DNA of 64,000 bases, taken from positions 177,273 to 241,272 of the forward strand of contig JAKFEW010000160.1 in NCBI GenBank assembly GCA_036675505.1, written 5' to 3'. This DNA comes from Candidatus Sericytochromatia bacterium. Its GTDB lineage: Bacteria; Cyanobacteriota; Sericytochromatia; S15B-MN24; JAQBPE01. The notes beneath the pieces are model-generated. The model searched no databases, had not been told where the DNA came from, and saw nothing but the letters and a program-made list of their open reading frames with translations. Positions 1 to 64,000 of the stretch are shown here, piece after piece; the first letter of the stretch is position 1, and the number at the start of each line of letters is the position of its first letter. Position numbers and translations under genes: made by a program.

Positions 1-2
1 TG

Positions 3-1406
3 GTGCGCGCCATCACGGGGCAGCTGGGCCTCGCGATCGCGCACCTGCGCCACCTGGACGAGACCCGGCAACGCGCCGAGCGCGACGGCCTCACGCGGCT
101 CGCCAACCACGCCCACCTGCGCCGTGAGCTATACGCGGAACATGAGCGCGTGCGGCGCTATGGGGGCTCCTACGCGCTGCTCCTGCTCGACGTCGACCAC
201 CTGGAGGCCGTGAACGAGGCCCGCGGCCGAACCTCGGGTGACGCCGTGCTACAGGCCGTCGCGGGCCTGCTGGACGCCCGCCGGCGCAGCTGCGACCTCG
301 CCGCACGCCGTGGCGGCGGCGAGTTCGCGCTGCTCTTGCCGCAGACCGACCAGTCAGGCGCCCGCCACATCGCCGAACGCCTGATGGCCGAGGTGCGCGC
401 GCTCGACGTGCGCGGCCCGGGCGGCGAGCCGATCGGGCCGATCGCGGCCACCGCGGGCTTCGCGGGCGTCAGCGAGAACGACGTCGATCCGCTCGCTTTG
501 CTCGCCCGCGCCGAGGCGTCGCTGGGCCGCGCCAAGGCCGAAGGCCAGGCCGTAGCCGCTGCGATCGCCGCCGCACCGGGTAGCACCTCCTCGGTGCCGG
601 ACGCCATCCGGGCCGGCCACGAAATGGCCGTGCGGCTGCCGGCCGCCCCGGGCGCCGCCTGCCGCACCAGCGACGAGGCCGCCGTGCTCGTGGCCCGCGA
701 GTTCGAGCGCCTCAAGGCCGATTTCCTCAGCACGGCCTCCCACGAGCTGCGCACGCCGCTCTCGGCCATTCTGGGCTACGCCGAGCTGCTCCAGGACAAC
801 CTCGTCGGCCCGCTCAACCAGGAACAGACGGACTTCGTCGCCCAGATCGAGTCGAACGCCCAGCGCCTGGTCGCCCTGGTCGAGGCGATGCTCGACGCCG
901 CGCGGCACGAACACGCGCCGATCGCCCTCGTGCACGCCGACATGGATCTCCAGGGCCTTTGCAGCGAGCTGATCGCGGCGCTCGAGCCGGCCGCCCGCCG
1001 CGCCCGCATCGAGCTGGCCTTCAACGGCCCGACCGGCGCGCTGGTGACCCGCGTGGACGCCCGCCGCATCCGCCAGGCCGTGGCCGCGTTGGTGGAGAAC
1101 GGCGTGAAGTTCACGCCGGAAGGCGGGCGCATCGAGCTGCGCCTGAGTCGGATGGGCGACAACGCGCGCATCGAGGTGGCGGACGACGGCATCGGCATCC
1201 CGCCGTCCGTGCAGTGCCAGCTGTTTCAGAAGTTCTACCAGGTGGACGGCGGCCCCACGCGCCTGCGCAACGGCGCCGGGCTGGGGCTGTACGTGGCGAA
1301 GGCGATCGTGGAGGCCCATGGCGGCGTGATCGGCGTGCAGAGCGAGTACGGGCTGGGCAGCACGTTCTGGATCACCCTGCCCGGCGTGTTGGCCCCGGTC
1401 GGCTAA
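3..1406 (+). CDS. GGDEF domain - histidine kinase fusion (HisKA + HATPase_c), 5' end outside window
   Basis: N-terminal half has a GGDEF-like fold (LLLLDVDHLEAVNE...RRGGGEFALLLPQTD), with GGGEF in place of canonical GGDEF/GGEEF. Then an H-box FLSTASHELRTPLSAILGYAELL, and an HATPase_c region with N/G boxes (GVKFTPEGG...GAGLGLYVAKAIVEAHGG). Continuous ORF from the window edge. Confidence 0.8.
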   Translation: MRAITGQLGLAIAHLRHLDETRQRAERDGLTRLANHAHLRRELYAEHERVRRYGGSYALLLLDVDHLEAVNEARGRTSGDAVLQAVAGLLDARRRSCDLAARRGGGEFALLLPQTDQSGARHIAERLMAEVRALDVRGPGGEPIGPIAATAGFAGVSENDVDPLALLARAEASLGRAKAEGQAVAAAIAAAPGSTSSVPDAIRAGHEMAVRLPAAPGAACRTSDEAAVLVAREFERLKADFLSTASHELRTPLSAILGYAELLQDNLVGPLNQEQTDFVAQIESNAQRLVALVEAMLDAARHEHAPIALVHADMDLQGLCSELIAALEPAARRARIELAFNGPTGALVTRVDARRIRQAVAALVENGVKFTPEGGRIELRLSRMGDNARIEVADDGIGIPPSVQCQLFQKFYQVDGGPTRLRNGAGLGLYVAKAIVEAHGGVIGVQSEYGLGSTFWITLPGVLAPVG

Positions 1407-2548
1407 CGCCGCTTCTTCTTGCCGAACCCGCTCCGCGCCACAGCTTCCGCGGGCTCACCAGCCGGCACGCCGCCCGTGAGCAAGTAGGCCAGCACGTCGG
1501 CCGCCGGGCCCTTGCTCGTCACCAGCGCCGCCACGCCCGCGGCCTCGAGGCGCACGCGCCAGGCCCGCTGGTGCTCCTCGCCGCCGATCACGAACACGCG
1601 CCGGTCCGCGGGCAGCCGTTCCAGCACCCAGCGTGCGAGCGGATCATCGGGGGCCGGCGGCGCGATCACCACCCAGGTCGCCGCGGCCCGCAGCGCATCG
1701 GCCGCCTGCTCCCAGGTCCGACGCAGCGGCGGCGGCAGCCAGTCCGACGTCTCGGTCGGCGCGACCAGCGGCCACGCGGGCCCGCCGCAAGTCGGGCAGG
1801 CCGCCACGATCGCGCCCGCGGCAGGCGCGGCCTCGCGACAGGCCTGGCAATAGGCCCAATCGAGCGCGCCGCCCAGGGTGAGCACCTCGATGCCGGCCGC
1901 CGGACCCGTCACCGGATCGCCGGTCAGCACCACCACGGGCCCCTGGCCGTCGAGGGCCTCCGTTAGCCCGGCCGGGCCCGGCAGGACGCCCGCGGTCACG
2001 GCCCGCAGGCCGGCGAAGAAGACGTCGGCCCAGGCCGGCTCACCGGCGGCCAGGCCCGCGGCGTCGGCGGCGAGGGCGAGCTGGGCGCGGGTGGCGATCG
2101 CCGCCAGCGAGAGCCCGTCGTCCAGCCAGGCGGCCAGGCGGCGGCGGCCCGCAGCGGCCGAGGCGGCGCCGGGTCGGGCCAGCCACAGGCGGAAGGCGTC
2201 CCGCAGCACGGGGTCCAGCAACGGGGAACGCCAGAGGTCGACGACCACGACGGCCGGACCACCGGGCGCGGCCTGTGCGGGCAGGCCGAGCACGCGGGCG
2301 TCGACGTCGAGCATCCGCGCGACCACCTCGCGCAACGCGTCCGCGAGCGCCGCCGGCAGCGCCTCGTGCTCGCCCGAACGCCGAACCAGCTCACGCCAGT
2401 CCGCGAGCCGCGCGAAAGGCGAGCCCCCCGCGAGCTGCTCGCCGAGGCGCGCGACGGCGTCGCCGAACATGCGCCAATCGGCCCGCTTGAGCGCGATCTC
2501 GAAGCGCCTGAGTACGATCTCCTCGTCGAAGACGTCGACCACCGACAA
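1403..2548 (-). CDS. hypothetical protein with CxxC...CxxC zinc-ribbon and Sir2-like C-terminal half
   Basis: 381-aa ORF with realistic composition. Motif LDWAYCQACRE...ACPTCGG followed by VVIAPPAPDD...RVFVIGGE resembles a degenerate Sir2/SIR2_2 zinc module. Immediately downstream of pilT on the same strand. Confidence 0.55.
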   Translation of the reverse strand: MSVVDVFDEEIVLRRFEIALKRADWRMFGDAVARLGEQLAGGSPFARLADWRELVRRSGEHEALPAALADALREVVARMLDVDARVLGLPAQAAPGGPAVVVVDLWRSPLLDPVLRDAFRLWLARPGAASAAAGRRRLAAWLDDGLSLAAIATRAQLALAADAAGLAAGEPAWADVFFAGLRAVTAGVLPGPAGLTEALDGQGPVVVLTGDPVTGPAAGIEVLTLGGALDWAYCQACREAAPAAGAIVAACPTCGGPAWPLVAPTETSDWLPPPLRRTWEQAADALRAAATWVVIAPPAPDDPLARWVLERLPADRRVFVIGGEEHQRAWRVRLEAAGVAALVTSKGPAADVLAYLLTGGVPAGEPAEAVARSGFGKKKRR

Positions 2549-2551
2549 GCG

Positions 2552-3634
2552 CTACTGCCCCAGGCCCGAACCGTGGAAGGCGCCGCGCATCATCCGCTGC
2601 AGCTCGTTGGGGTTGTCCGAGTAGGAGAGGGCATCATCCAGCGAGATGATTTCGTCCTGGTAGTAGCCGAAGATCGAGTTGTTCATCGACATCATGCCGT
2701 CCATCGAACCGCCCGCGATGATGTCGTAGCACTGGCCGATCTCGTTCTTCATGATGAGGTCCGAGACGGTCGGCGTGCCGATCAGGATTTCATGGCAGGC
2801 CACGCGACCGGGGCCGTCGGACCGCTGGATCAGGCGCTGCGCGATGCAGCCCTTGAGCACGACGGCGAGCTCGTGGCGAAGCGCCTCGCGCTCATGGGGC
2901 GGGAACGTGTTGAGAATTCGGTTGATCGTCTGGACCGAGTCGGTGGTGTGCAGGGTGGAGAGCACCAGGTGGCCGGTTTCCGCGGCCTTCATGGCCGACA
3001 GGATCGTCTCCTGGTCGCGCATCTCACCGATCAGGATGACGTCGGGGTCCTGACGCAGGGCGTACTTGAGTGCCGTAGGGAAGTCGCGCGTGTCGGTGCC
3101 GAGCTCGCGCTGGGTGACGATAGACTTCTTGTTGGAGTAGTAGAACTCGATCGGGTCCTCGATCGTGACGATGTGGACGTCTTTCGTGGTGTTGATGAAG
3201 TCCATCATGGCGGCGAGCGTGGTCGACTTGCCCGAGCCGGTGGGCCCGGTCACCAGGACGAGGCCTTGCCGCTCCAGCGCCAGCTTCTTCAGCACCGGCG
3301 GCAGGTTCAGCTCATCCATCGGGATCGGCTCCATCGGGATGACGCGGAGCGCCGCGCCCACCGCGCCCTGCTCGGAGTACACGTTCATGCGGAAGCGGGC
3401 CAGGCCGTCGATCATCAACGACATGTCCATTTCCTTGTTCTTCTCGAAGCGCTCGCGCTGCTCGGAGCTCATGATCGCGTAGAGCGATTGACGGGCCTCG
3501 TCCGCGCTCAGCGGCCGGTACTCTGTCGGCACGATGCGCCCGTCGATGCGGAGCATCGGCGGGCTGCCCGTCTTGATGTGGATGTCCGAGGCGCCCTTCT
3601 GGACGGCCACGCGCAGGAAGTCGAGAATATGCAT
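2552..3634 (-). CDS. pilT: type IV pilus retraction ATPase PilT
   Basis: Walker A GPTGSGKSTT, secretion-ATPase core (DPIEF, LIGEMRD, HLVLSTLHT), and C-terminal PilT-specific AIRNLIRE-like region (GTPTVSDLIMKNEIGQ). Length 360 aa. Confidence 0.92.
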   Translation of the reverse strand: MHILDFLRVAVQKGASDIHIKTGSPPMLRIDGRIVPTEYRPLSADEARQSLYAIMSSEQRERFEKNKEMDMSLMIDGLARFRMNVYSEQGAVGAALRVIPMEPIPMDELNLPPVLKKLALERQGLVLVTGPTGSGKSTTLAAMMDFINTTKDVHIVTIEDPIEFYYSNKKSIVTQRELGTDTRDFPTALKYALRQDPDVILIGEMRDQETILSAMKAAETGHLVLSTLHTTDSVQTINRILNTFPPHEREALRHELAVVLKGCIAQRLIQRSDGPGRVACHEILIGTPTVSDLIMKNEIGQCYDIIAGGSMDGMMSMNNSIFGYYQDEIISLDDALSYSDNPNELQRMMRGAFHGSGLGQ

Positions 3635-3659
3635 GGGGGCGGGCTTTCCAGTCTTCCGA

Positions 3660-4226
3660 TCAGTGCTGAGTGGAGGCGCTCTGGGGCTGTTGGGTCGCCG
3701 AGGCCGCCTGGGCGAGGGGCAGGCCGACCATACGCCCGAGCGCGCGGTTGATCTCGAGCAGGTTGCGCACCTTGTCGAGGTCGGCCGCTTCGGCGACCCA
3801 GGTCTCGACGTTGGCGCCGCGATCGTTGGCGAAGTGGACCTCGAGCTTGACCCGGTTGGGCACGAAGTCGGCCGCCTTAATGTCTTCCAGCTCTTCCATC
3901 GGCGGCGCCGGGTACTCCACCTTGATCTCGGAGATCACGTGGATGCGCTTCTTCACCGCCATGTGGGTCTTCGGATAGAAGTTGATGCGGATGAAGAAGG
4001 CCGTGGTCACCAGCACGACGTCGACCGAGTAGTAGGTGAATTCCTTCTCCTCGGTCGCGCCGGACGTCTCGACGAGCGCGTAGCAGACCAGGATGCGGTC
4101 CTGCGGGTGCACGAGGTCGCGCACGGTCTGGATCAGCACCTGCCCGATGAAAGGCGTCTGCCCCGCTATGTGGAGGAGCTCGTTCAGCTTGGGATGACCG
4201 TACGAGGCGGCGGTTCCGGTGCTCAT
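3660..4226 (-). CDS. hypothetical protein
   Basis: 188-aa ORF, good GC3 bias, GGAGGAGC RBS upstream of the ATG. Sits between serS and pilT on the same strand. No recognisable motif. Confidence 0.6.
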   Translation of the reverse strand: MSTGTAASYGHPKLNELLHIAGQTPFIGQVLIQTVRDLVHPQDRILVCYALVETSGATEEKEFTYYSVDVVLVTTAFFIRINFYPKTHMAVKKRIHVISEIKVEYPAPPMEELEDIKAADFVPNRVKLEVHFANDRGANVETWVAEAADLDKVRNLLEINRALGRMVGLPLAQAASATQQPQSASTQH

Positions 4227-4274
4227 CGTGCTCCTCCGTGGGCTATGTATCGGCTGGAAGCTGGTCGGGACCGG

Positions 4275-5561
4275 CTATTCCGGCTTCGCCGCCCCGATCT
4301 TTTCTACCCCGCCCATATAGGGCCTTAACGCCTCGGGCACGCGGATGGAGCCGTCCGCCTCCTGGTAGTTCTCGAAGATGGCCGCGACCGTGCGGCCCAC
4401 CGCCAGCCCCGAGCCGTTCAGGGTGTGCGGGAACGTGAGCTTGCCGTCCTTGTCGCGGAAGCGCATGTTGCCGCGCCGCGCCTGGAAGTCCGTGCAGTTC
4501 GAACAGCTCGAAATTTCGCGGTACTTGCCCTGCGACGGGAACCAGACCTCGAGGTCGTAGGTCTTCGCCGCGTTGAAGCCGGTGTCGCCCGAGCTGAGCA
4601 GCACCACCCGGTAAGGCAGGCCGAGGCGTCGAAGGATCGCCTCCGCGTTGCCGACCATCGTCTCGAGCTCGTCGAAGCTGCTCGCGGGCGGCACGATCTT
4701 CACCATCTCGACCTTGTCGAACTGGTGGACGCGGATCATGCCCTTGGTATCCTTGCCTGCGGCGCCCGCCTCCGAGCGGAAGCAGGGCGTGCCGGCCGTG
4801 AAGTACATCGGCAGCAGCGCCTCGTCGAAGATCTCGTCGCGGTAGATGTTGGTGAGCGGCACCTCGGCGGTGGGGATCAGGTAGTACTTGGTGTCCGCGA
4901 GGTGGAACAGCTGGTCCGCGAACTTGGGCAAATTGCCGTTCGCCGTGAGCGTCTCCTCGTTGGCGATGTAGGGCGGCTGAATTTCGGTGTAGCCGTGCTC
5001 GCCGGTGTGCATGTCCAACATGAGATTCAGGACCGCGCGCTCCATGCGGGCGGCCAGGCCCTTCATCAGCACGAAGCGCGAGCCGGCGAGCTTCGTGGCG
5101 CGCTCGAAGTCGAGCAGCCCGAGCGCCTCGCCGAGTTCGTGGTGGGGCCTGGCCACGAAGCCCTCGGGCTGCTTCGCCTCGCCCCAGGCGCGGACCTCGA
5201 CGTTGTCGCTCTCGTCCGTGCCGTCCGGGACGCCCGCGTCGAGGAGGTTGGGGATCGTCAGCATGAACTGCGAGCGCTGCGCCTCGATCGAGGCCTGGTC
5301 CGCTTCCAACGACTTGAGGTCGTCGCCCAGCCGCTTCATGTCCGTGAGGATCGCGGTCGCGTCCTGGCCCGATTTCTTGAGCTTCGCGATCTCCTGGGAG
5401 GCCGTGTTCCGCTCGGCGCGCAGCGCATCGAGCCGGGTCTGGGTTTCGCGGAAGCGCGTGTCGAGCGCCTGCAGCTCGCCGAGGTCGACGCCGCTGTGGC
5501 GACGGCGAAGGCTTTCGACGACCTTTTCGGGTTCCTGGCGGATGACGCGGATGTCGAGCAT
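4275..5561 (-). CDS. serS: seryl-tRNA synthetase
   Basis: N-terminal coiled-coil arm (MLDIRVIRQEPEKVVESLRRR...), class II aaRS motifs (FRSEAGAAGKDTKGMIRVHQFDKVEMV; GSGLAVGRTVAAIFENYQ). 428 aa. Confidence 0.95.
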   Translation of the reverse strand: MLDIRVIRQEPEKVVESLRRRHSGVDLGELQALDTRFRETQTRLDALRAERNTASQEIAKLKKSGQDATAILTDMKRLGDDLKSLEADQASIEAQRSQFMLTIPNLLDAGVPDGTDESDNVEVRAWGEAKQPEGFVARPHHELGEALGLLDFERATKLAGSRFVLMKGLAARMERAVLNLMLDMHTGEHGYTEIQPPYIANEETLTANGNLPKFADQLFHLADTKYYLIPTAEVPLTNIYRDEIFDEALLPMYFTAGTPCFRSEAGAAGKDTKGMIRVHQFDKVEMVKIVPPASSFDELETMVGNAEAILRRLGLPYRVVLLSSGDTGFNAAKTYDLEVWFPSQGKYREISSCSNCTDFQARRGNMRFRDKDGKLTFPHTLNGSGLAVGRTVAAIFENYQEADGSIRVPEALRPYMGGVEKIGAAKPE

Positions 5562-5687
5562 TGAATCCTCACTTGGTGTGCGTGAGCGGCATGATACCGC
5601 ACGAGGTTGCTGAAGCCGAGAGGCCGGGCCCCATAGGGACCCGGCGCCTCGGCTTGCGTTCAGGAGGAGGAGCGGAAAACTCGTCGC

Positions 5688-6368
5688 TTACCAGATCTGC
5701 AGCTGCTTGGGCTGGTTGATGGTGATCTGCTGGTGCGAGATGGAGATGATGCCTTCGTCCTGGAGCCGGTTGAGCGCGCGGGTCACCGTCTCGCGGGAGG
5801 AGCCGACCATGTTGGCGAGGTCCTGGTGGGTCATCTTGAGGTTGATCAGCACCTTGGCGCCGATCGGGCGACCCTCCACCTCGGCGAGGTTCTTGAGGGT
5901 GCTGGCGACGCGCTCGTGGACGTCCTTGAACGCGAGATCCTCGACCTGCTGGTTCACGAGACGGATGCGGCGGGTCAGGTCACGCATGATCTTGAGCGCG
6001 ATGGTCGGATGCTCGATGATGAGGCGCTCGAAGTCGCGCTTGGCGAGCGTGTAAACCACGGCCTGCTCGTCGAGCACCTCGGCCGTCGCCGAGCGCGGCT
6101 GCTCGTCGAAGATGGCCATCTCGCCGAAGAACTCGCCGGGCTGCATCAGCGCCAGGGTCTTCTCGCGGCCGTCTTCGGTGATCTTCGAGATCTTCACCCG
6201 GCCCGACTTGAGGATGTAGAGCGTGTCGCCCCGGTCACCCTCGTGAAAAATGATGCTCTTCTTGGGGAAGTTCTTTTCCTGCGTGATGGTCGAAATCCGC
6301 TCAAGGGAATCCTGTCCGACCCCGCTGAAAATCGAAACGCGCTGCAAGAAGACGAGGCTGTTTCCCAT
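5688..6368 (-). CDS. Crp/Fnr family transcriptional regulator (cNMP-binding + HTH)
   Basis: cNMP-binding beta-barrel (IFHEGDRGDTLYILKSGRVKI...GEFFGEMAIF) and C-terminal HTH (THQDLANMVGSSRETVTRALNRL). 226 aa. Confidence 0.9.
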   Translation of the reverse strand: MGNSLVFLQRVSIFSGVGQDSLERISTITQEKNFPKKSIIFHEGDRGDTLYILKSGRVKISKITEDGREKTLALMQPGEFFGEMAIFDEQPRSATAEVLDEQAVVYTLAKRDFERLIIEHPTIALKIMRDLTRRIRLVNQQVEDLAFKDVHERVASTLKNLAEVEGRPIGAKVLINLKMTHQDLANMVGSSRETVTRALNRLQDEGIISISHQQITINQPKQLQIW

Positions 6369-6526
6369 CGGAGGTAGTGCTCCCTTGTCGGTGGAATCGG
6401 GTCCACGCTGGCCCGATCAGGACGTGTGCAGCCCCTCACATGGCGGCGTCAGGCGGCTTCGCCCGCGCTCGGCTGGTGCATGTCGAGGTAACATAATCAG
6501 AGTAGCGGCGATTATATCACGGGGGC

Positions 6527-6542
6527 TGTGACGGAAATCATA
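6527..6542. promoter_or_regulatory. CRP-like box TGTGA-N6-TCATA in the crp-family gene upstream region
   Basis: tgtgacggaaatcata, one mismatch from TGTGA-N6-TCACA. Lies in the AT-rich 360-bp region upstream of the Crp/Fnr gene, so autoregulation is possible. Confidence 0.25.
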
Positions 6543-6687
6543 ACGCCGAATTTCATGCCATGCGCCTGGAAAATTCGCTGCCGTGCCGATCGCAAGCGTT
6601 CGCGCAACAATACTTTAAATGTGATCGACGCCGGGTCCCTCAAGACCCGGCGCCGCTGCCAGTAGCCAAGCATAGCATGAAAATAAG

Positions 6688-6716
6688 GCGCCCGGCCGCT
6701 TTCGCGGCCGGGCGTC
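6688..6716 (-). terminator. rho-independent terminator candidate after the 6730-7431 gene
   Basis: Perfect 10-bp stem GCCCGGCCGC-TTTC-GCGGCCGGGC. On the minus strand it is followed by TTATTTTCAT. Confidence 0.5.
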
Positions 6717-6729
6717 GGGATTGGGCGCG

Positions 6730-7431
6730 TTAGGCGAGCATCGACGCGACCTTGGCCTTGGCGCTGTTGTAGAACGAGGTCTTCTTGAGCACGCCGTCGG
6801 CGAGCATGTAGCCGGCGATGCCGAGGCCGATGCCGGCGAGGGTGAGCGGCAGGCCGGTGCCGAGGATGCCGGCGAGCGCGAAGGTGCCGAGCGCGGAGGC
6901 CGCGCCGCCCGCAGCGCCGCCGACCACGGCGGACATGAGGTCGCCGGTGACTTCGCCGCCGGCCTGGCCCACGGTCGACTGCTTGGCGTAGACTTTGTAG
7001 CCGTTGATGGCGAGCGAGAACAGGCCGTTGAAGATGACCGAGGTCTTGATGGCGCCGAGGATCGAGCCGAACATCGCGCTGCGGCCGGCCTCGCCGGCGC
7101 GCGCCGCGGTCGCCGCGGACTTGGACTTCTTCGCCTTGAGGAAGAACTCCTTGGCTTCCCGAATCTTGCTGACGGCGGCCTTGCCGGGCGCGATGCCGGC
7201 GCCGTAAGGCGCGGCGCTCACGGCGCTCTGGATGTAGGAGTCGTAGCCCTGGGTGTTGCCGTAGGCGGGCGCGTTGTTCACCGGCACGGTGACGGGCGCG
7301 GGCCACGGGTTGGTCGCGGCGGAGCCGGCGGGGTAGGGCATGCCGGGCGGCGGCGGCGGCGGAGGGGCCACCGGGGGCGCCGGGGGCATCGTGGTGGTGG
7401 CGTAGTATCCGTTGACGCCGAAGTTGCTCAT
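6730..7431 (-). CDS. hypothetical protein, Pro-rich N-terminus and glycine-zipper C-terminus
   Basis: 233 aa. PPAPPVAPPPPPPPGMPYP low-complexity N-terminus, then a Gly-zipper membrane segment GILGTGLPLTLAGIGLGIAGYML. GC3 strongly biased in this frame. Overlapping + and - ORFs are Arg/Gly junk. Confidence 0.6.
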   Translation of the reverse strand: MSNFGVNGYYATTTMPPAPPVAPPPPPPPGMPYPAGSAATNPWPAPVTVPVNNAPAYGNTQGYDSYIQSAVSAAPYGAGIAPGKAAVSKIREAKEFFLKAKKSKSAATAARAGEAGRSAMFGSILGAIKTSVIFNGLFSLAINGYKVYAKQSTVGQAGGEVTGDLMSAVVGGAAGGAASALGTFALAGILGTGLPLTLAGIGLGIAGYMLADGVLKKTSFYNSAKAKVASMLA

Positions 7432-7602
7432 CGCTTCCTCCTAGCACCGACCCTCTCTCGGGGCCCGCTGTGAGATCGTTATCGCGGCCCCGCCCCCAAA
7501 TCCGGTAAAGGGCGTATTAATCCTTTCCGAAGATTGGCTAAAGATCGCGCCACGCGCGGATGACAGATCGTTGACGCCTGCCGATCGGCGCCTGAAGCCA
7601 AA

Positions 7603-7628
7603 AAGGGCCCTCCGCGCATGCGCGGAGG
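7603..7628 (-). terminator. rho-independent terminator of the 7652-8164 lipoprotein gene
   Basis: Perfect 26-bp palindrome GGCCCTCCGCGCA|TGCGCGGAGGGCC. On the minus strand it is followed by CTTTTTGGCTTC, 24 nt after the stop codon. Confidence 0.6.
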
Positions 7629-7651
7629 GCCAGCGCCGAAGCGCAGCGGAC

Positions 7652-8164
7652 CTAGAACTGGATGTCGCTCACTTCGCCGGCCTTCACGGTGGCGTTCACG
7701 GTCTTGCGGGCGTAGACGCCCATCGCCTTGTTGTAGCGCACGAGGATCAGCTGGTAATCGCCGGGCTCGAGGTTCTCGGCCACCGCGGCGATGGTGGTGC
7801 CCACCAGCTCGTCCTTGTCCCAAACCTTGGAGAAATGGCTCTCTTCTTCCTTCACGACCGCGACGCTGATCGCGCCGGTGGAGCTCGTCACGCCCTTGAT
7901 CGAGATGGCCGTGCGGATGTGGCCCTTGCCGGCCTCGGGGGCGGCCGCCGCCGGCATCGTGAACGGCGCAGGGGCGTCGCCCTCCGCGTACACGCGGCCG
8001 TCGACGATCACGGGCTTGGTCTTCGGCGCGCCGCGGTTGGGCACGTAGGGCACCGCACGCTCTTCTTCCGTGAACAGCTCGTCGGCGCCGGGCGCGCGGC
8101 CGCAGGCCGTCGTAACGCCTGTGGTCAGGACGATCAGGGAAGCTGCGAGCAAGCGGGTGATCAT
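7652..8164 (-). CDS. hypothetical lipoprotein
   Basis: Signal peptide MITRLLAASLIVLTTGVTTAC (lipobox-like), 170 aa, realistic composition, good GC3. Confidence 0.65.
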   Translation of the reverse strand: MITRLLAASLIVLTTGVTTACGRAPGADELFTEEERAVPYVPNRGAPKTKPVIVDGRVYAEGDAPAPFTMPAAAAPEAGKGHIRTAISIKGVTSSTGAISVAVVKEEESHFSKVWDKDELVGTTIAAVAENLEPGDYQLILVRYNKAMGVYARKTVNATVKAGEVSDIQF

Positions 8165-8278
8165 GGGAAACGGGCCTCCGGTGGACGATGTATCTGGGCT
8201 TGGAGTACCTATCGCCTGCGAATGGCCACCTTCTGCGTTCCTTTACGGAATCATGACGTGATCTTAACAACCGGATCG

Positions 8279-8342
8279 GCGCCATCATGAAGGTGGGCCG
8301 GGCACCGCGATCGCGGTGCCCGGCCCACCTTCATGATGGCGC
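8279..8342. repeat. perfect 64-bp palindrome (32-bp arms) centred on GCGATCGC
   Basis: gcgccatcatgaaggtgggccgggcaccgcgatc | gatcgcggtgcccggcccaccttcatgatggcgc. The right arm is the exact reverse complement of the left. Starts 5 nt after the BON gene stop. Confidence 0.8.
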
Positions 8343-8346
8343 TACG

Positions 8347-9000
8347 TTACATCGGGGTGACGGTCAACCGGTTGTCCACGTTCCGGACGCCCCAGACGTA
8401 ATAGGTGTCGTGCTCGGCGGCCATACGCTCCTCCTCGCTGCCCACCGTGCCGACCAGCGTGACGGTGCCTTCCTGCACCTTCACGCCGACCCGCCCGGGA
8501 TCGACGAGCACGTCCTTGTCGAAGACATGGCGGATCGAATCCGCCAGATCGCCGTCGTCGCCGTATTGCTCAGGGTCGACCACGATCTGGTTGTCGACGT
8601 CGGCCACGCCCGGCACCCACCAGGCCAGGACGCCCGCGAGGCGCTTCTCTTCGAGGTTGTCGGTGAGGCCGGTAAGGGTGACGACGCCCTCCACGGCCTG
8701 CGCGTCGAACCGGCGCCGGTTGAGCGCGAGGTCCTGGGCGAACGCGTCGCAGACGTGCTGGGTGATCTGGCGGTCGGTCAGCTCGTTCGCGGTGGGCAGC
8801 CGGAGCTTGTCGCGCACCTCGCCGACCTCGCGCAGCTGCCTGACCAGGTTGACCGCCAGGCGCTTCTCAGCCAGCGCAGGGACTTCGCCGAGCAAATCCA
8901 CGCGGCCTTCCTCGACCGCCACCCGGATGTTGCGGCCGCGCAGGCGTACCTCGCCATGCAGCACGGTTTCGACCGCTTGCTTGAGCTCGCTGTCCGTCAT
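8347..9000 (-). CDS. BON domain-containing protein (OsmY-like, three BON repeats)
   Basis: Three repeats of the pattern hydrophobic-VTLxGxV...E...A with VxGVxxVxNxL (e.g. VEEGRVDLLGEVPALAEKRLAVNLVRQLREVGEVRDKL; EGVVTLTGLTDN...; EGTVTLVGTVGSEEE...VWGVRNVDNRLTV). Confidence 0.8.
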   Translation of the reverse strand: MTDSELKQAVETVLHGEVRLRGRNIRVAVEEGRVDLLGEVPALAEKRLAVNLVRQLREVGEVRDKLRLPTANELTDRQITQHVCDAFAQDLALNRRRFDAQAVEGVVTLTGLTDNLEEKRLAGVLAWWVPGVADVDNQIVVDPEQYGDDGDLADSIRHVFDKDVLVDPGRVGVKVQEGTVTLVGTVGSEEERMAAEHDTYYVWGVRNVDNRLTVTPM

Positions 9001-9127
9001 CCTCCCAGCCTCCTTACCGACGCGGGGTCGCTTTCGGACCCCTAGCGTAAGTTAGCACCGGGGGATTAGCCGGCTCAACCGGCGGTCCCTCGGTGCTGGC
9101 GGGAGGAAAGCTGCGAGAAGCTACGGC

Positions 9128-9874
9128 TCAGAGGATCTCGACACGAACGCCGAGCGTGCCACCGTAACCGGGGCCCGCCGGCGAGGCGGTCGGCGCCGGC
9201 GTGGGCGACGGCGACGCTTCGGGCTCGCCGGCCGCGCCGGACTGACCGCCGGCGTTCGTGGAAGGCTTGGGGGTCGGCGTGGGGGTGTCGATGCCGAGGT
9301 CGATGGTCAGGTCCGTCATCGCGTTCGCCTCGACGATCGCCTCGGTCGAGGCGATGCCCATCGGCGCGCCGGTGGTGCTCAGCGCCTTCACGCGGATCGT
9401 GTAGCGGCCGGCGGGCACGTCGGACTGCTCCCAGTGGGCCTCGGGGCCGGTGAGCTGCAGCGGGATCTCGGCGGACTGCGTGGCGTCGACCTGGCTGAAC
9501 ACGTTGAGCACGAGCGAGCCGATCGGGTCGGCGCCCCAGGTGCGGATCACGAGGCGCAGCGCGCCGTTCGCCTCCGCGGCGGGCTTGCTGGCGCCGGGCT
9601 TCGCGGGGGCCTGGCTGGTCGGGGCCGCCTGGGTCGGGGCGGCGCCGGGCTTGCTGCTCACGCCGGGGGCCTTGGCCGCGGCGCCGGTGCGGCTGGGCGC
9701 AGACAGGCTCGCGGCGCCGCGGGCGGCGGGCTGGGCGACGGTCTTCGCGCCCTTGAGGCCGGCGCGCTGCTTCATGGTGCGCTCCCCCTCGGGAGCGGCG
9801 GCGGGGTTCTTGCCACAGCCGCTCAGCGCGACTGCCGCGAGGATGGCCACCGTGATCTTCTGCCAGGTCCGCAT
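9128..9874 (-). CDS. hypothetical lipoprotein (tandem paralog A)
   Basis: Start MRTWQKITVAILAAVALSGCG (lipobox LSGC) with RBS GGTGAGGA 7 nt upstream. Pro/Ala/Thr-rich linker then a beta-rich domain ending GVRVEIL. The track's longer ORF N-terminus is Arg-rich read-through and was rejected. Confidence 0.7.
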   Translation of the reverse strand: MRTWQKITVAILAAVALSGCGKNPAAAPEGERTMKQRAGLKGAKTVAQPAARGAASLSAPSRTGAAAKAPGVSSKPGAAPTQAAPTSQAPAKPGASKPAAEANGALRLVIRTWGADPIGSLVLNVFSQVDATQSAEIPLQLTGPEAHWEQSDVPAGRYTIRVKALSTTGAPMGIASTEAIVEANAMTDLTIDLGIDTPTPTPKPSTNAGGQSGAAGEPEASPSPTPAPTASPAGPGYGGTLGVRVEIL

Positions 9875-9900
9875 CGTTTTGATCCTCACCTTCGGGCGCC

Positions 9901-10491
9901 CTAGCCGTCGACGATTTCGAGGTTGACGCCGATGCCCGTGCCGCCGGCCGGGGCGGCCGCGGTGGTGGCGGTCAGCTTGAGCTGCGCGTCCACCGGGGTG
10001 GTCTGGCCGTCGATGACTTCGGCGTTGGCCGTGGTGGTGCTGGCGAGCGACGCGCCGGCCGCGTCGAGCGCGGCGATGTCGAGCCAGTAAGTGCCGGCCT
10101 TGAGGCCTGTGAAGTTCACGGCCGCGCGGCCGTTCAGCATCTGCGCCTGGGTGACCTCGGCGGTCGCCACGGTCTTGGTGAGCAGGAAGCTGCGGGTCTT
10201 GAGGGCGACGGTGATCTTCGCGACGTCGGCGACCGTGGCCTTGAGGCTGTAGCCCTTGTTCGGGAGGACGAACTCCATCGTGATGGCGCCGGTGCCGGCG
10301 TCTTCGGCAGGGGCCGCGATCTGCAGCGCGGCGTGCTGCTTGATGACCTTGAGGGCCGGGGCGGCGGCGGCCGGGCGGGCCGCGGGCTTCGCGGCGGCCT
10401 TGGGGGCGGTCGCGGTGGGCGCGCCGCTCTGGGTGCAACCGGTCAGGACGGCGATCGCGGCGATCAGGGAGATGACGTGCTGCCGTTCCAT
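9901..10491 (-). CDS. hypothetical lipoprotein (tandem paralog B)
   Basis: MERQHVISLIAAIAVLTGCTQ lipoprotein signal, Ala/Pro linker, and a C-terminal beta-rich domain ending GVNLEIVDG (compare GVRVEIL in the neighbour). Confidence 0.7.
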   Translation of the reverse strand: MERQHVISLIAAIAVLTGCTQSGAPTATAPKAAAKPAARPAAAAPALKVIKQHAALQIAAPAEDAGTGAITMEFVLPNKGYSLKATVADVAKITVALKTRSFLLTKTVATAEVTQAQMLNGRAAVNFTGLKAGTYWLDIAALDAAGASLASTTTANAEVIDGQTTPVDAQLKLTATTAAAPAGGTGIGVNLEIVDG

Positions 10492-10611
10492 CGGGGATCC
10501 TCCACAAGCGTGCCATTCGGGTGGCTGCTTTTCTTATGGCGGGAGCCCCGCGGTTCAATTCGGGTTTTAACCGAAATATGAACCGGCTATAACTAACACC
10601 CTCTTAACGAG

Positions 10612-12462
10612 TTACATCCCCCACTGCAGCCACAGCCGGCGCACCTTGGCGGCCCGGCTGTCGCAGAACAGCAAGTTGCCGTCAGCCTCGAGCGTCAGCT
10701 CGTGCGGCTCGCTGAACGCCAGCGATCGCGCCTCACCATCGCCCGTGTACGTGCCGCCGCCCGCGATCGTGCGGATCGTCCCGTCCTTGAGCACGATCCG
10801 GATCCGCCGCGAGCCGCGCTCCGCGATGAACACGCGCCCATTCTTGTCCACCGTCACGCCGTACGGGCTGCTGAGCTGCGCCGAAACCGCCGGCCCGCCG
10901 TCGCCGTTGGTGCCCTCGGAACCATCCCCGGCCACCGTCGTGACGACCTCGGTCCGCGCGTCGTACTTGCGCACCCGGTGGTTGCGCGCGTCGGCGAAGA
11001 AAACGTTGTCCTGGCTATCGACGGCCACCTGGTTCACGTAGTTGATCTCGGTCTCGCGGCCCTTGCGGTTGTCGCCGTTGTAGCCGTGCTTGCCGTCCAC
11101 GCCCACCAGCGACGTGACGACCCCATCCCGATCCATGCGGCGAATGTGGTGCCAGGAGCCGCCGTCGTTGTCCCAGGTGTCGGCGAAGACGACGCCGCCG
11201 CGCGAGTCGAGCGCGAAGCCGCGCAGGCCGGCGAACTTGGCCTGCATGGCGGGCCCGCCGTCGCCTGCGAAGTCGTTGAGGAACGATCCGTTGGCCTGGG
11301 CCGGCGCGCCCGCGACGGTGGTGATCGTGCCGCTGACCAAGTTGACGCGGCGGATGCGCATGTTGAGCGTGTCGCCCACGTAGAGCTGGCCCCCCGCACC
11401 GATCGCGAGGCAGCGCGGCCACCAGAGGCCGGCGTCCTTGCCCGCGCCGCCGTCGCCGCTGAACTGCGGCACGCCCTTGCCGGCGAGCGTCGTGATCACG
11501 CCTTCGGAGTCGACCTTGCGGACCATGTGGTTGCCCTCGTCCGCGATGTAAAGGTTGCCGTCGGCGTCCTTCACGACGCTCTTGGGCTTGTAGAGCTGCG
11601 CGTCTTTCGCGGCCTTGCCGTTGCCGCCCAGCCCGCTCTCACCGTTGCCGGCCACCGTCGTCACGGCGAGCACGCGCGCGCCGAGCACGTCGGCCCACGC
11701 GTCGCCGAGCTTCTGCTTGTTGAGGCCCACCGCGAGGGCGTAGGCCTGGTTCATCTCGCCGATCTTGCCGATCGCGAGGTCCGGCACCGGCAGGTCGCCC
11801 TGGGCGAGCGCCGTCTCCGTGAGCTGTGTGAGCTTCGACAGGCCCGCGAGTTCGTAGTCCGCCATCGTCTTGCCGAGCCGCGCCGCGCGGTCGCGCAGGA
11901 ACTCCGTGACGTAGGTGGTGGCGAGGCTGACGTCCACGACGTTCTTGCCGCCCTTCGAGACCGTGAAGCCCACCTCGCGCCGGTTGTCGGCGAGGATCAC
12001 GTTCACGATCACCACCTCGCCGGTGGGCACGCCGCCCGGGAAGTCGTAGCGGCCCTTGTCGTCGGTGGTGGCGGTGAGCGGCTGGCCGTCGAACGCGTAG
12101 AACCGTTCGTCGGGGTCGGTGAGGTAGACGATCGCGTTGGCGATCGGCTTCTGGCTCACGGCAAGCGTGGCGTAGCGCGTCGAGTTGTTCGCCACGATGC
12201 TCGCGCCGTTGTGGCCGATGATGCGCCCGCTGTTGTTGGCGACGATGTTCGCGCCCACCACGCCGGCGGGGCCGATCGCCTGGCCGAGCACGCGGGCGGC
12301 GCCTGTGGCCTCGCGCAGCTTCGCGCGCTCGCGCTCGACCATGGCGGTGCGGTCGACGGAGGCGATGGACGTGGTGAAGACGTCCTTCGCGCTGCACGCC
12401 GCGAGGGCGGTCGAGAGCACGGACGCGGCGGCGACGAAAAGTAGGGGGCAGCGGACGGACAT
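10612..12462 (-). CDS. NHL-repeat (six-bladed beta-propeller) lipoprotein
   Basis: Start MSVRCPLLFVAAASVLSTALAAC. Repeated NHL-like blades (GNLYIADEGNHMVRKV; NVFFADARNHRVRKYD; RVFIAERGSRRIRIV). About 55% identical over long stretches to the 13513-15429 product. Confidence 0.8.
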   Translation of the reverse strand: MSVRCPLLFVAAASVLSTALAACSAKDVFTTSIASVDRTAMVERERAKLREATGAARVLGQAIGPAGVVGANIVANNSGRIIGHNGASIVANNSTRYATLAVSQKPIANAIVYLTDPDERFYAFDGQPLTATTDDKGRYDFPGGVPTGEVVIVNVILADNRREVGFTVSKGGKNVVDVSLATTYVTEFLRDRAARLGKTMADYELAGLSKLTQLTETALAQGDLPVPDLAIGKIGEMNQAYALAVGLNKQKLGDAWADVLGARVLAVTTVAGNGESGLGGNGKAAKDAQLYKPKSVVKDADGNLYIADEGNHMVRKVDSEGVITTLAGKGVPQFSGDGGAGKDAGLWWPRCLAIGAGGQLYVGDTLNMRIRRVNLVSGTITTVAGAPAQANGSFLNDFAGDGGPAMQAKFAGLRGFALDSRGGVVFADTWDNDGGSWHHIRRMDRDGVVTSLVGVDGKHGYNGDNRKGRETEINYVNQVAVDSQDNVFFADARNHRVRKYDARTEVVTTVAGDGSEGTNGDGGPAVSAQLSSPYGVTVDKNGRVFIAERGSRRIRIVLKDGTIRTIAGGGTYTGDGEARSLAFSEPHELTLEADGNLLFCDSRAAKVRRLWLQWGM

Positions 12463-12592
12463 GCCTTCCTTATACCACCGGCCACGGCGCGCCTTGTGTG
12501 ACGCCCATGCCGAGGAAGTATCGAACTCGCTTGATGTCGAAACGACCATTTCAGAATAACATCACAAAGCTCCGCCGCGAAAGGAGTCCGAG

Positions 12593-13450
12593 ATGAGATA
12601 CGTTCACGCCGGGTGGATGGTAACCGTCGGCCTCGTCATCGGCGGGTGTAGCCGCCCGCTTGCGGCGCCCGGACCGGTCGCCGCGACGACGCGCCTGGCA
12701 CCTGGGTCCGTGGTCGCCCCTGCCTTCCGTGTCCAGGCCGCCGGGGCCTGCCAGGGCTGCGTCGCGGCCGGCAGTGGCGGGTTCAATAACCCGTTCCTGG
12801 GGATCACGGGAACCCATATCTTCGAGGTCGCGGGAACCGATGGAGGCAGCGACGGCAACGGAACCATCATCGTGGGCTTCCGAACCGCGCCCGAAAACCC
12901 GCAACAGCTGTTTGCCGGCGACGTCAGGGATGTCACGTGCGAGGAATTCGTCGGAAGCAAGGGCGAGGTGCGCGAGCAGGTCAGCGCGACGGGGATCGGG
13001 ATCCTGGACAACGTCCGAGGGACGTTCAGCTTTGTCGTCTCGAACCCCAGCCCGTTCGGACCAGCCCCGCTCATGGCTATACGATTCACGCCACCAGCCG
13101 CCGACTTCGTGACAATCCTCGATACCCAGCGCGGCGACGCCGTGACTTTCGACAGCCTCAAAGTCGCAGCCGAGGTCTGCAACCCGGCCGCCGGGCTTGC
13201 AACGCAGACCCTCATCAGGGTGATCGCGTTCACGCCGACCTTGAACTCCGCCCAACGGAAGACACTGGTCACCCAAGTCGAGAGCATCGCTACCGCCATC
13301 GAAGCCGACGACGTCACCTCCGCCAATGCGCGGATTCGGAGCTTCATCACGCAGGTCGAAGGGCTGATGCGGCGAAACGTGGTGACGGTGGCGGAAGGCG
13401 AGAGGTTGATTGCGCTCGCCAATGACATCCTCGTCGCCTTAAGCCCCTAG
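12593..13450 (+). CDS. hypothetical lipoprotein
   Basis: MRYVHAGWMVTVGLVIGGCS lipobox, 285 aa. Slightly lower GC3 than its neighbours. Predicted helical C-terminal region (SFITQVEGLMRRNVVTVAEGERLIALANDILVAL). Confidence 0.55.
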   Translation: MRYVHAGWMVTVGLVIGGCSRPLAAPGPVAATTRLAPGSVVAPAFRVQAAGACQGCVAAGSGGFNNPFLGITGTHIFEVAGTDGGSDGNGTIIVGFRTAPENPQQLFAGDVRDVTCEEFVGSKGEVREQVSATGIGILDNVRGTFSFVVSNPSPFGPAPLMAIRFTPPAADFVTILDTQRGDAVTFDSLKVAAEVCNPAAGLATQTLIRVIAFTPTLNSAQRKTLVTQVESIATAIEADDVTSANARIRSFITQVEGLMRRNVVTVAEGERLIALANDILVALSP

Positions 13451-13512
13451 GCTCGAGTAAGGCTGGGGCTGCTCTAGCGTTTTCGAGTTTGGAGGGAGAG
13501 GGGAAGGGTGCC

Positions 13513-15429
13513 TTAGAAGCCCCACCTGAGCCACAGCCTCCGGACCTTGGCGCCCCGGCTGTCGGCCACCAGCAAGTTCCCGTCCGGCTCGCGCAGCAGC
13601 TCGATCGGCTCGTTCAGCGCCATCGCCCGCGCCTCGCCGTCGGTCGTCTTGTCGCCGCCGCCCGCCAGCGTGCGGATCTTCCCGTCCGGCCCCACCGCGC
13701 GGATGCGGCGCGCGCCGCGCTCGGCGATGAAGAGGGTCGGCGGCGTGGTCGACGGGTCGAGCTGGAGGCCGTAGGGGCTGCTCAGCTCCGCGGCCGTGGC
13801 CGGCCCGCCGTCGCCGGCCTTGCCGTCCTTGCCGGTGCCGGCCACCGTCGAGACCAGGCCCGTGGCGGCGTCCCAGCGGCGGATCCGGTGGTTGCGGGCG
13901 TCGGCGAAGAACAGGTTGCCGGCCGCGTCCAGCACGAGCTGGTTCACGAAGTTGACCTGCGTCTCGCGCCCGGGCTTGCCGTCGCCGTTGAAGCCGTGCG
14001 CCCCGTCCACGCCGACGATCGTGTCGATCGCGCCGCCGGGCCGGATGCGCCGGATGTGGTGCCAGCTGTTGCCGCCGGTGTCCCAGCAATCCGCCACGAA
14101 GAGCGTGCCGTCCGGCGCGAAGGCCAGGCCCCGGAGGCCGGCGAAGCGGGCCTGCGCGGCCGGGCCGCCGTCGCCCGCGAAGTCGTTGATCGCCACGCCG
14201 TTCACGACGCTCGGCGCGCCCGCGAAGGGGCCGATCAGGCCGGTGGCCGGGTCGAGCGTCCGGAGGCGCTGGTTGACGGTGTCCGCGAGGTAGAGGCGGC
14301 CGTCGGGGCCGAAGGCCGCGGTGCGGGGCCAGTTCAGGGCGGCGTTGGTGGCGAGCCCGCCGTCGCCGTCGAACGCGGCCCGCTCCACCGTGCCGGCCCA
14401 GCGCACGACGGTGCCGTCCGGGGCCACGCGCCGCACGGTGTGGGCGCCCTCGTCGGCGACGTAGAGGTTGCCGGCCGCGTCGCGCGCGAGCCCGATCGGC
14501 TTCATCAGCTCCGCCTCGGTCGCCGGGCCGCCGTCGCCCGTGGCACCGAAGTTGCCCGTGCCCGCCACGGTGGTCATCGCGAGCACGCGCTCGCCGAGCA
14601 TGGTCGCCCAGGCGTCGCCGAGGCCGCGCAGGTTCTGGCCGACGGCGAGCGCGTAGGCGTGGTTCATGTCCGGGATCCGGGCGATCGAGAGGTCCGGCAC
14701 CGGCAGGCCGCCCGACCGCAGCACCTGGGCCGTCAGGTCGGTGAGCGGGCCCAGCTGGGCCAGATCGTAGTCGCCCATCTTCTTGCCGGCGAGAGCCGCG
14801 CGGGCGCGCAGGAACTCCGTCACGTAGGTGGAGGCGAGGCTCACGTCCACCTTGTTCTCGCCGGCCCTGGTGCGCACGAAGCCCACCTCGCGCCGGTTGT
14901 CGGCGAGGATCACGTTCACGATCGCGACCTGGTCCACCGCGATGCCGTCCGGCACCTGGTAGCCGCCACGGTCGTCGGTGGTGGCGGCGATCGGCTGGCC
15001 GTCCTTGGCGAAGAAGCGCTCCTCGGGATCCGTGAGGTAGACGAGCGCGTTGGCGACCGCCTCCTCCTTGTAGGTCGCCTGGGCGACCTTGTACGAGGGC
15101 TGCGCGGCCTCGCACGACGCCGCGGCCAGGCCATAGCGAGACGTATTGCTCGACACGATGCCCGCGCCGTTCTGCCCGATCACGGCCGCGCTGTTGTTCG
15201 AGACGATGTTGCCGCCCACGAGGCCGCTCGGCCCGGTCGCCGTGCCGCTGATGCGCGCGGCGCCCGTGGCCTCCCGCAGGCCCTTGCCGGCGGTCGGCAC
15301 GAACCGCTGAGAGCGCCGCACCTCGCGGTCCGCGTTCGGCGTGGCCGGCGGCGTCCCGGGCGCGGGGGCGCAGGCCGCGAGGAGCAGGGCGGCGAGGGCG
15401 AGCGAAGAGCGGCGGGCGCGAGGCGGCAT
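13513..15429 (-). CDS. NHL-repeat beta-propeller lipoprotein (paralog of 10612-12462)
   Basis: MPPRARRSSLALAALLLAACAP signal/lipobox. Shares long identical blocks with the upstream paralog (ALVYLTDPEERF, VNVILADNRREVGF, SWHHIRR, FFADARNHRIRR). Confidence 0.8.
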   Translation of the reverse strand: MPPRARRSSLALAALLLAACAPAPGTPPATPNADREVRRSQRFVPTAGKGLREATGAARISGTATGPSGLVGGNIVSNNSAAVIGQNGAGIVSSNTSRYGLAAASCEAAQPSYKVAQATYKEEAVANALVYLTDPEERFFAKDGQPIAATTDDRGGYQVPDGIAVDQVAIVNVILADNRREVGFVRTRAGENKVDVSLASTYVTEFLRARAALAGKKMGDYDLAQLGPLTDLTAQVLRSGGLPVPDLSIARIPDMNHAYALAVGQNLRGLGDAWATMLGERVLAMTTVAGTGNFGATGDGGPATEAELMKPIGLARDAAGNLYVADEGAHTVRRVAPDGTVVRWAGTVERAAFDGDGGLATNAALNWPRTAAFGPDGRLYLADTVNQRLRTLDPATGLIGPFAGAPSVVNGVAINDFAGDGGPAAQARFAGLRGLAFAPDGTLFVADCWDTGGNSWHHIRRIRPGGAIDTIVGVDGAHGFNGDGKPGRETQVNFVNQLVLDAAGNLFFADARNHRIRRWDAATGLVSTVAGTGKDGKAGDGGPATAAELSSPYGLQLDPSTTPPTLFIAERGARRIRAVGPDGKIRTLAGGGDKTTDGEARAMALNEPIELLREPDGNLLVADSRGAKVRRLWLRWGF

Positions 15430-15542
15430 CGGGGTTCCCCTTCTGGACGCTCATCATACCCGCCGGGACGGCGTTTCCGCCTCCACGTGGCCCGTGGACC
15501 GAGCTTCGTTTATAATGGGCGCCCCGCCCCCCAGGAACCTAC

Positions 15543-16592
15543 ATGAACCTCGACCCCATCGCCTCCCGCCCCCCCGCGGACCTCGCCGGCCTTCCCGGCC
15601 GCGAGGCGGTCGTCGAGCGGCTGTTGGACGCGCTGCGCGGCGAGCACGCGCTGATCGTCCAGCTCATGAGCCACGGTTACCGGCTGCGCGACGAGGATGC
15701 GCTGCACGTCATCGAGGGCATCTCGCGCCAGGACATGCGGCACTTCAAGTGGCTGGCCGAGACCGTCGTCCGCCTCGGCGGCACGCCGACGCTTGCGCGC
15801 GGCCCGGTGGCGCTCGAGCCCGCGGCGCCCCATGTGTGGCTCGCGGCGGACGTCGCGCTGATCGAGACGCGGATGGCGGCCTACAGCGAGTTGCTCGACA
15901 GCATCGACGGCCTGACCGGCGAAGAGCCTGCGCTGGAGGTGCGCCAGCTGATCGAGCGCATCCTGGGCGACAAGATCTACCACCGCGAGAAGGTCCTCGC
16001 GCTCGCCGCGGCCTGGGAAAGCCGCGAGCACCCGGAGCCCGCGCCCATAGTACATGACGAGGTTGACGACGCCACGCGCGGTTTCCTCGATTTCGCGATC
16101 GGCCACGAGTACGAGGTGATCCTCCAGTACCTCCACCATGCGTTCCTGCTCGAGGACCAGTGGGCCTCGCGCGTGCTCGAGGACGTCGCGATCGAGGAGA
16201 TGCGGCACCTCGGCTGGCTCACGGAGGCGCTCGTCGACCGCGGCGGCTGCCCGTATTGGGAGGCCCGGCGGCTCGAGCTGAACGACGACGCCGTGCGCAT
16301 GCTCGAGCTCGACCAGCAGCGCGAGATCGAGGTCGAGGCGGACTACGCCCAGATGACCGCCGCGATGGCGGATTCCGAGATCCGCCGCCTGTTCGATCGG
16401 ATCGGCGACCACGAGCGTTTCCATGCCGGCACACTCGGCCGCCTGATCACCCGCCTCAAGTCCACTTCAGTCGCTTCGCCCATCGACCTCACGAGCGAGA
16501 TCTCAGATCCCGCTTCGCACGGTACTTTGCCATCCCCGCCGAAATCCTGCCCCTACACCGTGGGCAGCCTTTTCGGCCAATCGCAATCCTGA
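15543..16592 (+). CDS. encapsulin cargo: tandem ferritin-like (rubrerythrin/Bfr-like diiron) protein with C-terminal targeting peptide
   Basis: Two internally repeated ferritin-like halves carrying Glu/His metal-ligand motifs (GEHALIVQLMSH...VIEGISRQDMRHFKWLAE // EYEVILQYLHH...VAIEEMRHLGWLTE...DHERFHAG). C-terminus ...CPYTVGSLFGQSQS matches the TVGSL-type encapsulin targeting peptide. Located directly upstream of the shell gene. Confidence 0.7.
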   Translation: MNLDPIASRPPADLAGLPGREAVVERLLDALRGEHALIVQLMSHGYRLRDEDALHVIEGISRQDMRHFKWLAETVVRLGGTPTLARGPVALEPAAPHVWLAADVALIETRMAAYSELLDSIDGLTGEEPALEVRQLIERILGDKIYHREKVLALAAAWESREHPEPAPIVHDEVDDATRGFLDFAIGHEYEVILQYLHHAFLLEDQWASRVLEDVAIEEMRHLGWLTEALVDRGGCPYWEARRLELNDDAVRMLELDQQREIEVEADYAQMTAAMADSEIRRLFDRIGDHERFHAGTLGRLITRLKSTSVASPIDLTSEISDPASHGTLPSPPKSCPYTVGSLFGQSQS

Positions 16593-16624
16593 ATCCCGCG
16601 TAGACCCGCCACCAGGAGGACCCC

Positions 16625-17485
16625 ATGTACGACTTCCTCGACCGCAGCAACGCCCCCCTTCGCGAAGAGGAGTGGCGCCAGATCGACACCCTGGTGGTGG
16701 AGGTGGCGCGCCGCCAGCTGGTCGGGCGCCGCTTCATCCCGGTCTTCGGCCCGCTGGGTGCCGGCACCCAGGACGTCGACTACGACGTCTTCACCGGCAC
16801 CGATGCGGCCGTCGTCAGCACGCTGGGCGAGTCCACCGATCCGGTCCGCGCGAAGCGGCGCGTGCACGAGCACATGCCGTTGGTGTTCAAGGATTTCATG
16901 CTCTACTGGCGCGACCTCGAGTCGAACCGCCTGATGGGCACGCCGGTCGACCTCGGCGCGGCGGCCGCGGCGGCTTCCTTCTGCGCGCAGAAAGAAGACG
17001 ACCTGATCTTCAACGGCCACGAAGATCTCGGCTACCCCGGCCTCACCACCGTCGAAGGCCGTCAGATCCTCCAGGCCAGCGACTGGGACGTGGCCGGCAA
17101 TGCGTTCAACGACATCGTCGCGTCCACCCGCATGCTGATCAACGAGGGCTTCTTCGGGCCCTTCGCCCTGGTCGTGAGCCCCAAGGCCTTCAGCCAGATG
17201 CAGCGCGTTTACGCGAACTCCGGCGTGCTCGAAATCAACCACGTGCGCGAGATCGCGACGGGCGGCGTCTATCAATCCCCGCTGCTGCGCGACAAGCTCG
17301 GCTTCGTGGTGTCGATGGGCATCCAGAACTTCGACATCGCGATCGGCCAGGACCTCATCACGGCTTACCTCGGCCCCGAGAAGATGAACCACCCCTTCCG
17401 CGTGATGGAGAGCCTGGTGCTCCGCATCAAGCGCCCCGGCGCGATCGTCTCGCTCGAGCAGCCCGTCGCCACGCGCAAGCGCTAG
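16625..17485 (+). CDS. family 1 encapsulin nanocompartment shell protein (Linocin M18 / HK97-fold)
   Basis: N-terminus MYDFLDRSNAPLREEEWRQIDTLVVEVARRQLVGRRFIPVFGPLGAGTQDV is the canonical family-1 encapsulin signature. 286 aa, typical size. RBS AGGAGGA upstream. Confidence 0.85.
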   Translation: MYDFLDRSNAPLREEEWRQIDTLVVEVARRQLVGRRFIPVFGPLGAGTQDVDYDVFTGTDAAVVSTLGESTDPVRAKRRVHEHMPLVFKDFMLYWRDLESNRLMGTPVDLGAAAAAASFCAQKEDDLIFNGHEDLGYPGLTTVEGRQILQASDWDVAGNAFNDIVASTRMLINEGFFGPFALVVSPKAFSQMQRVYANSGVLEINHVREIATGGVYQSPLLRDKLGFVVSMGIQNFDIAIGQDLITAYLGPEKMNHPFRVMESLVLRIKRPGAIVSLEQPVATRKR

Positions 17486-17503
17486 GCGCCGGAGGCGGTC
17501 GGC

Positions 17504-17965
17504 GTGCAGTTTCGGACGGACCGCCGCTTGCTCTTCGCACCCGCCGCCCTGGGCGCCCTGAACGTGGCGCTGGGCGGCGGGTATCTCGCCTCGCGGGCCG
17601 CCACGGGCCCGCTGGTGCTGGATCTCAACACCTCGGGCGCCGCCACGCTGGTCCTGTTGGGCGGCTTCTTCCTGATCGTCGCCTGGCGGCTCTATCATTA
17701 CCGCCTCGAGGTGACGGACAAGGGCCTCGCGATCGGCGTCCGCCCCCGCGGCCCCTCGGGGCTGATCCCATGGCCCGAGATCGAGCGCCTCGCGCGCTTC
17801 ACGGGCCCCGCGAAGCGCGGCCGGGCCTTGACGGTCTACCGCGTCACCGCGGGCAAGCGCCAGATCGGCTTCACCAGCCAGCTTTTCCCGCGCCACGCCG
17901 ACCTCGCGAGCGCGATCGCCGAGCACACGGGCAAAAACTGGGTGGACGTCGCGCCACAGGGCTGA
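17504..17965 (+). CDS. membrane-anchored bacterial PH-like (bPH_2/YdbT-like) protein
   Basis: GTG start with GGAGG 8 nt upstream. Two TM helices, then a small beta-rich domain (GLAIGVRPRGPSGLIPWPEIERLARF...LTVYRV). Separated from the shell-gene stop (17483-17485) by only 18 nt, so probably co-transcribed. Confidence 0.55.
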   Translation: MQFRTDRRLLFAPAALGALNVALGGGYLASRAATGPLVLDLNTSGAATLVLLGGFFLIVAWRLYHYRLEVTDKGLAIGVRPRGPSGLIPWPEIERLARFTGPAKRGRALTVYRVTAGKRQIGFTSQLFPRHADLASAIAEHTGKNWVDVAPQG

Positions 17966-17996
17966 TCGGCGTCGATCAGGGCTGAACGTTAAATTT

Positions 17997-18021
17997 GAAG
18001 CGCCGCGCCCCGCGGCGCTTC
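17997..18021 (+). terminator. terminator-like hairpin after the encapsulin operon (no T-run)
   Basis: GAAGCGCCGCG-ccc-CGCGGCGCTTC, perfect 11-bp stem, 30 nt after the stop. Confidence 0.3.
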
Positions 18022-18151
18022 GTGCCCTGCCGACCCAAGAATAGACATATCCATCATTAAGTATTTCATCTATACTTAATTTGAAATAGCCATGTTCAGC
18101 ATCTATGATTCATATTGTCGAAGTTGCACAAGGGGAGAGGGAGGAAGCGGG

Positions 18152-18769
18152 ATGCGGACGACGAAGTCGACCTGGCACGTGGTGGCGAGCGCGGCGGCGA
18201 TCCTGATGCTCGCCGGATGCGGCGTGAACCGCGTGACCGCGCCGCAGGCGGAGCCGGAAGCGCGCCTGTCCCTCAAGGAGCTGGGCAAACAGGCCCGCTT
18301 GCACCGGGCGGCGGCCGCGGCCGCGCGAACCCCGAGCCTCACGCCGGAGCTCCCCGTGCTCAGCCTGGTGGCGGGCCCGCAGCGCGCGCTACGGATCATG
18401 CCCGTCCAGAACGCCCACGGTGAATTCGTCGACGCGACATTCAGCCCGGCCGCGGGCGTCGCCCGCTTCGAGCTCCGCGCACCTGCCGCGGGCCTGATCG
18501 TCAGCAAGGTGAAGATCGAGGTCGGCGCCGAAGGCGTCGCCAAGACGGCGGAGGCCACCCCGCGCGAGCTGGCGCTGCCCGATCGGCTCGCGGGCGCCAC
18601 GTTCGTCGAGGTGCCCTTCGGCATCGTCGCCGCGCTGCAGGCGCTGGCCGAAGCCCCCGGCTCGACCGAGCTGCACTACGTGATCACGCTGATCGGCCCG
18701 GACGGCAGCCCGCTGGCCGCCCAGGACGGGCTGCCCACGCGGCTCGAGATGACCGTCGACGTAATCTGA
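18152..18769 (+). CDS. hypothetical lipoprotein (tandem paralog C)
   Basis: Start MRTTKSTWHVVASAAAILMLAGCG with AGGGGAGAGGGAGG RBS. C-terminal domain with RAPAAGLIVSKVKIEVGAEG...LEMTVDVI. Confidence 0.7.
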   Translation: MRTTKSTWHVVASAAAILMLAGCGVNRVTAPQAEPEARLSLKELGKQARLHRAAAAAARTPSLTPELPVLSLVAGPQRALRIMPVQNAHGEFVDATFSPAAGVARFELRAPAAGLIVSKVKIEVGAEGVAKTAEATPRELALPDRLAGATFVEVPFGIVAALQALAEAPGSTELHYVITLIGPDGSPLAAQDGLPTRLEMTVDVI

Positions 18770-18796
18770 GCGAGAGCGGCAAGAGGAGGAGCGAAC

Positions 18797-19603
18797 ATGA
18801 CGAAATTCCGCGTGTGGAAGACCCTGGCGACGGTCGCGACGGCGGCTGCACTGGCCGGCTGCGGCGCCACGGCAGGGCCCGTGGCGGGCGCCGGTGAAAC
18901 CCGGGTGTCGTTCAAAAAGCCCGTCGGGAAGAACGCCGTGAGCGCCGCGGCCACCGCCGCGAAGGTCCCCCAGGGCCAGCTCCCGACGGGCTACCGGCCC
19001 GGCCCCGGCTCCCAACTCGGGATCGCAGGGCAGGGAGCCACGAGCATCGGGCCGGCAGGGACGATGCCGACGAAGGCGGCGCCCGCGGCCGGCAGCCGCA
19101 GCACCGCTGCCGCAACCGGCGCGACAGGCCGAGGGGTTGTCGGTGCCGACGACGTGGCTGCGAACGTCGCCGAAGCGCCGTCTCCGGACCAGACCGTCGA
19201 AATCCTCGCCGCACCCACCCGCGCGCTCCGCATGTTCCCGATGATGGCCGGCGACGTGCTGGCCGACGCGAAGTTCGCGCCGGCGGATGGCAAGCTCGAA
19301 TGGAAGCTTCGGGCGCCGGAACGCGGCGTGCGCATCGCCGGCGTCAGGGTCGTGATCGAAGGCGGCGCAGCCCCCGTGGTCGGCGAAGGCGTGCCGGCGG
19401 ACTTCGAGCTGCCCGCCGAACTCGAGGGCGAGATGCTGGTGCGCGTGCCGTTCGCGCTGGTCGATACGATGAGCGCCCTCGCCAGCGCGCCGACGGCGAA
19501 GGTGCTCCAGGCGACCTACACCTTCACCGGTGAAGACGGCCGGCCGATCGCCGGGGCCGATGGCGAGCCGCTCGCCTTGAGGAGCCAGGTCGACGTGATG
19601 TGA
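18797..19603 (+). CDS. hypothetical lipoprotein (tandem paralog D)
   Basis: MTKFRVWKTLATVATAAALAGCG lipobox. C-terminal domain aligns with the upstream neighbour (ALRMFPMMAGDVLADAKF / ALRIMPVQNAHGEFVDATF; LRAPERGVRIAGVRVVIEGG / LRAPAAGLIVSKVKIEVGAEG; ends LRSQVDVM vs LEMTVDVI). Confidence 0.7.
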   Translation: MTKFRVWKTLATVATAAALAGCGATAGPVAGAGETRVSFKKPVGKNAVSAAATAAKVPQGQLPTGYRPGPGSQLGIAGQGATSIGPAGTMPTKAAPAAGSRSTAAATGATGRGVVGADDVAANVAEAPSPDQTVEILAAPTRALRMFPMMAGDVLADAKFAPADGKLEWKLRAPERGVRIAGVRVVIEGGAAPVVGEGVPADFELPAELEGEMLVRVPFALVDTMSALASAPTAKVLQATYTFTGEDGRPIAGADGEPLALRSQVDVM

Positions 19604-19679
19604 CCAACGGCGTCACTGGTAGGGACGAATTGGCGGATAGCGGGCGGTCCGGCGGACGGACCAGACAGGAGGCAGGGCG

Positions 19680-20363
19680 ATGAAGGCGATGCAAATGATG
19701 AAGCGTGTGATGGCGGCGGCGACGGCGGCCGTATGCCTTTCGGCCTGCGGCACGGCCGCCGTGTCGGCGCCGTCGGTGGCCGAGGCGCCCGCGCAGCTCG
19801 CGCCTACCGCCGTCGCCGCGGCGCCCAAGGTTGTCCAGGCTGCGGCAGTCCGGCGCTTGATGGAGGCCTCGACCACCGCCGCGACCCTGTGGGGGCTGGA
19901 TTTCAGGTTCTCGTACCACAGGGTCGTAGAGACGAAGTACGACAGGCCCGGTTGGTACGAGATGGTCCGTGGCCGCATCTTCTGGCACAAAAGCAAGACC
20001 AAAGAGAGGTCCGTCGACTACGGCTGGGTCACAGAAATGGCCTTCGCCGGCGACGGGGACCTCGAGGACATGACCAACGCGCGGCTCTTGTATACGGTCC
20101 CGGAAGGGCGCGTGCTCATCGTGAACCGCGTGGTGAACCCCGAGCGGGTCTCGATCAATGGGTGCAACCTGGGCGGCATCGCCACCGACGACGTGAACTT
20201 CGTGTTCGGCCCCGGTGAATCCGTCCTCTTCGGGCTTCCGGTCTCCTCGAACAACAGCGGCTCGAGCCGGAAGTACAGCGATGCCAAGATCTACGGCTTC
20301 ACCGCCGATCCGGCCATCTTCGGCGGCAGCCTGTCGCCGCTGAGCCTCGAGACCGGCAAGTAA
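19680..20363 (+). CDS. hypothetical lipoprotein
   Basis: MKAMQMMKRVMAAATAAVCLSACG lipoprotein signal, 227 aa, realistic composition. Confidence 0.65.
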   Translation: MKAMQMMKRVMAAATAAVCLSACGTAAVSAPSVAEAPAQLAPTAVAAAPKVVQAAAVRRLMEASTTAATLWGLDFRFSYHRVVETKYDRPGWYEMVRGRIFWHKSKTKERSVDYGWVTEMAFAGDGDLEDMTNARLLYTVPEGRVLIVNRVVNPERVSINGCNLGGIATDDVNFVFGPGESVLFGLPVSSNNSGSSRKYSDAKIYGFTADPAIFGGSLSPLSLETGK

Positions 20364-20376
20364 TCGGCGGGCGGCC

Positions 20377-20649
20377 TCAGTCCCGCACGCCGAACCCGTC
20401 GAACCCGCCGGTCGGCTCGAACCACGACACGGCCAGGGCGTCCACCCGGGCGGCCGGCGGCCCTTTGCGGGCCCACGCGAGCAGCGCCTCCAGCGCCTCG
20501 GTGGGCCCTTCGGCGATCGCCTCCACCCGGCCGTCCTGCAGGTTGCGCACCCAGCCGACCAGCCCGAGGCGGCGCGCCTCGGCCTCGGTCGAGGCGCGGT
20601 AGAACACGCCCTGCACCAGGCCGGACGCCAAGAAATGGACTTGTTTCAC
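20377..20649 (-). CDS. acylphosphatase
   Basis: VHFLASGLVQGVFYRASTEAEARRLGLVGWVRNLQDGRVEAIAEGP is the acylphosphatase signature (VxGxVQGVxFR ... GWVxNxxDGxVE). GTG start with GGAAGG RBS. The upstream ATG extension is AT/T-run rich and unlikely to be coding. Confidence 0.8.
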   Translation of the reverse strand: MKQVHFLASGLVQGVFYRASTEAEARRLGLVGWVRNLQDGRVEAIAEGPTEALEALLAWARKGPPAARVDALAVSWFEPTGGFDGFGVRD

Positions 20650-20756
20650 CGAATCCCGCCTTCCCGAAAAAACAGCTTGCCAGATTGAAGCCATGTGAGG
20701 TTAAATACAGTTTAACGCCACGTCAACGATCGGCCCACCGGCCAGGGGGTACCCGC

Positions 20757-21986
20757 ATGTCCGTCCGCCACGTCCTCGGGACCGCCCTCGCCGCCGCCAC
20801 CCTGCTGGCCGGCTGCGGCGTGGTTCCGTCCGCCGGGCCCCGCACGACGATCGTCGGCGACATGGGCGCGAGCGCCATCCCCGGCGAGATCCTGGTCGGC
20901 CTCAAGGCGGGCCGCTCGAAGCAGGCGATGGCCGGCCTGACCCAGAAGCTCGGCCTGCGCACGGTCGGCTCGATCGGCGCGCTGGGCATCCACGTGGTGA
21001 CGACCGGCACCGGCACCGCCAAGGCGCTCGAGGAGCTGCGCAAGCAGCCCGACGTGGCCTTCGCCGAGCCCAACGCCCGCGAGGTGCTGCCGCCTATGAA
21101 GAAGGAAGGCCCCGTGCGCAAGGGCGGCGCGCCCAGCCGCGGCGGCGACCCGATGCTCGGCGACCAGTGGGGCATGGCGACGATCCACGCGACCGAGGCC
21201 TGGGCGGCGACGGCCGGCGACCCGAAGACGGTCCTCGCGATCGTCGACACCGGCATCGACTACAACCACCCCGAGTTCGCGGGCCGCATGGTCCCGGGCC
21301 ACGACTTCGCGAACGACGACAGCGATCCGATGGACGGCCACTCGCACGGCACGCACTGCGCGGGCATCGCGGCGGCCTCGGCCAACAACGGCCACGGCGG
21401 CGCCGGCGTCGCGCCGAACGTCTCGCTGATGGCGGTCAAGGTCCTCTCGGACCAGGGCTCGGGCTCCACCGACGACGTCTGCGCGGGCATCGTCTGGGCG
21501 GCCGACCACGGCGCGCACGTGATCTCGATGAGCCTCGGCGGCACGGGCGGCCAGCAAGCCAAGCAAGCGGCGGTCGACTACGCTCGCTCGAAGGGCGCCG
21601 TGGTGGTCGTCGCGATGGGCAACAACGGCGGCAACGTCGCGGTCTACCCGGGCGCCAACAAGGGCGTGATCGCGGTTGGCGCGACCACCCTCGAGGAGAC
21701 CCGCGCCTCGTTCTCGAACTTCGGCGACTGGATCGGCGTGAGCGCCCCCGGCCACAAGATCCTCTCGACGGTGCCCAACAACGGCTACCAGGCCTATTCG
21801 GGCACCTCGATGGCGACGCCCTTCGTCGCCGGCCTCGCGTCGCTGATCCGCAGCCAGGACCCGTCGCTCGACGCCGAGGCGGTGCGGGCCCGGATCGAGA
21901 AGGGCAGCGTCGACCTGGGCAAGGCCGGCTTCGACCCAGAGTTCGGTCACGGCCGCATCGACGCCGCTGCCGCGCTCAAGCGGTAA
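20757..21986 (+). CDS. subtilisin-like serine peptidase (S8 family) lipoprotein
   Basis: Catalytic triad motifs DTGIDYNHPEF (Asp), HGTHCAGIAAA (His), GTSMATPFVAG (Ser). Signal/lipobox LLAGCG. Confidence 0.9.
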   Translation: MSVRHVLGTALAAATLLAGCGVVPSAGPRTTIVGDMGASAIPGEILVGLKAGRSKQAMAGLTQKLGLRTVGSIGALGIHVVTTGTGTAKALEELRKQPDVAFAEPNAREVLPPMKKEGPVRKGGAPSRGGDPMLGDQWGMATIHATEAWAATAGDPKTVLAIVDTGIDYNHPEFAGRMVPGHDFANDDSDPMDGHSHGTHCAGIAAASANNGHGGAGVAPNVSLMAVKVLSDQGSGSTDDVCAGIVWAADHGAHVISMSLGGTGGQQAKQAAVDYARSKGAVVVVAMGNNGGNVAVYPGANKGVIAVGATTLEETRASFSNFGDWIGVSAPGHKILSTVPNNGYQAYSGTSMATPFVAGLASLIRSQDPSLDAEAVRARIEKGSVDLGKAGFDPEFGHGRIDAAAALKR

Positions 21987-21993
21987 ACAGCCG

Positions 21994-22605
21994 GTGAGCG
22001 ACGTCTCGCAGCCCGGCTACTGGGACGTCAAATACCGCGAGGCCGCCCCCCCACCGTGGGATCTGGGGCGGCCTTCGCCCGTGCTGACCGCCTGGCTGGC
22101 CGCGCACCCGGGCATCCGGGGACGCGCGCTCGTGCCGGGCGCCGGGAGCGGCCACGACGCGGTGGCCCTGGCGCAGGCGGGGCTCGACGTGGTGGCGGTG
22201 GACTTCGCGCCGGGGGCGATCGCCGCCATTCAGGCGCTTTCGGCGGCCGCGGGGGTCCGGCTCGAGGCCGTGGAAGGCGACGCGCTGGCCCCACCGCCCG
22301 TCTGGGATGGCACCTTCGACTGGATCTTCGAGCACACCTGCTTCTGCGCGATCGACCCGGCGCGCCGCGACGACTACGTCGCCACCATGGCACGCCTGCT
22401 GCGCCCCGGCGGGCGGCTGGTGGGCGTGTTCTTCACCCACGGCGACGTCGGTGGGCCCCCCTTCGACACCTCGGCGGCGGAGCTCCGCGAGCGGTTCGGC
22501 GGCGCGTTCGAGATCGAGACCTTGGCACAGGCGGCGGAGTCCGTGCCGCACCGGGCGGGTGAAGAGCACGTCGGAGTGTTTCGGCGACGGGTGGCGTTGG
22601 CGTAG
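21994..22605 (+). CDS. thiopurine S-methyltransferase (TPMT)-family SAM-dependent methyltransferase
   Basis: YWDVKYRE..PPWDLGRPSPVL...GRALVPGAGSGHDAVALAQAGLDVVAVDFAPGAI matches the TPMT N-terminal signature and SAM-binding motif I. Confidence 0.75.
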   Translation: MSDVSQPGYWDVKYREAAPPPWDLGRPSPVLTAWLAAHPGIRGRALVPGAGSGHDAVALAQAGLDVVAVDFAPGAIAAIQALSAAAGVRLEAVEGDALAPPPVWDGTFDWIFEHTCFCAIDPARRDDYVATMARLLRPGGRLVGVFFTHGDVGGPPFDTSAAELRERFGGAFEIETLAQAAESVPHRAGEEHVGVFRRRVALA

Positions 22606-22643
22606 AATACCGGCACCCACCCCACCGGTGAAAGGGGATCCCC

Positions 22644-23114
22644 ATGACCCGCGCCCTCGCCCTCCTCTACATCCTCACAGGCTGCGCCGCCCTCCCCGCC
22701 ACCGCGCCGGGCGAGGCCGCCCCGGCCGCGGCCCAACCTGCAGCCGAGGCCCAAATCGCCCTCGCGGCGCGCCCCTCCGCGACGCCGGCCCCGAGCGCCA
22801 CCCCGGGCCTCGAACCCGCCGCCGTCCCCACAGGCTGGCCGACCCCTTGCCCCGCGACCACCAAGGGCCACGTGGCCGGCCACGTCCTCGTCGCCTTCAA
22901 CGACGGCGCCACCGTCGCCGAGCGCGCCAGGTTCCGCCAGCACTTCGGCGTGCTCGCCGAGCGCTCGCTCCTGTTGCCCGGCGTCTGGGTCATGCGCGTG
23001 CCGTGCGACGCCGACATCCCCGCCGTCGCCAAGAAGATGGCGGCCTGGCCCGGCGTGCGCTACGCCGAGCCCGACGCGATCGTCACCCTCGACGACCCGA
23101 TCGAGAGCCGCTAG
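22644..23114 (+). CDS. lipoprotein with peptidase-inhibitor I9 (subtilisin propeptide)-like domain
   Basis: LLYILTGCAA lipobox. C-terminal GHVLVAFNDGATVAERARFRQHFGVLAE...GVWVMRVP...AVAKKMAAWPGVRYAEPDAIVTL resembles the S8 N-terminal propeptide / I9 inhibitor fold. Stand-alone, two genes downstream of the S8 protease. Confidence 0.5.
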   Translation: MTRALALLYILTGCAALPATAPGEAAPAAAQPAAEAQIALAARPSATPAPSATPGLEPAAVPTGWPTPCPATTKGHVAGHVLVAFNDGATVAERARFRQHFGVLAERSLLLPGVWVMRVPCDADIPAVAKKMAAWPGVRYAEPDAIVTLDDPIESR

Positions 23115-24041
23115 ATGCCCTACCCGATCGACGTCGCCCCCGAGGTCGCCGACGCCCTGGCCGCGGGCCGCCCCGTCGTCGCGCTCGAGACGACCATCAT
23201 CACCCACGGCATGCCCTGGCCCGCGAACGTCGAGACCGCCCTCGCGGTCGAGGACGCGATCCGCGCGGGCGGCGCGGTGCCTGCGACGATGGCGATCATG
23301 AAGGGTCGGCCGCGCGCCGGCCTCACGCGCGCCGAGATCGAGGCGCTCGGCCTCGCGACCGACGTCGTGAAGGCCAGCCGCCGCGACCTCGCCGTCTTGA
23401 TGGCGCGCGGGCTCGACGGCGCGACGACGGTCGCCGGCACGATGCTGCTCGCCGCGATGGCCGGCGTCCGCGTCTTCGTGACCGGCGGCCTGGGCGGCGT
23501 GCACCGCGGCGCCGAGCGCTCGATGGACGTGTCGGCGGACCTCACGGAGCTCGCGCGCACGCCGGTCGCGGTGGTGTGCGCGGGCGTGAAGAGCATCCTC
23601 GACGTCGGCTTGACGCTCGAGGTGCTGGAAACGCAGGGCGTGCCGGTCGTCGGCTACGGCACGGACCGCTTCCCGGCATTCTACGTACCGGACTCGGGCT
23701 ACGCGGCGCCCGCAAGGGCCGACTCGCCCGCCGAGGCGGCCGCGATCGTGCGCGCCCAGCTCGACCTCGGGCTCGGCGGCTGCGTGATCGCGAACCCGAT
23801 CCCGGCTGACCAGGCGCTCGAAGGCGCGATGATCGAGGCCGCGATCACCGCGACCCTCGCCGAGGCCGACCGCCAGGGCGTGCGCGGCAAGGACATCACG
23901 CCGTTCGTGCTCGCGGAGCTGAACCGCCGCACGGAGGGTCGCAGCCTCGCGGCCAACGTCGCGCTGGTGGCGCACAACGCGCGGCTGGGGGCGGCGATCG
24001 CCGTCGCGCTGGCCCAAAGCGGAAGCGCCCTCCCCCGCTAA
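23115..24041 (+). CDS. psuG: pseudouridine-5'-phosphate glycosidase
   Basis: Strong similarity to E. coli PsuG/YeiN blocks: PVVALETTIITHGMPWP, AVPATMAIMKG, GATTVAGTMLLAAMAGVRVFVTGGLGGVHRGAE, VCAGVKSILD. Confidence 0.9.
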   Translation: MPYPIDVAPEVADALAAGRPVVALETTIITHGMPWPANVETALAVEDAIRAGGAVPATMAIMKGRPRAGLTRAEIEALGLATDVVKASRRDLAVLMARGLDGATTVAGTMLLAAMAGVRVFVTGGLGGVHRGAERSMDVSADLTELARTPVAVVCAGVKSILDVGLTLEVLETQGVPVVGYGTDRFPAFYVPDSGYAAPARADSPAEAAAIVRAQLDLGLGGCVIANPIPADQALEGAMIEAAITATLAEADRQGVRGKDITPFVLAELNRRTEGRSLAANVALVAHNARLGAAIAVALAQSGSALPR

Positions 24042-24069
24042 GCGGGAGAGGGCGCCGGGAGGAATTGGC

Positions 24070-24834
24070 TTACGAGCCCGAACGAACCCGCAGCGGGCGC
24101 GCGTTCACGCCGGGCGCCGTGCCCGTGTTCGCGGCCGGCGCCTCGGTCGGCGCCTCCATGGTCTGCGTAGGCTTGGGCAGCGGCTTGGCCGCGATGCCCT
24201 TCTTCGGGTTGTCGTCGATGACGCCCGCGATGGTCTCCATCTTGGTCTCGTTGCCGCCACCGGCGGCCGCCTTCACGATCGCGGTGATCAAGATGATGCC
24301 CGCGCCGACGAGGGCGGTGGCGCCGACGCCGATCGCGATCTTCGGGCCGAGCACGACAGCGGCGCTCTTCATCACCTCGAGCGCCGCGCCCTTGCTCGCG
24401 ACCACCCAGATGGTGCCGCCCAGGAACGAGGCCGCGCCGGCGTAGGCGACGCCCTCGACCGACTTCTTCGCCATGTTCGCGAGCGACTCCATCGCTTCCT
24501 TGAAGCCCGTGCCGATGCCGCGCACCATGCGCTCGCCGATGCCGTTGGGCTCGTCCTCGAAGTGGACCATCATGCCCTGCTCGCCGTTCAGGCGGATGTC
24601 CGGCTCGACGTTCTGCTTGCGGAAGCGGAAGTCCAGCTGGTCGCCCCAGATGATCAGGCGCTCGGGCTTGCCGTCGGGGCCCTCGAAGGCGAGGATCATC
24701 TCGTCCATGCCGTTGGCCTTGGTCTTCTCGGCCGCGGCGGCAGGCGTCGTGTCCTCCTTCAAGTGCGCAGCGCCCTGCTTGGCGATGCGGACACCATTGA
24801 TGGTGAGGACGTCGTTGCCACGGATAACCGGCAT
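24070..24834 (-). CDS. hypothetical protein with glycine-zipper transmembrane segment
   Basis: 254 aa, good GC3. Gly/Ala-zipper TM segment GVGATALVGAGIILITAIVKAAAGG. No known catalytic motif. Confidence 0.6.
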   Translation of the reverse strand: MPVIRGNDVLTINGVRIAKQGAAHLKEDTTPAAAAEKTKANGMDEMILAFEGPDGKPERLIIWGDQLDFRFRKQNVEPDIRLNGEQGMMVHFEDEPNGIGERMVRGIGTGFKEAMESLANMAKKSVEGVAYAGAASFLGGTIWVVASKGAALEVMKSAAVVLGPKIAIGVGATALVGAGIILITAIVKAAAGGGNETKMETIAGVIDDNPKKGIAAKPLPKPTQTMEAPTEAPAANTGTAPGVNARPLRVRSGS

Positions 24835-25124
24835 GGCGGGGTTCCTTTCAAGAAGCGAACACGAGCTTGAGCTGTTAAGACTATCGGCCCCGGCGTAGCC
24901 AACCCAGTTAAGACAAGATTAAGATAGGGGGAAGAGAAGGTTATCGTATTGCGAATTCAGACCCGCAAAAACGCTTAAAACAGCCTACCCTTGCCGCTTT
25001 CCAGCCCCACACCGACCCTGCCCCCACGCCGCCGAGGGCGTGGACGCGTCACCGACACGCGGTTAATATGAAGAACAGGTTAAGAAAAAATGCTGGCGGC
25101 CGATCCGCCGGCGAGGAGGTCGGC

Positions 25125-26099
25125 ATGCGCGCGTTCACGCTATTCGGAGCACTCCTGGCGGCCCAGCTCATCGCTGGCTGCGCCCAGCTCCCGGCCCGCC
25201 CGACCACGGGCAAGGCCCTGGGGACGTCGGTGCACGCGGCGGCCGCGGCGCGTGGCCTCGCGGGCACGCTCCAGGTGGACGGCGGGCCTGTGCAGCCCGG
25301 CCAGCCGAGCACCTGGCGGATCGCCTTCCACGGCGCCGACACCGGCGCGCCGATCACGGCCTACGAGCGCGATCACGAGAAGTACATGCACCTGATCGCC
25401 GTGAGCGCCGATCTCGCGACGTTCGCGCACGTCCACCCCGATCTCGCGCCGACGAGCGGGATCTTCACGCTGCGGGCCAACACGCCGACCAGCGACCCGG
25501 ACAACCAGGACGCGGCGCGCATCATGCCGAAGCCCGGCCCTTACCTGCTCTTCACCGAGGTCGTGCCGCTGGGCCAACGCGTGGCCCAGGCCACCTTCGA
25601 CCTGCGCGCCGCCGGGGAGGCGTCACCGGTGGCGCTCACGCCGGATCCGGTCGGCGACGACGGCGTGATCAGGAAGTACTTCAAGGCCGACGGCCGCCCG
25701 GGCGCTCACGGCGATCCGTACCGCGTCGCGCTCACCGCCACGAAGGGCGAGCACCACCCGGGCATGCCGATGATCACCTTCCTGTTCAGGCTCGAAGAGG
25801 CCCGCCAGGCGCCAGGCGGCGTCACCTACGTGGGCATCGACCACCTGCAGCCCTGGCTCGGCATGCCGGGCCACGCGGTGCTGATCGGCGCGAAGGGCGC
25901 GACCGCCGCCGAGCGCACCTTCCGCCACCTCCACGCCGGCCACGGCGACCACCGCGATCGCCGCGATCCAGGCGCCGGCCCCGAGCTCAGCTTCATGGTG
26001 ATGGGCTACGACGTCCCGGATCCGGGCCTCTACAAGATCTGGGGCCAGTTCAAGTACCGCGGCCGGATCCTGACCTTCCCGTTCGCGCTCGCGCTCTGA
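25125..26099 (+). CDS. hypothetical lipoprotein
   Basis: MRAFTLFGALLAAQLIAGCA with GAGGAGG RBS. His-rich motifs (HEKYMHLIAVSADLATFAHVHPD; HLHAGHGDHRDRRD) suggest metal binding. Confidence 0.6.
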   Translation: MRAFTLFGALLAAQLIAGCAQLPARPTTGKALGTSVHAAAAARGLAGTLQVDGGPVQPGQPSTWRIAFHGADTGAPITAYERDHEKYMHLIAVSADLATFAHVHPDLAPTSGIFTLRANTPTSDPDNQDAARIMPKPGPYLLFTEVVPLGQRVAQATFDLRAAGEASPVALTPDPVGDDGVIRKYFKADGRPGAHGDPYRVALTATKGEHHPGMPMITFLFRLEEARQAPGGVTYVGIDHLQPWLGMPGHAVLIGAKGATAAERTFRHLHAGHGDHRDRRDPGAGPELSFMVMGYDVPDPGLYKIWGQFKYRGRILTFPFALAL

Positions 26100-26247
26100 C
26101 CCGCCCGCCCTGATCGGCTTCGCCCTCCCGCTGTGATCGCCCCGCCAAATTCCGCTTGCATACTGTTAAGCTTTAGTTTAAACTTCTGTTTAAGGTCTTA
26201 ACCAAAGCTTTACGTACACCAGGCGACGGGGCCTGGAGGAGGCTACT

Positions 26248-27015
26248 TTGGTGGAATACGGAACGTGGGGGCGCCGCTCGCTCGCGGCCGTCGCGATCCT
26301 GGCGCTGGTGGCCGGCTGCGGCACCGATGCAGGCACCAAGCCGCGCCGCACGGGATCGGACAAGCTGCCTTCGGTGCAGCCCGTCCCGGGCGAATACGTT
26401 GGCGGACCCGGCGGCCCAGGCCTCCCGGCCGGCGCCGCGGGGCAGGACGATCCGCAGGCGCGCGCGCTGATCACGCGCACCTCGGAGGCCGTCCGCGCGC
26501 TGCCCGCCTACCAGCTCGAGATGCGCTGGATGCAGAAGAAGGGCTCGACCGTCGCAAAGGGCGTCTACGACATCATCGGCAAGGCGCCGCGCACCATCCG
26601 CATCGACATCAAGGAAGGCAAAGGCAAGGGCACCAAGGTGCTGTACACCGGCGGCTCGACCGCCAAGGTCCGGCCGGACGGCGTGCTCGGCGCGATCACG
26701 GTCGATCTCTCGGTCAACGACGATCGCCTGCTTTCGGTGCGCAACTACAACATCCCCCAGACGGACCTCAAGGGCATGATGGACCAGCTGGTCGACCCGC
26801 GGCACAAGGCCCGGATCCTCGCGCAGACACAGGAGCGCGTCGCGATCGAGGTGAGCGGTGGGGCGCTGCTCAAGGGCTGCGCGAAGATGGTGATGGAGAT
26901 CGACCCGAACACGGCGCTGCCGCTGACGATTGACCAGTACGACGCCCGCGAGGTAGTCTTCCACCTGGATCTCCGCAACTTCAGGCCACGCAAAAATGCA
27001 TCCGTCGACATCTGA
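26248..27015 (+). CDS. hypothetical lipoprotein (LolA-like/beta-sandwich guess)
   Basis: TTG start with GGAGGAGG RBS. SLAAVAILALVAGCG lipobox, 255 aa. Confidence 0.55.
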   Translation: MVEYGTWGRRSLAAVAILALVAGCGTDAGTKPRRTGSDKLPSVQPVPGEYVGGPGGPGLPAGAAGQDDPQARALITRTSEAVRALPAYQLEMRWMQKKGSTVAKGVYDIIGKAPRTIRIDIKEGKGKGTKVLYTGGSTAKVRPDGVLGAITVDLSVNDDRLLSVRNYNIPQTDLKGMMDQLVDPRHKARILAQTQERVAIEVSGGALLKGCAKMVMEIDPNTALPLTIDQYDAREVVFHLDLRNFRPRKNASVDI

Positions 27016-28006
27016 TCCCCGGCGCGGCGCCCCCGGCAGCGGGGGCGCCCGTTTCTTGCTGGCGGCCCTGCTGGCGCTCACGCCTGCCTTCGCCGCCCAG
27101 GCGATGGCCCGCAAGCCCGCGATCGTCCCGGCCGATGCAGCGCCGGCGCCCGCCTGGGTGCGGACCGGCGACGGCAGCGCGATGCCGGGCCGCGACGAGC
27201 TGGCCGTGCGCTGGCTCGGCACCGCCGGCTTCGAGATCCGCACGGCCAAGACCGCGATCCTGATCGATCCCTATTACTCGCGCACGCCGCTCGGCCAGCT
27301 GCTCCAGGGCCCCGCGCGCCCCGACGAGGCGGCGATCAAGGCCCATGTCCGGCCGGTGGACGGCGTGTTCGTCGGCCACAGCCACTTCGACCACATGATC
27401 GACGCGCCCACCGCCGCGAAGCTCACCAGCGCTGTGCTCTACGGCTCGCCCGCGACGCTCGAGGTGGCTGCGCAGGAGGGCCTGCCCGCTCCCCAGCGCT
27501 TCGCGATCAAGGGCGGCGATCGGGTGAAGGTGGGCGACCTTTACGTGGACATCGTCGAGAGCCGCCACTCCACGATGGCGACGCAGTGGCTCGCGGGCGG
27601 CGAGATGCCCGCGAGCGTGAAGGTGCCGATGTGGTTCCTGGAGTACAAGAACGGCCCGGTCTTCGGCTTCTTGATCCACTGGCGCGGGCGCACCCTCTAC
27701 CACTGCGGGAGCGCCGACATCAACGAGGCCAACCTGGCAGGCAAGCGCGCCGAGACCGTGCTGTTCTGCGTGAGCGGCTGGAAGAGCTCGCCGGACGTGA
27801 TCAAACGCGTTTACGCGGCCTTGCGGCCGGCGGTGATCCTGCCGATGCACCACGACGACTTCTTCAAGCCCTTCGAGGCCGGCGTGAAGGAGAACCTGCT
27901 CGCCTATTACGGCGAGGCGCTCGGCGTGATCCGGCGCGACGCGCCCGGGGCCGCGATCCGGGAGGTCGGCTTCTTCGACGACCACCGCTTCCGCGCGAGG
28001 GACTGA
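26996..28006 (+). CDS. MBL-fold metallo-hydrolase, secreted
   Basis: HxHxDH motif VGHSHFDHM plus downstream His (HWRG, MHHDD). Signal peptide ARFLLAALLALTPAFAAQA. 20-nt overlap with the upstream gene, so the start is uncertain. Confidence 0.7.
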   Translation: MHPSTSDPRRGAPGSGGARFLLAALLALTPAFAAQAMARKPAIVPADAAPAPAWVRTGDGSAMPGRDELAVRWLGTAGFEIRTAKTAILIDPYYSRTPLGQLLQGPARPDEAAIKAHVRPVDGVFVGHSHFDHMIDAPTAAKLTSAVLYGSPATLEVAAQEGLPAPQRFAIKGGDRVKVGDLYVDIVESRHSTMATQWLAGGEMPASVKVPMWFLEYKNGPVFGFLIHWRGRTLYHCGSADINEANLAGKRAETVLFCVSGWKSSPDVIKRVYAALRPAVILPMHHDDFFKPFEAGVKENLLAYYGEALGVIRRDAPGAAIREVGFFDDHRFRARD

Positions 28007-28007
28007 C

Positions 28008-29399
28008 ATGACCGCACGCCGCCTGCTGGCCGCCGCCGCGACGCTCGCCTTGCTCAGCCTGGGCGCGGTTCCACCGCCCTCGCTGGGCGACGAGGCCGCC
28101 GACAAGCTGCGCGATTACCTGCGCATCGACACCTCCAACCCGCCCGGCAACGAGGAAGCCACCGCGCGCCTGATCGCCCGCTGGCTGGCCGCCGAGGGCG
28201 TGCCGTCGAAAGTGCTCGTGGCCGAGCCGGGCCGCGGCAACCTGATCGCGCGGCTGAAGGGCAGCGGGCCCGAGAAGCCGCTGATGCTGCTGCACCACAT
28301 GGACGTCGTGCCGGCCGAGGCCGCCCGCTGGAAGCACCCGCCCTTCGCGGCCGAGGTGCACGACGGCGCGATCTGGGGCCGCGGCGCGCTCGACATGAAG
28401 GGCTTCGGCGTCATGCAGGTGGTCGCCTTCCTGCAGCTCGTGCGCGATCGCGTGCCGCTGCGCCGCGACGTGATCCTGGCCGCGACGGCGGACGAGGAGG
28501 CCGGCGCCGAGGTGGGCGTGCCCTGGCTGATCGCGAACCACCCCGCCGAGGTGGATGCCGGTGAGGTGCTCAACGAGGGCGGCATGGGGCTCATCACGAA
28601 GTCCGGCAAGCCGCTGATGGGCATCCAGACCGCCGAGCGCGGCACGTTCTGGCTGCGCGCGACCGCCAGCGGCGACACCGGCCACGGCTCGCGCGAGCGG
28701 CCGGACTCGGCCACGCGCCGGCTGTTGCGGGCGATGGCGCGCCTCGAGGCGGCGCCCCGCACGCTCGAGCTCGGCCCCGAGTCGCAGGCGATGTTGCACG
28801 CCTTCGCCTCCACGGAGACGGGCCTGGCGGCCTTCGCGCTGAACGCCGTGGCGCAGCCCTGGATCCTGCCGCTCCTCGGCCCGCGCCTGATCGCCGCCGA
28901 GCCCGCGCTCGCGCCGCTGCTCGCCAACACGATCAACCCGACCGTGCTTGCGGCCGGCACGAACACCAACGTGGTGCCGGGCGCGGCGAGCGCCGAGGTC
29001 GACATCCGCATCCTGCCTGGGCGCACCACGGCCGCCACGCTGGATTGGGTCAAGGCGGCCACCGCCGTGCCGGGTGACCCGCCGCTCGCGTGGAAGGTGC
29101 TGCATGAGCGCGCGCCCTCGCGCAGCGCGGCGACGGGGGCGTTGTGGGACGCCCTGGTGGCGGCCATCGGCGAGGAGTACCCGGGCGTGCCGGTGATGCC
29201 GATCCTCACGCCGGGCGGCGGCACGGACTCGGCGTTCTTCCGCGAGCGCGGGGCGCAGGCGCTGGGGTGCATGCCGATCATGGCGACGCAGAAGCAGATC
29301 GACGCGATCCACGGCGACGACGAGTATGTGACGTACGACCAGCTCGAGCGCGGCACGAAGGCGCTCTACAGCACCCTGGTGCGCGCGGCGGGCCGCTAG
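28008..29399 (+). CDS. M20 family metallopeptidase (ArgE/DapE/CPG2-like), secreted
   Basis: PLMLLHHMDVVPAE, ADEEAG, GEVLNEGG, and a C-terminal dimerisation-domain pattern. N-terminal signal peptide. Confidence 0.85.
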   Translation: MTARRLLAAAATLALLSLGAVPPPSLGDEAADKLRDYLRIDTSNPPGNEEATARLIARWLAAEGVPSKVLVAEPGRGNLIARLKGSGPEKPLMLLHHMDVVPAEAARWKHPPFAAEVHDGAIWGRGALDMKGFGVMQVVAFLQLVRDRVPLRRDVILAATADEEAGAEVGVPWLIANHPAEVDAGEVLNEGGMGLITKSGKPLMGIQTAERGTFWLRATASGDTGHGSRERPDSATRRLLRAMARLEAAPRTLELGPESQAMLHAFASTETGLAAFALNAVAQPWILPLLGPRLIAAEPALAPLLANTINPTVLAAGTNTNVVPGAASAEVDIRILPGRTTAATLDWVKAATAVPGDPPLAWKVLHERAPSRSAATGALWDALVAAIGEEYPGVPVMPILTPGGGTDSAFFRERGAQALGCMPIMATQKQIDAIHGDDEYVTYDQLERGTKALYSTLVRAAGR

Positions 29400-29409
29400 C
29401 CCCTGGAAA

Positions 29410-30051
29410 TCAGAGCGCCTCGTCGCCGTGCAGCGCGCGCACGGTCGGGCTCGTGGGGATCGCCGCGACCTCGGGCAGCGTGCCGAGCGCCCGGTCCATG
29501 ATCGACTCCGTCACGCCGAACCAGTAATGCTCGTTCTTGTAGTGGTGCCACGTGTGCATCGTCTTGAGCCGCCGGAAATAGGCCGAGCGCGGCTGGTACG
29601 GCACGTGCGCGACGAAGTGGATCCACTCGTAGAAGAGCATCGTCGCCATGTTGCCGAAGAGCATCCCCAGCGCGGCCGCAGGCGGCAGGAACGTGAGGTA
29701 GAGCGCGCCGTACAGGAATGGCGCCGGGATCGTGAACCACATCGGCGCGAAGAGCAGATCGAGCTGGCGCGGGTCGACGTGGTGGCCGTAATGCAGCCGG
29801 CGCTGGATCTTCACGGCCCAGGCCCACGGCAGCGGCTTCGCGTGCAAGATCCAGCGGTGGGTCACGTATTCATGCAGCGGCCAGGTCACCACGCCGATCG
29901 CGGCCCAGGCGGCCCAGACGGCGAGCCCGGGCAGGCCGACCACCCAGAGGCCGACGGCGGCGCTCAGGACGACCATCAACGCGAGCACCACGTTGCAGCG
30001 CTGCTGGAAGAAGAGGCCGATCGCCTCGGACGTACGGAGCTCGGTCGCCAT
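29410..30051 (-). CDS. fatty acid hydroxylase superfamily (sterol desaturase/CrtZ-like) membrane protein
   Basis: Histidine boxes HRWILH, HYGHH, HTWHHYKNEH in a multi-TM protein. Confidence 0.75.
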   Translation of the reverse strand: MATELRTSEAIGLFFQQRCNVVLALMVVLSAAVGLWVVGLPGLAVWAAWAAIGVVTWPLHEYVTHRWILHAKPLPWAWAVKIQRRLHYGHHVDPRQLDLLFAPMWFTIPAPFLYGALYLTFLPPAAALGMLFGNMATMLFYEWIHFVAHVPYQPRSAYFRRLKTMHTWHHYKNEHYWFGVTESIMDRALGTLPEVAAIPTSPTVRALHGDEAL

Positions 30052-30191
30052 CGACGCTACCTCCCGTCGCCTGTATCACTCTGACGATCCCATCTTGCCG
30101 GATCGCCGACGCGGATTCAAGCCCCCTTGCCGGCTTTCCTCGCGAAAGTCTCAACCGAGAGTTTCGATAAGGCCGAAACCGGAGGCTGACC

Positions 30192-31070
30192 GTGAACGTG
30201 AACCCCGACTGGCTGCGCTACTTCGTGGCCCTCGCCGACACCGGCGGCTTCGCCGCGGCCGCCGCGCGGCTCGACGTGACGTCCCAGGCCGTCAGCAAGG
30301 CGATCGCCGGCCTCGAGGACCGCTACCGCGTGCGCCTGGTCGACCGCGACCAGCGCGTCCGCGGGCTCACGCCGGCCGGCGAGTCGCTGCTCGCCGAGGC
30401 CCGCGCGATCCTCGCGCGCATGGAAGACCTCGACCGCCAGATGGCGGGCTGGAAGGAGCGCGCGATCGCGGGCCCGGTGGCGATCGGCACGGCGGGGTTC
30501 TGGCACGACCACGTGCTGCCGCCGATCGTGGCCGCGCTGCAGAAGCGCCACCCGCGCATCCGGCCGCGCATCCACGACATGCTGCCGGAGGACGTCGAGC
30601 GCTGGACGGCGGACGGCGAGCTCGATCTCGGCTTCCTGCCCCGCCCGCCGGCGCGGCCGGACCTCGTGGCCGTCGAGGCGTCGACGACGCCGCTGCTGAT
30701 CGTCTCGGCGCCGGGTCCGAAGCGGCCCTGGCACGAGCTCGGCTGGATCGTGCCACGGTTCTTCAAGCGCGACCTCGACCTCCCGCTCGACAACTGGCCG
30801 GACGACCGCTTCCCGCGCCAGATCGTGGCCGAGGTCGAGAGCTTGAGCACGGCGATCCAGCTCGCCGAGGCCGGCGTAGGCGCGGCCTTCCTGCCTGAGC
30901 TCGCGATCAAGGCGCGCCTGGCAGCGGGCAAGCTCGCCGTCATCGCGGATCCGCCCGTGCAGGTAAACGAGCACCTGTGGGTGGTCTGGCGTCGGCGCGT
31001 GCGCCCACGCCCGGCCGCGCGGGAGCTGCTGGCAGCGCTTGGCGTCTGGCGCGAGGCGGGCGCGAAGTAG
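30192..31070 (+). CDS. LysR family transcriptional regulator
   Basis: N-terminal HTH LRYFVALADTGGFAAAAARLDVTSQAVSKAIAGLE plus a LysR substrate-binding domain. Divergent from the hydroxylase-family gene, a typical LysR arrangement. Confidence 0.9.
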   Translation: MNVNPDWLRYFVALADTGGFAAAAARLDVTSQAVSKAIAGLEDRYRVRLVDRDQRVRGLTPAGESLLAEARAILARMEDLDRQMAGWKERAIAGPVAIGTAGFWHDHVLPPIVAALQKRHPRIRPRIHDMLPEDVERWTADGELDLGFLPRPPARPDLVAVEASTTPLLIVSAPGPKRPWHELGWIVPRFFKRDLDLPLDNWPDDRFPRQIVAEVESLSTAIQLAEAGVGAAFLPELAIKARLAAGKLAVIADPPVQVNEHLWVVWRRRVRPRPAARELLAALGVWREAGAK

Positions 31071-31087
31071 GCGCGCCCGCGGGCTGA

Positions 31088-31246
31088 CTAGCCGATCGGC
31101 ACCAGGCGCGGCAACGGGGCGCCCGGACGGGTGACGACGCGCCACATCACGACGTAGCTGGTCGGCTCGAGCTTGGGCGGGGCGACCTCGCCCTGCGTGG
31201 TGGCCAGCAGCGTGGTGGCCTCGATGCCCTGAATGATGTTCCGCAT
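31088..31246 (-). CDS. small protein candidate (52 aa), not in ORF track
   Basis: ATG preceded by GGAGG 5 nt upstream. Translation MRNIIQGIEATTLLATTQGEVAPPKLEPTSYVVMWRVVTRPGAPLPRLVPIG*. About 50 of 52 codons have G/C at position 3. Confidence 0.35.
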   Translation of the reverse strand: MRNIIQGIEATTLLATTQGEVAPPKLEPTSYVVMWRVVTRPGAPLPRLVPIG

Positions 31247-31363
31247 GTTCGCCTCCGGGGAAGTCCCCTTCCAGTATGTCGGCGAAGTCTGTGACGGATG
31301 AAGGTACGAGCGTCACATTTCACAACGCCGTAACAATCCAGGCCCCGCCCAGGCCAGGGACGG

Positions 31364-32689
31364 TCAGGGGAGCGGCAGCCCCAGGCTGGCCTGGGGCGCG
31401 TGCTCGAGCTCGAGCCAGTCCTTGCCCATCACGATCGTCACGTCGGAGCTCAGCTCGCCGGTGGCGGCGACCACCACCTCGCCCACGCCGATCGCCGCGA
31501 GCAGCGCCTGGGCCCCTGTCTCGTCGGCGTTCTGGGCGATGATCTGGGTGATCTCATGGCCGAGGCGGGCGTCGCGGCCGGCCTCCTCCACCCACACGTA
31601 GCCGGCACCCGCGAGCGCCCGCTTGAGGCGGCGCAGCGCCTGGCGATCGCCCACCCCGTCGCGCAGCGCGATGCGCACCCGCCCCGGCGCCCTGGCCGTG
31701 GCGACCGTGCGGCCCATCAGGAAGCCGTCCACCAGCCGGTGGGCGCCGTCCAGGTCGGGCACCCAGTACCAGCCCCCGGCGATCAGGCCCTCGCGCCCCG
31801 GCACCATCGTCATCCGCACGCGCGCGCCGTCGAGGCCACGGCCCCACGACGCGAGGCGCACCATTTCGCCGGTCGAGAGATCGGTCTCCATGTTCTGGCG
31901 GACCAGCCCCACCAGCTGCGGCACCTGCAAGAGGTTTTTCGGCGTGAGCAGCTGGCCCACCGCGGCCTGCATGAAGAGCTGCTGGCGCTGCACGCGGCCG
32001 ATGTCGCCGAGGTCGTCGTGGCGGAAACGCAAGAAGTCATGGGCCTGCTGGCCGCTCAGCCGGTTGGGCCCTTTCCGGAGGTGGATGTGCAGCTTGCCGC
32101 TCCAGTCGTCGTAGTTCAGGTCCTTCGGCACGTAAATCTCGACGCCGCCCAGCGCATCCACGAGCTGGATCACCGCCCGCGTGTTGATCAGCACGTAGCG
32201 GTCGACCGGCACGTCGAGCAGGGCCGCGACCGTGCGGACGGACAGCCCAGGGCCGCCGTAGGGGTTGGCGGCGTTGATCTTGAAGGTGCCGTGGCCGGGG
32301 ATCGCCGTGCGCGTGTCGCGCGGGATCGAGAGGATCCGGGCGTCGCCGCGCTGGGGGTCGAAGCGCGCGAGCATCATGGTGTCGGTGTTGCCGCGCAGGC
32401 CCGGGGCGCGTTTGCCGCCTTGATACTCCCAGCTCACGTCGGTGGCCATGAAGAGCACGTTGAGCGGCTGCTCGAGCGTCGGCAGCAGGCTGAGCGCCGA
32501 GGGCGCGGCCGTCGCCACGGCGAGCGGCTCGCCGGCCGAGGCCGTCGGCATGGGCGAAGGGCGCCCGGTGGCGAGCACGGTCTCCAGACCGAACCCGCCG
32601 GCGAGGCCCATGACGGCGGCCATGAAGATCGCTGCCAAGAACGTGGTGCGTGCCGGCCCCCGCCGCCGCATCCGCGATTTCCGCCCCAT
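31364..32689 (-). CDS. LytR-CpsA-Psr (LCP) family protein
   Basis: N-terminal TM anchor and LCP core (NVLFMATD...DTMMLARFDPQRGDARILSIPRDT...VDRYVLINTRAVIQLVDALGGVEI). Confidence 0.8.
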   Translation of the reverse strand: MGRKSRMRRRGPARTTFLAAIFMAAVMGLAGGFGLETVLATGRPSPMPTASAGEPLAVATAAPSALSLLPTLEQPLNVLFMATDVSWEYQGGKRAPGLRGNTDTMMLARFDPQRGDARILSIPRDTRTAIPGHGTFKINAANPYGGPGLSVRTVAALLDVPVDRYVLINTRAVIQLVDALGGVEIYVPKDLNYDDWSGKLHIHLRKGPNRLSGQQAHDFLRFRHDDLGDIGRVQRQQLFMQAAVGQLLTPKNLLQVPQLVGLVRQNMETDLSTGEMVRLASWGRGLDGARVRMTMVPGREGLIAGGWYWVPDLDGAHRLVDGFLMGRTVATARAPGRVRIALRDGVGDRQALRRLKRALAGAGYVWVEEAGRDARLGHEITQIIAQNADETGAQALLAAIGVGEVVVAATGELSSDVTIVMGKDWLELEHAPQASLGLPLP

Positions 32690-32849
32690 GACCTCCCCAT
32701 GCGCCGGTCACGGGCCGGCGTCTCGCGTGGACATTATACCTCCGCGGATTCCTGGCCCAACCAGGCAAGCCGCGGCCCGGCCGCTCGCTTAAAACTGCTC
32801 GATTTCGCGTATAAGGAGAAAAGCGGGCGAGCGTCCGCAGCCAGGTTCC

Positions 32850-33632
32850 ATGCCGCCGATCGATCCCAACCGCCCAGCCGCCCCCAAGCCCCGCCCCCAG
32901 GCCAGGCCAGCCGCCAAACCGCCCTCCGCGGTCGCGCCGCCGCCGACCCGGGACACCTACGTGCGCGCGCCCGTGACCCCGCCGAGCCCGCGGTGGTCGT
33001 TCAAGCCCGACACCGTGCGCGGCACCTACGACGCCCGCGCCGAGCGCACCCCCACCTACGACTTCCCCACGATCATCGCCCAGGTGCCGGCGATATGGGA
33101 GCGCCGGGTCGCGGCCGACATGCGCCTCGACCTCCGCAAGCGCAGCACGACCCTGCGCCCGCAGGAGACCTACGGCCAGCTCTTCGAGCGGATCGGCACG
33201 GAGCTCGGCGTCGATCCCTGTGCGCTCGCGGCTTTCTGCGTCTTCGAGAGCTACGACGCCGCCCGCGGCTCCTTCAACCCGCACATGCGCGAAGTCGGCC
33301 GCGGGATGCTCGCCGCCGGCATCGCGGCCACGCAGGCGCAGGACTGGCGCGGAAAGCTCATCCCGGGCCTGACCCGGCGCCTCCCGAAAACCAAGGAGGC
33401 GACGGCCACCATGCTGCGCGCGAACCCCGAGTACGCCCTGCGCTGCCTCGCCGCCGAGATGAAGGTGCCCTACGCGGCGAACGGCGACCTGGCGAAGGCC
33501 TTCCCGCTGGTCGCCTACCCGGCCTGGGGCGATCCGCGGCGCCAGCGCGGCAACTACGGCAACGTGGCCCAGTACGTCAGCCGCGCGCATGCGCTCTACC
33601 AGGCGTTTGTGGGCGCGGCTGCGAAGCGCTGA
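32850..33632 (+). CDS. hypothetical protein, possible lytic transglycosylase (SLT)-like domain
   Basis: Pro-rich N-terminus. VFESYDAARGSFNPHMREVGRGMLAAG loosely matches the SLT ES...S/N...GA.GLMQ pattern. Good composition. Confidence 0.5.
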   Translation: MPPIDPNRPAAPKPRPQARPAAKPPSAVAPPPTRDTYVRAPVTPPSPRWSFKPDTVRGTYDARAERTPTYDFPTIIAQVPAIWERRVAADMRLDLRKRSTTLRPQETYGQLFERIGTELGVDPCALAAFCVFESYDAARGSFNPHMREVGRGMLAAGIAATQAQDWRGKLIPGLTRRLPKTKEATATMLRANPEYALRCLAAEMKVPYAANGDLAKAFPLVAYPAWGDPRRQRGNYGNVAQYVSRAHALYQAFVGAAAKR

Positions 33633-33720
33633 GTCGACGTGAAGGCGACGTGATCGTCGTCACGTGACGCCTCTAGCGGTCTGGTATAGTAGGCCTGGCA
33701 AGCGAGCCTCAGGAGCGACG

Positions 33721-35703
33721 ATGCGCCGCGAAATCGCCCAGCAAAAGGCCACCATGAAGAAGATCGCCGCGCCGGCCGCGCAGGCGTTCCTCGAGGCACA
33801 GGCCAGGGCCGAGTCCGAGGAGAGCGACCAGGGCAAGGACGTCGTCCAGCGCCAGCAACTGGCGGACAAGCTCGCGAAGGCCGACGACACCGGCTACGCC
33901 TGGGACGCGCCTGCCGAGCCCATGGGCGGCCCCATACCGCCTTCTGCGCCCGCCCCGATGGCACCCGGCGGCGCGCCGCCGCCCAGCCTGGCCGAGGCGC
34001 CGTCGCCCCTGATCGCGGGTGGCCTGGCGCCCCCGCAGGAATACGCGGCGTTCGAGCGAAGCGCCAGCTTTTCAGGGGCCCCGCCCCCCGCCACCCGCGC
34101 CCGTGCCGCCGCCGCCCCGAGGAAAGCCAAGATGTCGCTCCCCGCTTACGAGAAAACCAGCGAAGAGCTCCAGCTCGAGTCCACCGGCGCCAAGGTGGTG
34201 GAGACCGGCTTCTGGATCTGGCGCAACGTGATCGTGCCGCCCAACATGTATGTCGTGCAGACGCGCCGCGGCCGCGCCGAGCCGGTGACGATCGGGATGG
34301 GCAAGAGCTTCCGCTACAACCCGCTCGTCGACAGCTACCTGGTCGTGCCCGCGGCGATGCAGACGATCGGCATCTTCGCCCGCTGCATCAGCGCCGAGAA
34401 GCAGGGCATCAACGTGCTCGCCTACGTCCAGTGGCTGATCTCGGACTTCTCGCTGGCCTACAAGCGGCTCGACTTCTCGAACATCAACGATCCGATGGGC
34501 ATCGTGAACGCCCAGCTCAAGGAGCAGGCCGAGGCGGCAATCAAGGATACGGTCGCGACGATGTCCGTCGAGCAGGTGCTCAAGGACAAGGCGCCGATCA
34601 TCCAGGAGCTGACCGAGCGCATGAAGAGCGTGGCCGAGGGCCGCGACGGCGACGGCCTGGGCCTCAAGATCGTGACGGTGCAGATCAAAGAGGCGATGGT
34701 CGCCTCGACCACGCTGTGGGACAACCTGCAGGCGCCCTTCCGCCACGAGAAGGCCCGATTGGCCAGGCTCTCCGAGATCGCGACGGAGTCCGAGATCCAG
34801 CAGAAGAGCCGCGAGGCCGCGGTCGAGCGCGAGGCGGCGGACGCCAAGGCGGCGTCGGAGATCGCCAAGCTGCGCGCCCAGGTCGAGCTCGACGATCGCC
34901 AGGCGACGCTGGCCTCCCAGACCCGGCAACAAGAGCTCGCGCAGAAGGCCGAGCAGGACCAGCAGCGCTACCGCCAGGAGACCGACCTCCAGCGCATCGC
35001 GATCGAGCAGCGGCTCGAGGCCGAGCGCCAGAAGACCGAGCTCATCCGGCTCCAGGCCGAGCACGAGCGCGCGGCCGAAGAGGCCCGGCTCGCCGCCGAC
35101 GAGGAGATCGCGCGCCTGCGGGCCGAGCTCTGGCGGCAGGCCGAGGAGGCACGCATCGCGGCCGAGAACCAGACCCAGGCGATCGCCCAGCAAGAGGGCC
35201 TCGCGATCGCCCGCACCGCCTCGCAGCTCGCCGAGCTCGAGGCCACCGAGCGTCTCGTGACGGCGCGCCGCGAGGCCGAGGCCGTGGACCTGCGGGCGCG
35301 CATGGCGCTCGACCGCGAGCGGCACGCCAACAAGCTCGAGGCCGAGCGCCTGGCCGAGGAGCAGCGCCTCGGGCTCGCCGTGGCGTCCAACCGGGCCGAG
35401 CTCGACCGGCTGCGCACGGCCGCCGAGATCGACAGGCACCGCCAGGAGACCGCCAACGCCAAGACGCCGTCCGCGATCCAGGGCGAGCTGGTCAAGGTGC
35501 TGCCGGAGATCGCGCAGCACATGCCGGACATCCAGGAGTACCGCTACGTGGGCGTCTCGGACGGCAACGGCGGCGGCGGCGCGTTCGCAGCCCTGCCCGA
35601 GTTCATGGCCAAGGCGATGGGCGTGGCAAGCGCGTTCGGCTGGAAGCTGCCGGCCGGCGGGGCCACGCCGCCGGCCGCGCCCGACGACGGCGCAGCGAGC
35701 TGA
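33721..35703 (+). CDS. SPFH/band 7 (flotillin-like) protein with long coiled-coil
   Basis: Membrane-hairpin and SPFH core (GFWIWRNVIVPPNMYVVQTRRGRAEPVTIG), followed by an Ala/Glu/Arg-rich coiled-coil about 250 aa long, typical of flotillin/YqiK. Confidence 0.8.
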   Translation: MRREIAQQKATMKKIAAPAAQAFLEAQARAESEESDQGKDVVQRQQLADKLAKADDTGYAWDAPAEPMGGPIPPSAPAPMAPGGAPPPSLAEAPSPLIAGGLAPPQEYAAFERSASFSGAPPPATRARAAAAPRKAKMSLPAYEKTSEELQLESTGAKVVETGFWIWRNVIVPPNMYVVQTRRGRAEPVTIGMGKSFRYNPLVDSYLVVPAAMQTIGIFARCISAEKQGINVLAYVQWLISDFSLAYKRLDFSNINDPMGIVNAQLKEQAEAAIKDTVATMSVEQVLKDKAPIIQELTERMKSVAEGRDGDGLGLKIVTVQIKEAMVASTTLWDNLQAPFRHEKARLARLSEIATESEIQQKSREAAVEREAADAKAASEIAKLRAQVELDDRQATLASQTRQQELAQKAEQDQQRYRQETDLQRIAIEQRLEAERQKTELIRLQAEHERAAEEARLAADEEIARLRAELWRQAEEARIAAENQTQAIAQQEGLAIARTASQLAELEATERLVTARREAEAVDLRARMALDRERHANKLEAERLAEEQRLGLAVASNRAELDRLRTAAEIDRHRQETANAKTPSAIQGELVKVLPEIAQHMPDIQEYRYVGVSDGNGGGGAFAALPEFMAKAMGVASAFGWKLPAGGATPPAAPDDGAAS

Positions 35704-35714
35704 CGCGGCCCGCC

Positions 35715-36539
35715 ATGCCGTTCCGCGACCAGGTATGGCTCGTCACGGGGGCGTCGTCCGGCATCGGCCGGGCGATCGCCGCCCTGCTCGTGCGGCGCGG
35801 CGCGAAGGTCGGGCTGATGGCCCGGCGCGCCGACGTGCTCGAGGCGCTGCGCGCCACGTGGGGCCAGCCCGACCGCGTGGTGGTCGTCGCGGGCGACGTC
35901 TCGGACCGCGAGGCCTGCGAGCGCGCCGTCACGACGACGCTGGCCGCGTTCGGCCGCCTCGACGGCGTGGTCCACAGCGCGGGCGTCTCGATGCGCGCGC
36001 GCGTCGCCGACGCGAAGCCCGAGGTGTTTCGCCAGCTGATGGCCGTGAACTACTTCTCGACGGTCGACCTCGCCCAGGCCGCCCTGCCCGCGCTGCGCGC
36101 CTCGCGCGGCCACTTCGTCGTGATCTCGAGCGTGGTCGGCAAGTTCGCGCCGCCCTGGCGCAGCGGCTACGCGGCGAGCAAGCACGCCGTGCAGGGCTTC
36201 CTCGACGCGCTGCGGGTCGAGACGGCCGACGAGGGCATCCACGTGATGGCGGTCTGCCCCGGCTTCGTCGTCACGGAGATCTCCCGCAACGCGATCGCCG
36301 CCGACGGCGGCGCCCACGGCCAGATGGACGCCGACACGGCCCGCGGCCTCGATCCCGACGACGTGGCCCGCGACGTGCTCGAAGGCGTCCGCAGGCGGTC
36401 CCGCGAAATCGCCCCCGCCGGCCTGCGCGAGCGGCTCGCGCTCACGCTGGCGCGCTTCGCGCCCGGCCTGCTCGACCGGGTGCTGTTGAAGCGGCTGCGC
36501 GCGAACGCCGACGTCGCAGCGGCCGAGGAGAGGAAGTAA
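35715..36539 (+). CDS. SDR family NAD(P)-dependent oxidoreductase
   Basis: TGASSGIGRAIA Rossmann motif, NAG-like (HSAG), catalytic YAASK (YxxxK). Confidence 0.9.
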   Translation: MPFRDQVWLVTGASSGIGRAIAALLVRRGAKVGLMARRADVLEALRATWGQPDRVVVVAGDVSDREACERAVTTTLAAFGRLDGVVHSAGVSMRARVADAKPEVFRQLMAVNYFSTVDLAQAALPALRASRGHFVVISSVVGKFAPPWRSGYAASKHAVQGFLDALRVETADEGIHVMAVCPGFVVTEISRNAIAADGGAHGQMDADTARGLDPDDVARDVLEGVRRRSREIAPAGLRERLALTLARFAPGLLDRVLLKRLRANADVAAAEERK

Positions 36540-36542
36540 GCG

Positions 36543-36821
36543 ATGGGACGCACGCTGGCCGCGCTCTGGATCATTTTGGTCGAGCTGTGGCCGCTGCTCG
36601 TGCTCGCCGCGGTGGTGAGCGTGGTGCTGTGGCGCCAGGCGCAGCCGGCGTTGCGGGCGCGGGCCGCCTGGGAGGGCGAGCGCCGGGCGCTCGAGGCCGA
36701 GCTCGAGCGGGCCTCGCACGCGACGGGCGGGATCGACGGGCTGGTGGAGGTGCAGGGGCGCCTGGCGGCGCATGACGTGCTCAAGCCCACGCTCCCGCGT
36801 TGGCTGTTCTGGAAGCGCTAG
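36543..36821 (+). CDS. small membrane protein, hypothetical
   Basis: ATG 4 nt after the SDR stop. TM helix LAALWIILVELWPLLVLAAVVSVVLW, 92 aa. Confidence 0.45.
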   Translation: MGRTLAALWIILVELWPLLVLAAVVSVVLWRQAQPALRARAAWEGERRALEAELERASHATGGIDGLVEVQGRLAAHDVLKPTLPRWLFWKR

Positions 36822-36822
36822 G

Positions 36823-37209
36823 TTAGCGGGCGCGGGGCATCACGACGGTCGCGTCGGCCGTGCGCAGCGTCAGCGTGTCGGCCTCGATGCTCGCCACCAC
36901 GGCGCCATCGAGCAGGTCGCCCGCCTGTACGAGGCGCAGCTTGCCCTCCTCGCGCACCGCCGCCACCGGCGGCGCGCCGGCGGTCACGTCGCCCGCCACC
37001 TTCGAGAGGAACGCGGCGCCGTGCTTGGGCAGCTGCGCGCGGGCCGCGGCGCGGCTTCGCGGCGCGAAGGCATGCACCCGGACCGCCTGCGCGGCCGCGG
37101 CGGCCGGCGCCGGCGCCGCGGCGTGCAGCGGCTCACCGAGCAGGGTGGCGCACACCATGACAAACACGAGGCCGAAGCCGGCTCCGATCCATGTGCCAAG
37201 CCAGTTCAT
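36823..37209 (-). CDS. hypothetical membrane-anchored protein
   Basis: MNWLGTWIGAGFGLVFVMVCATLLG TM anchor. C-terminal region GKLRLVQAGDLLDGAVVASIEADTLTLR resembles a small beta domain (GspC/PilP-like guess). Confidence 0.45.
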   Translation of the reverse strand: MNWLGTWIGAGFGLVFVMVCATLLGEPLHAAAPAPAAAAAQAVRVHAFAPRSRAAARAQLPKHGAAFLSKVAGDVTAGAPPVAAVREEGKLRLVQAGDLLDGAVVASIEADTLTLRTADATVVMPRAR

Positions 37210-37398
37210 GGGATCCCCCTTCGGCGTCCACCGGACGCTCGGCCGCCCGTGCGGCCCCGTCCCAGCGTACTGGCCGTGGGACGGCAGCGTCTGAGACGGC
37301 TATCACCTTACACCGGGCGCCGAATCTTAAGGCAAGCTTAACGTCATTTAGACTCATGACGGCCTCATAACATCCGCAACCGCCTGAAAGGACCGCCC

Positions 37399-38640
37399 AT
37401 GCCCCGGTTGCGCGCCTCCATCGCTCTCCTGACCCTCGCCTCGCTGGCTGCCGCCGGCTGCGGCGTGCTCGGCCGCCCGGCCGCCGCGCCCTTGCCCGCG
37501 CTCGGCCTGCTCCAGACCGAAGGCGACGTCATGGCCGAGGCCGCCAAGGCGGCCTACAAGCCCTACTTCGGCATCACCCACACCCACGTCGCCGAGCACG
37601 GCGACGACGGCCAGGGCACGCTCGCGGAGGCTTACGCCTTCGCGCGCGACCGCGCGAACCTCGACTTCCTGGGCGTGTCCTCGCACTCGCACATGATCAA
37701 CGACCAGGGCTACGCGAAGATGAAAGAGGCCGCCAAGGTCCACACCGTCGACGGCAAGTTCGTCGCGATCCTCTCGCAGGAATGGAGCTCGATTTCGAAG
37801 GGTGGGCACATCAACATCTTCGAAGCCAACGAGCGCTGCCCGGTCGGCAATGGCGCCTGGGGCGACTTCTACGACCGCTGGTTGCCCAACCACCCTGAGG
37901 TTGGCTGGATCCAGTTCAACCACCCGCACCCGAGCAACCCGCTCGAGTTCGGCGGCCTCAAGTTCTCGCCGGTGGACCATGCGAAGGCTTCGGTGGTCGC
38001 GAACGACAAGGTCGCGGCGATGGCGCTGCTGAACGGCCCCGGCAAGTACGAGCGGCCCGACATGAAGGGCGAGCCCGACGAGTGGGATCGCGGCCGCAAC
38101 CGCCTCAACTACGAGATCGAGTACATGGAGTTCCTGAACCGCGGCTGGCGCATCGGCGCCGTCGGCGACCAGGACAACCACGTGAAGAACTGGGGCCTCG
38201 CGGTGCCGACCCGCACCGGCGTGTGGGCCAAGAACCTCTCGCGCGAGGGCCTGATGGACGCCTTCCGCAACCGCCGTACCTACGCGGCGTTCGACACCAA
38301 CGTGCGCTTCTGGTTCTCGATCAACGGCCGCGACATGGGCGACGAGATCCCCGGCGGCAAGGAGCTCGCCGTGCGCGTGGCCGCCTCGGACCCGGACAGC
38401 GCGATCCAGCGCGTCGAGCTGTACGGCGACGTCGACGGCGTGGGCGGCCAGCCCGCCAAGCTGCTCGGCAAGCAGGCCATCGGCAAGAAGACCGCGCTCT
38501 GGAAGGTCACGCTGCCGGCGACGACCGGGGATTCGTACTACTTCGCGAAGCTGGTCTACGACGACCAGAAGGCCTGGGCCTGGTCGAGCCCGATCTGGGT
38601 GACCGGCGGGGCCGCCAAGCAGCGCGCCCGCCGCGACTGA
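37399..38640 (+). CDS. PHP-domain (CehA/McbA-like) metallohydrolase lipoprotein
   Basis: ALLTLASLAAAGCG lipobox. His-rich PHP-like motifs (YFGITHTHVAEHGDDGQ; GVSSHSHM; FNHPHP). Confidence 0.7.
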   Translation: MPRLRASIALLTLASLAAAGCGVLGRPAAAPLPALGLLQTEGDVMAEAAKAAYKPYFGITHTHVAEHGDDGQGTLAEAYAFARDRANLDFLGVSSHSHMINDQGYAKMKEAAKVHTVDGKFVAILSQEWSSISKGGHINIFEANERCPVGNGAWGDFYDRWLPNHPEVGWIQFNHPHPSNPLEFGGLKFSPVDHAKASVVANDKVAAMALLNGPGKYERPDMKGEPDEWDRGRNRLNYEIEYMEFLNRGWRIGAVGDQDNHVKNWGLAVPTRTGVWAKNLSREGLMDAFRNRRTYAAFDTNVRFWFSINGRDMGDEIPGGKELAVRVAASDPDSAIQRVELYGDVDGVGGQPAKLLGKQAIGKKTALWKVTLPATTGDSYYFAKLVYDDQKAWAWSSPIWVTGGAAKQRARRD

Positions 38641-38650
38641 AGCCGAAAGG

Positions 38651-38677
38651 CGCCCCTACCGCAGGCAGGGGCGCCCG
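38651..38677. terminator. hairpin between convergent genes (bidirectional terminator candidate)
   Basis: GGCGCCCCT-accgcaggc-AGGGGCGCC, 9-bp stem between convergent genes. No T-run. Confidence 0.3.
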
Positions 38678-38686
38678 ATCGCGACT

Positions 38687-40207
38687 CTACTTGTATTCCG
38701 CGCGGTAGATGCCCGCCTTCGGCGAGGTGTGGGTGTAGTAGAAGCTGTTGCCGTCCGGCATCAGCACGAGGCCCTCGTCGCCGATGAAGTTGCCGTTGAT
38801 GCTCGTGTGGGCGATGACCTTCGCGCCGACGTCCGGGATGATCGCGTACAGGTCCGAGGCGACGGCGTCGCCCGCGATGTAGCTCGTCGCGAAGAGGATA
38901 TCGCCGGCCGCATCGACGTCGATCGCGCTCGGGCCCGGGACTCCCGTCAGCAGGGTCGTGACGTCGCCGCCGGACGAGACCTTGCGGATCGCGCCGCTGT
39001 CGCTCGATTCGGTGAAGATCAGGTTGCCCTGGCCGTCGATGCAGATGCCCTCGGGGAGAATCAACGACGCGGCGCTCCCGCGCCCATCCAGGCGGTTCGC
39101 ACGACCATTGCCGGCGAGCGTCGTCCAGACGCCGTCGGGGGTGCGCTTGCGGATCGCGTGGTTGCGCTTGTCGGCGACGTACAGGTTGCCGGTCGAGTCA
39201 TAGACGAGGCCCCACGGCTCGTTGAACTTCGAGGCCTGGAAGTCGCCGTCCGCGAAGCCCGCCTCCGCGGAGTCGCCCCCGATGGTCGAGACCGTCTTGT
39301 TCGTGAAGTCGAGCAACCGGATCGCATGGTTCCCGGTGTCGGCGACGGCCACATGGCTGCCGTCCGGCGCGAGGGCGATGCCATGCGGCCGTTTGAAGCG
39401 CGCCTCCGCGAAGGTGCCGTCCTGGGCCCCGTAGCCGCCCGTGAACGAGCCCACGTAGCCGCCTTCGTCGTCATAGAAGTACCGGACCTCGTCTTTGTCG
39501 GTGAAGAGGAACATCTTGCCGCTCCCCGCCCAGCACAGGCCACCAGGCGCCACGACGGCGTTGTTGCCGCGCTTCCCGTCGAACGTGTCGACCCGGCCGT
39601 ACAGCAGCATCTCGGTCGGCCAGTCGTAGCCGCTGCCGGCGACGAGCGACGAGATCAGGGTCTTGATCGGCGCAGGCGTCGGCGGCGGCGGGGGCGGCGG
39701 GACGATCGTGGCCACGGGCCGCGGCGTTTCGGCGGGCGGCACCACGGCCGAGGGCGCGGTCTGCGGAATGAAATCGCCCCCCTGGCCGGGCGGGGGCGTC
39801 GGCACCGGCGTGCGCGCCGCCTTGGGCCTCGTGGGCCGGCGCCTGCGCGTCGCCCCCTCGGAAATCCCGCCGGCGCCGGCGGCCGGAAGCTCCGTGACCT
39901 CCTCGCCGGTCAGCTCGGCCAGGCCTTCGGCGCTGACGCCCGAGTTCAGGCCTTCGAGGGCGGCCGTCTGCGATTTGACCTTGGCGGCGTCAGCCTCACC
40001 GGCCAGGAGCGCGTCCACGCTCGACTCGCTGATGCTGCCCTTCGCGTTGAGGCTGGCGACGCCGCCGGCCCCGCCCGCGCCCGCGGGACCGCCGGGGCCG
40101 CCCGGCACCGCGTTCGGACCCGTGAGCGGGCCGTCAGGCACGATCACGCAGGCGCTGAGGCCGGCCAGCGCGGACATCAAGCCGAGGGAAAAAAGGCGCT
40201 TCTTCAT
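38687..40207 (-). CDS. NHL-repeat beta-propeller lipoprotein (third copy, divergent)
   Basis: MKKRLFSLGLMSALAGLSAC lipobox, PPPPPPTPAP linker. NHL blades (GNHAIRLLDF; GNLYVADKRNHAIRKRT; GNLIFTESSDSGAIRKV). Confidence 0.75.
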   Translation of the reverse strand: MKKRLFSLGLMSALAGLSACVIVPDGPLTGPNAVPGGPGGPAGAGGAGGVASLNAKGSISESSVDALLAGEADAAKVKSQTAALEGLNSGVSAEGLAELTGEEVTELPAAGAGGISEGATRRRRPTRPKAARTPVPTPPPGQGGDFIPQTAPSAVVPPAETPRPVATIVPPPPPPPTPAPIKTLISSLVAGSGYDWPTEMLLYGRVDTFDGKRGNNAVVAPGGLCWAGSGKMFLFTDKDEVRYFYDDEGGYVGSFTGGYGAQDGTFAEARFKRPHGIALAPDGSHVAVADTGNHAIRLLDFTNKTVSTIGGDSAEAGFADGDFQASKFNEPWGLVYDSTGNLYVADKRNHAIRKRTPDGVWTTLAGNGRANRLDGRGSAASLILPEGICIDGQGNLIFTESSDSGAIRKVSSGGDVTTLLTGVPGPSAIDVDAAGDILFATSYIAGDAVASDLYAIIPDVGAKVIAHTSINGNFIGDEGLVLMPDGNSFYYTHTSPKAGIYRAEYK

Positions 40208-40293
40208 GCAAGGCTCCTGGGTGGCGACGGCGCGGCAGGCGCCTGAGAGTGCGAGGCGAGAATTTCGACGAACGAGCGAGCAAGCTGGTTCCG

Positions 40294-41322
40294 TTAGCCC
40301 GCCGAAAGGTCAGGCCGTCTCGATGTACCCGGCCAGGCCGGGTTGGCCAGCACCGCGCGCCCCACCGCCAGGAAATCCACAGCGCCGAGCGCCTCGCGGG
40401 CGTAGTCCAGCGACACGACCCCGCCCACGCCGATCACCGGCAGGCCGCTCGCGCGCCTGAGCGCCGCCGCGTCGGCGACCAGGTAGCCCTCGCCGCGCTG
40501 GCCGTGCTGGCGCCGCCAGCCGCCCAGCCCGCTCGAGACGTCGAGCACGTCGACGCCGCGCGCGGCGGCCTCGCGGGCGAGCCAGGCGGTGTCGGCGAGC
40601 GTCAGCCCGCCCGGCAGCCGGTCCTGGCCCGGGAAGCGCAGCGAGAGGATGGTCGTGGGGCGCAGCACCGCGCGCAGGCGCACGATCAGGTCGAGCAGCA
40701 GGCGTGCGCGGGCGGCCAGCGAGCCGCCGTGCGCGTCCTCGCGCACGTTGGTGATCGGCGAGAGCCATTGGTTGAAGAAGTAGCCGTGCGCCGCGTGGAT
40801 CTCGATCGCCACGAACCCCGCCGCCTCCGCGCGCACGGCGGCCGCGACGAAGGCCTCCGTGAGCTCGGCGAGCTCCACGTCCGTCATGGCCGCGGGCGCC
40901 GGCAGGTCGCCGCCGTGCGCCGGGATCGGCCGCGCGCTCGCGCCGAGCGGCGTCCGCCCGATCAGCGCGGCTTCCGTCTTGCCGCCCGCGTGGGTGAGCT
41001 GGATGCCGGGCAGCGCGCCAGCGGCACGGATCGTGGCCGCGAGCGCGGCGAGGCCCGCCGCATGCGCGGGGCCCGACGCACCGAGCTGGCGCGCCTCGGA
41101 CCTGCCCCAGGGATGGACGTGGCTGTACTCGACGAACGCCAGGCCGTGGCGCTCGCCGACGATCCGCCGGTAGTGCGCGAGCGTCTCGGCGGTGACGCGG
41201 CCCTCGGCGTCGGCCGTGCCGGAGGCCATCGGCGGCAGCACCAGGCGCGAGCGCAGGCGGTGGGCGCCGAGCCGGCCGGGCGCGAACAGCGGGTGCAGGG
41301 CCGGGCGATCGAGCAGTTCCAT
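40294..41322 (-). CDS. NADH:flavin oxidoreductase, Old Yellow Enzyme family
   Basis: MELLDRPAL start with AAGGAG RBS. OYE motifs (RLVLPPMAS, GIQLTHAGGK, FVAIEIHAAHGYFFNQWLSP). Confidence 0.85.
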   Translation of the reverse strand: MELLDRPALHPLFAPGRLGAHRLRSRLVLPPMASGTADAEGRVTAETLAHYRRIVGERHGLAFVEYSHVHPWGRSEARQLGASGPAHAAGLAALAATIRAAGALPGIQLTHAGGKTEAALIGRTPLGASARPIPAHGGDLPAPAAMTDVELAELTEAFVAAAVRAEAAGFVAIEIHAAHGYFFNQWLSPITNVREDAHGGSLAARARLLLDLIVRLRAVLRPTTILSLRFPGQDRLPGGLTLADTAWLAREAAARGVDVLDVSSGLGGWRRQHGQRGEGYLVADAAALRRASGLPVIGVGGVVSLDYAREALGAVDFLAVGRAVLANPAWPGTSRRPDLSAG

Positions 41323-41372
41323 GTTCCTGGTTCTCCTTATCAATATTTATGGATATGATCGGGCAAAAAAAA

Positions 41373-41699
41373 TCAGGGCGCGAGCCCGGCCAGCGCGACC
41401 GCGAGCGCCTGGAACGCCGCGGTCCGCGGGCGCACGTAGCGCCAGGGGCCGTGCTCGGTGGCCTCGAGCAGGCCGGCCTTGAGCAGCAAGCCCAGGTGGT
41501 GTGATGTCGTCGACTGCGGCAGGCCCGCGGCGGCGGCGAGGTCGTTGACGCACACGCCCACGACGCGCGGGTCGACGAGGTTGGTGGGGAAGCGCGCCGG
41601 CTCACCGAGCAGGCGCAGCAGCCGCACGCGGTCCGGGTGGCCGAGCACCTTGAGGGTGCGCGCCAGGTCGTCGTCGGCGGGTGGGGAAGCAGCGGTCAT
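41373..41699 (-). CDS. ArsR/SmtB family transcriptional regulator
   Basis: LKVLGHPDRVRLLRLLGE...VNDLAAAAGLPQSTTSHHLGLLLKAGLL (winged HTH). Directly upstream of the OYE gene, probably an operon. Confidence 0.85.
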   Translation of the reverse strand: MTAASPPADDDLARTLKVLGHPDRVRLLRLLGEPARFPTNLVDPRVVGVCVNDLAAAAGLPQSTTSHHLGLLLKAGLLEATEHGPWRYVRPRTAAFQALAVALAGLAP

Positions 41700-41711
41700 A
41701 TCACCACCATA

Positions 41712-42590
41712 TCAAGAAATATGGTTATACGCAACAGGACTTCCGGGCACGTCGCCCGGCGGGCCCTTCCGCGTGTCGGACGACTCGCCATGCTGCTTCT
41801 TCCACGCCGCGATGCGCTGGCGCGCGGCAGCCACCTGGGCAGGCGTGAGCTTGCTGCGCAGGAAGGCCGCGCCCTGCGCCGCGAGCGTATGGCGGCGCTC
41901 GGCGGCCAGCACGTACCACTTGTAGGCCTCGAGGGGCTGGGCGGCCACGCCCTGGCCTTCCTCGTGGATCACGCCGAGGTGGAACTGTGCCGCCGCCGAG
42001 CCGAGGTCCGCGGCGAGCCCATACCAGCGGATCGCGACCCCGTCGTCCGGCGGGTGGCCGTCGCCGCCCTGGAAGAGGTAGCCCAGCGCCAGCATCGCGC
42101 CGACGTCGCCCTGGCTGGCGGCGCGCTCGTACCAGCGGCGTGCCTCCGGCAGATCGCGCGGGCAGCCCTGGCCCACATGGTAGAAGTAGGCGACCAGCAC
42201 CTGGGCCTCGCGATCGCCCGCGAAAGCCGCCCGGCGCAGCCAGCCGAGCGCCATGCCCAAGTTTTTGGGCAGGCCGTCACCCCGGTAATACAGCGTGCCC
42301 ACCCGCTTCATGGCGCCCACGTGGCCAAGCGCGGCGGCCTTCTTCCAGTAACGCGCGGCCAGCGGCAGATCGGGCGGCCCCGGCCGCTCCGCCTCGAAGC
42401 GGCGCGCCAGCGCGAGCTGCGACTCCAGGTGGCCGGCCTCGGCGAGCATGCGGCGCATCGGCAGCGTGTCGCGCACGCCCCAGGCGGCGGCAACGCCGCC
42501 GAGCACGCAGACACAGGCGACGACGACCCAGGTGAGCCGGCGGATGGAGCGGACAAAGGAAAAAGCGGCCGTGAGCATTCGGGCAAGCAC
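41712..42590 (-). CDS. Sel1-repeat (TPR-like) protein, membrane anchored
   Basis: Five or more Sel1 repeats (AARYWKKAAALGHVGAMKRVGTLYYRGDG; ALGWLRRAAFAGDREAQVLVAYFY; ARRWYERAASQGDVGAMLALGYLF). Confidence 0.8.
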   Translation of the reverse strand: MLARMLTAAFSFVRSIRRLTWVVVACVCVLGGVAAAWGVRDTLPMRRMLAEAGHLESQLALARRFEAERPGPPDLPLAARYWKKAAALGHVGAMKRVGTLYYRGDGLPKNLGMALGWLRRAAFAGDREAQVLVAYFYHVGQGCPRDLPEARRWYERAASQGDVGAMLALGYLFQGGDGHPPDDGVAIRWYGLAADLGSAAAQFHLGVIHEEGQGVAAQPLEAYKWYVLAAERRHTLAAQGAAFLRSKLTPAQVAAARQRIAAWKKQHGESSDTRKGPPGDVPGSPVAYNHIS

Positions 42591-42633
42591 CGCCTACCCT
42601 ATACCCACGACCGCCCGGCTGAATGTCCGGTCG

Positions 42634-43056
42634 CTACTGGCCGAGGCCTTCGAGGCCCTTGGTCTTGCTTTCCATCACCTGGTTCATCTTGGCGCTCAGG
42701 CCCTTGCCGACCTTCATGGCGCCCCAGAGCGCGAGCGCCACGGCGCCCACGCCGATCGCGGCGGGCAGCAGCGCGACGCCGGTGGCGGCCACGAGCGCGC
42801 CGGCTCCCCAGTAGGCGATCCCGGTACCGATGAGGCCCGCGACGACCATCTTGCCACCGGTCGAGACCGACTTGTCCGCCTCTTCAGCCGACATGCCCTT
42901 CACTTCTTTGACGAGGTCGCTCTCCTTGGACTTCGACAGGCTCAGGCTGTCGCCCGACATGCCGGGCAGCGCGTCCGCGCCACTCGCACCGGCCGCCTTG
43001 ACGCGTGCGCCCACCGGGCGGGGAGAGTTGGATCCGTCGACGCCGCCGATGCCCAT
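42634..43056 (-). CDS. small glycine-zipper membrane protein
   Basis: ATG with GAGGAG RBS. GGKMVVAGLIGTGIAYWGAGALVAATGVALLPAAIGVGAVALALWGAM Gly-zipper TM. Confidence 0.5.
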   Translation of the reverse strand: MGIGGVDGSNSPRPVGARVKAAGASGADALPGMSGDSLSLSKSKESDLVKEVKGMSAEEADKSVSTGGKMVVAGLIGTGIAYWGAGALVAATGVALLPAAIGVGAVALALWGAMKVGKGLSAKMNQVMESKTKGLEGLGQ

Positions 43057-43215
43057 GTCGTTACTCCTCAGTTGCTGCCGATCTACCATACGAGCGGGGT
43101 GGACGTACCGGCTGCCGACCGACCCATACTTCGTATCCCCCGGGTGCGGGAAAACGCTGCAACTTCCAATGAAGATTTAACGAACGTTTATCACGACACG
43201 AAGCGATATAACGGC

Positions 43216-44154
43216 ATGCGAAAGGCCCGCCCGTTTCTGATCGGCTTGCTCGTGGCGACGCTGCCCGCCTGTGGGTCGTCTGCGGCGATGCTCGCATTCG
43301 CTCGCCTCCCTTCGGTCGCCGGCCCGGCCAGCCCGCGCGACGGCGCCGCGCTCGGCGCCCGCGCGACCGGCGGGTCCGTGCTCGAGCTGCTCACCTACAA
43401 CATCTGGGGCAAGCCCGGCATCCTGGGCACGGATCAGGCGCGCCGCATGGGCCTGATCGCGCCGGCGATCCGCCCGTTTCAGATCGTCGCGCTCCAGGAG
43501 GCCTTCACCGCGCACGCGGATCTGATCGCGACGCGCTCGGGCTTCCCGTTCCAGGCCTGGCACCGCGAGAAGAAATGGTTCGACATCACCACCAGCGGAC
43601 TCTTCACGCTCACCAACTTCGCGCAGGACGAAGTCGATTTCGCGCCGTTCGAGCAGGAAGCCACCTGGGACCGCTTCGCCAACAAGGGCGTGCTCTTCAC
43701 GCGGCTGCGCGTGCCGGGGGTCGGCTGCGTCGACGTCTACAACACGCATTACCAGGCCGAAAATCCCTACGGGAAGATCCGTGAACACGACAACGGCGTG
43801 CTGGCCGCCCTCGTGAAGAAGCACGACACAGGCTGGCCGACGTTCTTGCTGGGCGATTTCAACATGACCGCGGACTCGCCAGAGTACCGCGACCTGATGG
43901 CGAGGCTCGCGCCGCGCGACGGCTGGCTCGAGGCCAACCCGGAGGCCCCCGGCTACACAGTGGATCCCGGCAACACCAACAAGCCCGACACCAAGGGCGC
44001 CGAGCGCATCGACTACGTGTTCGCGCTGCCGCGCGAACGCTGGGACGTCCGCTTCGAGCGGCTGGCCATCGCGATGAACGAGCCCGTCGCGGGCGGGCAC
44101 CTGTCGGATCACTTTGGCGTACAGGCCTCCGTGCGGATTCTGCCGAAGCCCTAG
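43216..44154 (+). CDS. endonuclease/exonuclease/phosphatase (EEP) family lipoprotein (sphingomyelinase/nuclease-like)
   Basis: LLVATLPACG lipobox. EEP motifs (LLTYNIWG; IVALQEAF; TFLLGDFNM; IDYVFA; SDHFGV). Confidence 0.8.
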   Translation: MRKARPFLIGLLVATLPACGSSAAMLAFARLPSVAGPASPRDGAALGARATGGSVLELLTYNIWGKPGILGTDQARRMGLIAPAIRPFQIVALQEAFTAHADLIATRSGFPFQAWHREKKWFDITTSGLFTLTNFAQDEVDFAPFEQEATWDRFANKGVLFTRLRVPGVGCVDVYNTHYQAENPYGKIREHDNGVLAALVKKHDTGWPTFLLGDFNMTADSPEYRDLMARLAPRDGWLEANPEAPGYTVDPGNTNKPDTKGAERIDYVFALPRERWDVRFERLAIAMNEPVAGGHLSDHFGVQASVRILPKP

Positions 44155-44160
44155 CCCGCG

Positions 44161-44171
44161 TTTTTTTTTTT
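44161..44171 (+). repeat. homopolymeric T11 tract
   Basis: Eleven consecutive T in an otherwise ~70% GC sequence, 6 nt after the EEP gene stop. Confidence 0.9.
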
Positions 44172-44484
44172 GCAATTCGATCGGCGACGGAACCTCCTTG
44201 GCGAGACCGTCGTCATCATTTCGTCGCCGATCGATAGCCAGGGTGATCCACGACCTTCACCTATCGGTTACGTACCTAGCGGGCAGGGGTATTGCAGGGT
44301 TTGACCCGGCGACGCTCGATCTACCACGTTATGTTCGCGCGTTCGGAGTACCGCAAACCCAGGTCTCATGCGGTGCCGAGTGTCCTTGACACACTCCCTT
44401 GAATTGTGAATTAATGAGACCGCCCATGGCGACCAGCCAAGCAATCTGCCCATACGTTCCACACGTCTGTAGGAGGACACTTTT

Positions 44485-44874
44485 TTGACTCGCATTCTCC
44501 GGAACACGTTCTCGGCCGCCCTTCTGACCTCGGCCGCGATCATGCTGGCAGGTTGCCCTGCGGGCACGGGCGCCGTCATCCCCGGCGCGACCGGCGTCGG
44601 CGGCACCACCGCCACCACCCCCGGCGGCACCACCACGACGCCCACCACGGGCGCCGCGGCCTGCACCCGCAACGCAGCCACCGGCACGCCGGCTGAAGGC
44701 ACGTCGGTTCACGGTAAGTACAACAAGCAGCTCCTGCCCGACGGCTGGGCCACCGCCCACAAGTCCGAGGCGGACGTGACTGCGGCGATCGCCAAGCTCG
44801 AGGCCGGTATCGCGGCCGACTGGAACTGCTTCCAGAAGTTCTACGGCGGCGCTTACACGCAGTACAAGAAGTAG
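44485..44874 (+). CDS. small Cys-containing lipoprotein (paralog 1)
   Basis: TTG start with AGGAGGA RBS, SAAIMLAGCP lipobox. Conserved C-terminal block HGKYNKQLLPDGW...WNCFQKFYGG. Confidence 0.6.
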   Translation: MTRILRNTFSAALLTSAAIMLAGCPAGTGAVIPGATGVGGTTATTPGGTTTTPTTGAAACTRNAATGTPAEGTSVHGKYNKQLLPDGWATAHKSEADVTAAIAKLEAGIAADWNCFQKFYGGAYTQYKK

Positions 44875-44942
44875 TCACACACACACCCAGGCCGGGAGGC
44901 GGCGCTAGCCGCTCCCGGTCACACTTGAGAGGATTTTGAGAG

Positions 44943-45344
44943 ATGATGAAGTTTGCCCGTTACGCCGCTGCAGTTGCTTCGGTTGCGTTCCTCGCCGGCT
45001 GTCCCGGCGGCGCCGGCCTGCCCGGCGTGACCACGCCCGGTAGCAGCGCGATGCCCGGCACGTCCGTCAAGGGCCCCGACGCGGCGCTCGCCGCGCAGTG
45101 CGCCGCGGCCTCGCCGGCTGCCGCCACCACCACCGGCGCTGCGAAGCACGGCAAGTACAGCGGCATGACCCTGCCCAACGGCTGGGACAACCTCGACAGC
45201 GAAGCCAAGGTCACCGAGTCGATCGACAAGTTCGTCGCCGAGAACGCGACCGGCGCGGCCGACAAGGTCAACCAGTGGAACTGCTTCAACAAGTTCTACG
45301 GCGGCACGCTGACCGTGTACTACCAGATCAAGGGCATCAAGTAA
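44943..45344 (+). CDS. small Cys-containing lipoprotein (paralog 2)
   Basis: AVASVAFLAGCPGG lipobox. Conserved HGKYSGMTLPNGW...WNCFNKFYGG block shared with the upstream gene. Confidence 0.65.
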   Translation: MMKFARYAAAVASVAFLAGCPGGAGLPGVTTPGSSAMPGTSVKGPDAALAAQCAAASPAAATTTGAAKHGKYSGMTLPNGWDNLDSEAKVTESIDKFVAENATGAADKVNQWNCFNKFYGGTLTVYYQIKGIK

Positions 45345-45357
45345 GCTTCGGCTTCGA

Positions 45358-45391
45358 GGGCCCTCCGGCTTCGGCCGGAGGGCCTTTTTTC
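45358..45391 (+). terminator. rho-independent terminator
   Basis: GGGCCCTCCGGC-ttcg-GCCGGAGGGCC followed by TTTTTTC, 14 nt after the stop. Confidence 0.75.
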
Positions 45392-45417
45392 GCGTCGAGC
45401 GGGGGTAAGAAAGCTGT

Positions 45418-45897
45418 ATGGTCGGCTCGCTTCTCGTCATGGCCGCCGTCGTCACGATCCCGCCGCCCGCCGAGTCTGAAGCCTCGCGCCCGGCGTTCGC
45501 GGCGACAGCGGGGCTCGGCAACCCCGAATGGCTTCATGCGGGCGTCCACGGGCGGCTCGGCCCGCTCGGCGCGACGCTCACGCTGGGCACGATCGGCCTG
45601 GCCCATGGCTTCACGGCCGCAGGCCGCTGGTTCCTGCCAGCGCCCGTGCTGGGCGCCTACGCCGAGGCGGGCGCCAGCCTGATCCGCCTGGCGCCGATCA
45701 GCGATCAGACGCCCGGCGATTTCTTCCCACTGGGCTTCGTGGGGCTGGGCTGGCAGCTCCGGAGCGAGCGCTGGCTGTTCGACCTTGCGGTAGGCCCGCC
45801 GCCGACGCTGCTCGGCGGCCTGGCGATCGCGCCGCTCGCGGCGCTCAACGCGATGGCCCTGCCGCGGTTCCGCCTGGAGGTGGGCTATGCCTTTTGA
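45418..45897 (+). CDS. putative small outer-membrane beta-barrel protein
   Basis: Signal-like N-terminus, alternating hydrophobic pattern, C-terminal ...RFRLEVGYAF (terminal aromatic typical of OMPs). Confidence 0.45.
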   Translation: MVGSLLVMAAVVTIPPPAESEASRPAFAATAGLGNPEWLHAGVHGRLGPLGATLTLGTIGLAHGFTAAGRWFLPAPVLGAYAEAGASLIRLAPISDQTPGDFFPLGFVGLGWQLRSERWLFDLAVGPPPTLLGGLAIAPLAALNAMALPRFRLEVGYAF

Positions 45898-45940
45898 CCT
45901 GGCACCCTTTCGCTCCCTGGGTGGGTGCGGGGGTTCGAGC

Positions 45941-46852
45941 ATGATCCTCCCGCGGAGTGTGCTCACGATCCTCGCCCTCACGCTCGCCGGCTGCGGCCTG
46001 CCGAACGCCGTGCCCGGCGAGCTCGACGACGGCCAGCGCCCGCATCGCGCGCGCCTCGTCAGCCAGGAGATCCCTGCGCCGAGCGTGGCCCAGCTGGCCA
46101 CGCCGGTGGTGATCGCGGCGCATGGCTTCAACGCGACCGAGTTCGAGACGTCGCTGGCGGCCCAGCAGCTGCGGGCGCGCGGCGCGCTGGTCTCGGAGGT
46201 GTTGATGGGCGGGCACGGGACGAGCCTGGCGGACTTCTCGCAGTCGACCTGGCGCAGCTGGCAGGCGCCCGTCATCGCGGAGTACGAGGCGCTGGTCGCG
46301 CGCGGCTACAAGTCCGTCGGCTTCGTCACCACCTCGACCGGCGGCACGGTGCTGCTCGAGGCGCTCGGGCGCGGCGCGCTCCAGCCGCCACCCAGCCGCA
46401 TCGCGATGGTCGCGCCGCTGATCGACGTGGCCCCCGGCGGCCCGCGCGTGATCGGCTACGCCGGTTTGCTGCGCTGGCTCGGCGTCACGGGCCAGGCCGT
46501 CGAGCGGAAGGGGGCGATGAAGGGCAACTGGTATCACTACCGCCCCTCCGAGCAGCTGATCCAGCTCGTGGATCTGACGGAGGTCACCAAGGCCAGGCTG
46601 CGCACGGGCATCGCGCTGCCGGACGGCGCCTCCGTGCTCGTCGTGCAATCGACGCAGGATCCGACCGTCGACCCGCGGGGGGCCGAGCACGTGCGCGCGG
46701 GGCTGCGCGGCGGCAGCGTGCGGGTCGAATACGTCGAATCCGGGCTGCATGTGCCGATCTGGCCAGACGGGGTGGTCGAGACCTTCGGGCCGGCCGACGC
46801 GGCCAACCGCGACCGGGCGCTGGGCTGGATCACGCAGCTGCTCGCGCCCTGA
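45941..46852 (+). CDS. alpha/beta hydrolase lipoprotein
   Basis: ILALTLAGCG lipobox. HGF/HGG oxyanion region (VVIAAHGFNATEF), a TSTGG stretch as candidate nucleophile elbow, and a C-terminal Asp/His region. Confidence 0.7.
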   Translation: MILPRSVLTILALTLAGCGLPNAVPGELDDGQRPHRARLVSQEIPAPSVAQLATPVVIAAHGFNATEFETSLAAQQLRARGALVSEVLMGGHGTSLADFSQSTWRSWQAPVIAEYEALVARGYKSVGFVTTSTGGTVLLEALGRGALQPPPSRIAMVAPLIDVAPGGPRVIGYAGLLRWLGVTGQAVERKGAMKGNWYHYRPSEQLIQLVDLTEVTKARLRTGIALPDGASVLVVQSTQDPTVDPRGAEHVRAGLRGGSVRVEYVESGLHVPIWPDGVVETFGPADAANRDRALGWITQLLAP

Positions 46853-46864
46853 GGGACCCGCAGG

Positions 46865-47617
46865 TCACAAGGGCGATCTCATCCCGCCCGTAAGCTCCGC
46901 CAGCGCGCCGGGGTAGGCTTCATAGCGCTCGCGGTACAGCTCGCGCTGGCGGGCGGCCTCGGGGAGCGCGCCGGTGGCCTCGAGCGCGCGCAGGTACCAG
47001 GCGTGGGTGAGATAGTAGAACGGCGCGTGGCCGAGCGCCGTCTCGAGCTCGGCCAGCCCGCGCGCAGGGTCGCCGCCCAGGGCGATCGGCGCGGCCAGGA
47101 AGTAGCGCCCGAGCCCGGTCCGCGCGTAGGGGTTGGTCGGGTCGAGCGCCAGCGCGTCCTCGAAGCCGGCGCGCACATACGGGCCGTGCCGCAGCTTCGC
47201 GAAGAAGCCGCCGCGGTGCGCCTTGAGGCCATGCGCGCCGGCCAGCACCGTCAAGACGTTGGCCCGCTCCGAGGCCGGCAGATCGTTCGTCGCCTCGGCC
47301 ACCGCATGGGCCTGGACCGCGCGATGATGCGCCTCGGCGGCCCGGTCGAGGTTGATCAGGGTCGCGGCCTGCCCGCGCAAGGCGTGCACGCTGGCGGGCG
47401 ACAGGCGCGCCGCGCGCTCATAGGCGGCGAGCGCGTGGGCGAGGTCGCCCACGTGCAGGTGGAAGTCGGCCCGCGCGAGCACGGCGTCGAGATCGTCGGG
47501 CGGCAGGTCTTTGAGCAGATCGCGCGCCCGCTCGAAGGCGCCCAGCTCCCAAAGGCGCCTGGCGCGCGCCGCCGTGGTGGCGGTAGCGGGTTCGGGGACG
47601 CGCGTGCGATCCTTCAT
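46865..47617 (-). CDS. TPR-repeat protein
   Basis: MKDRTRVPEP start with AGAGG RBS. TPR-like helical repeats (AYERAARLSP, ALALDPTNPYARTGLGRYFL). Confidence 0.7.
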   Translation of the reverse strand: MKDRTRVPEPATATTAARARRLWELGAFERARDLLKDLPPDDLDAVLARADFHLHVGDLAHALAAYERAARLSPASVHALRGQAATLINLDRAAEAHHRAVQAHAVAEATNDLPASERANVLTVLAGAHGLKAHRGGFFAKLRHGPYVRAGFEDALALDPTNPYARTGLGRYFLAAPIALGGDPARGLAELETALGHAPFYYLTHAWYLRALEATGALPEAARQRELYRERYEAYPGALAELTGGMRSPL

Positions 47618-47727
47618 GGTCAACCTCTGCCGACAGCGTACCGCGCCCCCGTCGCCGCGGCGATAAGCGAGCGAGGGTCGCCTTTCGGGTATGAGGCCAT
47701 GACGGGGCTGCGGCCCCGGGAGCCGAG

Positions 47728-48954
47728 ATGCCCGACCGATCGATCCAGGCGACGCCTTCCACCCCTGCAGCCGGCACGCCCCCCGCGCGCGTCGCGGCAA
47801 GCCCGCTCGCGCCCACAGGCCAGGCCATCGCCGCGGATCGCTTGACGCTGGGCGACCGCCCGCCCGCGATCGAGGCCGACGTTCGCCTCGCGATGCACGG
47901 GCGCCCGGCGCTCGAGGCCGCGGGCACGGTGCGCGTGCGGCGCGGCTTCCTGGAGCGGTTCATCAAGCACGTGCTCGCCAACAAGCGCGTCTTCCCGCGC
48001 ATGGCGATCGGCTTCGATCCTGCCGCGAAGCGCTTCACCAGCGAGGGCACGGTGCGCTGGTGCGGCATCCCGGTGCCTGTGGCGATCGCTGCCCGTCCGC
48101 TGGTCGTGGACAACCAGCTCGGCGTGCAGTTCGAGGCGCCGAAGCTCATGCTCGGTGGCTGGCGGATCGAGGTGCCCTTCCTCACCGCGCTCGCGACCGG
48201 CGCGGTGCTCAAGGAGCTTGCCAAGACGCAGCTGGTGGCGAAGAAAGGCGATCGGGCCGGCCTGGTGCTGCTCGAGCCGACCTCGATCATCCGCGAGCTG
48301 GGCATCGTCCCGTCCTTCGTGACGCTCGACATGACCCGCACGCAGCTTGCGGTCGCGCTCGCCGAGACCGGCGACCTCACCCTCGGCCTGAGCGCCACCG
48401 GCGTGCCGGACGCGCCCCCCGCCACGCCGCGCTCCGACATCGCGCTCTCGATCGACGAGGCGGCGCTCCAGGCGGTGATGCGCCAGGCGCTCGCGCCCGA
48501 CTACGAGCTCGGCGGCCTCGCCATGCGCGCAAACGGCGCCGCCGTGACCGGCAAGGCGGACCTCAAGCCGCTCAGCGACACGCTCACGGTGGCGAAGGGC
48601 ATCTTGCTCCTCGTCGCCATCGCGGGCCGCGGCGGCCAATCGGCGCGCGGCTTGAACGACGCGCCCATCGTCGTGATGGGCAAGCTCGATCTCGACGTGA
48701 AGGTCGAGGGCCGCACGATGACGATCACGCCGAGCCTCGGGCCAGCCGCCAGCGAGATCGCGAAGCTGTTCGAGAAGGCCGGCATCCCCGCGCAGAAGGT
48801 CGCAGGCGGCGTGCGCGTCGATCTCGACGCGGCGGCCCGCGCCCGCGGCGCCACGCTCGCGCAGCTGCGCGTCGACGCGCAGGGCGTGAGCCTGCAGGCC
48901 GGCGTCGACCTCGAGTCGCTGCTCCGCAACCCGCGGCTGCGCGAAGGCGGCTAG
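47728..48954 (+). CDS. hypothetical protein
   Basis: 408-aa ORF with realistic composition (K/F/I/E present). Antisense ORFs here are Arg/Ala junk. Start uncertain. Confidence 0.55.
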   Translation: MPDRSIQATPSTPAAGTPPARVAASPLAPTGQAIAADRLTLGDRPPAIEADVRLAMHGRPALEAAGTVRVRRGFLERFIKHVLANKRVFPRMAIGFDPAAKRFTSEGTVRWCGIPVPVAIAARPLVVDNQLGVQFEAPKLMLGGWRIEVPFLTALATGAVLKELAKTQLVAKKGDRAGLVLLEPTSIIRELGIVPSFVTLDMTRTQLAVALAETGDLTLGLSATGVPDAPPATPRSDIALSIDEAALQAVMRQALAPDYELGGLAMRANGAAVTGKADLKPLSDTLTVAKGILLLVAIAGRGGQSARGLNDAPIVVMGKLDLDVKVEGRTMTITPSLGPAASEIAKLFEKAGIPAQKVAGGVRVDLDAAARARGATLAQLRVDAQGVSLQAGVDLESLLRNPRLREGG

Positions 48955-49808
48955 GGCTTCGGCGTCTGCATCCCCTTCGGCTTCCACTGCGCGCCTGCGA
49001 TGTCGCGACGCACGTCCAGGACGTGGCTGGGTAGCACCGGCGTCTTCACCCCGCCGAACTCGCGCCGGGCGTAGGTCAGCAGCGCCGCGATCTCATCGTC
49101 CGTCAGAATCTTCTTGAAAGGCCCCATCGAGCCCATGTAGGTGCGCCCGGCGAGCGGACGGCCGCCGAGGCCCTCCAGCGTGACCCAGATCGCAGGCCAC
49201 GCGTCCTTGGACTTCATCATCGGATCGTTCTCGAGCGGCGGGAAGTGGTTCGCCATCCCCTGGCCGGCGTCGCCGTGGCAGGCCGCGCAGTGTTGCTTGT
49301 AGAGCCGGGGGCCCTTGGCCTCCCCGTCGGCATCGCTCACCACCACCGCGAAGCCCTTTTCTTTCCATTCGCGGATGCCGCCTTTCAGCACCAGCAGATT
49401 GGTGAAGCCGTGTTCATCGTGAAGCCTGCGCGCCGCACCGGCGCTGCTGTGCTCGTCCGGTCAAGCACAGTAGAGGACGATCGGCTTGCCTTTCGGCAAG
49501 GTGCCCTTCTGCTTGTCGATGTCGGCCCAGGGCAAGCTCTTCGCGCCCTTGATGTGCTCCTTCTCGTACGCCGTGAGTGAGCGCACGTCGGCCACGTACA
49601 TCGCCTCATGGGCTGCGAGGCGGGCGTTGAGGTCCGCCGTCGAGATCGTGGTCGGCTCCCACGGGGCGACGCTCATGACCGGCAGCGGCGCGGGGCTCGT
49701 GATCGGCGCCGGGACGTAGGGCGAGGGCCCGGCGGCCTGATCGCGGGGACCTGTATCACAGCCAGGCAGGGCGACGAGCGCGAGGACGAGGCAAGCAATC
49801 GGGCGCAT
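48951..49808 (-). CDS. rhodanese-domain / mono-heme cytochrome c fusion lipoprotein, interrupted by one in-frame TGA (49461-49463)
   Basis: One frame encodes lipobox LVALPGCD, then a rhodanese domain (...KGKPIVLYCA-TGA-PDEHSSAGAARRLHDEHGFTNLLVLKGGIREWKEKGF), then a cytochrome c domain (CAACHGD...M). The track splits it into 49461-49904 and 48951-49391. Confidence 0.55.
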
Positions 49809-49932
49809 GCGGGAGGTACCTCCGGAAGGTCGTTCGACGGCCCCCATGCTGCGCCGCGGCGGGGCAGCGGTCAAGTGCGCGGGTGACCAGCCGGGCGGGT
49901 ACAAAAAGAGCCGATCGAAAGAGGATGCGCCG

Positions 49933-51264
49933 ATGCTCGAGACAGCCCCGCCGCTGGGCGATGCCCCCGTCGTCTACACCTGGGAATGGGACCTCGAGGC
50001 GTCGCCTACGCAGCTCTGGCCGCTGGTCTCGGACACCAACCGCATCAACCTGCTCGCGAGCATGGCGCCGGCCCGGTTCGACGAGGCGCCCCGGCCGGAC
50101 GGCGGCGTGGATCGCACGGGCCAGACCAAGCAGCTCGGCCTCGGCGTGACCTGGGACGAGCACCCGTTCGAGTGGGTCTACCCGATCGGCTTCAGCGTGC
50201 AGCGAGACTTCCACAACGGCGTGCTGCAGGCGTACCGATCGTCGGTGGCGCTCCAGCCCCGCGCGGGCGGCGGCACGCGGCTCACGCACCTGATCGAGCT
50301 GATCCCGCGGCTCGGCCTCATGGCGCCGTTCGTGCGGCGCGAGGGCGTGAAGCTGCAGCGGAACTGGGACCACGCCTACCGCGCGATCGACGCCTATCTC
50401 ACGGCCGACGGCCCGTACCCCTTCGAGCACGTGAAGCCGCCCCGCCTCGGCGCGGCCGCGCGCGAGCTCGCCGCGCGGATCGCCGAGGACAGCCCGGACG
50501 CCGCGCTCGAGCGGCGGCTCTTCGACCATGTGCTGGGCGAGCCCGGCCATGAGGTCGCGCACGTGCGCCCCTACGTGCTCGCGGACCGCTGGCGGCGCGA
50601 CCGCGAGGAGGTGCTCGTGGCGTGCCTGCAGCTCATGCGGCGCGCGCTGCTGAAGCCGCAATGGAGCTTGCTGTGTCCACATTGCCGCGGCGCCAAGGGC
50701 ACCGCGGACACGTTGCTCGGGCTCAAGGGCAAGATCCACTGCCAGTCCTGCAACATCGACTTCGACCACGTCTCCGACGACAAGGTCGAGCTCACCTTCC
50801 GGCCGGACCCGCGGTACCGGCAGATCGAGGAGGCCACCTATTGCGTGGGCGGGCCCGGCGCCACGCCGCATGTCTGCTTCCAGTCGCGCCTCCTGCCCGG
50901 CGCCGGTCGCGACGTGGGGCTGACGGTGCCTGCCGGCTCGTACCGCCTGCGTGGCCCCAGGCTCAAGGCCCCCTTCGACTTCCAGTACCACGGCGAAGGC
51001 CCGCCGCTCGCGGAGGGCGAGGAGGGGCCCGAGCCGCCGACGATCGCCCTGGGCCCGAGCGGCGCGGCGCCGGCACCAACTGAAGATGAGGGCGCCCCCG
51101 ACCCGCGCCACCTGACCGGCGGTAAGCTGCGCCTGCGGGTGATCAACGAGGACGGCGGGCCGCAGGAGGTGGTGATCGAGACGCGCTCCTGGCGCGAGGA
51201 CGTCGTGACGCTGGCCGGCCTGCGCGACCGCCCGGCGCTGCTCGCGCCGCTCGAACGCCTCTGA
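49933..51264 (+). CDS. hypothetical protein with SRPBCC-like N-terminal domain and CxxC...CxxC zinc ribbon
   Basis: AAAGAGG RBS. N-terminal region VVYTWEWDLEASPTQLWPLVSDTNRIN resembles Bet v1/polyketide-cyclase-like folds. LLCPHCRGAKG...IHCQSCN zinc ribbon. Confidence 0.6.
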   Translation: MLETAPPLGDAPVVYTWEWDLEASPTQLWPLVSDTNRINLLASMAPARFDEAPRPDGGVDRTGQTKQLGLGVTWDEHPFEWVYPIGFSVQRDFHNGVLQAYRSSVALQPRAGGGTRLTHLIELIPRLGLMAPFVRREGVKLQRNWDHAYRAIDAYLTADGPYPFEHVKPPRLGAAARELAARIAEDSPDAALERRLFDHVLGEPGHEVAHVRPYVLADRWRRDREEVLVACLQLMRRALLKPQWSLLCPHCRGAKGTADTLLGLKGKIHCQSCNIDFDHVSDDKVELTFRPDPRYRQIEEATYCVGGPGATPHVCFQSRLLPGAGRDVGLTVPAGSYRLRGPRLKAPFDFQYHGEGPPLAEGEEGPEPPTIALGPSGAAPAPTEDEGAPDPRHLTGGKLRLRVINEDGGPQEVVIETRSWREDVVTLAGLRDRPALLAPLERL

Positions 51265-51339
51265 GGGCCGGCGCCCCTCGTTGCGCTCGCCGGGCGATTG
51301 GGGCATGATGGCGACCGTCCTTCATGCCCGGGAGAGCTC

Positions 51340-52863
51340 GTGCTAGCAGCGGTCCTCACCGACCAAGATTACGCGCTCATGGCGCCCACGCGCGGCCAGT
51401 TCCCGGTCCAGACGCTGGTGCTGGGCGCGAGCGCCTGGGCGCGCGTGGAGCTGCTGCCGGCCCTCGCGATCACGGCGTCCGAGGGCCTGAACGCCGACAG
51501 CGCGCGCACCGTGCTCGCGCTCGTCGCGCGCCACCGCGACACGCTGCTCACGGCCTGGGCCGCGCCGGCCCCCGGCGCTCCGCCCGGCGCGCCTGACGGG
51601 CCGCGGGCGAACGGCCTGGCCTACGACGCCGCACGCAAGGCGCTCGCGGTGCGGCTGAATGGCGGCACCGTGCTGACCCTGCCCGCCGCCATGATCCCGG
51701 GCCTCGCCGAGGCCGACCCGGCCGCGGCGGCCGAGGGGGCGGTGATGGCGGGCGGCGAGGCGATCGTCTGGCGCCGGCTCGGCCTTTACGTGCGCGTCGC
51801 CGATCTCGTGCTGCATGCGACCGGCGGCCCCGCCTGGCGCGAGCGCCTCGCCTCGTCCGTCCTGCCGCCCTGGAACGCCCCGCCGCGGCCCGCGGGCGTG
51901 CCGCAGGCCGTCGCGGGCCGTCCGGCACCCGTGGCCGGCGCGATGGTGAAATCGCTGATCGGCCTGATCCTCCAGCGGGAGAACTACCTGACGGCGGACC
52001 AGGTGAACGCCGTCTTCCGGCGACAGCTGGAGCTCAGGCAGGCCGGCCGCGAGCTCTCGTTCGGCGAGGTGGCGATCGAGGCCGGCCTGCTCAGCCCCGA
52101 GCGCGTGCAGTTCGCCGTGCACCTCCAGGAGCGGCTGGCGCACGGCCCGGAAGGCGGCAAGCCGCTCGGGGTCTACCTGCTCGAGAGCGCGGCCGTGATG
52201 CCGAGCCACCTGCTCGCCGCGATGGAGGAGCAAAAGGCCACCGGCAAGCGGCTCGGCGAGGTGCTCATCGAGCGCGGCGTGATCGGGCGCCACCTGCTCG
52301 ACGAGTTCCTCATGCGCCAGCGCGAGGTCCGCGGCGAGGTGGCGCCGGCGGCTGAGCCCGTGCCCGCGGCGATCGCCGTGCCCGCGCCGGAGCAGGCCCC
52401 CGAGCCCGCGACCGTCGCAGCCGCGGCCCCCGCCCAGGCGGCGCCGCCAGCGGCGGCGCCCGAGCTGCCGAAGATCAAATCGCTGCTCGGCATCATCCTC
52501 GAGCGCGAGGGCTACGTCAGCCAGAACCAGGTCCGGCAGATCACCGACGAGCAGGAAAGCATCAAGGCCGGCGGGCGCAACATCACGTTCGGCGAGGTCG
52601 CCATGAACCTCAAGCTGCTCACCGCCGATCAGCTGCGGTTCGCGATCGGCCTCCAGAAGCGGCTGGCCTACGACCCCGGCAAACCCAAGCCGCTCGGGCT
52701 GCTCTTGCTCGAGAACGGCGTGCTCAAGCCATCCCAGGTCCAGCTCGCGCTGGAGGTGCAGGCGCGCACGGATCGCCGGCTGGGCGAAATCCTGATCGAG
52801 CAGGGGCTCATCAGCGAAGGAATGCTCGACGTCTTCCTCAATATGCAGAAACAGCAGACATGA
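51340..52863 (+). CDS. multi-MshEN (T2SSE_N-like) domain protein, candidate c-di-GMP receptor
   Basis: Repeated GspE-N/MshEN-type motifs (LSFGEVAIEAGLLSPERVQFAVHLQ; KRLGEVLIERGVIGRHLLDEFL; ITFGEVAMNLKLLTADQLRFAIGLQ; RRLGEILIEQGLISEGMLDVFL). No ATPase domain. Start uncertain (GTG 51340, or TTG 51298 as in the track). Confidence 0.6.
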   Translation: MLAAVLTDQDYALMAPTRGQFPVQTLVLGASAWARVELLPALAITASEGLNADSARTVLALVARHRDTLLTAWAAPAPGAPPGAPDGPRANGLAYDAARKALAVRLNGGTVLTLPAAMIPGLAEADPAAAAEGAVMAGGEAIVWRRLGLYVRVADLVLHATGGPAWRERLASSVLPPWNAPPRPAGVPQAVAGRPAPVAGAMVKSLIGLILQRENYLTADQVNAVFRRQLELRQAGRELSFGEVAIEAGLLSPERVQFAVHLQERLAHGPEGGKPLGVYLLESAAVMPSHLLAAMEEQKATGKRLGEVLIERGVIGRHLLDEFLMRQREVRGEVAPAAEPVPAAIAVPAPEQAPEPATVAAAAPAQAAPPAAAPELPKIKSLLGIILEREGYVSQNQVRQITDEQESIKAGGRNITFGEVAMNLKLLTADQLRFAIGLQKRLAYDPGKPKPLGLLLLENGVLKPSQVQLALEVQARTDRRLGEILIEQGLISEGMLDVFLNMQKQQT

Positions 52864-54446
52864 CCACCACGACAACCTCATCTTCCGCCGTCGCCACCGA
52901 GCGCATCGCGATCCTCGATTTCGGCAGCCAATACACGCCGCTGATCGCGCGCCGCATGCGCGAGCTCGGCGTGCTCGCCGAGATCTTCCCCTCGCATGTC
53001 GACCCCGCGCGGATCGTGGGCCCCGGCCTCAAGGGCGTGGTGCTCTCCGGCGGCCCGGCGAGCGTCTTCGAGCCGGGCGCGCCGCGCCCCGCGCCGGGCC
53101 TGCTCGACCTCGACGTGCCGATCCTGGGCGTCTGCTACGGCATGCAGCTGCTCAACCAGGCGGAAGGCGGCACCGTGGTGTCTTCGACGCACCGCGAGTA
53201 TGGCCGCGCGGAGCTTGCCGAAGCCGGCGGCGCGCTGCTCGCCGGGCTGTCCGAGCGCCCGCGCGTCTGGATGTCGCATGGCGATCGCCTCGAGGTGGTC
53301 GCGCCCGGCTGGCACACCGTGGCCCTCACGGGCGACGGCGTGGTGGCGGCGATCGAGAACCCGACCAGGCGCCGCTACGCGGTCCAGTTCCACCCGGAGG
53401 TCACGCACACGCCCGAGGGCCGCACGATCCTCGAGAACTTCCTGTTCCGCATCTGCGGCTGCGAAGGCGGCTGGGACGTGGGGGCGTACCTCGAGGCGGC
53501 GATCGCCGAGGTGCGCGCCAAGGTGGGCCAGTCGCCCGTCATCGTGCTGGTCTCCGGCGGCGTGGACTCGACCGTCACCGCGGCGCTGCTCGCGCGGGCG
53601 CTGCCGCCCGAGCAGATCTACCCGATCCACGTGGACTCGGGCCTCATGCGGGAGAACGAGAGCGCCGAGGTGGCCGCCGCGCTGCGCGCGATGGGCCTGA
53701 CCAACCTGCACGTCGTCGACGCAACGGACCGCTTCTTGTCGGCGCTCGCGGGCGTGACCGACCCGGAGGAGAAGCGCCGGCGCATCGGCGACGTCTTCAT
53801 CGAGGTGCAGCAGGCCGAGCTCACGACGCTCGGCATCGACCCCGAGACGGCGATCCTGGCCCAGGGCACGCTCTACACGGACCTGATCGAGTCCGGCGCG
53901 ACCGGCGCCCACACCGCGACCATCAAGACCCACCACAACGTCGGCACGCCGCTCGTGAAGGCCAAGCGGGCGGCAGGGAAGATCGTCGAGCCGTGCCACG
54001 GCATCTTCAAGGACGAGGTGCGGGAACTGGGCCTGCGGCTCGGCGTGCCGCGCGAGCTGGTGATCCGCCACCCCTTCCCCGGTCCGGGCCTCGCGATCCG
54101 CGTGCTCGGGGAAGTCACGCGGGAACGGCTCGCGATGTTGCGGAAGGCCGAGGTGATCTACCTCGACGAGATCCGCCAGGCCGGGCTCTACGAGGCGATC
54201 TGGCAGGCCTTCGCCGTGCTGCTGCCGGTCAACGCCGTGGGCGTGCAGGGCGACGGCCGGACCTACGGCGCCGTGGTGGCCCTGCGCGCGGTGGACTCGG
54301 TGGACGGGATGACGGCGGATTTCCACCCGTTGCCCTATGATGTGCTGGGGCGGGCCGCGGCGCGGATCGCGAACGAGGTCGCCGGCGTGAACCGGGTGGT
54401 CTTCGACGTCACGAGCAAGCCGCCGGCGACGATCGAGTGGGAGTAA
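52860..54446 (+). CDS. guaA: GMP synthase (glutamine-hydrolysing)
   Basis: GATase1 N-terminus (ILDFGSQYTPLIARRMRELGV...GVCYGMQLL), ATP-PPase SGGVDS motif, and C-terminal dimerisation domain. Confidence 0.95.
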   Translation: MTTTTTSSSAVATERIAILDFGSQYTPLIARRMRELGVLAEIFPSHVDPARIVGPGLKGVVLSGGPASVFEPGAPRPAPGLLDLDVPILGVCYGMQLLNQAEGGTVVSSTHREYGRAELAEAGGALLAGLSERPRVWMSHGDRLEVVAPGWHTVALTGDGVVAAIENPTRRRYAVQFHPEVTHTPEGRTILENFLFRICGCEGGWDVGAYLEAAIAEVRAKVGQSPVIVLVSGGVDSTVTAALLARALPPEQIYPIHVDSGLMRENESAEVAAALRAMGLTNLHVVDATDRFLSALAGVTDPEEKRRRIGDVFIEVQQAELTTLGIDPETAILAQGTLYTDLIESGATGAHTATIKTHHNVGTPLVKAKRAAGKIVEPCHGIFKDEVRELGLRLGVPRELVIRHPFPGPGLAIRVLGEVTRERLAMLRKAEVIYLDEIRQAGLYEAIWQAFAVLLPVNAVGVQGDGRTYGAVVALRAVDSVDGMTADFHPLPYDVLGRAAARIANEVAGVNRVVFDVTSKPPATIEWE

Positions 54447-54483
54447 CCGGCCTGGATTTAGCGGCGGATACAGGGGAGGAAAG

Positions 54484-55623
54484 ATGTCCGAGTTCGATCT
54501 GCCGATGCCCGAAGGCCTGACCTTCGACGATGTGCTGTTGGTCCCAGGCTACGCGGACTTCCTGCCCACCGACTGCGACCTCACGACCCGCCTCACCCGC
54601 GGCGTGACGCTCAACGTCCCGTTGGTCTCGGCGGCCATGGACACGGTGACCGAGTCCGAGATGGCGATCGCCCTCGCCGTGATCGGCGCGCTCGGCATCA
54701 TCCACCGCAACATGACCGTGGAGCGCCAGGCGGCCGAAGTAGCGGCGGTAAAGGCCGCGGGCCCCTACCCGGTGCAGGAATCGCCGATGGCGACGCGCGA
54801 CGCGCATGGCCGCTTGCTGGTCGGCGCGGCGGTCGGCGTGGGCGGGGCGCTCGAGCGCGCGCGGGCGCTGCTCGCGGCGGGGGTCGACGTCATCGCGATC
54901 GACACGGCGCATGGGCACACCAAGGGCGTGATCGACACGTTGAAGGCGCTCAAGGCCGAGTTCAACGGCATCGAGGTGATCGTGGGCAACATTGCCACAG
55001 CGGAAGCGGCGCGGGATCTGATCGCGGCGGGCGCAGATGCTCTAAAGACGGGCATCGGCCCAGGTTCGATTTGTACAACCCGCGTCGTTGCTGGCGTTGG
55101 CGTCCCTCAGCTGTCCGCGATCAAGGCGGTGGCTTCCGTCGCCAGGCCCGCCGGCGTGCCGATCATCGCGGATGGCGGGATCCGGTACTCCGGCGACCTC
55201 ACCAAGGCGATCGCCGCCGGCGCGGACTGCGTGATGATCGGCAGCCTCTTCGCCCGCACCCACGAGGCGCCCGGCCAGGAAATCAACTTCAACGGCCGCG
55301 TCTTCAAGATTTACCGCGGCATGGGCTCGATCGGCGCGCTGCAGTCCGAGGACAACGACCGCTACGGCAAGCACACCGGCGGCGAGATCGTGCCCGAGGG
55401 CATCGAGGGCATGGTGCCGCTCGCGGGCACGGTCGGCGACGTGGCCTACCAGCTGCTCGGCGGCCTCACCAAAGGCATGGGCTACTGCGGCCTGCGCACG
55501 ATCCCCGCGCTGCAAGCCGGGGCGCGCTTCATCAAGGTCTCCGGCGCGACGGTGCGCGAGAGCCACCCGCACGACGTGATGATCACGAAGGAAGCACCCA
55601 ACTACGCCCGCACGCCGGTCTGA
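54484..55623 (+). CDS. guaB: IMP dehydrogenase, CBS-subdomain-less variant
   Basis: [10 protein letters not shown], catalytic loop [11 protein letters not shown] (Cys-containing IMPDH signature; GMP reductase usually has GSVCTTR), [16 protein letters not shown]. Only a short linker where the CBS pair normally sits (379 aa total). Confidence 0.75.
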
Positions 55624-55632
55624 TCGGCGGGG

Positions 55633-56142
55633 TTACGGGGCGTCGCGCAACGGCTCCTCGAGGTCTGCGTTGCCCAGCATCACGTAGTCGACTTTCCAGC
55701 CGCCCGGCTCCTTGAGCATGGACACCGCCGCGCGCGCGGTGCCCTTCAAGCCCTTGGCGTGCGCCCATTCGGAGGTCACCTCCCCTTCGTAGATGAGGCT
55801 GACCCGCTCGTCGTCGATCAGCTGCCCGACGAGCCGCGGCCGGGCCAGGATCACCGCCCGCAGGCGCGCGAAACGCTCATCGAGGCCGGCCTGGGTCATC
55901 CTGATGGCCGCCCAAGCCCGCTGGACGGAGGTCGAGCGGCGGGCGACCACGTCCTGTGAGCTCCTGGCCCGCGCGAGGGCCGCGAGATAGGCCTCCCACG
56001 CCCCGAGGGAGCCGCGGAACGCCGGGCTACGCATCGCCGCGGCGCCGCCCGGCGGCTCGTCACGAATCGTCCCGGCGGCGGCCTGTGCGGGCGCACCGGC
56101 GAGAAAGACGCAAAGCAGGACGGCGAGGGCGTTCGGTCGCAT
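55633..56142 (-). CDS. hypothetical secreted protein (NTF2/SnoaL-like guess)
   Basis: MRPNALAVLLCVFLAGAPAQAAAG signal peptide with AAAGGA RBS, 169 aa. Confidence 0.5.
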   Translation of the reverse strand: MRPNALAVLLCVFLAGAPAQAAAGTIRDEPPGGAAAMRSPAFRGSLGAWEAYLAALARARSSQDVVARRSTSVQRAWAAIRMTQAGLDERFARLRAVILARPRLVGQLIDDERVSLIYEGEVTSEWAHAKGLKGTARAAVSMLKEPGGWKVDYVMLGNADLEEPLRDAP

Positions 56143-56291
56143 ATAGAGAGTCCTTTCCGATCGGCGCGGCGCGCGGGGCGGCGTTTCGGCCCTATACCCG
56201 AGTCGGCGGCCGCTCACGGGACCTTATGACATAACGCCACATTCGCCCCGGTGTGCCAATATCACGGAAGGTTTGGGCGGCCGGGAGCAGA

Positions 56292-57410
56292 ATGAGCCCC
56301 ATGACTTCCCCCGAGGAAACCCGCCGAGCCATTCGGCCCGTCATTGGCGAAACGCTGCACCACGCCTGGATCGAAGGCGGTAGCCTGCTGCCCGCGCTGA
56401 GCGACGCCAGCGTCGCCGTGCTGCGCGCCGAGAGCGTCGAGGCGGTCTTCGCGGCCATGGCCGCCGCGATCGCCCGCGGCACCGGCGCGCGCCGCTGCTT
56501 CCTGTGGGTCAAGGACCCCGCGTGCCCCGACGTGTTCCTCGGCACGCGCATTCCGACCGAGACGGGCGGCGCCTTCGGGCCCTGGCGCCCGGCGGTCGAC
56601 GACCGCGCCTGCTGGGACGCCTGCCGCCGGGCGCTCGCCACCGGCCGTCCCGTCGAGGCCCTCGACGGGGCCCCCGCGCGCCGCAGCGTGCTCGCGCTGC
56701 CGCTCGCGACGTCCGGCGAGGCGCTCGGCGTGCTCTACGTCGAGGCCGACCTGCCGGCCCACCGGCTCACCGAGGCAGACCTGGCCTGGTGCCAGGCGCT
56801 CGCGCCGGTCACCGCCGCCGCGCTCGAGATCGGCCGGCTGCACGAGGCGCGCGAGCGCCAGGCCCACGAGCTCGCCGAGACGCTCGAGAAGTACCGCACC
56901 GCGCAGCACGAGGCCAGCACGGACGCCTTGACCGGGCTCGCGAACCGGCGCTGCTTCCTCGACCACTGCGACCGCCAGACGGCGATCGCGAGCCGCTATG
57001 GCGCCCCGTACGCGCTGCTGCTGATCGACGTCGACCACTTCAAGGCCTGCAACGACATCTACGGCCATGCCGCGGGCGACCTCATGCTGCGCACCGTGGG
57101 CGCCACGCTGACCCGCAGCATCCGCCAGCCGGACCTGGCCGCGCGCTACGGCGGCGAGGAGTTCGTGATCCTGTGCCCGAACACCGACGCGCGCAAGGCC
57201 GCGTTGCTGGCCGAGCGGGTGCGGCGGGCGATCGCCGCGGCCAGGCCCCAGGCCGAGGGGTTCGACCTGCCGCCGGGCGTGACGGCCTCGATCGGCGTCG
57301 CCACCTACCAGGCCGCGGATACGCACGTGGCGGCGGTGATCGACCGTGCGGACCGCGCGCTGTACCAGGCCAAGCACGAGGGCCGCAACCGGGTCGTGCT
57401 CGCGGATTAG
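56292..57410 (+). CDS. GAF domain-containing diguanylate cyclase (GGDEF)
   Basis: GAF-like N-terminus, then GGDEF domain with canonical active site RYGGEEFVIL and I-site-like RxxD (RSIRQPD). Confidence 0.85.
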   Translation: MSPMTSPEETRRAIRPVIGETLHHAWIEGGSLLPALSDASVAVLRAESVEAVFAAMAAAIARGTGARRCFLWVKDPACPDVFLGTRIPTETGGAFGPWRPAVDDRACWDACRRALATGRPVEALDGAPARRSVLALPLATSGEALGVLYVEADLPAHRLTEADLAWCQALAPVTAAALEIGRLHEARERQAHELAETLEKYRTAQHEASTDALTGLANRRCFLDHCDRQTAIASRYGAPYALLLIDVDHFKACNDIYGHAAGDLMLRTVGATLTRSIRQPDLAARYGGEEFVILCPNTDARKAALLAERVRRAIAAARPQAEGFDLPPGVTASIGVATYQAADTHVAAVIDRADRALYQAKHEGRNRVVLAD

Positions 57411-57498
57411 CGCCCCTGCGATTTCTCCCCGCGTGCCAACGCCCGCCGCCTGGTGTCGGCAGGCGCGTATGCTATCGTGGCGCCGGAGGAGGGCCGCC

Positions 57499-58176
57499 AT
57501 GCGCATCGAAGCCGTCAGCCTGACGACCGCGCTCCCGGACGCGCTGCGGGACTTCTGGGGCGCCACCCTCGGCCAGCGGATCGAAGAGGGGCCGAACGGC
57601 AGCTTCACGGTCGTGCTGGGCTGGACGCGCCTGAGCTTCCAGCCGGCGGCGGACGGCACGCGCCCGATCCACCACCTCGCGGTCCAGATCCCCGAGAACC
57701 AGCTCGAAGCTGCGATGGCCTGGCTCGACGGCCGCGTGCGCCTCCTCGCGCACGAGGGCTCGCCGGTGCTCGCGTTCCCGAACTGGGATGCCCACTCGGT
57801 GTACTTCTTCGATCCGGCCGGCCACGTGCTCGAGGTGATCGCGCACCATGGGCTGCCGACGGCGTCCGACGCGCCGTTCGGGCCGGCGTCGCTGTTGGGC
57901 CTTGCCGAAGTCGGCCTGCCGGGCGATGTGCGCGCGGGTGCCGCGGCGATCGAGGCGGCGATCGGCGAACGGGTCTGGACCGGCGGCGGTGTTGGCTTCG
58001 CGGCCCTCGGCGACGCCTGGGGCCGCTTCATCCTGGTGCCGGAGGGCCACCGCTGGCTGCCCACCGAGGTGCCCGCCGCCGCGTTCCCGACGGCGGTGGC
58101 GACGGCGGGCGCGCGGGCCGGGGTGCTGGCGTGGGGGCGGTACGCCCTGGCGAGCCGCCCCGCGGTCAGTTGTTGA
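57499..58176 (+). CDS. VOC family protein (glyoxalase/ring-cleaving dioxygenase-like)
   Basis: GGAGGAGG RBS. Tandem beta-alpha-beta-beta-beta modules with HHLAVQIP and HVLEVIAHH motifs typical of the VOC fold. Confidence 0.65.
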   Translation: MRIEAVSLTTALPDALRDFWGATLGQRIEEGPNGSFTVVLGWTRLSFQPAADGTRPIHHLAVQIPENQLEAAMAWLDGRVRLLAHEGSPVLAFPNWDAHSVYFFDPAGHVLEVIAHHGLPTASDAPFGPASLLGLAEVGLPGDVRAGAAAIEAAIGERVWTGGGVGFAALGDAWGRFILVPEGHRWLPTEVPAAAFPTAVATAGARAGVLAWGRYALASRPAVSC

Positions 58177-58780
58177 TGTACTTCTCGAAGACCGCGCCGA
58201 AGTCCCGCACGACGAACTGCGAGCGGGTCTGGCGCTTCCAGTCGAAGGCCAGCTGGTTGATGTTCTTGAACTGATCCGTGATGTCTCCCTCGACCCGCGC
58301 GATCTTCCCGACCGTCGCGACGGCCGTGTCGAGGCTCTGTTGCGCGTGCTGCTGCGCGATGTCGTTCTCCATCTGGATCTCCGAAATCTTCATGAGCGCC
58401 TTGTAGAGGTCCTTGAGCTCGGCGATGAACTTCTTCTGGACGTCGATCGAGTAGGCCCGGCCCCCCAGCGAGAACTTGATCTCGATGTCGAGGTCCACCG
58501 TACCGGCCGTCTCGAGGAAGATGTCATCGAATTGAAATTTGGCGTAAGGGTAGCGCCGCAGCAGGCGCTTCTTGCTCATGGCGCTGGTGCCGTCCAGATG
58601 GATCAGCGACTGGTTCGTGAAGCAATACTCGTCGGCCTTCGACTTGATGAGGAAGAAGATCTTCTCGCCGTCCTCGTGCATCACGTAATCGTCGGCGTCG
58701 ACCTTGTTGTAGTCTTCCGGCTTGATCACGCTGCCGATGTCGCTCAGGCCCAGCATATCCGCTGCCACTTTTCCGAACAT
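58166..58780 (-). CDS. hypothetical protein
   Basis: 204 aa from MFGKVAADML, well-behaved codon usage, Lys/Asp/Glu-rich cytoplasmic-looking protein. No motif recognised. Confidence 0.55.
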   Translation of the reverse strand: MFGKVAADMLGLSDIGSVIKPEDYNKVDADDYVMHEDGEKIFFLIKSKADEYCFTNQSLIHLDGTSAMSKKRLLRRYPYAKFQFDDIFLETAGTVDLDIEIKFSLGGRAYSIDVQKKFIAELKDLYKALMKISEIQMENDIAQQHAQQSLDTAVATVGKIARVEGDITDQFKNINQLAFDWKRQTRSQFVVRDFGAVFEKYINN

Positions 58781-58797
58781 AGTCGTCCTCTTTCCTC

Positions 58798-59232
58798 TCA
58801 TTCGCCGCGACCGGGCGCCTCGCCCGTTGGACTATCGGCTATACCCCGTTCCTGTGTCACTCCTAACCGGTCCAACGCGAAGGCCATGGCGGCACCGACC
58901 GCGTAGGCCAGCAGATCCTCGCCCTTGAAGCCGTGACCGAAGAGCAGCCCGCCCAGGCGCGTGCCGCGGATGGTGTCGAGCCAGCCCAGGTGCACGAGCT
59001 GGCCGACTTCCACCGCTGCGGATACGCCCCAAGCGGCGAGCGCCAGCCAATGCGCGGGCAGCGACGGCCGCAGCAACGCGATCGCCCAGTAAACCGCGGC
59101 GGCGTAGAGCGCGTCGCCCGTGTACTCCGCGAAGACGCCCGGCAGTGGCCAGCGGCGCGAGGCGAGCCCCAGCCACACCGTCACCCCGAGCGCCGCCGCG
59201 AGCCTCACCCGGGTCCGCTTCGCCTTCGTCAT
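58798..59232 (-). CDS. small multi-TM membrane protein (DUF2809-like guess)
   Basis: Four predicted TM helices (VTVWLGLASRRW; ALYAAAVYWAIALL; LALAAWGVSAAVEVGQL; LAYAVGAAMAFAL). Confidence 0.5.
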   Translation of the reverse strand: MTKAKRTRVRLAAALGVTVWLGLASRRWPLPGVFAEYTGDALYAAAVYWAIALLRPSLPAHWLALAAWGVSAAVEVGQLVHLGWLDTIRGTRLGGLLFGHGFKGEDLLAYAVGAAMAFALDRLGVTQERGIADSPTGEAPGRGE

Positions 59233-59340
59233 GGCCGCCCACACGTCTCCCGACCGGCCTTGTACCCGATCGCGCGAGCGTGGCATGGCCAGGCTTTCTC
59301 TAAAGCCTGCCTCTATAGCCCATCGTTCTGCGGGTCAGCA

Positions 59341-59604
59341 TCAACGCTCTTCGAGCGTTTCGCGCACGCGCGACGCCATCGTCGCGCCAGGTGTACCGCT
59401 CGGCTCGCGCTCGCTGGTGACGTGGGACGGTCCCTGGTCGAAGGTGGGTGCGTTGCCCACCGATGAGGGATCCGCGGCCTTGTATGCGGCGAAGCCGCCA
59501 CCGCCGCCACCGCCGCTCTTACTTTCCACCGAATCTTGATCGTCCATGCCAGGGCCCGCGCGCCATTCGTCCGGCGCCCACCACCATGCGTTCCAACGTT
59601 CCAT
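59341..59604 (-). CDS. small Trp/Gly-rich hypothetical protein
   Basis: ATG with GGAGGA RBS 7 nt upstream. MERWNAWWWAPDEW...SGGGGGGGFAAYK. Low confidence. Confidence 0.35.
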   Translation of the reverse strand: MERWNAWWWAPDEWRAGPGMDDQDSVESKSGGGGGGGFAAYKAADPSSVGNAPTFDQGPSHVTSEREPSGTPGATMASRVRETLEER

Positions 59605-59821
59605 ACTGCGAATCCTCCGTGCGAACTCCGTTGTTCGAGTTCTCATGGTGTCGGGCAACGCCCCTCTCACCTACGCTCGAGCAGGTGTCCAAGTAAGGTA
59701 AAAGATCGGGCAGGCAATCTTAACGGTTTCTTCACATTGCGGGCGTCGTTTGCAACGGCGGTGCAACCGGAGGGCCCTATATCCCTTCTGTGAGCCGCAA
59801 GCGCTCCCCCGAAAACGACTT

Positions 59822-60012
59822 AACTCCCCACTCCCCACTCCCCATAACTCCAACTCCCAAAACTCCAACTCCCGACTCCAAACCAACTCCCAACTCCAAA
59901 CCAACTCCCAACTCCAAACCAACTCCCAACTCCAAACCAACTCCCAACTCCAAACCAACTCCCAACTCCAAACCAACTCCCAACTCCAACTCTCCCAACT
60001 CCCAACTCCAAC
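59822..60012. repeat. tandem direct repeat array, 18-bp unit AACTCCCAACTCCAAACC (5 perfect copies, degenerate flanking copies)
   Basis: Perfect units at 59885, 59903, 59921, 59939 and 59957. Flanking ACTCC(C)-rich degenerate copies extend from about 59822 to 60012. Confidence 0.9.
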
Positions 60013-60016
60013 CGAA

Positions 60017-60040
60017 CGAGCGGCCCGAAAGGGCCGCTCG
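60017..60040. other. perfect GNRA-type hairpin CGAGCGGCCC-GAAA-GGGCCGCTCG
   Basis: 10-bp perfect stem with GAAA tetraloop immediately after the repeat array. No T-run on either strand. Confidence 0.6.
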
Positions 60041-60126
60041 TAAGGCTTTCGGGGCGTCCGGTTGGAACCCTTGCTCGCCGGGTATGCCAAGGCGACACAA
60101 GGACCACAACCAGAAAGGACGCAGCC

Positions 60127-60810
60127 ATGGCGAACTTCGAGATCAGCGAGCAGGAAGGCCTGCGCCTCGTGAAGTGCACGCTCGCGAACGAGACCGTACG
60201 GACCGAGGCCGGCGCGCTTTACTACATGAAAGGCCCCATCACGATGGAGTCGAAGGCGCCCGGCGTCGGCGGCTTCCTCAAGGCGATGGCGACAGGCGAA
60301 TCGATCTTCAGGCCCACCTACACGGGCTCGGGCGAGTTGTACCTGGAGCCGTCGTTCGGGAACTTCCACGTGCTCGACGTGGCCGGCAGCGAGTGGATCC
60401 TCGAGGATGGCGCCTACTGGGCTTCGGAGAGCGGGATCGAGGTCGATATCCACCGCGAGAAGGCGCTCACCGCCTTCAAGAGCGGCGAGGGCTTCCTGAA
60501 CTTCCAGACGAAGATCAAGGGCCGCGGCAAGGTCGTGCTGAACGCCCAGGGACCGGTGCAGGAGATGCAACTGAACAACGAAAAGCTCGTGGTGGACGGC
60601 AAGTACGTGATCGCCCGCCCCACCTCGATCGCCTACAACATCCAGCGCGCCACGAAGTCGCTGCTCGGCTCGGCCACGTCCGGCGAGGGCCTGGTGAGCG
60701 TTTACGAGGGCACGGGCACCTTGCTGATCGCGCCGATGCCGTTCTGGCGGCAGCGCCTGTTCCAGACGCTGCAATCGGCGATGATGATGTCGGCCTCGGC
60801 CAAGCGCTAG
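60127..60810 (+). CDS. AIM24 family protein (DUF124/TIGR00266)
   Basis: MANFEISEQEGLRLVKCTLANETVRTEAGALYYMKGPITMESK matches the AIM24 N-terminus. 227 aa, typical size. AAAGGA RBS. Confidence 0.8.
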   Translation: MANFEISEQEGLRLVKCTLANETVRTEAGALYYMKGPITMESKAPGVGGFLKAMATGESIFRPTYTGSGELYLEPSFGNFHVLDVAGSEWILEDGAYWASESGIEVDIHREKALTAFKSGEGFLNFQTKIKGRGKVVLNAQGPVQEMQLNNEKLVVDGKYVIARPTSIAYNIQRATKSLLGSATSGEGLVSVYEGTGTLLIAPMPFWRQRLFQTLQSAMMMSASAKR

Positions 60811-61003
60811 CCGCGGCGGGAGTCGCGCCACGCCTGGGGCGTCATGCCCTGGGCGCGGCGGAACGTCTCGATGAAGTGCGAAGCGTAGCCGAAGCCCACG
60901 TCGAGCGCGACGCGCGTGATCGGCAGCTCCGTGGACGTCAGCAACACGCGCGCCGCGGCGAGACGCACGTCGATCAGGTAGCGCCTCGGCGAAGGGGGTC
61001 GGG
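60811..61003 (-). pseudogene. AraC-family HTH C-terminal fragment (gene remnant, no start codon)
   Basis: Minus-strand frame reads [stop]PRPPSPRRYLIDVRLAAARVLLTSTELPITRVALDVGFGYASHFIETFRRAQGMTPQAWRDSRRG*, the conserved second HTH of AraC/XylS regulators. Preceded by an in-frame stop, no Met. Confidence 0.5.
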
Positions 61004-61107
61004 GTCATCGGGATGAAGCGACGCGTGCGTATGGCTCGCGCATACCCCGCGTCGGCCCCCGGCGTGATGGCGGTGGCCGACGCTGGGCGTTTCCGTATAC
61101 TGGGTTC

Positions 61108-62007
61108 ATGTTCGATTGGTTCCGCTGGTCCACGCTGCGCGCGCCGGGCGCCGAAATCCGCGCGCCGCGCCGCCTGCTGCGCGGCCTTCACGACCCGGAA
61201 GGCTTCGCCGCCGCGCTCGGCGGGATGCACGAAGCCATCGAAGACCTGACCGGCGCGCCGGCGGGCGACGCCGACCGGCTCGTCATGGCGCTCGAGCACG
61301 GGAACCACGGCGGCATGTGGGCCTGGCCGGACGGCCGGCGCGGCCACCATGTGGGCGTGCCGCCTGCGACCTGGCCGAACCTGGTCGCCGCCGCGAACCG
61401 CCGCCCGGTCATCTCCGCGCTGGTCCACGAGCTCGGCCATGTGGCCTTCTGGTGGGACCGCGAGCCCACCACCGGCCGTTCGTACGTGCTCTGGGGCGGC
61501 GCGACCGAGGGTTTCGCGACCCCGGTCGGCACCTACGCCTGCGTGCGGATGGGCCGCGTGCCCGCCTGGATCGACGTGCCCGACGGCCGGCGCGACTGGG
61601 CCTCGCTCGCCGACTGGGCCAACCAGTGGATCCGGCAGGGCGTCGAGGTCCGCGGGCGAGGCGGCAAGGGCCAGGACAGCGTCGTGCAGGCTGGGCACGG
61701 GCCGGGCGCGGCGATCGTGGAGGCCGTGTTGTTCGATCTCGTCTTCAACCACCTCGGCGGCTACGACCCGCTGCGCGTGGTCCTGCGCGACGCCTACGCG
61801 CGGGGCCGAACGCCGTTCGCCGCCGCGCGCACCGAGCACGAGAAGATGACCGATTTCTTCATTGCCCTCGGCCGCGCCGCCGGCCGCGATGTCTCGGGCT
61901 ACCTGGCCGAGTGGGGCTTCGACGCCGCCGAGATCGCCCGCGCGCTCGGCTCGCTGCCGGCCCTGCAGGCCGGCGTGCCGGAGCCGCCCCCCATACACTA
62001 CGCGTAG
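61108..62007 (+). CDS. hypothetical protein with HExxH motif (putative zinc metallopeptidase-like)
   Basis: ISALVHELGHVAFWW contains HELGH. 299 aa with good coding bias. Confidence 0.6.
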   Translation: MFDWFRWSTLRAPGAEIRAPRRLLRGLHDPEGFAAALGGMHEAIEDLTGAPAGDADRLVMALEHGNHGGMWAWPDGRRGHHVGVPPATWPNLVAAANRRPVISALVHELGHVAFWWDREPTTGRSYVLWGGATEGFATPVGTYACVRMGRVPAWIDVPDGRRDWASLADWANQWIRQGVEVRGRGGKGQDSVVQAGHGPGAAIVEAVLFDLVFNHLGGYDPLRVVLRDAYARGRTPFAAARTEHEKMTDFFIALGRAAGRDVSGYLAEWGFDAAEIARALGSLPALQAGVPEPPPIHYA

Positions 62008-62058
62008 GGGCTTCCATCTCGGCGCCGATCTAGTACACTTGTTCGAGAAGGACTCCCC

Positions 62059-64000
62059 ATGGCCCGACCGAACCCCCGTCCCTCCCGAGCCGCCGGTGGC
62101 GCTCCCGCCCGCGGCGTGATCATCGTCGAGTCGCCGAACAAGGCGAAGACGATCCGCGCGATCGTGGGCAGCGCCTGGGAGGTCGTGGCCACCGTCGGGC
62201 ACTTCTGCGACCTGCCCGAGCGCGAGCTCGGCGTGGACGTGGCGAACGGCTTCCGGCCGACCTACGTGTACGCCGCCGACAAGCGGCAGGTGGTCGCGCA
62301 GTTGCGCGCGCTGAAGAACCGCTACCAGCCCGCGGACATCGTGGTCGCCTCGGACGCGGATCGCGAGGGCGAGGCGATCGGCTGGCACGTCGCACGGACG
62401 ATCGGCCTGCGCCCCGACGAGGTGCGGCGCGCCGAGTTCCACGAGATCACCGAGGCCGGCGTGCGGCGCGCGATGGCGCAGCTGCGCCCGCTCGACCTCG
62501 GGCTGGTCGCGGCGCAGGAGGCCCGGCGCATCCTCGACCGCCTGGTGGGCTACACCGTCTCGCCGGTCGTGCGCGATCGGCTGCCCACGGAGCGCGACCT
62601 CTCGGCGGGCCGCGTCCAATCCGTGGCGCTGCGCGTGGTGGTCGACCGCGAGCTCGCGATCCGCGCCTTCACGCCCACCGAGTTCTGGCGCATCCAGGCG
62701 CGCTATCCGTGGCCCGCCGACGCGCGCCGGCGCTGGAGCGCCGAGGTCGTGGGCACGGGGGATGCGCGGCGCCCCAGGGAGCTGCCGCTGGCGAACGAGG
62801 CGCAGGCCCAGGCGGTGGTGGCCGCGATCCAGGCGGTGCCCCACCGCGTCGCCCGCATGGTGCGACGCGAAGCCAAGCGCCAGCCCCCGGCACCGCTCGT
62901 GACGTCGACGATGTTGCAGCGCGCCTCGGCGCGGCTGCGCATGGGCACGGACGAAACGACGCGCCACGCCAAGGCGCTCTTCGAGGCCGGCCTCGTCACC
63001 TACATCCGCACGGACGACCCATCCGTCTCGCCCGATTTCCAGCGCGAGACGCTCGAGTGGCTGCGGGCCCGGCACGGCGACGGCATCGTGCCGGCGCGTC
63101 CGAACAAGTACAAGGCCAAGGCGGCCGCCAAGGCCCAGGGCGCGCACGAGTGCATCCGGCCGACGCGCCTGGAAGACCCGCGCGCGGATCGCCTCGACGG
63201 CCGGGTCCGCTCCCTCTACGACCTGATCCGCGAGACCTACCTCGCGAGCCAATGCGCCCCCGCGCGCTACGACGTGACCGAGGCCTGGCTCACCGCGCCG
63301 CGCGCGGACGACGACCCGATCGTGCTCAAGGCGACCGGCCGCGTGCTGCGCGACCCGGGCTTCCTTGCGATCTTCGGCCAGACCGTCGACGAGGAGGAAG
63401 ACGAGGAGGGCGAGCGTGCGCCGCTGCCGGCCCTGGCGGAAGGCGAGACGCACCGGCCGGCGGCCGTCGAGCCCTCGCAACACTGGACCCGGCCCCCCGA
63501 GCGCTTCACCGAGGCCACGCTGATCAAGTACCTCGAGGCGCGCGGCGTCGGCCGCCCGTCCACGTACAATTCGATGGTCGCGAAGATCCGGCAGCGCGCC
63601 TACGTGGAAACCGTCGACCGGCGCTTCCTCTGCCCCACGCCGAAAGGCGAGGTGCTCGACGCCGAGCTGCGCGCGTTCTTCTCGCCGGTGATCAAGGAAG
63701 GCTTCACCGCGGAGCTCGAGACGCGCCTCGACGCGATCGCCGCCCGCGAGGAGAACTGGCGCGAGTTCATGGCCTCCTTCTGGGCCGAGCTGACGCCCCT
63801 GATCGACGCCGCCCGCCGCGCGCCGCGCTCGTCGGCCCCACGGGCCGTCCCGCGCGCCCAGACCCCCGACGGTCCTGAGCCACCGGCTCGACGCACCCGC
63901 CGCCGCGCAGCAGCGAGCCCGCCCCCTGCCGCCGGAAGCGAAACCCCGCGCCGTGGCCGCGGCACGGGTGCCCGCCAGGGACGCGGCGCCAGCCCCGACG
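62059..64000 (+). CDS. topA: type IA DNA topoisomerase (TopA-like), 3' end beyond window
   Basis: Toprim N-terminus GVIIVESPNKAKTI, E...DxD (DADREGEAIGWH), GYTVSPVV, AGRVQSVALRVVVDRE, and active-site Tyr context LVTYIRTDD. Not in the ORF track (no stop in window); frame verified by manual translation from 62059 to the window edge. Confidence 0.85.
   Translation, partial: MARPNPRPSRAAGGAPARGVIIVESPNKAKTIRAIVGSAWEVVATVGHFCDLPERELGVDVANGFRPTYVYAADKRQVVAQLRALKNRYQPADIVVASDADREGEAIGWHVARTIGLRPDEVRRAEFHEITEAGVRRAMAQLRPLDLGLVAAQEARRILDRLVGYTVSPVVRDRLPTERDLSAGRVQSVALRVVVDRELAIRAFTPTEFWRIQARYPWPADARRRWSAEVVGTGDARRPRELPLANEAQAQAVVAAIQAVPHRVARMVRREAKRQPPAPLVTSTMLQRASARLRMGTDETTRHAKALFEAGLVTYIRTDDPSVSPDFQRETLEWLRARHGDGIVPARPNKYKAKAAAKAQGAHECIRPTRLEDPRADRLDGRVRSLYDLIRETYLASQCAPARYDVTEAWLTAPRADDDPIVLKATGRVLRDPGFLAIFGQTVDEEEDEEGERAPLPALAEGETHRPAAVEPSQHWTRPPERFTEATLIKYLEARGVGRPSTYNSMVAKIRQRAYVETVDRRFLCPTPKGEVLDAELRAFFSPVIKEGFTAELETRLDAIAAREENWREFMASFWAELTPLIDAARRAPRSSAPRAVPRAQTPDGPEPPARRTRRRAAASPPPAAGSETPRRGRGTGARQGRGASPD

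Follow-up and report, generated by a model that had tools for sequence, protein, structure and literature searches.

Rhodanese-like selenoproteins are already known, and one of them, rhodanese 'form 3' with a CxU motif (U, selenocysteine, Sec), is listed as a selenoprotein family in a 2026 selenoproteome review (PMC13188914). The catalogue entry gives the family name and the motif and nothing further, and the fusion of such a rhodanese to a cytochrome c is absent from the catalogue (PMC13188914). In NCBIfam this family, with exactly the LYCAU / CxU motif, is curated as NF041203, 'rhodanese_LYCAU'. For the accompanying recoding element, the bacterial SECIS (bSECIS) model describes a hairpin with a stem of 4-16 bp, a loop of 3-9 nt, a G in the first two loop positions, a spacing of 16-37 nt from the UGA and an energy of -7.5 kcal/mol or lower (PMC13188914). 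Here, we analyzed a minus-strand gene in a 64-kb stretch of DNA (the window), in which a rhodanese domain and a cytochrome c share one reading frame interrupted by a TGA. After comparing this gene with its homologs, we consider it highly probable that it is one intact gene for a selenoprotein, with Sec inserted at the UGA and a downstream hairpin serving as the SECIS. Our literature search returned no relevant paper on a rhodanese-cytochrome c fusion, and a full-text search returned no paper mentioning both Sericytochromatia and selenocysteine.

Table 1. Features of the rhodanese-cytochrome c gene in the window.
Feature	Position	Strand	Basis
Complete CDS with probable recoding; 285 sense codons, Sec at codon 116	48951..49808	-	Translation, Pfam
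Signal peptide MRPIACLVLALVALPGC, lipobox-like L-P-G-C, Cys17	49758..49808	-	Sequence reading
Rhodanese domain, residues 57-151	49356..49640	-	Pfam PF00581, 55.4 bits (cutoff 22.2)
UGA codon 116, very probably read as Sec, CxU motif	49461..49463	-	TGA/TGC ortholog comparison
Second predicted hairpin CUGUGCUUG-ACCGGA-CGAGCACAG	49447..49470	-	Encloses the UGA
Candidate SECIS hairpin GC-A-GCGCC(G)-GUG-(C)GGCGC-GC	49428..49447	-	Predicted energy, conservation, bSECIS criteria
Class I c-type cytochrome domain, residues 164-246	49071..49319	-	Pfam PF00034, PF13442; Cytochrom_C 48.4 bits, Cytochrome_CBB3 37.8 bits, above gathering score
Heme-binding motif CAACH, residues 174-178	49275-49289	-	Sequence
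Met228	49125-49127	-	Invariant, nine homologs

The host genome has a GC content of 70%. Translation agreed with the coordinates and features that the sequence-only reading had given for this frame, which runs from an ATG at 49808 to a TAG at 48951-48953 and encodes a signal peptide followed by a rhodanese domain and then a mono-heme cytochrome c. The sole internal stop is the TGA at codon 116, two codons past the conserved rhodanese Cys114 (KPIVLYC(114)-A-[TGA]-PDEHSSAGAARRL), and the claim of a complete rhodanese fold and a cytochrome c in one frame is borne out by Pfam for both domains. The residue aligned with C114 in PDB 1yt8 is the Cys of its CAGRTRS loop, and the AF2 model of a Cys-form homolog matches the single-domain rhodaneses 6mxv, 3nhv and 3gk5. 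Compared with the classical CRxGxR loop, the active-site loop here (C114-A-U116-P-D-E-H-S) has two additional residues and no Arg; it is not the six-residue CRxGx[R/T]-type loop of sulfurtransferases. In the cytochrome c domain, C174, C177, H178 and M228 are invariant across nine homologs (alignment A1), and Met228 is the likely sixth heme ligand. The nearest solved relatives of this domain are the tethered cytochrome c domain of the Ralstonia pickettii heme-Cu nitrite reductase and Thermus c552.

The N-terminus had been read as a lipoprotein signal (LVALPGCD), and this claim stands in part. A signal peptide ending in a Cys is present. However, the L-P-G-C of the window and of the orthologous locus L002 has an atypical Pro at -2 compared with the lipobox [LVI][ASTVI][GAS]C, and the signal peptides of two orthologs (L007 and L008) are of the ordinary kind and contain no such Cys. 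Canonical lipoboxes occur in L005 and in the homologous proteins P0001, P0003 and P0004. Because of the atypical Pro and the two orthologs without a Cys, we regard the protein as probably, rather than certainly, a lipoprotein.

The gene is monocistronic, with divergent and convergent neighbors. Around the Sec-form and Cys-form loci compared, no operon partners were conserved and genes for sulfur oxidation were not seen nearby, so the genomic context offers no functional hint. The fusion had been called an unusual architecture, fairly so: an exhaustive search of 1.84 billion representative proteins recovered it in a handful of clusters. It was this search that brought the truncated Sec forms to light, whereas a word-indexed search with the full protein returned P0001 as its sole match and missed the window's own fragments.

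The first line of evidence is the comparison of codon 116 across homologs. TGA occupies this codon in the window and in the fusion loci L002/L003, L004/L005, L006, L007, L008, L087 and L103/L104, and TGC takes its place in L001 and L088. The closest full-length homolog, P0001, aligns with the window protein end to end at 49% identity and reads LYCA-C-PDEHS, again with TGC for TGA. Cys is also found at this position in the fusion homologs P0003, P0004, P0005 and P0045, and both C114 and position 116 are invariant columns among the fusion homologs aligned. The ortholog alignment suggested at the outset as a check thus returned either TGC or TGA, the classic Cys/Sec pair. In addition, nine standalone rhodaneses carry a TGA at the same codon. 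Recurrence of the same TGA in seven diverged fusion lineages and nine standalone relatives is, judging from these alignments, more than chance, and the comparison shows codon 116 to be a conserved codon, evidently under selection, that pairs with Cys in homologs. TGA ends nine of the 25 Pfam-supported ORFs in the window as an ordinary stop, so this codon has not been reassigned genome-wide. A scan for in-frame TGA codons took in the window, L007 and L008. A second candidate in the window, at 44709-44711 on the minus strand, was rejected as antisense to a plus-strand lipoprotein gene. The scan of L007 also lists a minus-strand TGA at L007:12493-12495.

The second line of evidence is the hairpin. 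The sequence-only reading had pointed to GCGCC-GGUGC-GGCGC about 16 nt 3' of the UGA; this core stem-loop lies at 49444..49430 and starts exactly 16 nt past the UGA. Folding, proposed at the same time, gave -13.0 kcal/mol in the window, below the bSECIS threshold of -7.5 kcal/mol. All the other published bSECIS features were found as well, with a stem of 5-6 bp, a GGUGC loop that fits N1-G-[G/U]-N-N2 and an apical loop that begins 21-22 nt past the UGA, within the range of 16-37 nt. The same hairpin is predicted in all Sec forms and is weaker or absent in the Cys forms (-4.7 kcal/mol in L001 and -6.3 kcal/mol in L088). Cys forms with a similar peptide lack the hairpin; L088 encodes PDEHSSAGAA with GCG-GGC codons. 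Part of the nucleotide conservation past the UGA coincides with the conserved peptide PDEHSSAGAA. A GCGCC/GGCGC-type stem also follows the TGA in the nine standalone CxU rhodaneses, which come from Chloroflexota, Anaerolineae, Ardenticatenia, Deltaproteobacteria and other contigs and have GGUG, GGUU, CGUG or CGGG loops.

Codon usage points the same way. Third-position identity peaks at 0.974 in the 11 codons from the UGA, compared with a gene mean of 0.539. Among columns with an invariant residue, a single codon is used in all seven lineages in eight of nine within the 10 codons past the UGA and in 18 of 72 elsewhere in the gene (Fisher p = 3e-4). The conserved codons include ones that are rare in the window, namely GGT (4.9% of Gly), TGT (7% of Cys), GCT (1.9% of Ala) and CTT (2.4% of Leu). 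TGT and GCT make up the second predicted hairpin, which is predicted in the window, L002, L006 and L087, was not predicted in L005, L007, L008 or the standalone forms, and could represent a lower helix of the SECIS or else a context element. Compensatory changes occur in two stem pairs of the main hairpin and were matched by 6-24 of 500 shuffles; covariation support is weak, as the stem is almost invariant. Taken as a whole, the 73-nt region folded no better than shuffled sequence (z = 0.79), since GC-rich shuffles fold equally well. An Rfam scan of the window gave no match, and no further copies of the hairpin sequence were present in the window. Overall, the conserved hairpin, as a predicted structure, is shown by these comparisons to fit the bacterial SECIS model, and codon 116 is very probably a recoded Sec codon. 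Among the three explanations left open by the sequence-only reading, selenocysteine read-through is therefore the one supported by the conserved TGA, the Cys/Sec pair and the bSECIS-fitting hairpin.

The alternative that survives best, although we consider it improbable, is that the UGA is recoded to a residue other than Sec, either to Cys by a SelB/SECIS-dependent tRNA(Sec)-like tRNA or to Trp or Cys by near-cognate read-through. Cys-accepting tRNA(Sec)-like tRNAs and near-cognate reading of UGA as Trp or Cys are both variants described in the literature. The hairpin and the TGA point to recoding while leaving the inserted residue unspecified, and no Sec machinery was seen in the sequences at hand: we found no selA, selB or selD and no tRNA in the 64-kb window, and tblastn with E. 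coli SelA, SelB and SelD found no homologs in 1.39 Mb of fetched loci. These loci are a random sample, so the absence of sel genes from them is not evidence of absence from the genome. Plain read-through would neither need nor keep a SECIS-type hairpin of the SelB model, and a Cys-inserting system would have no advantage over the TGC of close relatives. Moreover, the family with the exact motif, NF041203, is curated as a selenoprotein family.

Two further alternatives are much less probable still. In one, a Cys-form rhodanese-cytochrome c gene became a pseudogene by a recent TGC-to-TGA nonsense mutation. TGC and TGA differ by one base, Cys-form homologs exist and gene callers end the ORF at the TGA. 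However, the lineages that share the TGA have diverged to 54-64% amino-acid identity to the window protein (L002/L003, L004/L005, L006, L087, L007 and L008); L002, with 79% DNA identity to the window over a syntenic stretch of 7.4 kb, keeps it, as do the nine standalone relatives. The 169 codons past the TGA are free of frameshifts and stops in every lineage, through an intact cytochrome c with invariant CxxCH and Met228. This region is conserved to the same degree as the region before the TGA, and its synonymous sites next to the TGA are frozen into the hairpin. The very recent nonsense mutation considered earlier is refuted because the TGA is kept in seven lineages with the downstream cytochrome c intact. 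Nei-Gojobori dN/dS before and after the TGA was 0.2-0.9, a range that is uninformative because a GC3 of ~0.9 compresses synonymous divergence.

The other possibility, about equally remote, is that two genes lie here, one for a 115-residue rhodanese fragment ending at the TGA and one for a 146-residue cytochrome c starting at a GTG at 49391. Such a GTG is present, and the automatic calls on L103, L104, L002 and L005 divide the gene there; indeed, all public gene calls that we found for the Sec form consist of a truncated 'rhodanese' and an orphan 'cytochrome c'. This division falls inside the rhodanese fold, cutting off the remainder of the loop, the next helix and the last strand, and the 69 nt from the TGA to the called start encode conserved in-frame rhodanese residues. 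The Cys-form homologs are uninterrupted single ORFs, in keeping with the original remark that these are not two genes. C-type cytochromes acquire their heme in the periplasm. A separate downstream product, lacking a signal peptide, could not be exported to receive heme; as the cytochrome c part carries no export signal itself, the periplasm is accessible solely to the full read-through product. A sequencing or assembly error that turned a sense codon (TGC, CGA or GGA, for example) into TGA is a general possibility for metagenome-derived sequence, but it is the least probable reading of all and is refuted by contigs from two separately assembled sequencing runs, SRR17380409 (10.9 kb) and SRR17380414 (2.7 kb), that match the window at 100% identity, also at the TGA, and by orthologs with the TGA in independent ENA, JGI, Logan and GenBank MAG assemblies.

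Under Sec insertion, and following the established bacterial Sec pathway, SelB with Sec-tRNA(Sec) would bind the hairpin and selenocysteine would be inserted at the UGA; with too little selenium or machinery, translation would end there and leave a useless 115-residue fragment. From the domain content, the 285-residue precursor would be exported by its N-terminal signal peptide, probably lipid-anchored at Cys17, and heme would be joined to C174/C177 in the periplasm. Cys114 and Sec116 in the extended rhodanese loop could then form a redox center that cycles from thiol/selenol to selenenylsulfide or carries sulfane sulfur. This center would exchange electrons with the tethered heme c and, in turn, with periplasmic respiratory carriers. 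We offer this specific mechanism, a Cys/Sec center wired to heme, as a tentative one suggested by the domains present.

Once the UGA is read as Sec, at least seven lineages turn out to encode a complete, exported protein with two domains. CxU rhodanese selenoproteins are known already, and what the catalogue lacks is the fusion to a cytochrome c. The fusion, taken at the level of its domains, strongly hints at periplasmic electron transfer by the Cys/Sec pair and not at simple persulfide shuttling. We speculate, with some doubt, that it is a new type of periplasmic selenoenzyme, in which a Cys-x-Sec rhodanese center is hard-wired to a c-type heme for respiratory coupling. If so, thiol, sulfane-sulfur or selenium/metalloid redox chemistry would be coupled directly to the respiratory chain. 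The SECIS is also unusually well defined, with the same stem across several phyla and an imprint on the peptide as SSA[G/R]AA, so that it can serve well in searches for additional members. Sericytochromatia are non-photosynthetic relatives of Cyanobacteria; if the lineage label of the window holds, our data document Sec use among such relatives.

Among known systems, NF041203 is the closest. It is the best NCBIfam match of the window protein (74.6 bits with the entire sequence, 76.2 bits with its rhodanese part alone), with scores below the curated cutoff of 115 bits; the standalone Sec forms L094, L097 and L099 also have it as their best family at 73-93 bits, below the same cutoff. The two share the L-Y-C-A-U motif (V-L-Y-C-A-[TGA] in the window) with Sec two residues past the canonical rhodanese Cys, a PDEHSSAG-type sequence that follows and the existence of Cys-form homologs, and the standalone Sec rhodaneses found here share the SECIS stem GCGCC/GGCGC. 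The family is a single domain of ~126 residues, whereas the window protein matches profile positions 20-123, continues into a 130-residue cytochrome c region and adds a signal peptide or lipobox. The hairpin resembles the E. coli fdhF-type SECIS and the bSECISearch model in lying within the coding region directly 3' of the UGA and in its small apical loop with G and then U in the first positions. It differs in its unrelated sequence, in being a predicted hairpin without an Rfam match and in the second, UGA-enclosing hairpin of some lineages.

The cytochrome c is closest in sequence (E = 5.6e-10) and in fold to that of the three-domain R. pickettii heme-Cu nitrite reductase (PDB 3ziy and related entries). 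In that enzyme, too, a C-terminal mono-heme domain is joined to a catalytic one and acts as an intrinsic electron carrier, but catalysis is the task of a cupredoxin nitrite reductase instead of a rhodanese, and no Sec is present. GlpE and PspE (PF00581) have the same fold as our rhodanese domain, with the catalytic Cys in the same place after the central beta-strand, and PspE is periplasmic, as we propose for the window protein. However, their active site is a six-residue CxxGxR/S cradle, in contrast to CAUPDEHS with a second chalcogen at +2. Because the loop is two residues longer, lacks Arg and has this additional chalcogen, persulfide-transfer chemistry cannot simply be assumed for our protein. 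Finally, TsoB (NF045694, 'rhodanese form 5') is also a rhodanese-domain selenoprotein fused to an electron-transfer module. Its motif, UxxxxU, includes two Sec residues, and its electron-transfer module is a DsbD-like membrane thiol-disulfide relay in place of a heme domain; the window protein does not belong to its family because it scores 22.4 bits against a cutoff of 805. TsoB nevertheless provides a precedent for rhodanese-Sec centers wired to a redox relay.

Overall, the minus-strand frame in which the sequence-only reading had noticed a single in-frame TGA is very probably a genuine but unannotated selenoprotein gene, and the selenocysteine (Sec) reading of its UGA is well supported by comparison with homologs. 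Translation and a Pfam search, run with Cys in place of codon 116, bear out one TGA within a rhodanese-cytochrome c ORF and establish the predicted product as an exported rhodanese-heme c fusion. The AlphaFold model of a Cys homolog (pLDDT 82.7, pTM 0.71) comprises a single-domain rhodanese and then a class I cytochrome c. In Foldseek searches the rhodanese part matched the small rhodaneses 6mxv, 3nhv and 3gk5; the cytochrome part matched Thermus c552 and the cytochrome c domain that is tethered to the heme-Cu nitrite reductase of Ralstonia pickettii. No solved structure containing both domains was found. The lipoprotein signal proposed earlier stood in part. The window protein has a signal peptide with a lipobox-like LPGC; unlike it, the Sec-form orthologs L007 and L008, from MAGs whose depositors named them 'Candidatus Sericytochromatia bacterium', begin with ordinary signal peptides that lack the lipobox Cys, so membrane anchoring is probably not conserved.

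Positions of the gene, its elements, related genes and other features
Feature	Position	Strand	Detail
Selenoprotein ORF	window ATG 49808 to TAG 48951	-	285 sense codons
Sole internal stop, TGA	window 49463..49461	-	codon 116, ...KPIVLYC-A-[TGA]-PDEHSSAGAARRLHDEHGFTNLLVLKGGIREWKEKGF...
Signal peptide	N-terminus		MRPIACLVLALVALPGC, ends in lipobox-like LPGC
Rhodanese domain	residues 57-151		Pfam 55.4 bits
Cytochrome c domain	residues 164-246		PF00034 48.4 bits, PF13442 37.8 bits
CAACH motif	residues 174-178		
SECIS-type hairpin	window 49444..49430	-	GCGCC-GGUGC-GGCGC
Second predicted hairpin	window 49447-49470	-	CUGUGCUUG/CGAGCACAG, encloses the UGA
Perfect 12-nt palindrome	window 49812-49823	-	GGAGGTACCTCC, includes Shine-Dalgarno-like GGAGG just 5' of the selenoprotein gene start codon
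Sec-form orthologs	L007:10001-10870, L008:10001-10789		
Sec-form copies split by public gene calls	L103:4419-5276, L104:1626-2483, L002:3548-4429, L005:116-988		
Standalone CxU rhodaneses, eight of nine	L009:6603, L010:10181, L018:2391, L078:5726, L084:10181, L094:4998, L097:4428, L099:2162		
Seryl-tRNA synthetase gene	window 4278-5687	-	
Thiopurine S-methyltransferase family domain	window 21847-22602	+	PF05724, 102.8 bits
Encapsulin shell gene, directly 3' of a ferritin-like/rubrerythrin-domain gene	window 15516-17482	+	Linocin_M18, 242.6 bits
Adjacent paralogous small lipoprotein genes	window 44485-44874, 44943-45344	+	129 and 133 residues
Antisense in-frame TGA	window 44709-44711	-	
In-frame TGA in L007	12493-12495	-	
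Large NHL / teneurin-NHL repeat proteins	window 10615-12561, 13516-15450, 38690-40309	-	three within 30 kb

With the one full-length homolog P0001 as query, a profile search run exhaustively over 1.84 billion representative proteins returned a handful of full-length fusions with Cys (P0001, P0003, P0004, P0005 and P0045; motif YC[AT]CP[DT][ED]H), two N-terminal fragments ending exactly at ...IVLYCA (P0071 and P0147) and one C-terminal fragment starting ...LQGGIREW (P0008). In the DNA of each fragment the gene call is broken at the TGA, and the same frame runs on through PDEHSSAG..., the rhodanese remainder and a complete cytochrome c. The locus L087 and the genome contigs L007 and L008 came from scans of metagenome and genome collections. 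TGA stands at codon 116 in at least seven distinct fusion lineages (the window, L002/3, L004/5, L006, L087, L007 and L008), with 54-64% identity to the window protein; L002 has the window's gene order, yet its DNA identity is only 79% over 7.4 kb. The ortholog alignment that the sequence-only reading had proposed gives column 116 as TGA in these lineages and as Cys in Cys-form homologs; Y113, C114, position 116, C174, C177, H178 and M228 are invariant. In public automatic calls each Sec-form copy appears as two genes, a 'rhodanese' of 115-126 residues and a 'cytochrome c' of 140-153 residues, and no full-length Sec-form protein was found in the protein collections searched. Our finding corrects this systematic mis-annotation.

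The hairpin noted earlier about 16 nt 3' of the UGA was found at exactly 16 nt. Over the 33 nt that follow the TGA (CCGGACGAGCACAGCAGCGCCGGTGCGGCGC), the window, L002, L005, L007 and L008 do not differ at all, and L006 and L087 each depart at one base. When the codons of the seven lineages are aligned, third-position identity peaks for the whole gene in the 11 codons that start with the UGA (0.974 vs a mean of 0.539), and columns of invariant amino acid keep a single codon in all lineages at 8 of 9 positions in the UGA zone vs 18 of 72 elsewhere (Fisher p = 3e-4). The codons kept there are avoided by this genome (GGT, 4.9% of Gly; TGT, 7% of Cys; GCT, 1.9% of Ala; CTT, 2.4% of Leu). The kept bases fold as GC-A-GCGCCG-GUG-CGGCGC-GC at -13.0 kcal/mol, in agreement with every feature of the consensus bacterial SECIS: a loop of 3-9 nt that starts with G then G or U and has a closing N1-N2 pair, a stem of 4-16 bp, 16-37 nt from UGA to loop, and an energy of -7.5 kcal/mol or below (2026 selenoproteome review, PMC13188914). 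Cys-form genes lack the hairpin (L001, -4.7; L088, -6.3 kcal/mol); L088 also encodes the PDEHSSAGAA peptide, but with GCG-GGC in place of the Sec-form GCC-GGT. Covariation lies weakly above controls (6-24 of 500 shuffles equal it) because the stem hardly varies; double changes occur in two stem pairs (C-G to U-A in L097; G-C, C-G and U-A at the base). Therefore, what argues for the hairpin is that synonymous sites are conserved and that Cys forms lack it, rather than covariation. The 73-nt region as a whole folds no better than shuffled sequence. A second hairpin, made up of the rare codons TGT and GCT, is predicted in the window, L002, L006 and L087 and absent from L005, L007, L008 and the standalone forms; it could represent a lower SECIS helix or be incidental.

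The UGA is thus conserved and selected, paired with Cys in homologs and followed by a predicted SECIS-type hairpin, all of which favour the selenocysteine option of the sequence-only reading. Recoding of the UGA to another residue is a minor rival. TGA ends 9 of the 25 Pfam-supported ORFs of the window, which speaks against a genome-wide reassignment of the codon. A split into two genes, already rejected in the sequence-only reading, would break the rhodanese fold in the middle and leave the downstream part without the export signal that a c-type cytochrome needs, and the Cys forms are single ORFs. The recent nonsense mutation considered earlier fails because a pseudogene would not keep its stop and, beyond it, 169 codons of intact frame in seven lineages so diverged. 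A base-call error is ruled out: exact-protein look-up of the ORF downstream of the TGA located one contig from run SRR17380409 (10.9 kb) and another from a separate run, SRR17380414 (2.7 kb), and both are 100% identical to the window, TGA included.

The selenoprotein gene forms a monocistronic unit; one neighbour, a DUF5939 gene, is divergent and the other, of unknown function, is convergent. No sulfur-oxidation genes or other informative genes lie near the Sec forms or the Cys forms. No tRNA or sel genes lie within the 64-kb window, and no sel genes in 1.39 Mb of fetched loci. Seryl-tRNA synthetase, encoded in the window, charges tRNA(Sec) in the Sec pathway; as a universal enzyme it is uninformative on Sec use. 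Bacterial homologs of thiopurine S-methyltransferase, whose family domain is also encoded in the window, methylate selenium and tellurium compounds. GC content is about 70% in the window and 72-73% in L007 and L008, and many window genes are 55-78% identical to genes of these contigs, with order broadly shared, which makes the window's organism a relative of these MAGs. One further candidate, in L007, came from a search for TGA codons that are in frame and flanked by 40 stop-free, high-GC3 codons; the window TGA at 44709-44711 was rejected as an antisense artefact of the first small lipoprotein gene. The paired small lipoproteins share a LAGC lipobox and similar C-terminal halves and match no Pfam family. 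The ferritin-like/rubrerythrin-domain protein is probably encapsulin cargo.

Following the established bacterial pathway, SelB with Sec-tRNA(Sec) would bind the hairpin and place Sec at the UGA. Judging from domain content, Cys114 and Sec116 may make up a centre that switches between thiol/selenol and selenenylsulfide, or that carries sulfane sulfur, and that would exchange electrons with the tethered heme. In alignments, C114 falls on the catalytic Cys of classical rhodaneses, such as that in the CAGRTRS loop of PDB 1yt8. In contrast to the classical loop, CAUPDEHS is two residues longer and lacks the classical Arg, with Sec116 at +2.

The public names of these proteins are absent or, for one Cys form, 'rhodanese-related sulfurtransferase'. 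Among NCBIfam models NF041203 ('rhodanese_LYCAU, rhodanese-related (seleno)protein') scores highest, and L-Y-C-A-U is what the window reads; at 74.6 bits for the full protein and 76.2 bits for its rhodanese part, the match lies under the curated 115-bit cutoff, as do the 73-93 bits of standalone Sec forms. At least nine standalone CxU rhodaneses, the ninth being one more family variant, have the stem GCGCC/GGCGC after an in-frame TGA, with GGUG, GGUU, CGUG or CGGG loops; the peptide SSA[G/R]AA seems to be dictated by the hairpin. Some of their contigs are labelled Anaerolineae, Chloroflexota, Ardenticatenia, Chloroflexia or Deltaproteobacteria, and others are unlabelled metagenome contigs. The fusion offers a concrete clue to the function of CxU rhodaneses, although it will not greatly surprise a specialist. 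The CxU family and the rhodanese/DsbD fusion TsoB are two of five rhodanese selenoprotein forms, and some c-type cytochromes are selenoproteins (PMC13188914); a cytochrome c fusion of a rhodanese selenoprotein is absent from that selenoproteome catalogue. Therefore, by its predicted sequence the window protein, not a member by the NCBI threshold, is a diverged relative in a new domain architecture, and the fusion is a new variant of an already known rhodanese selenoprotein family.
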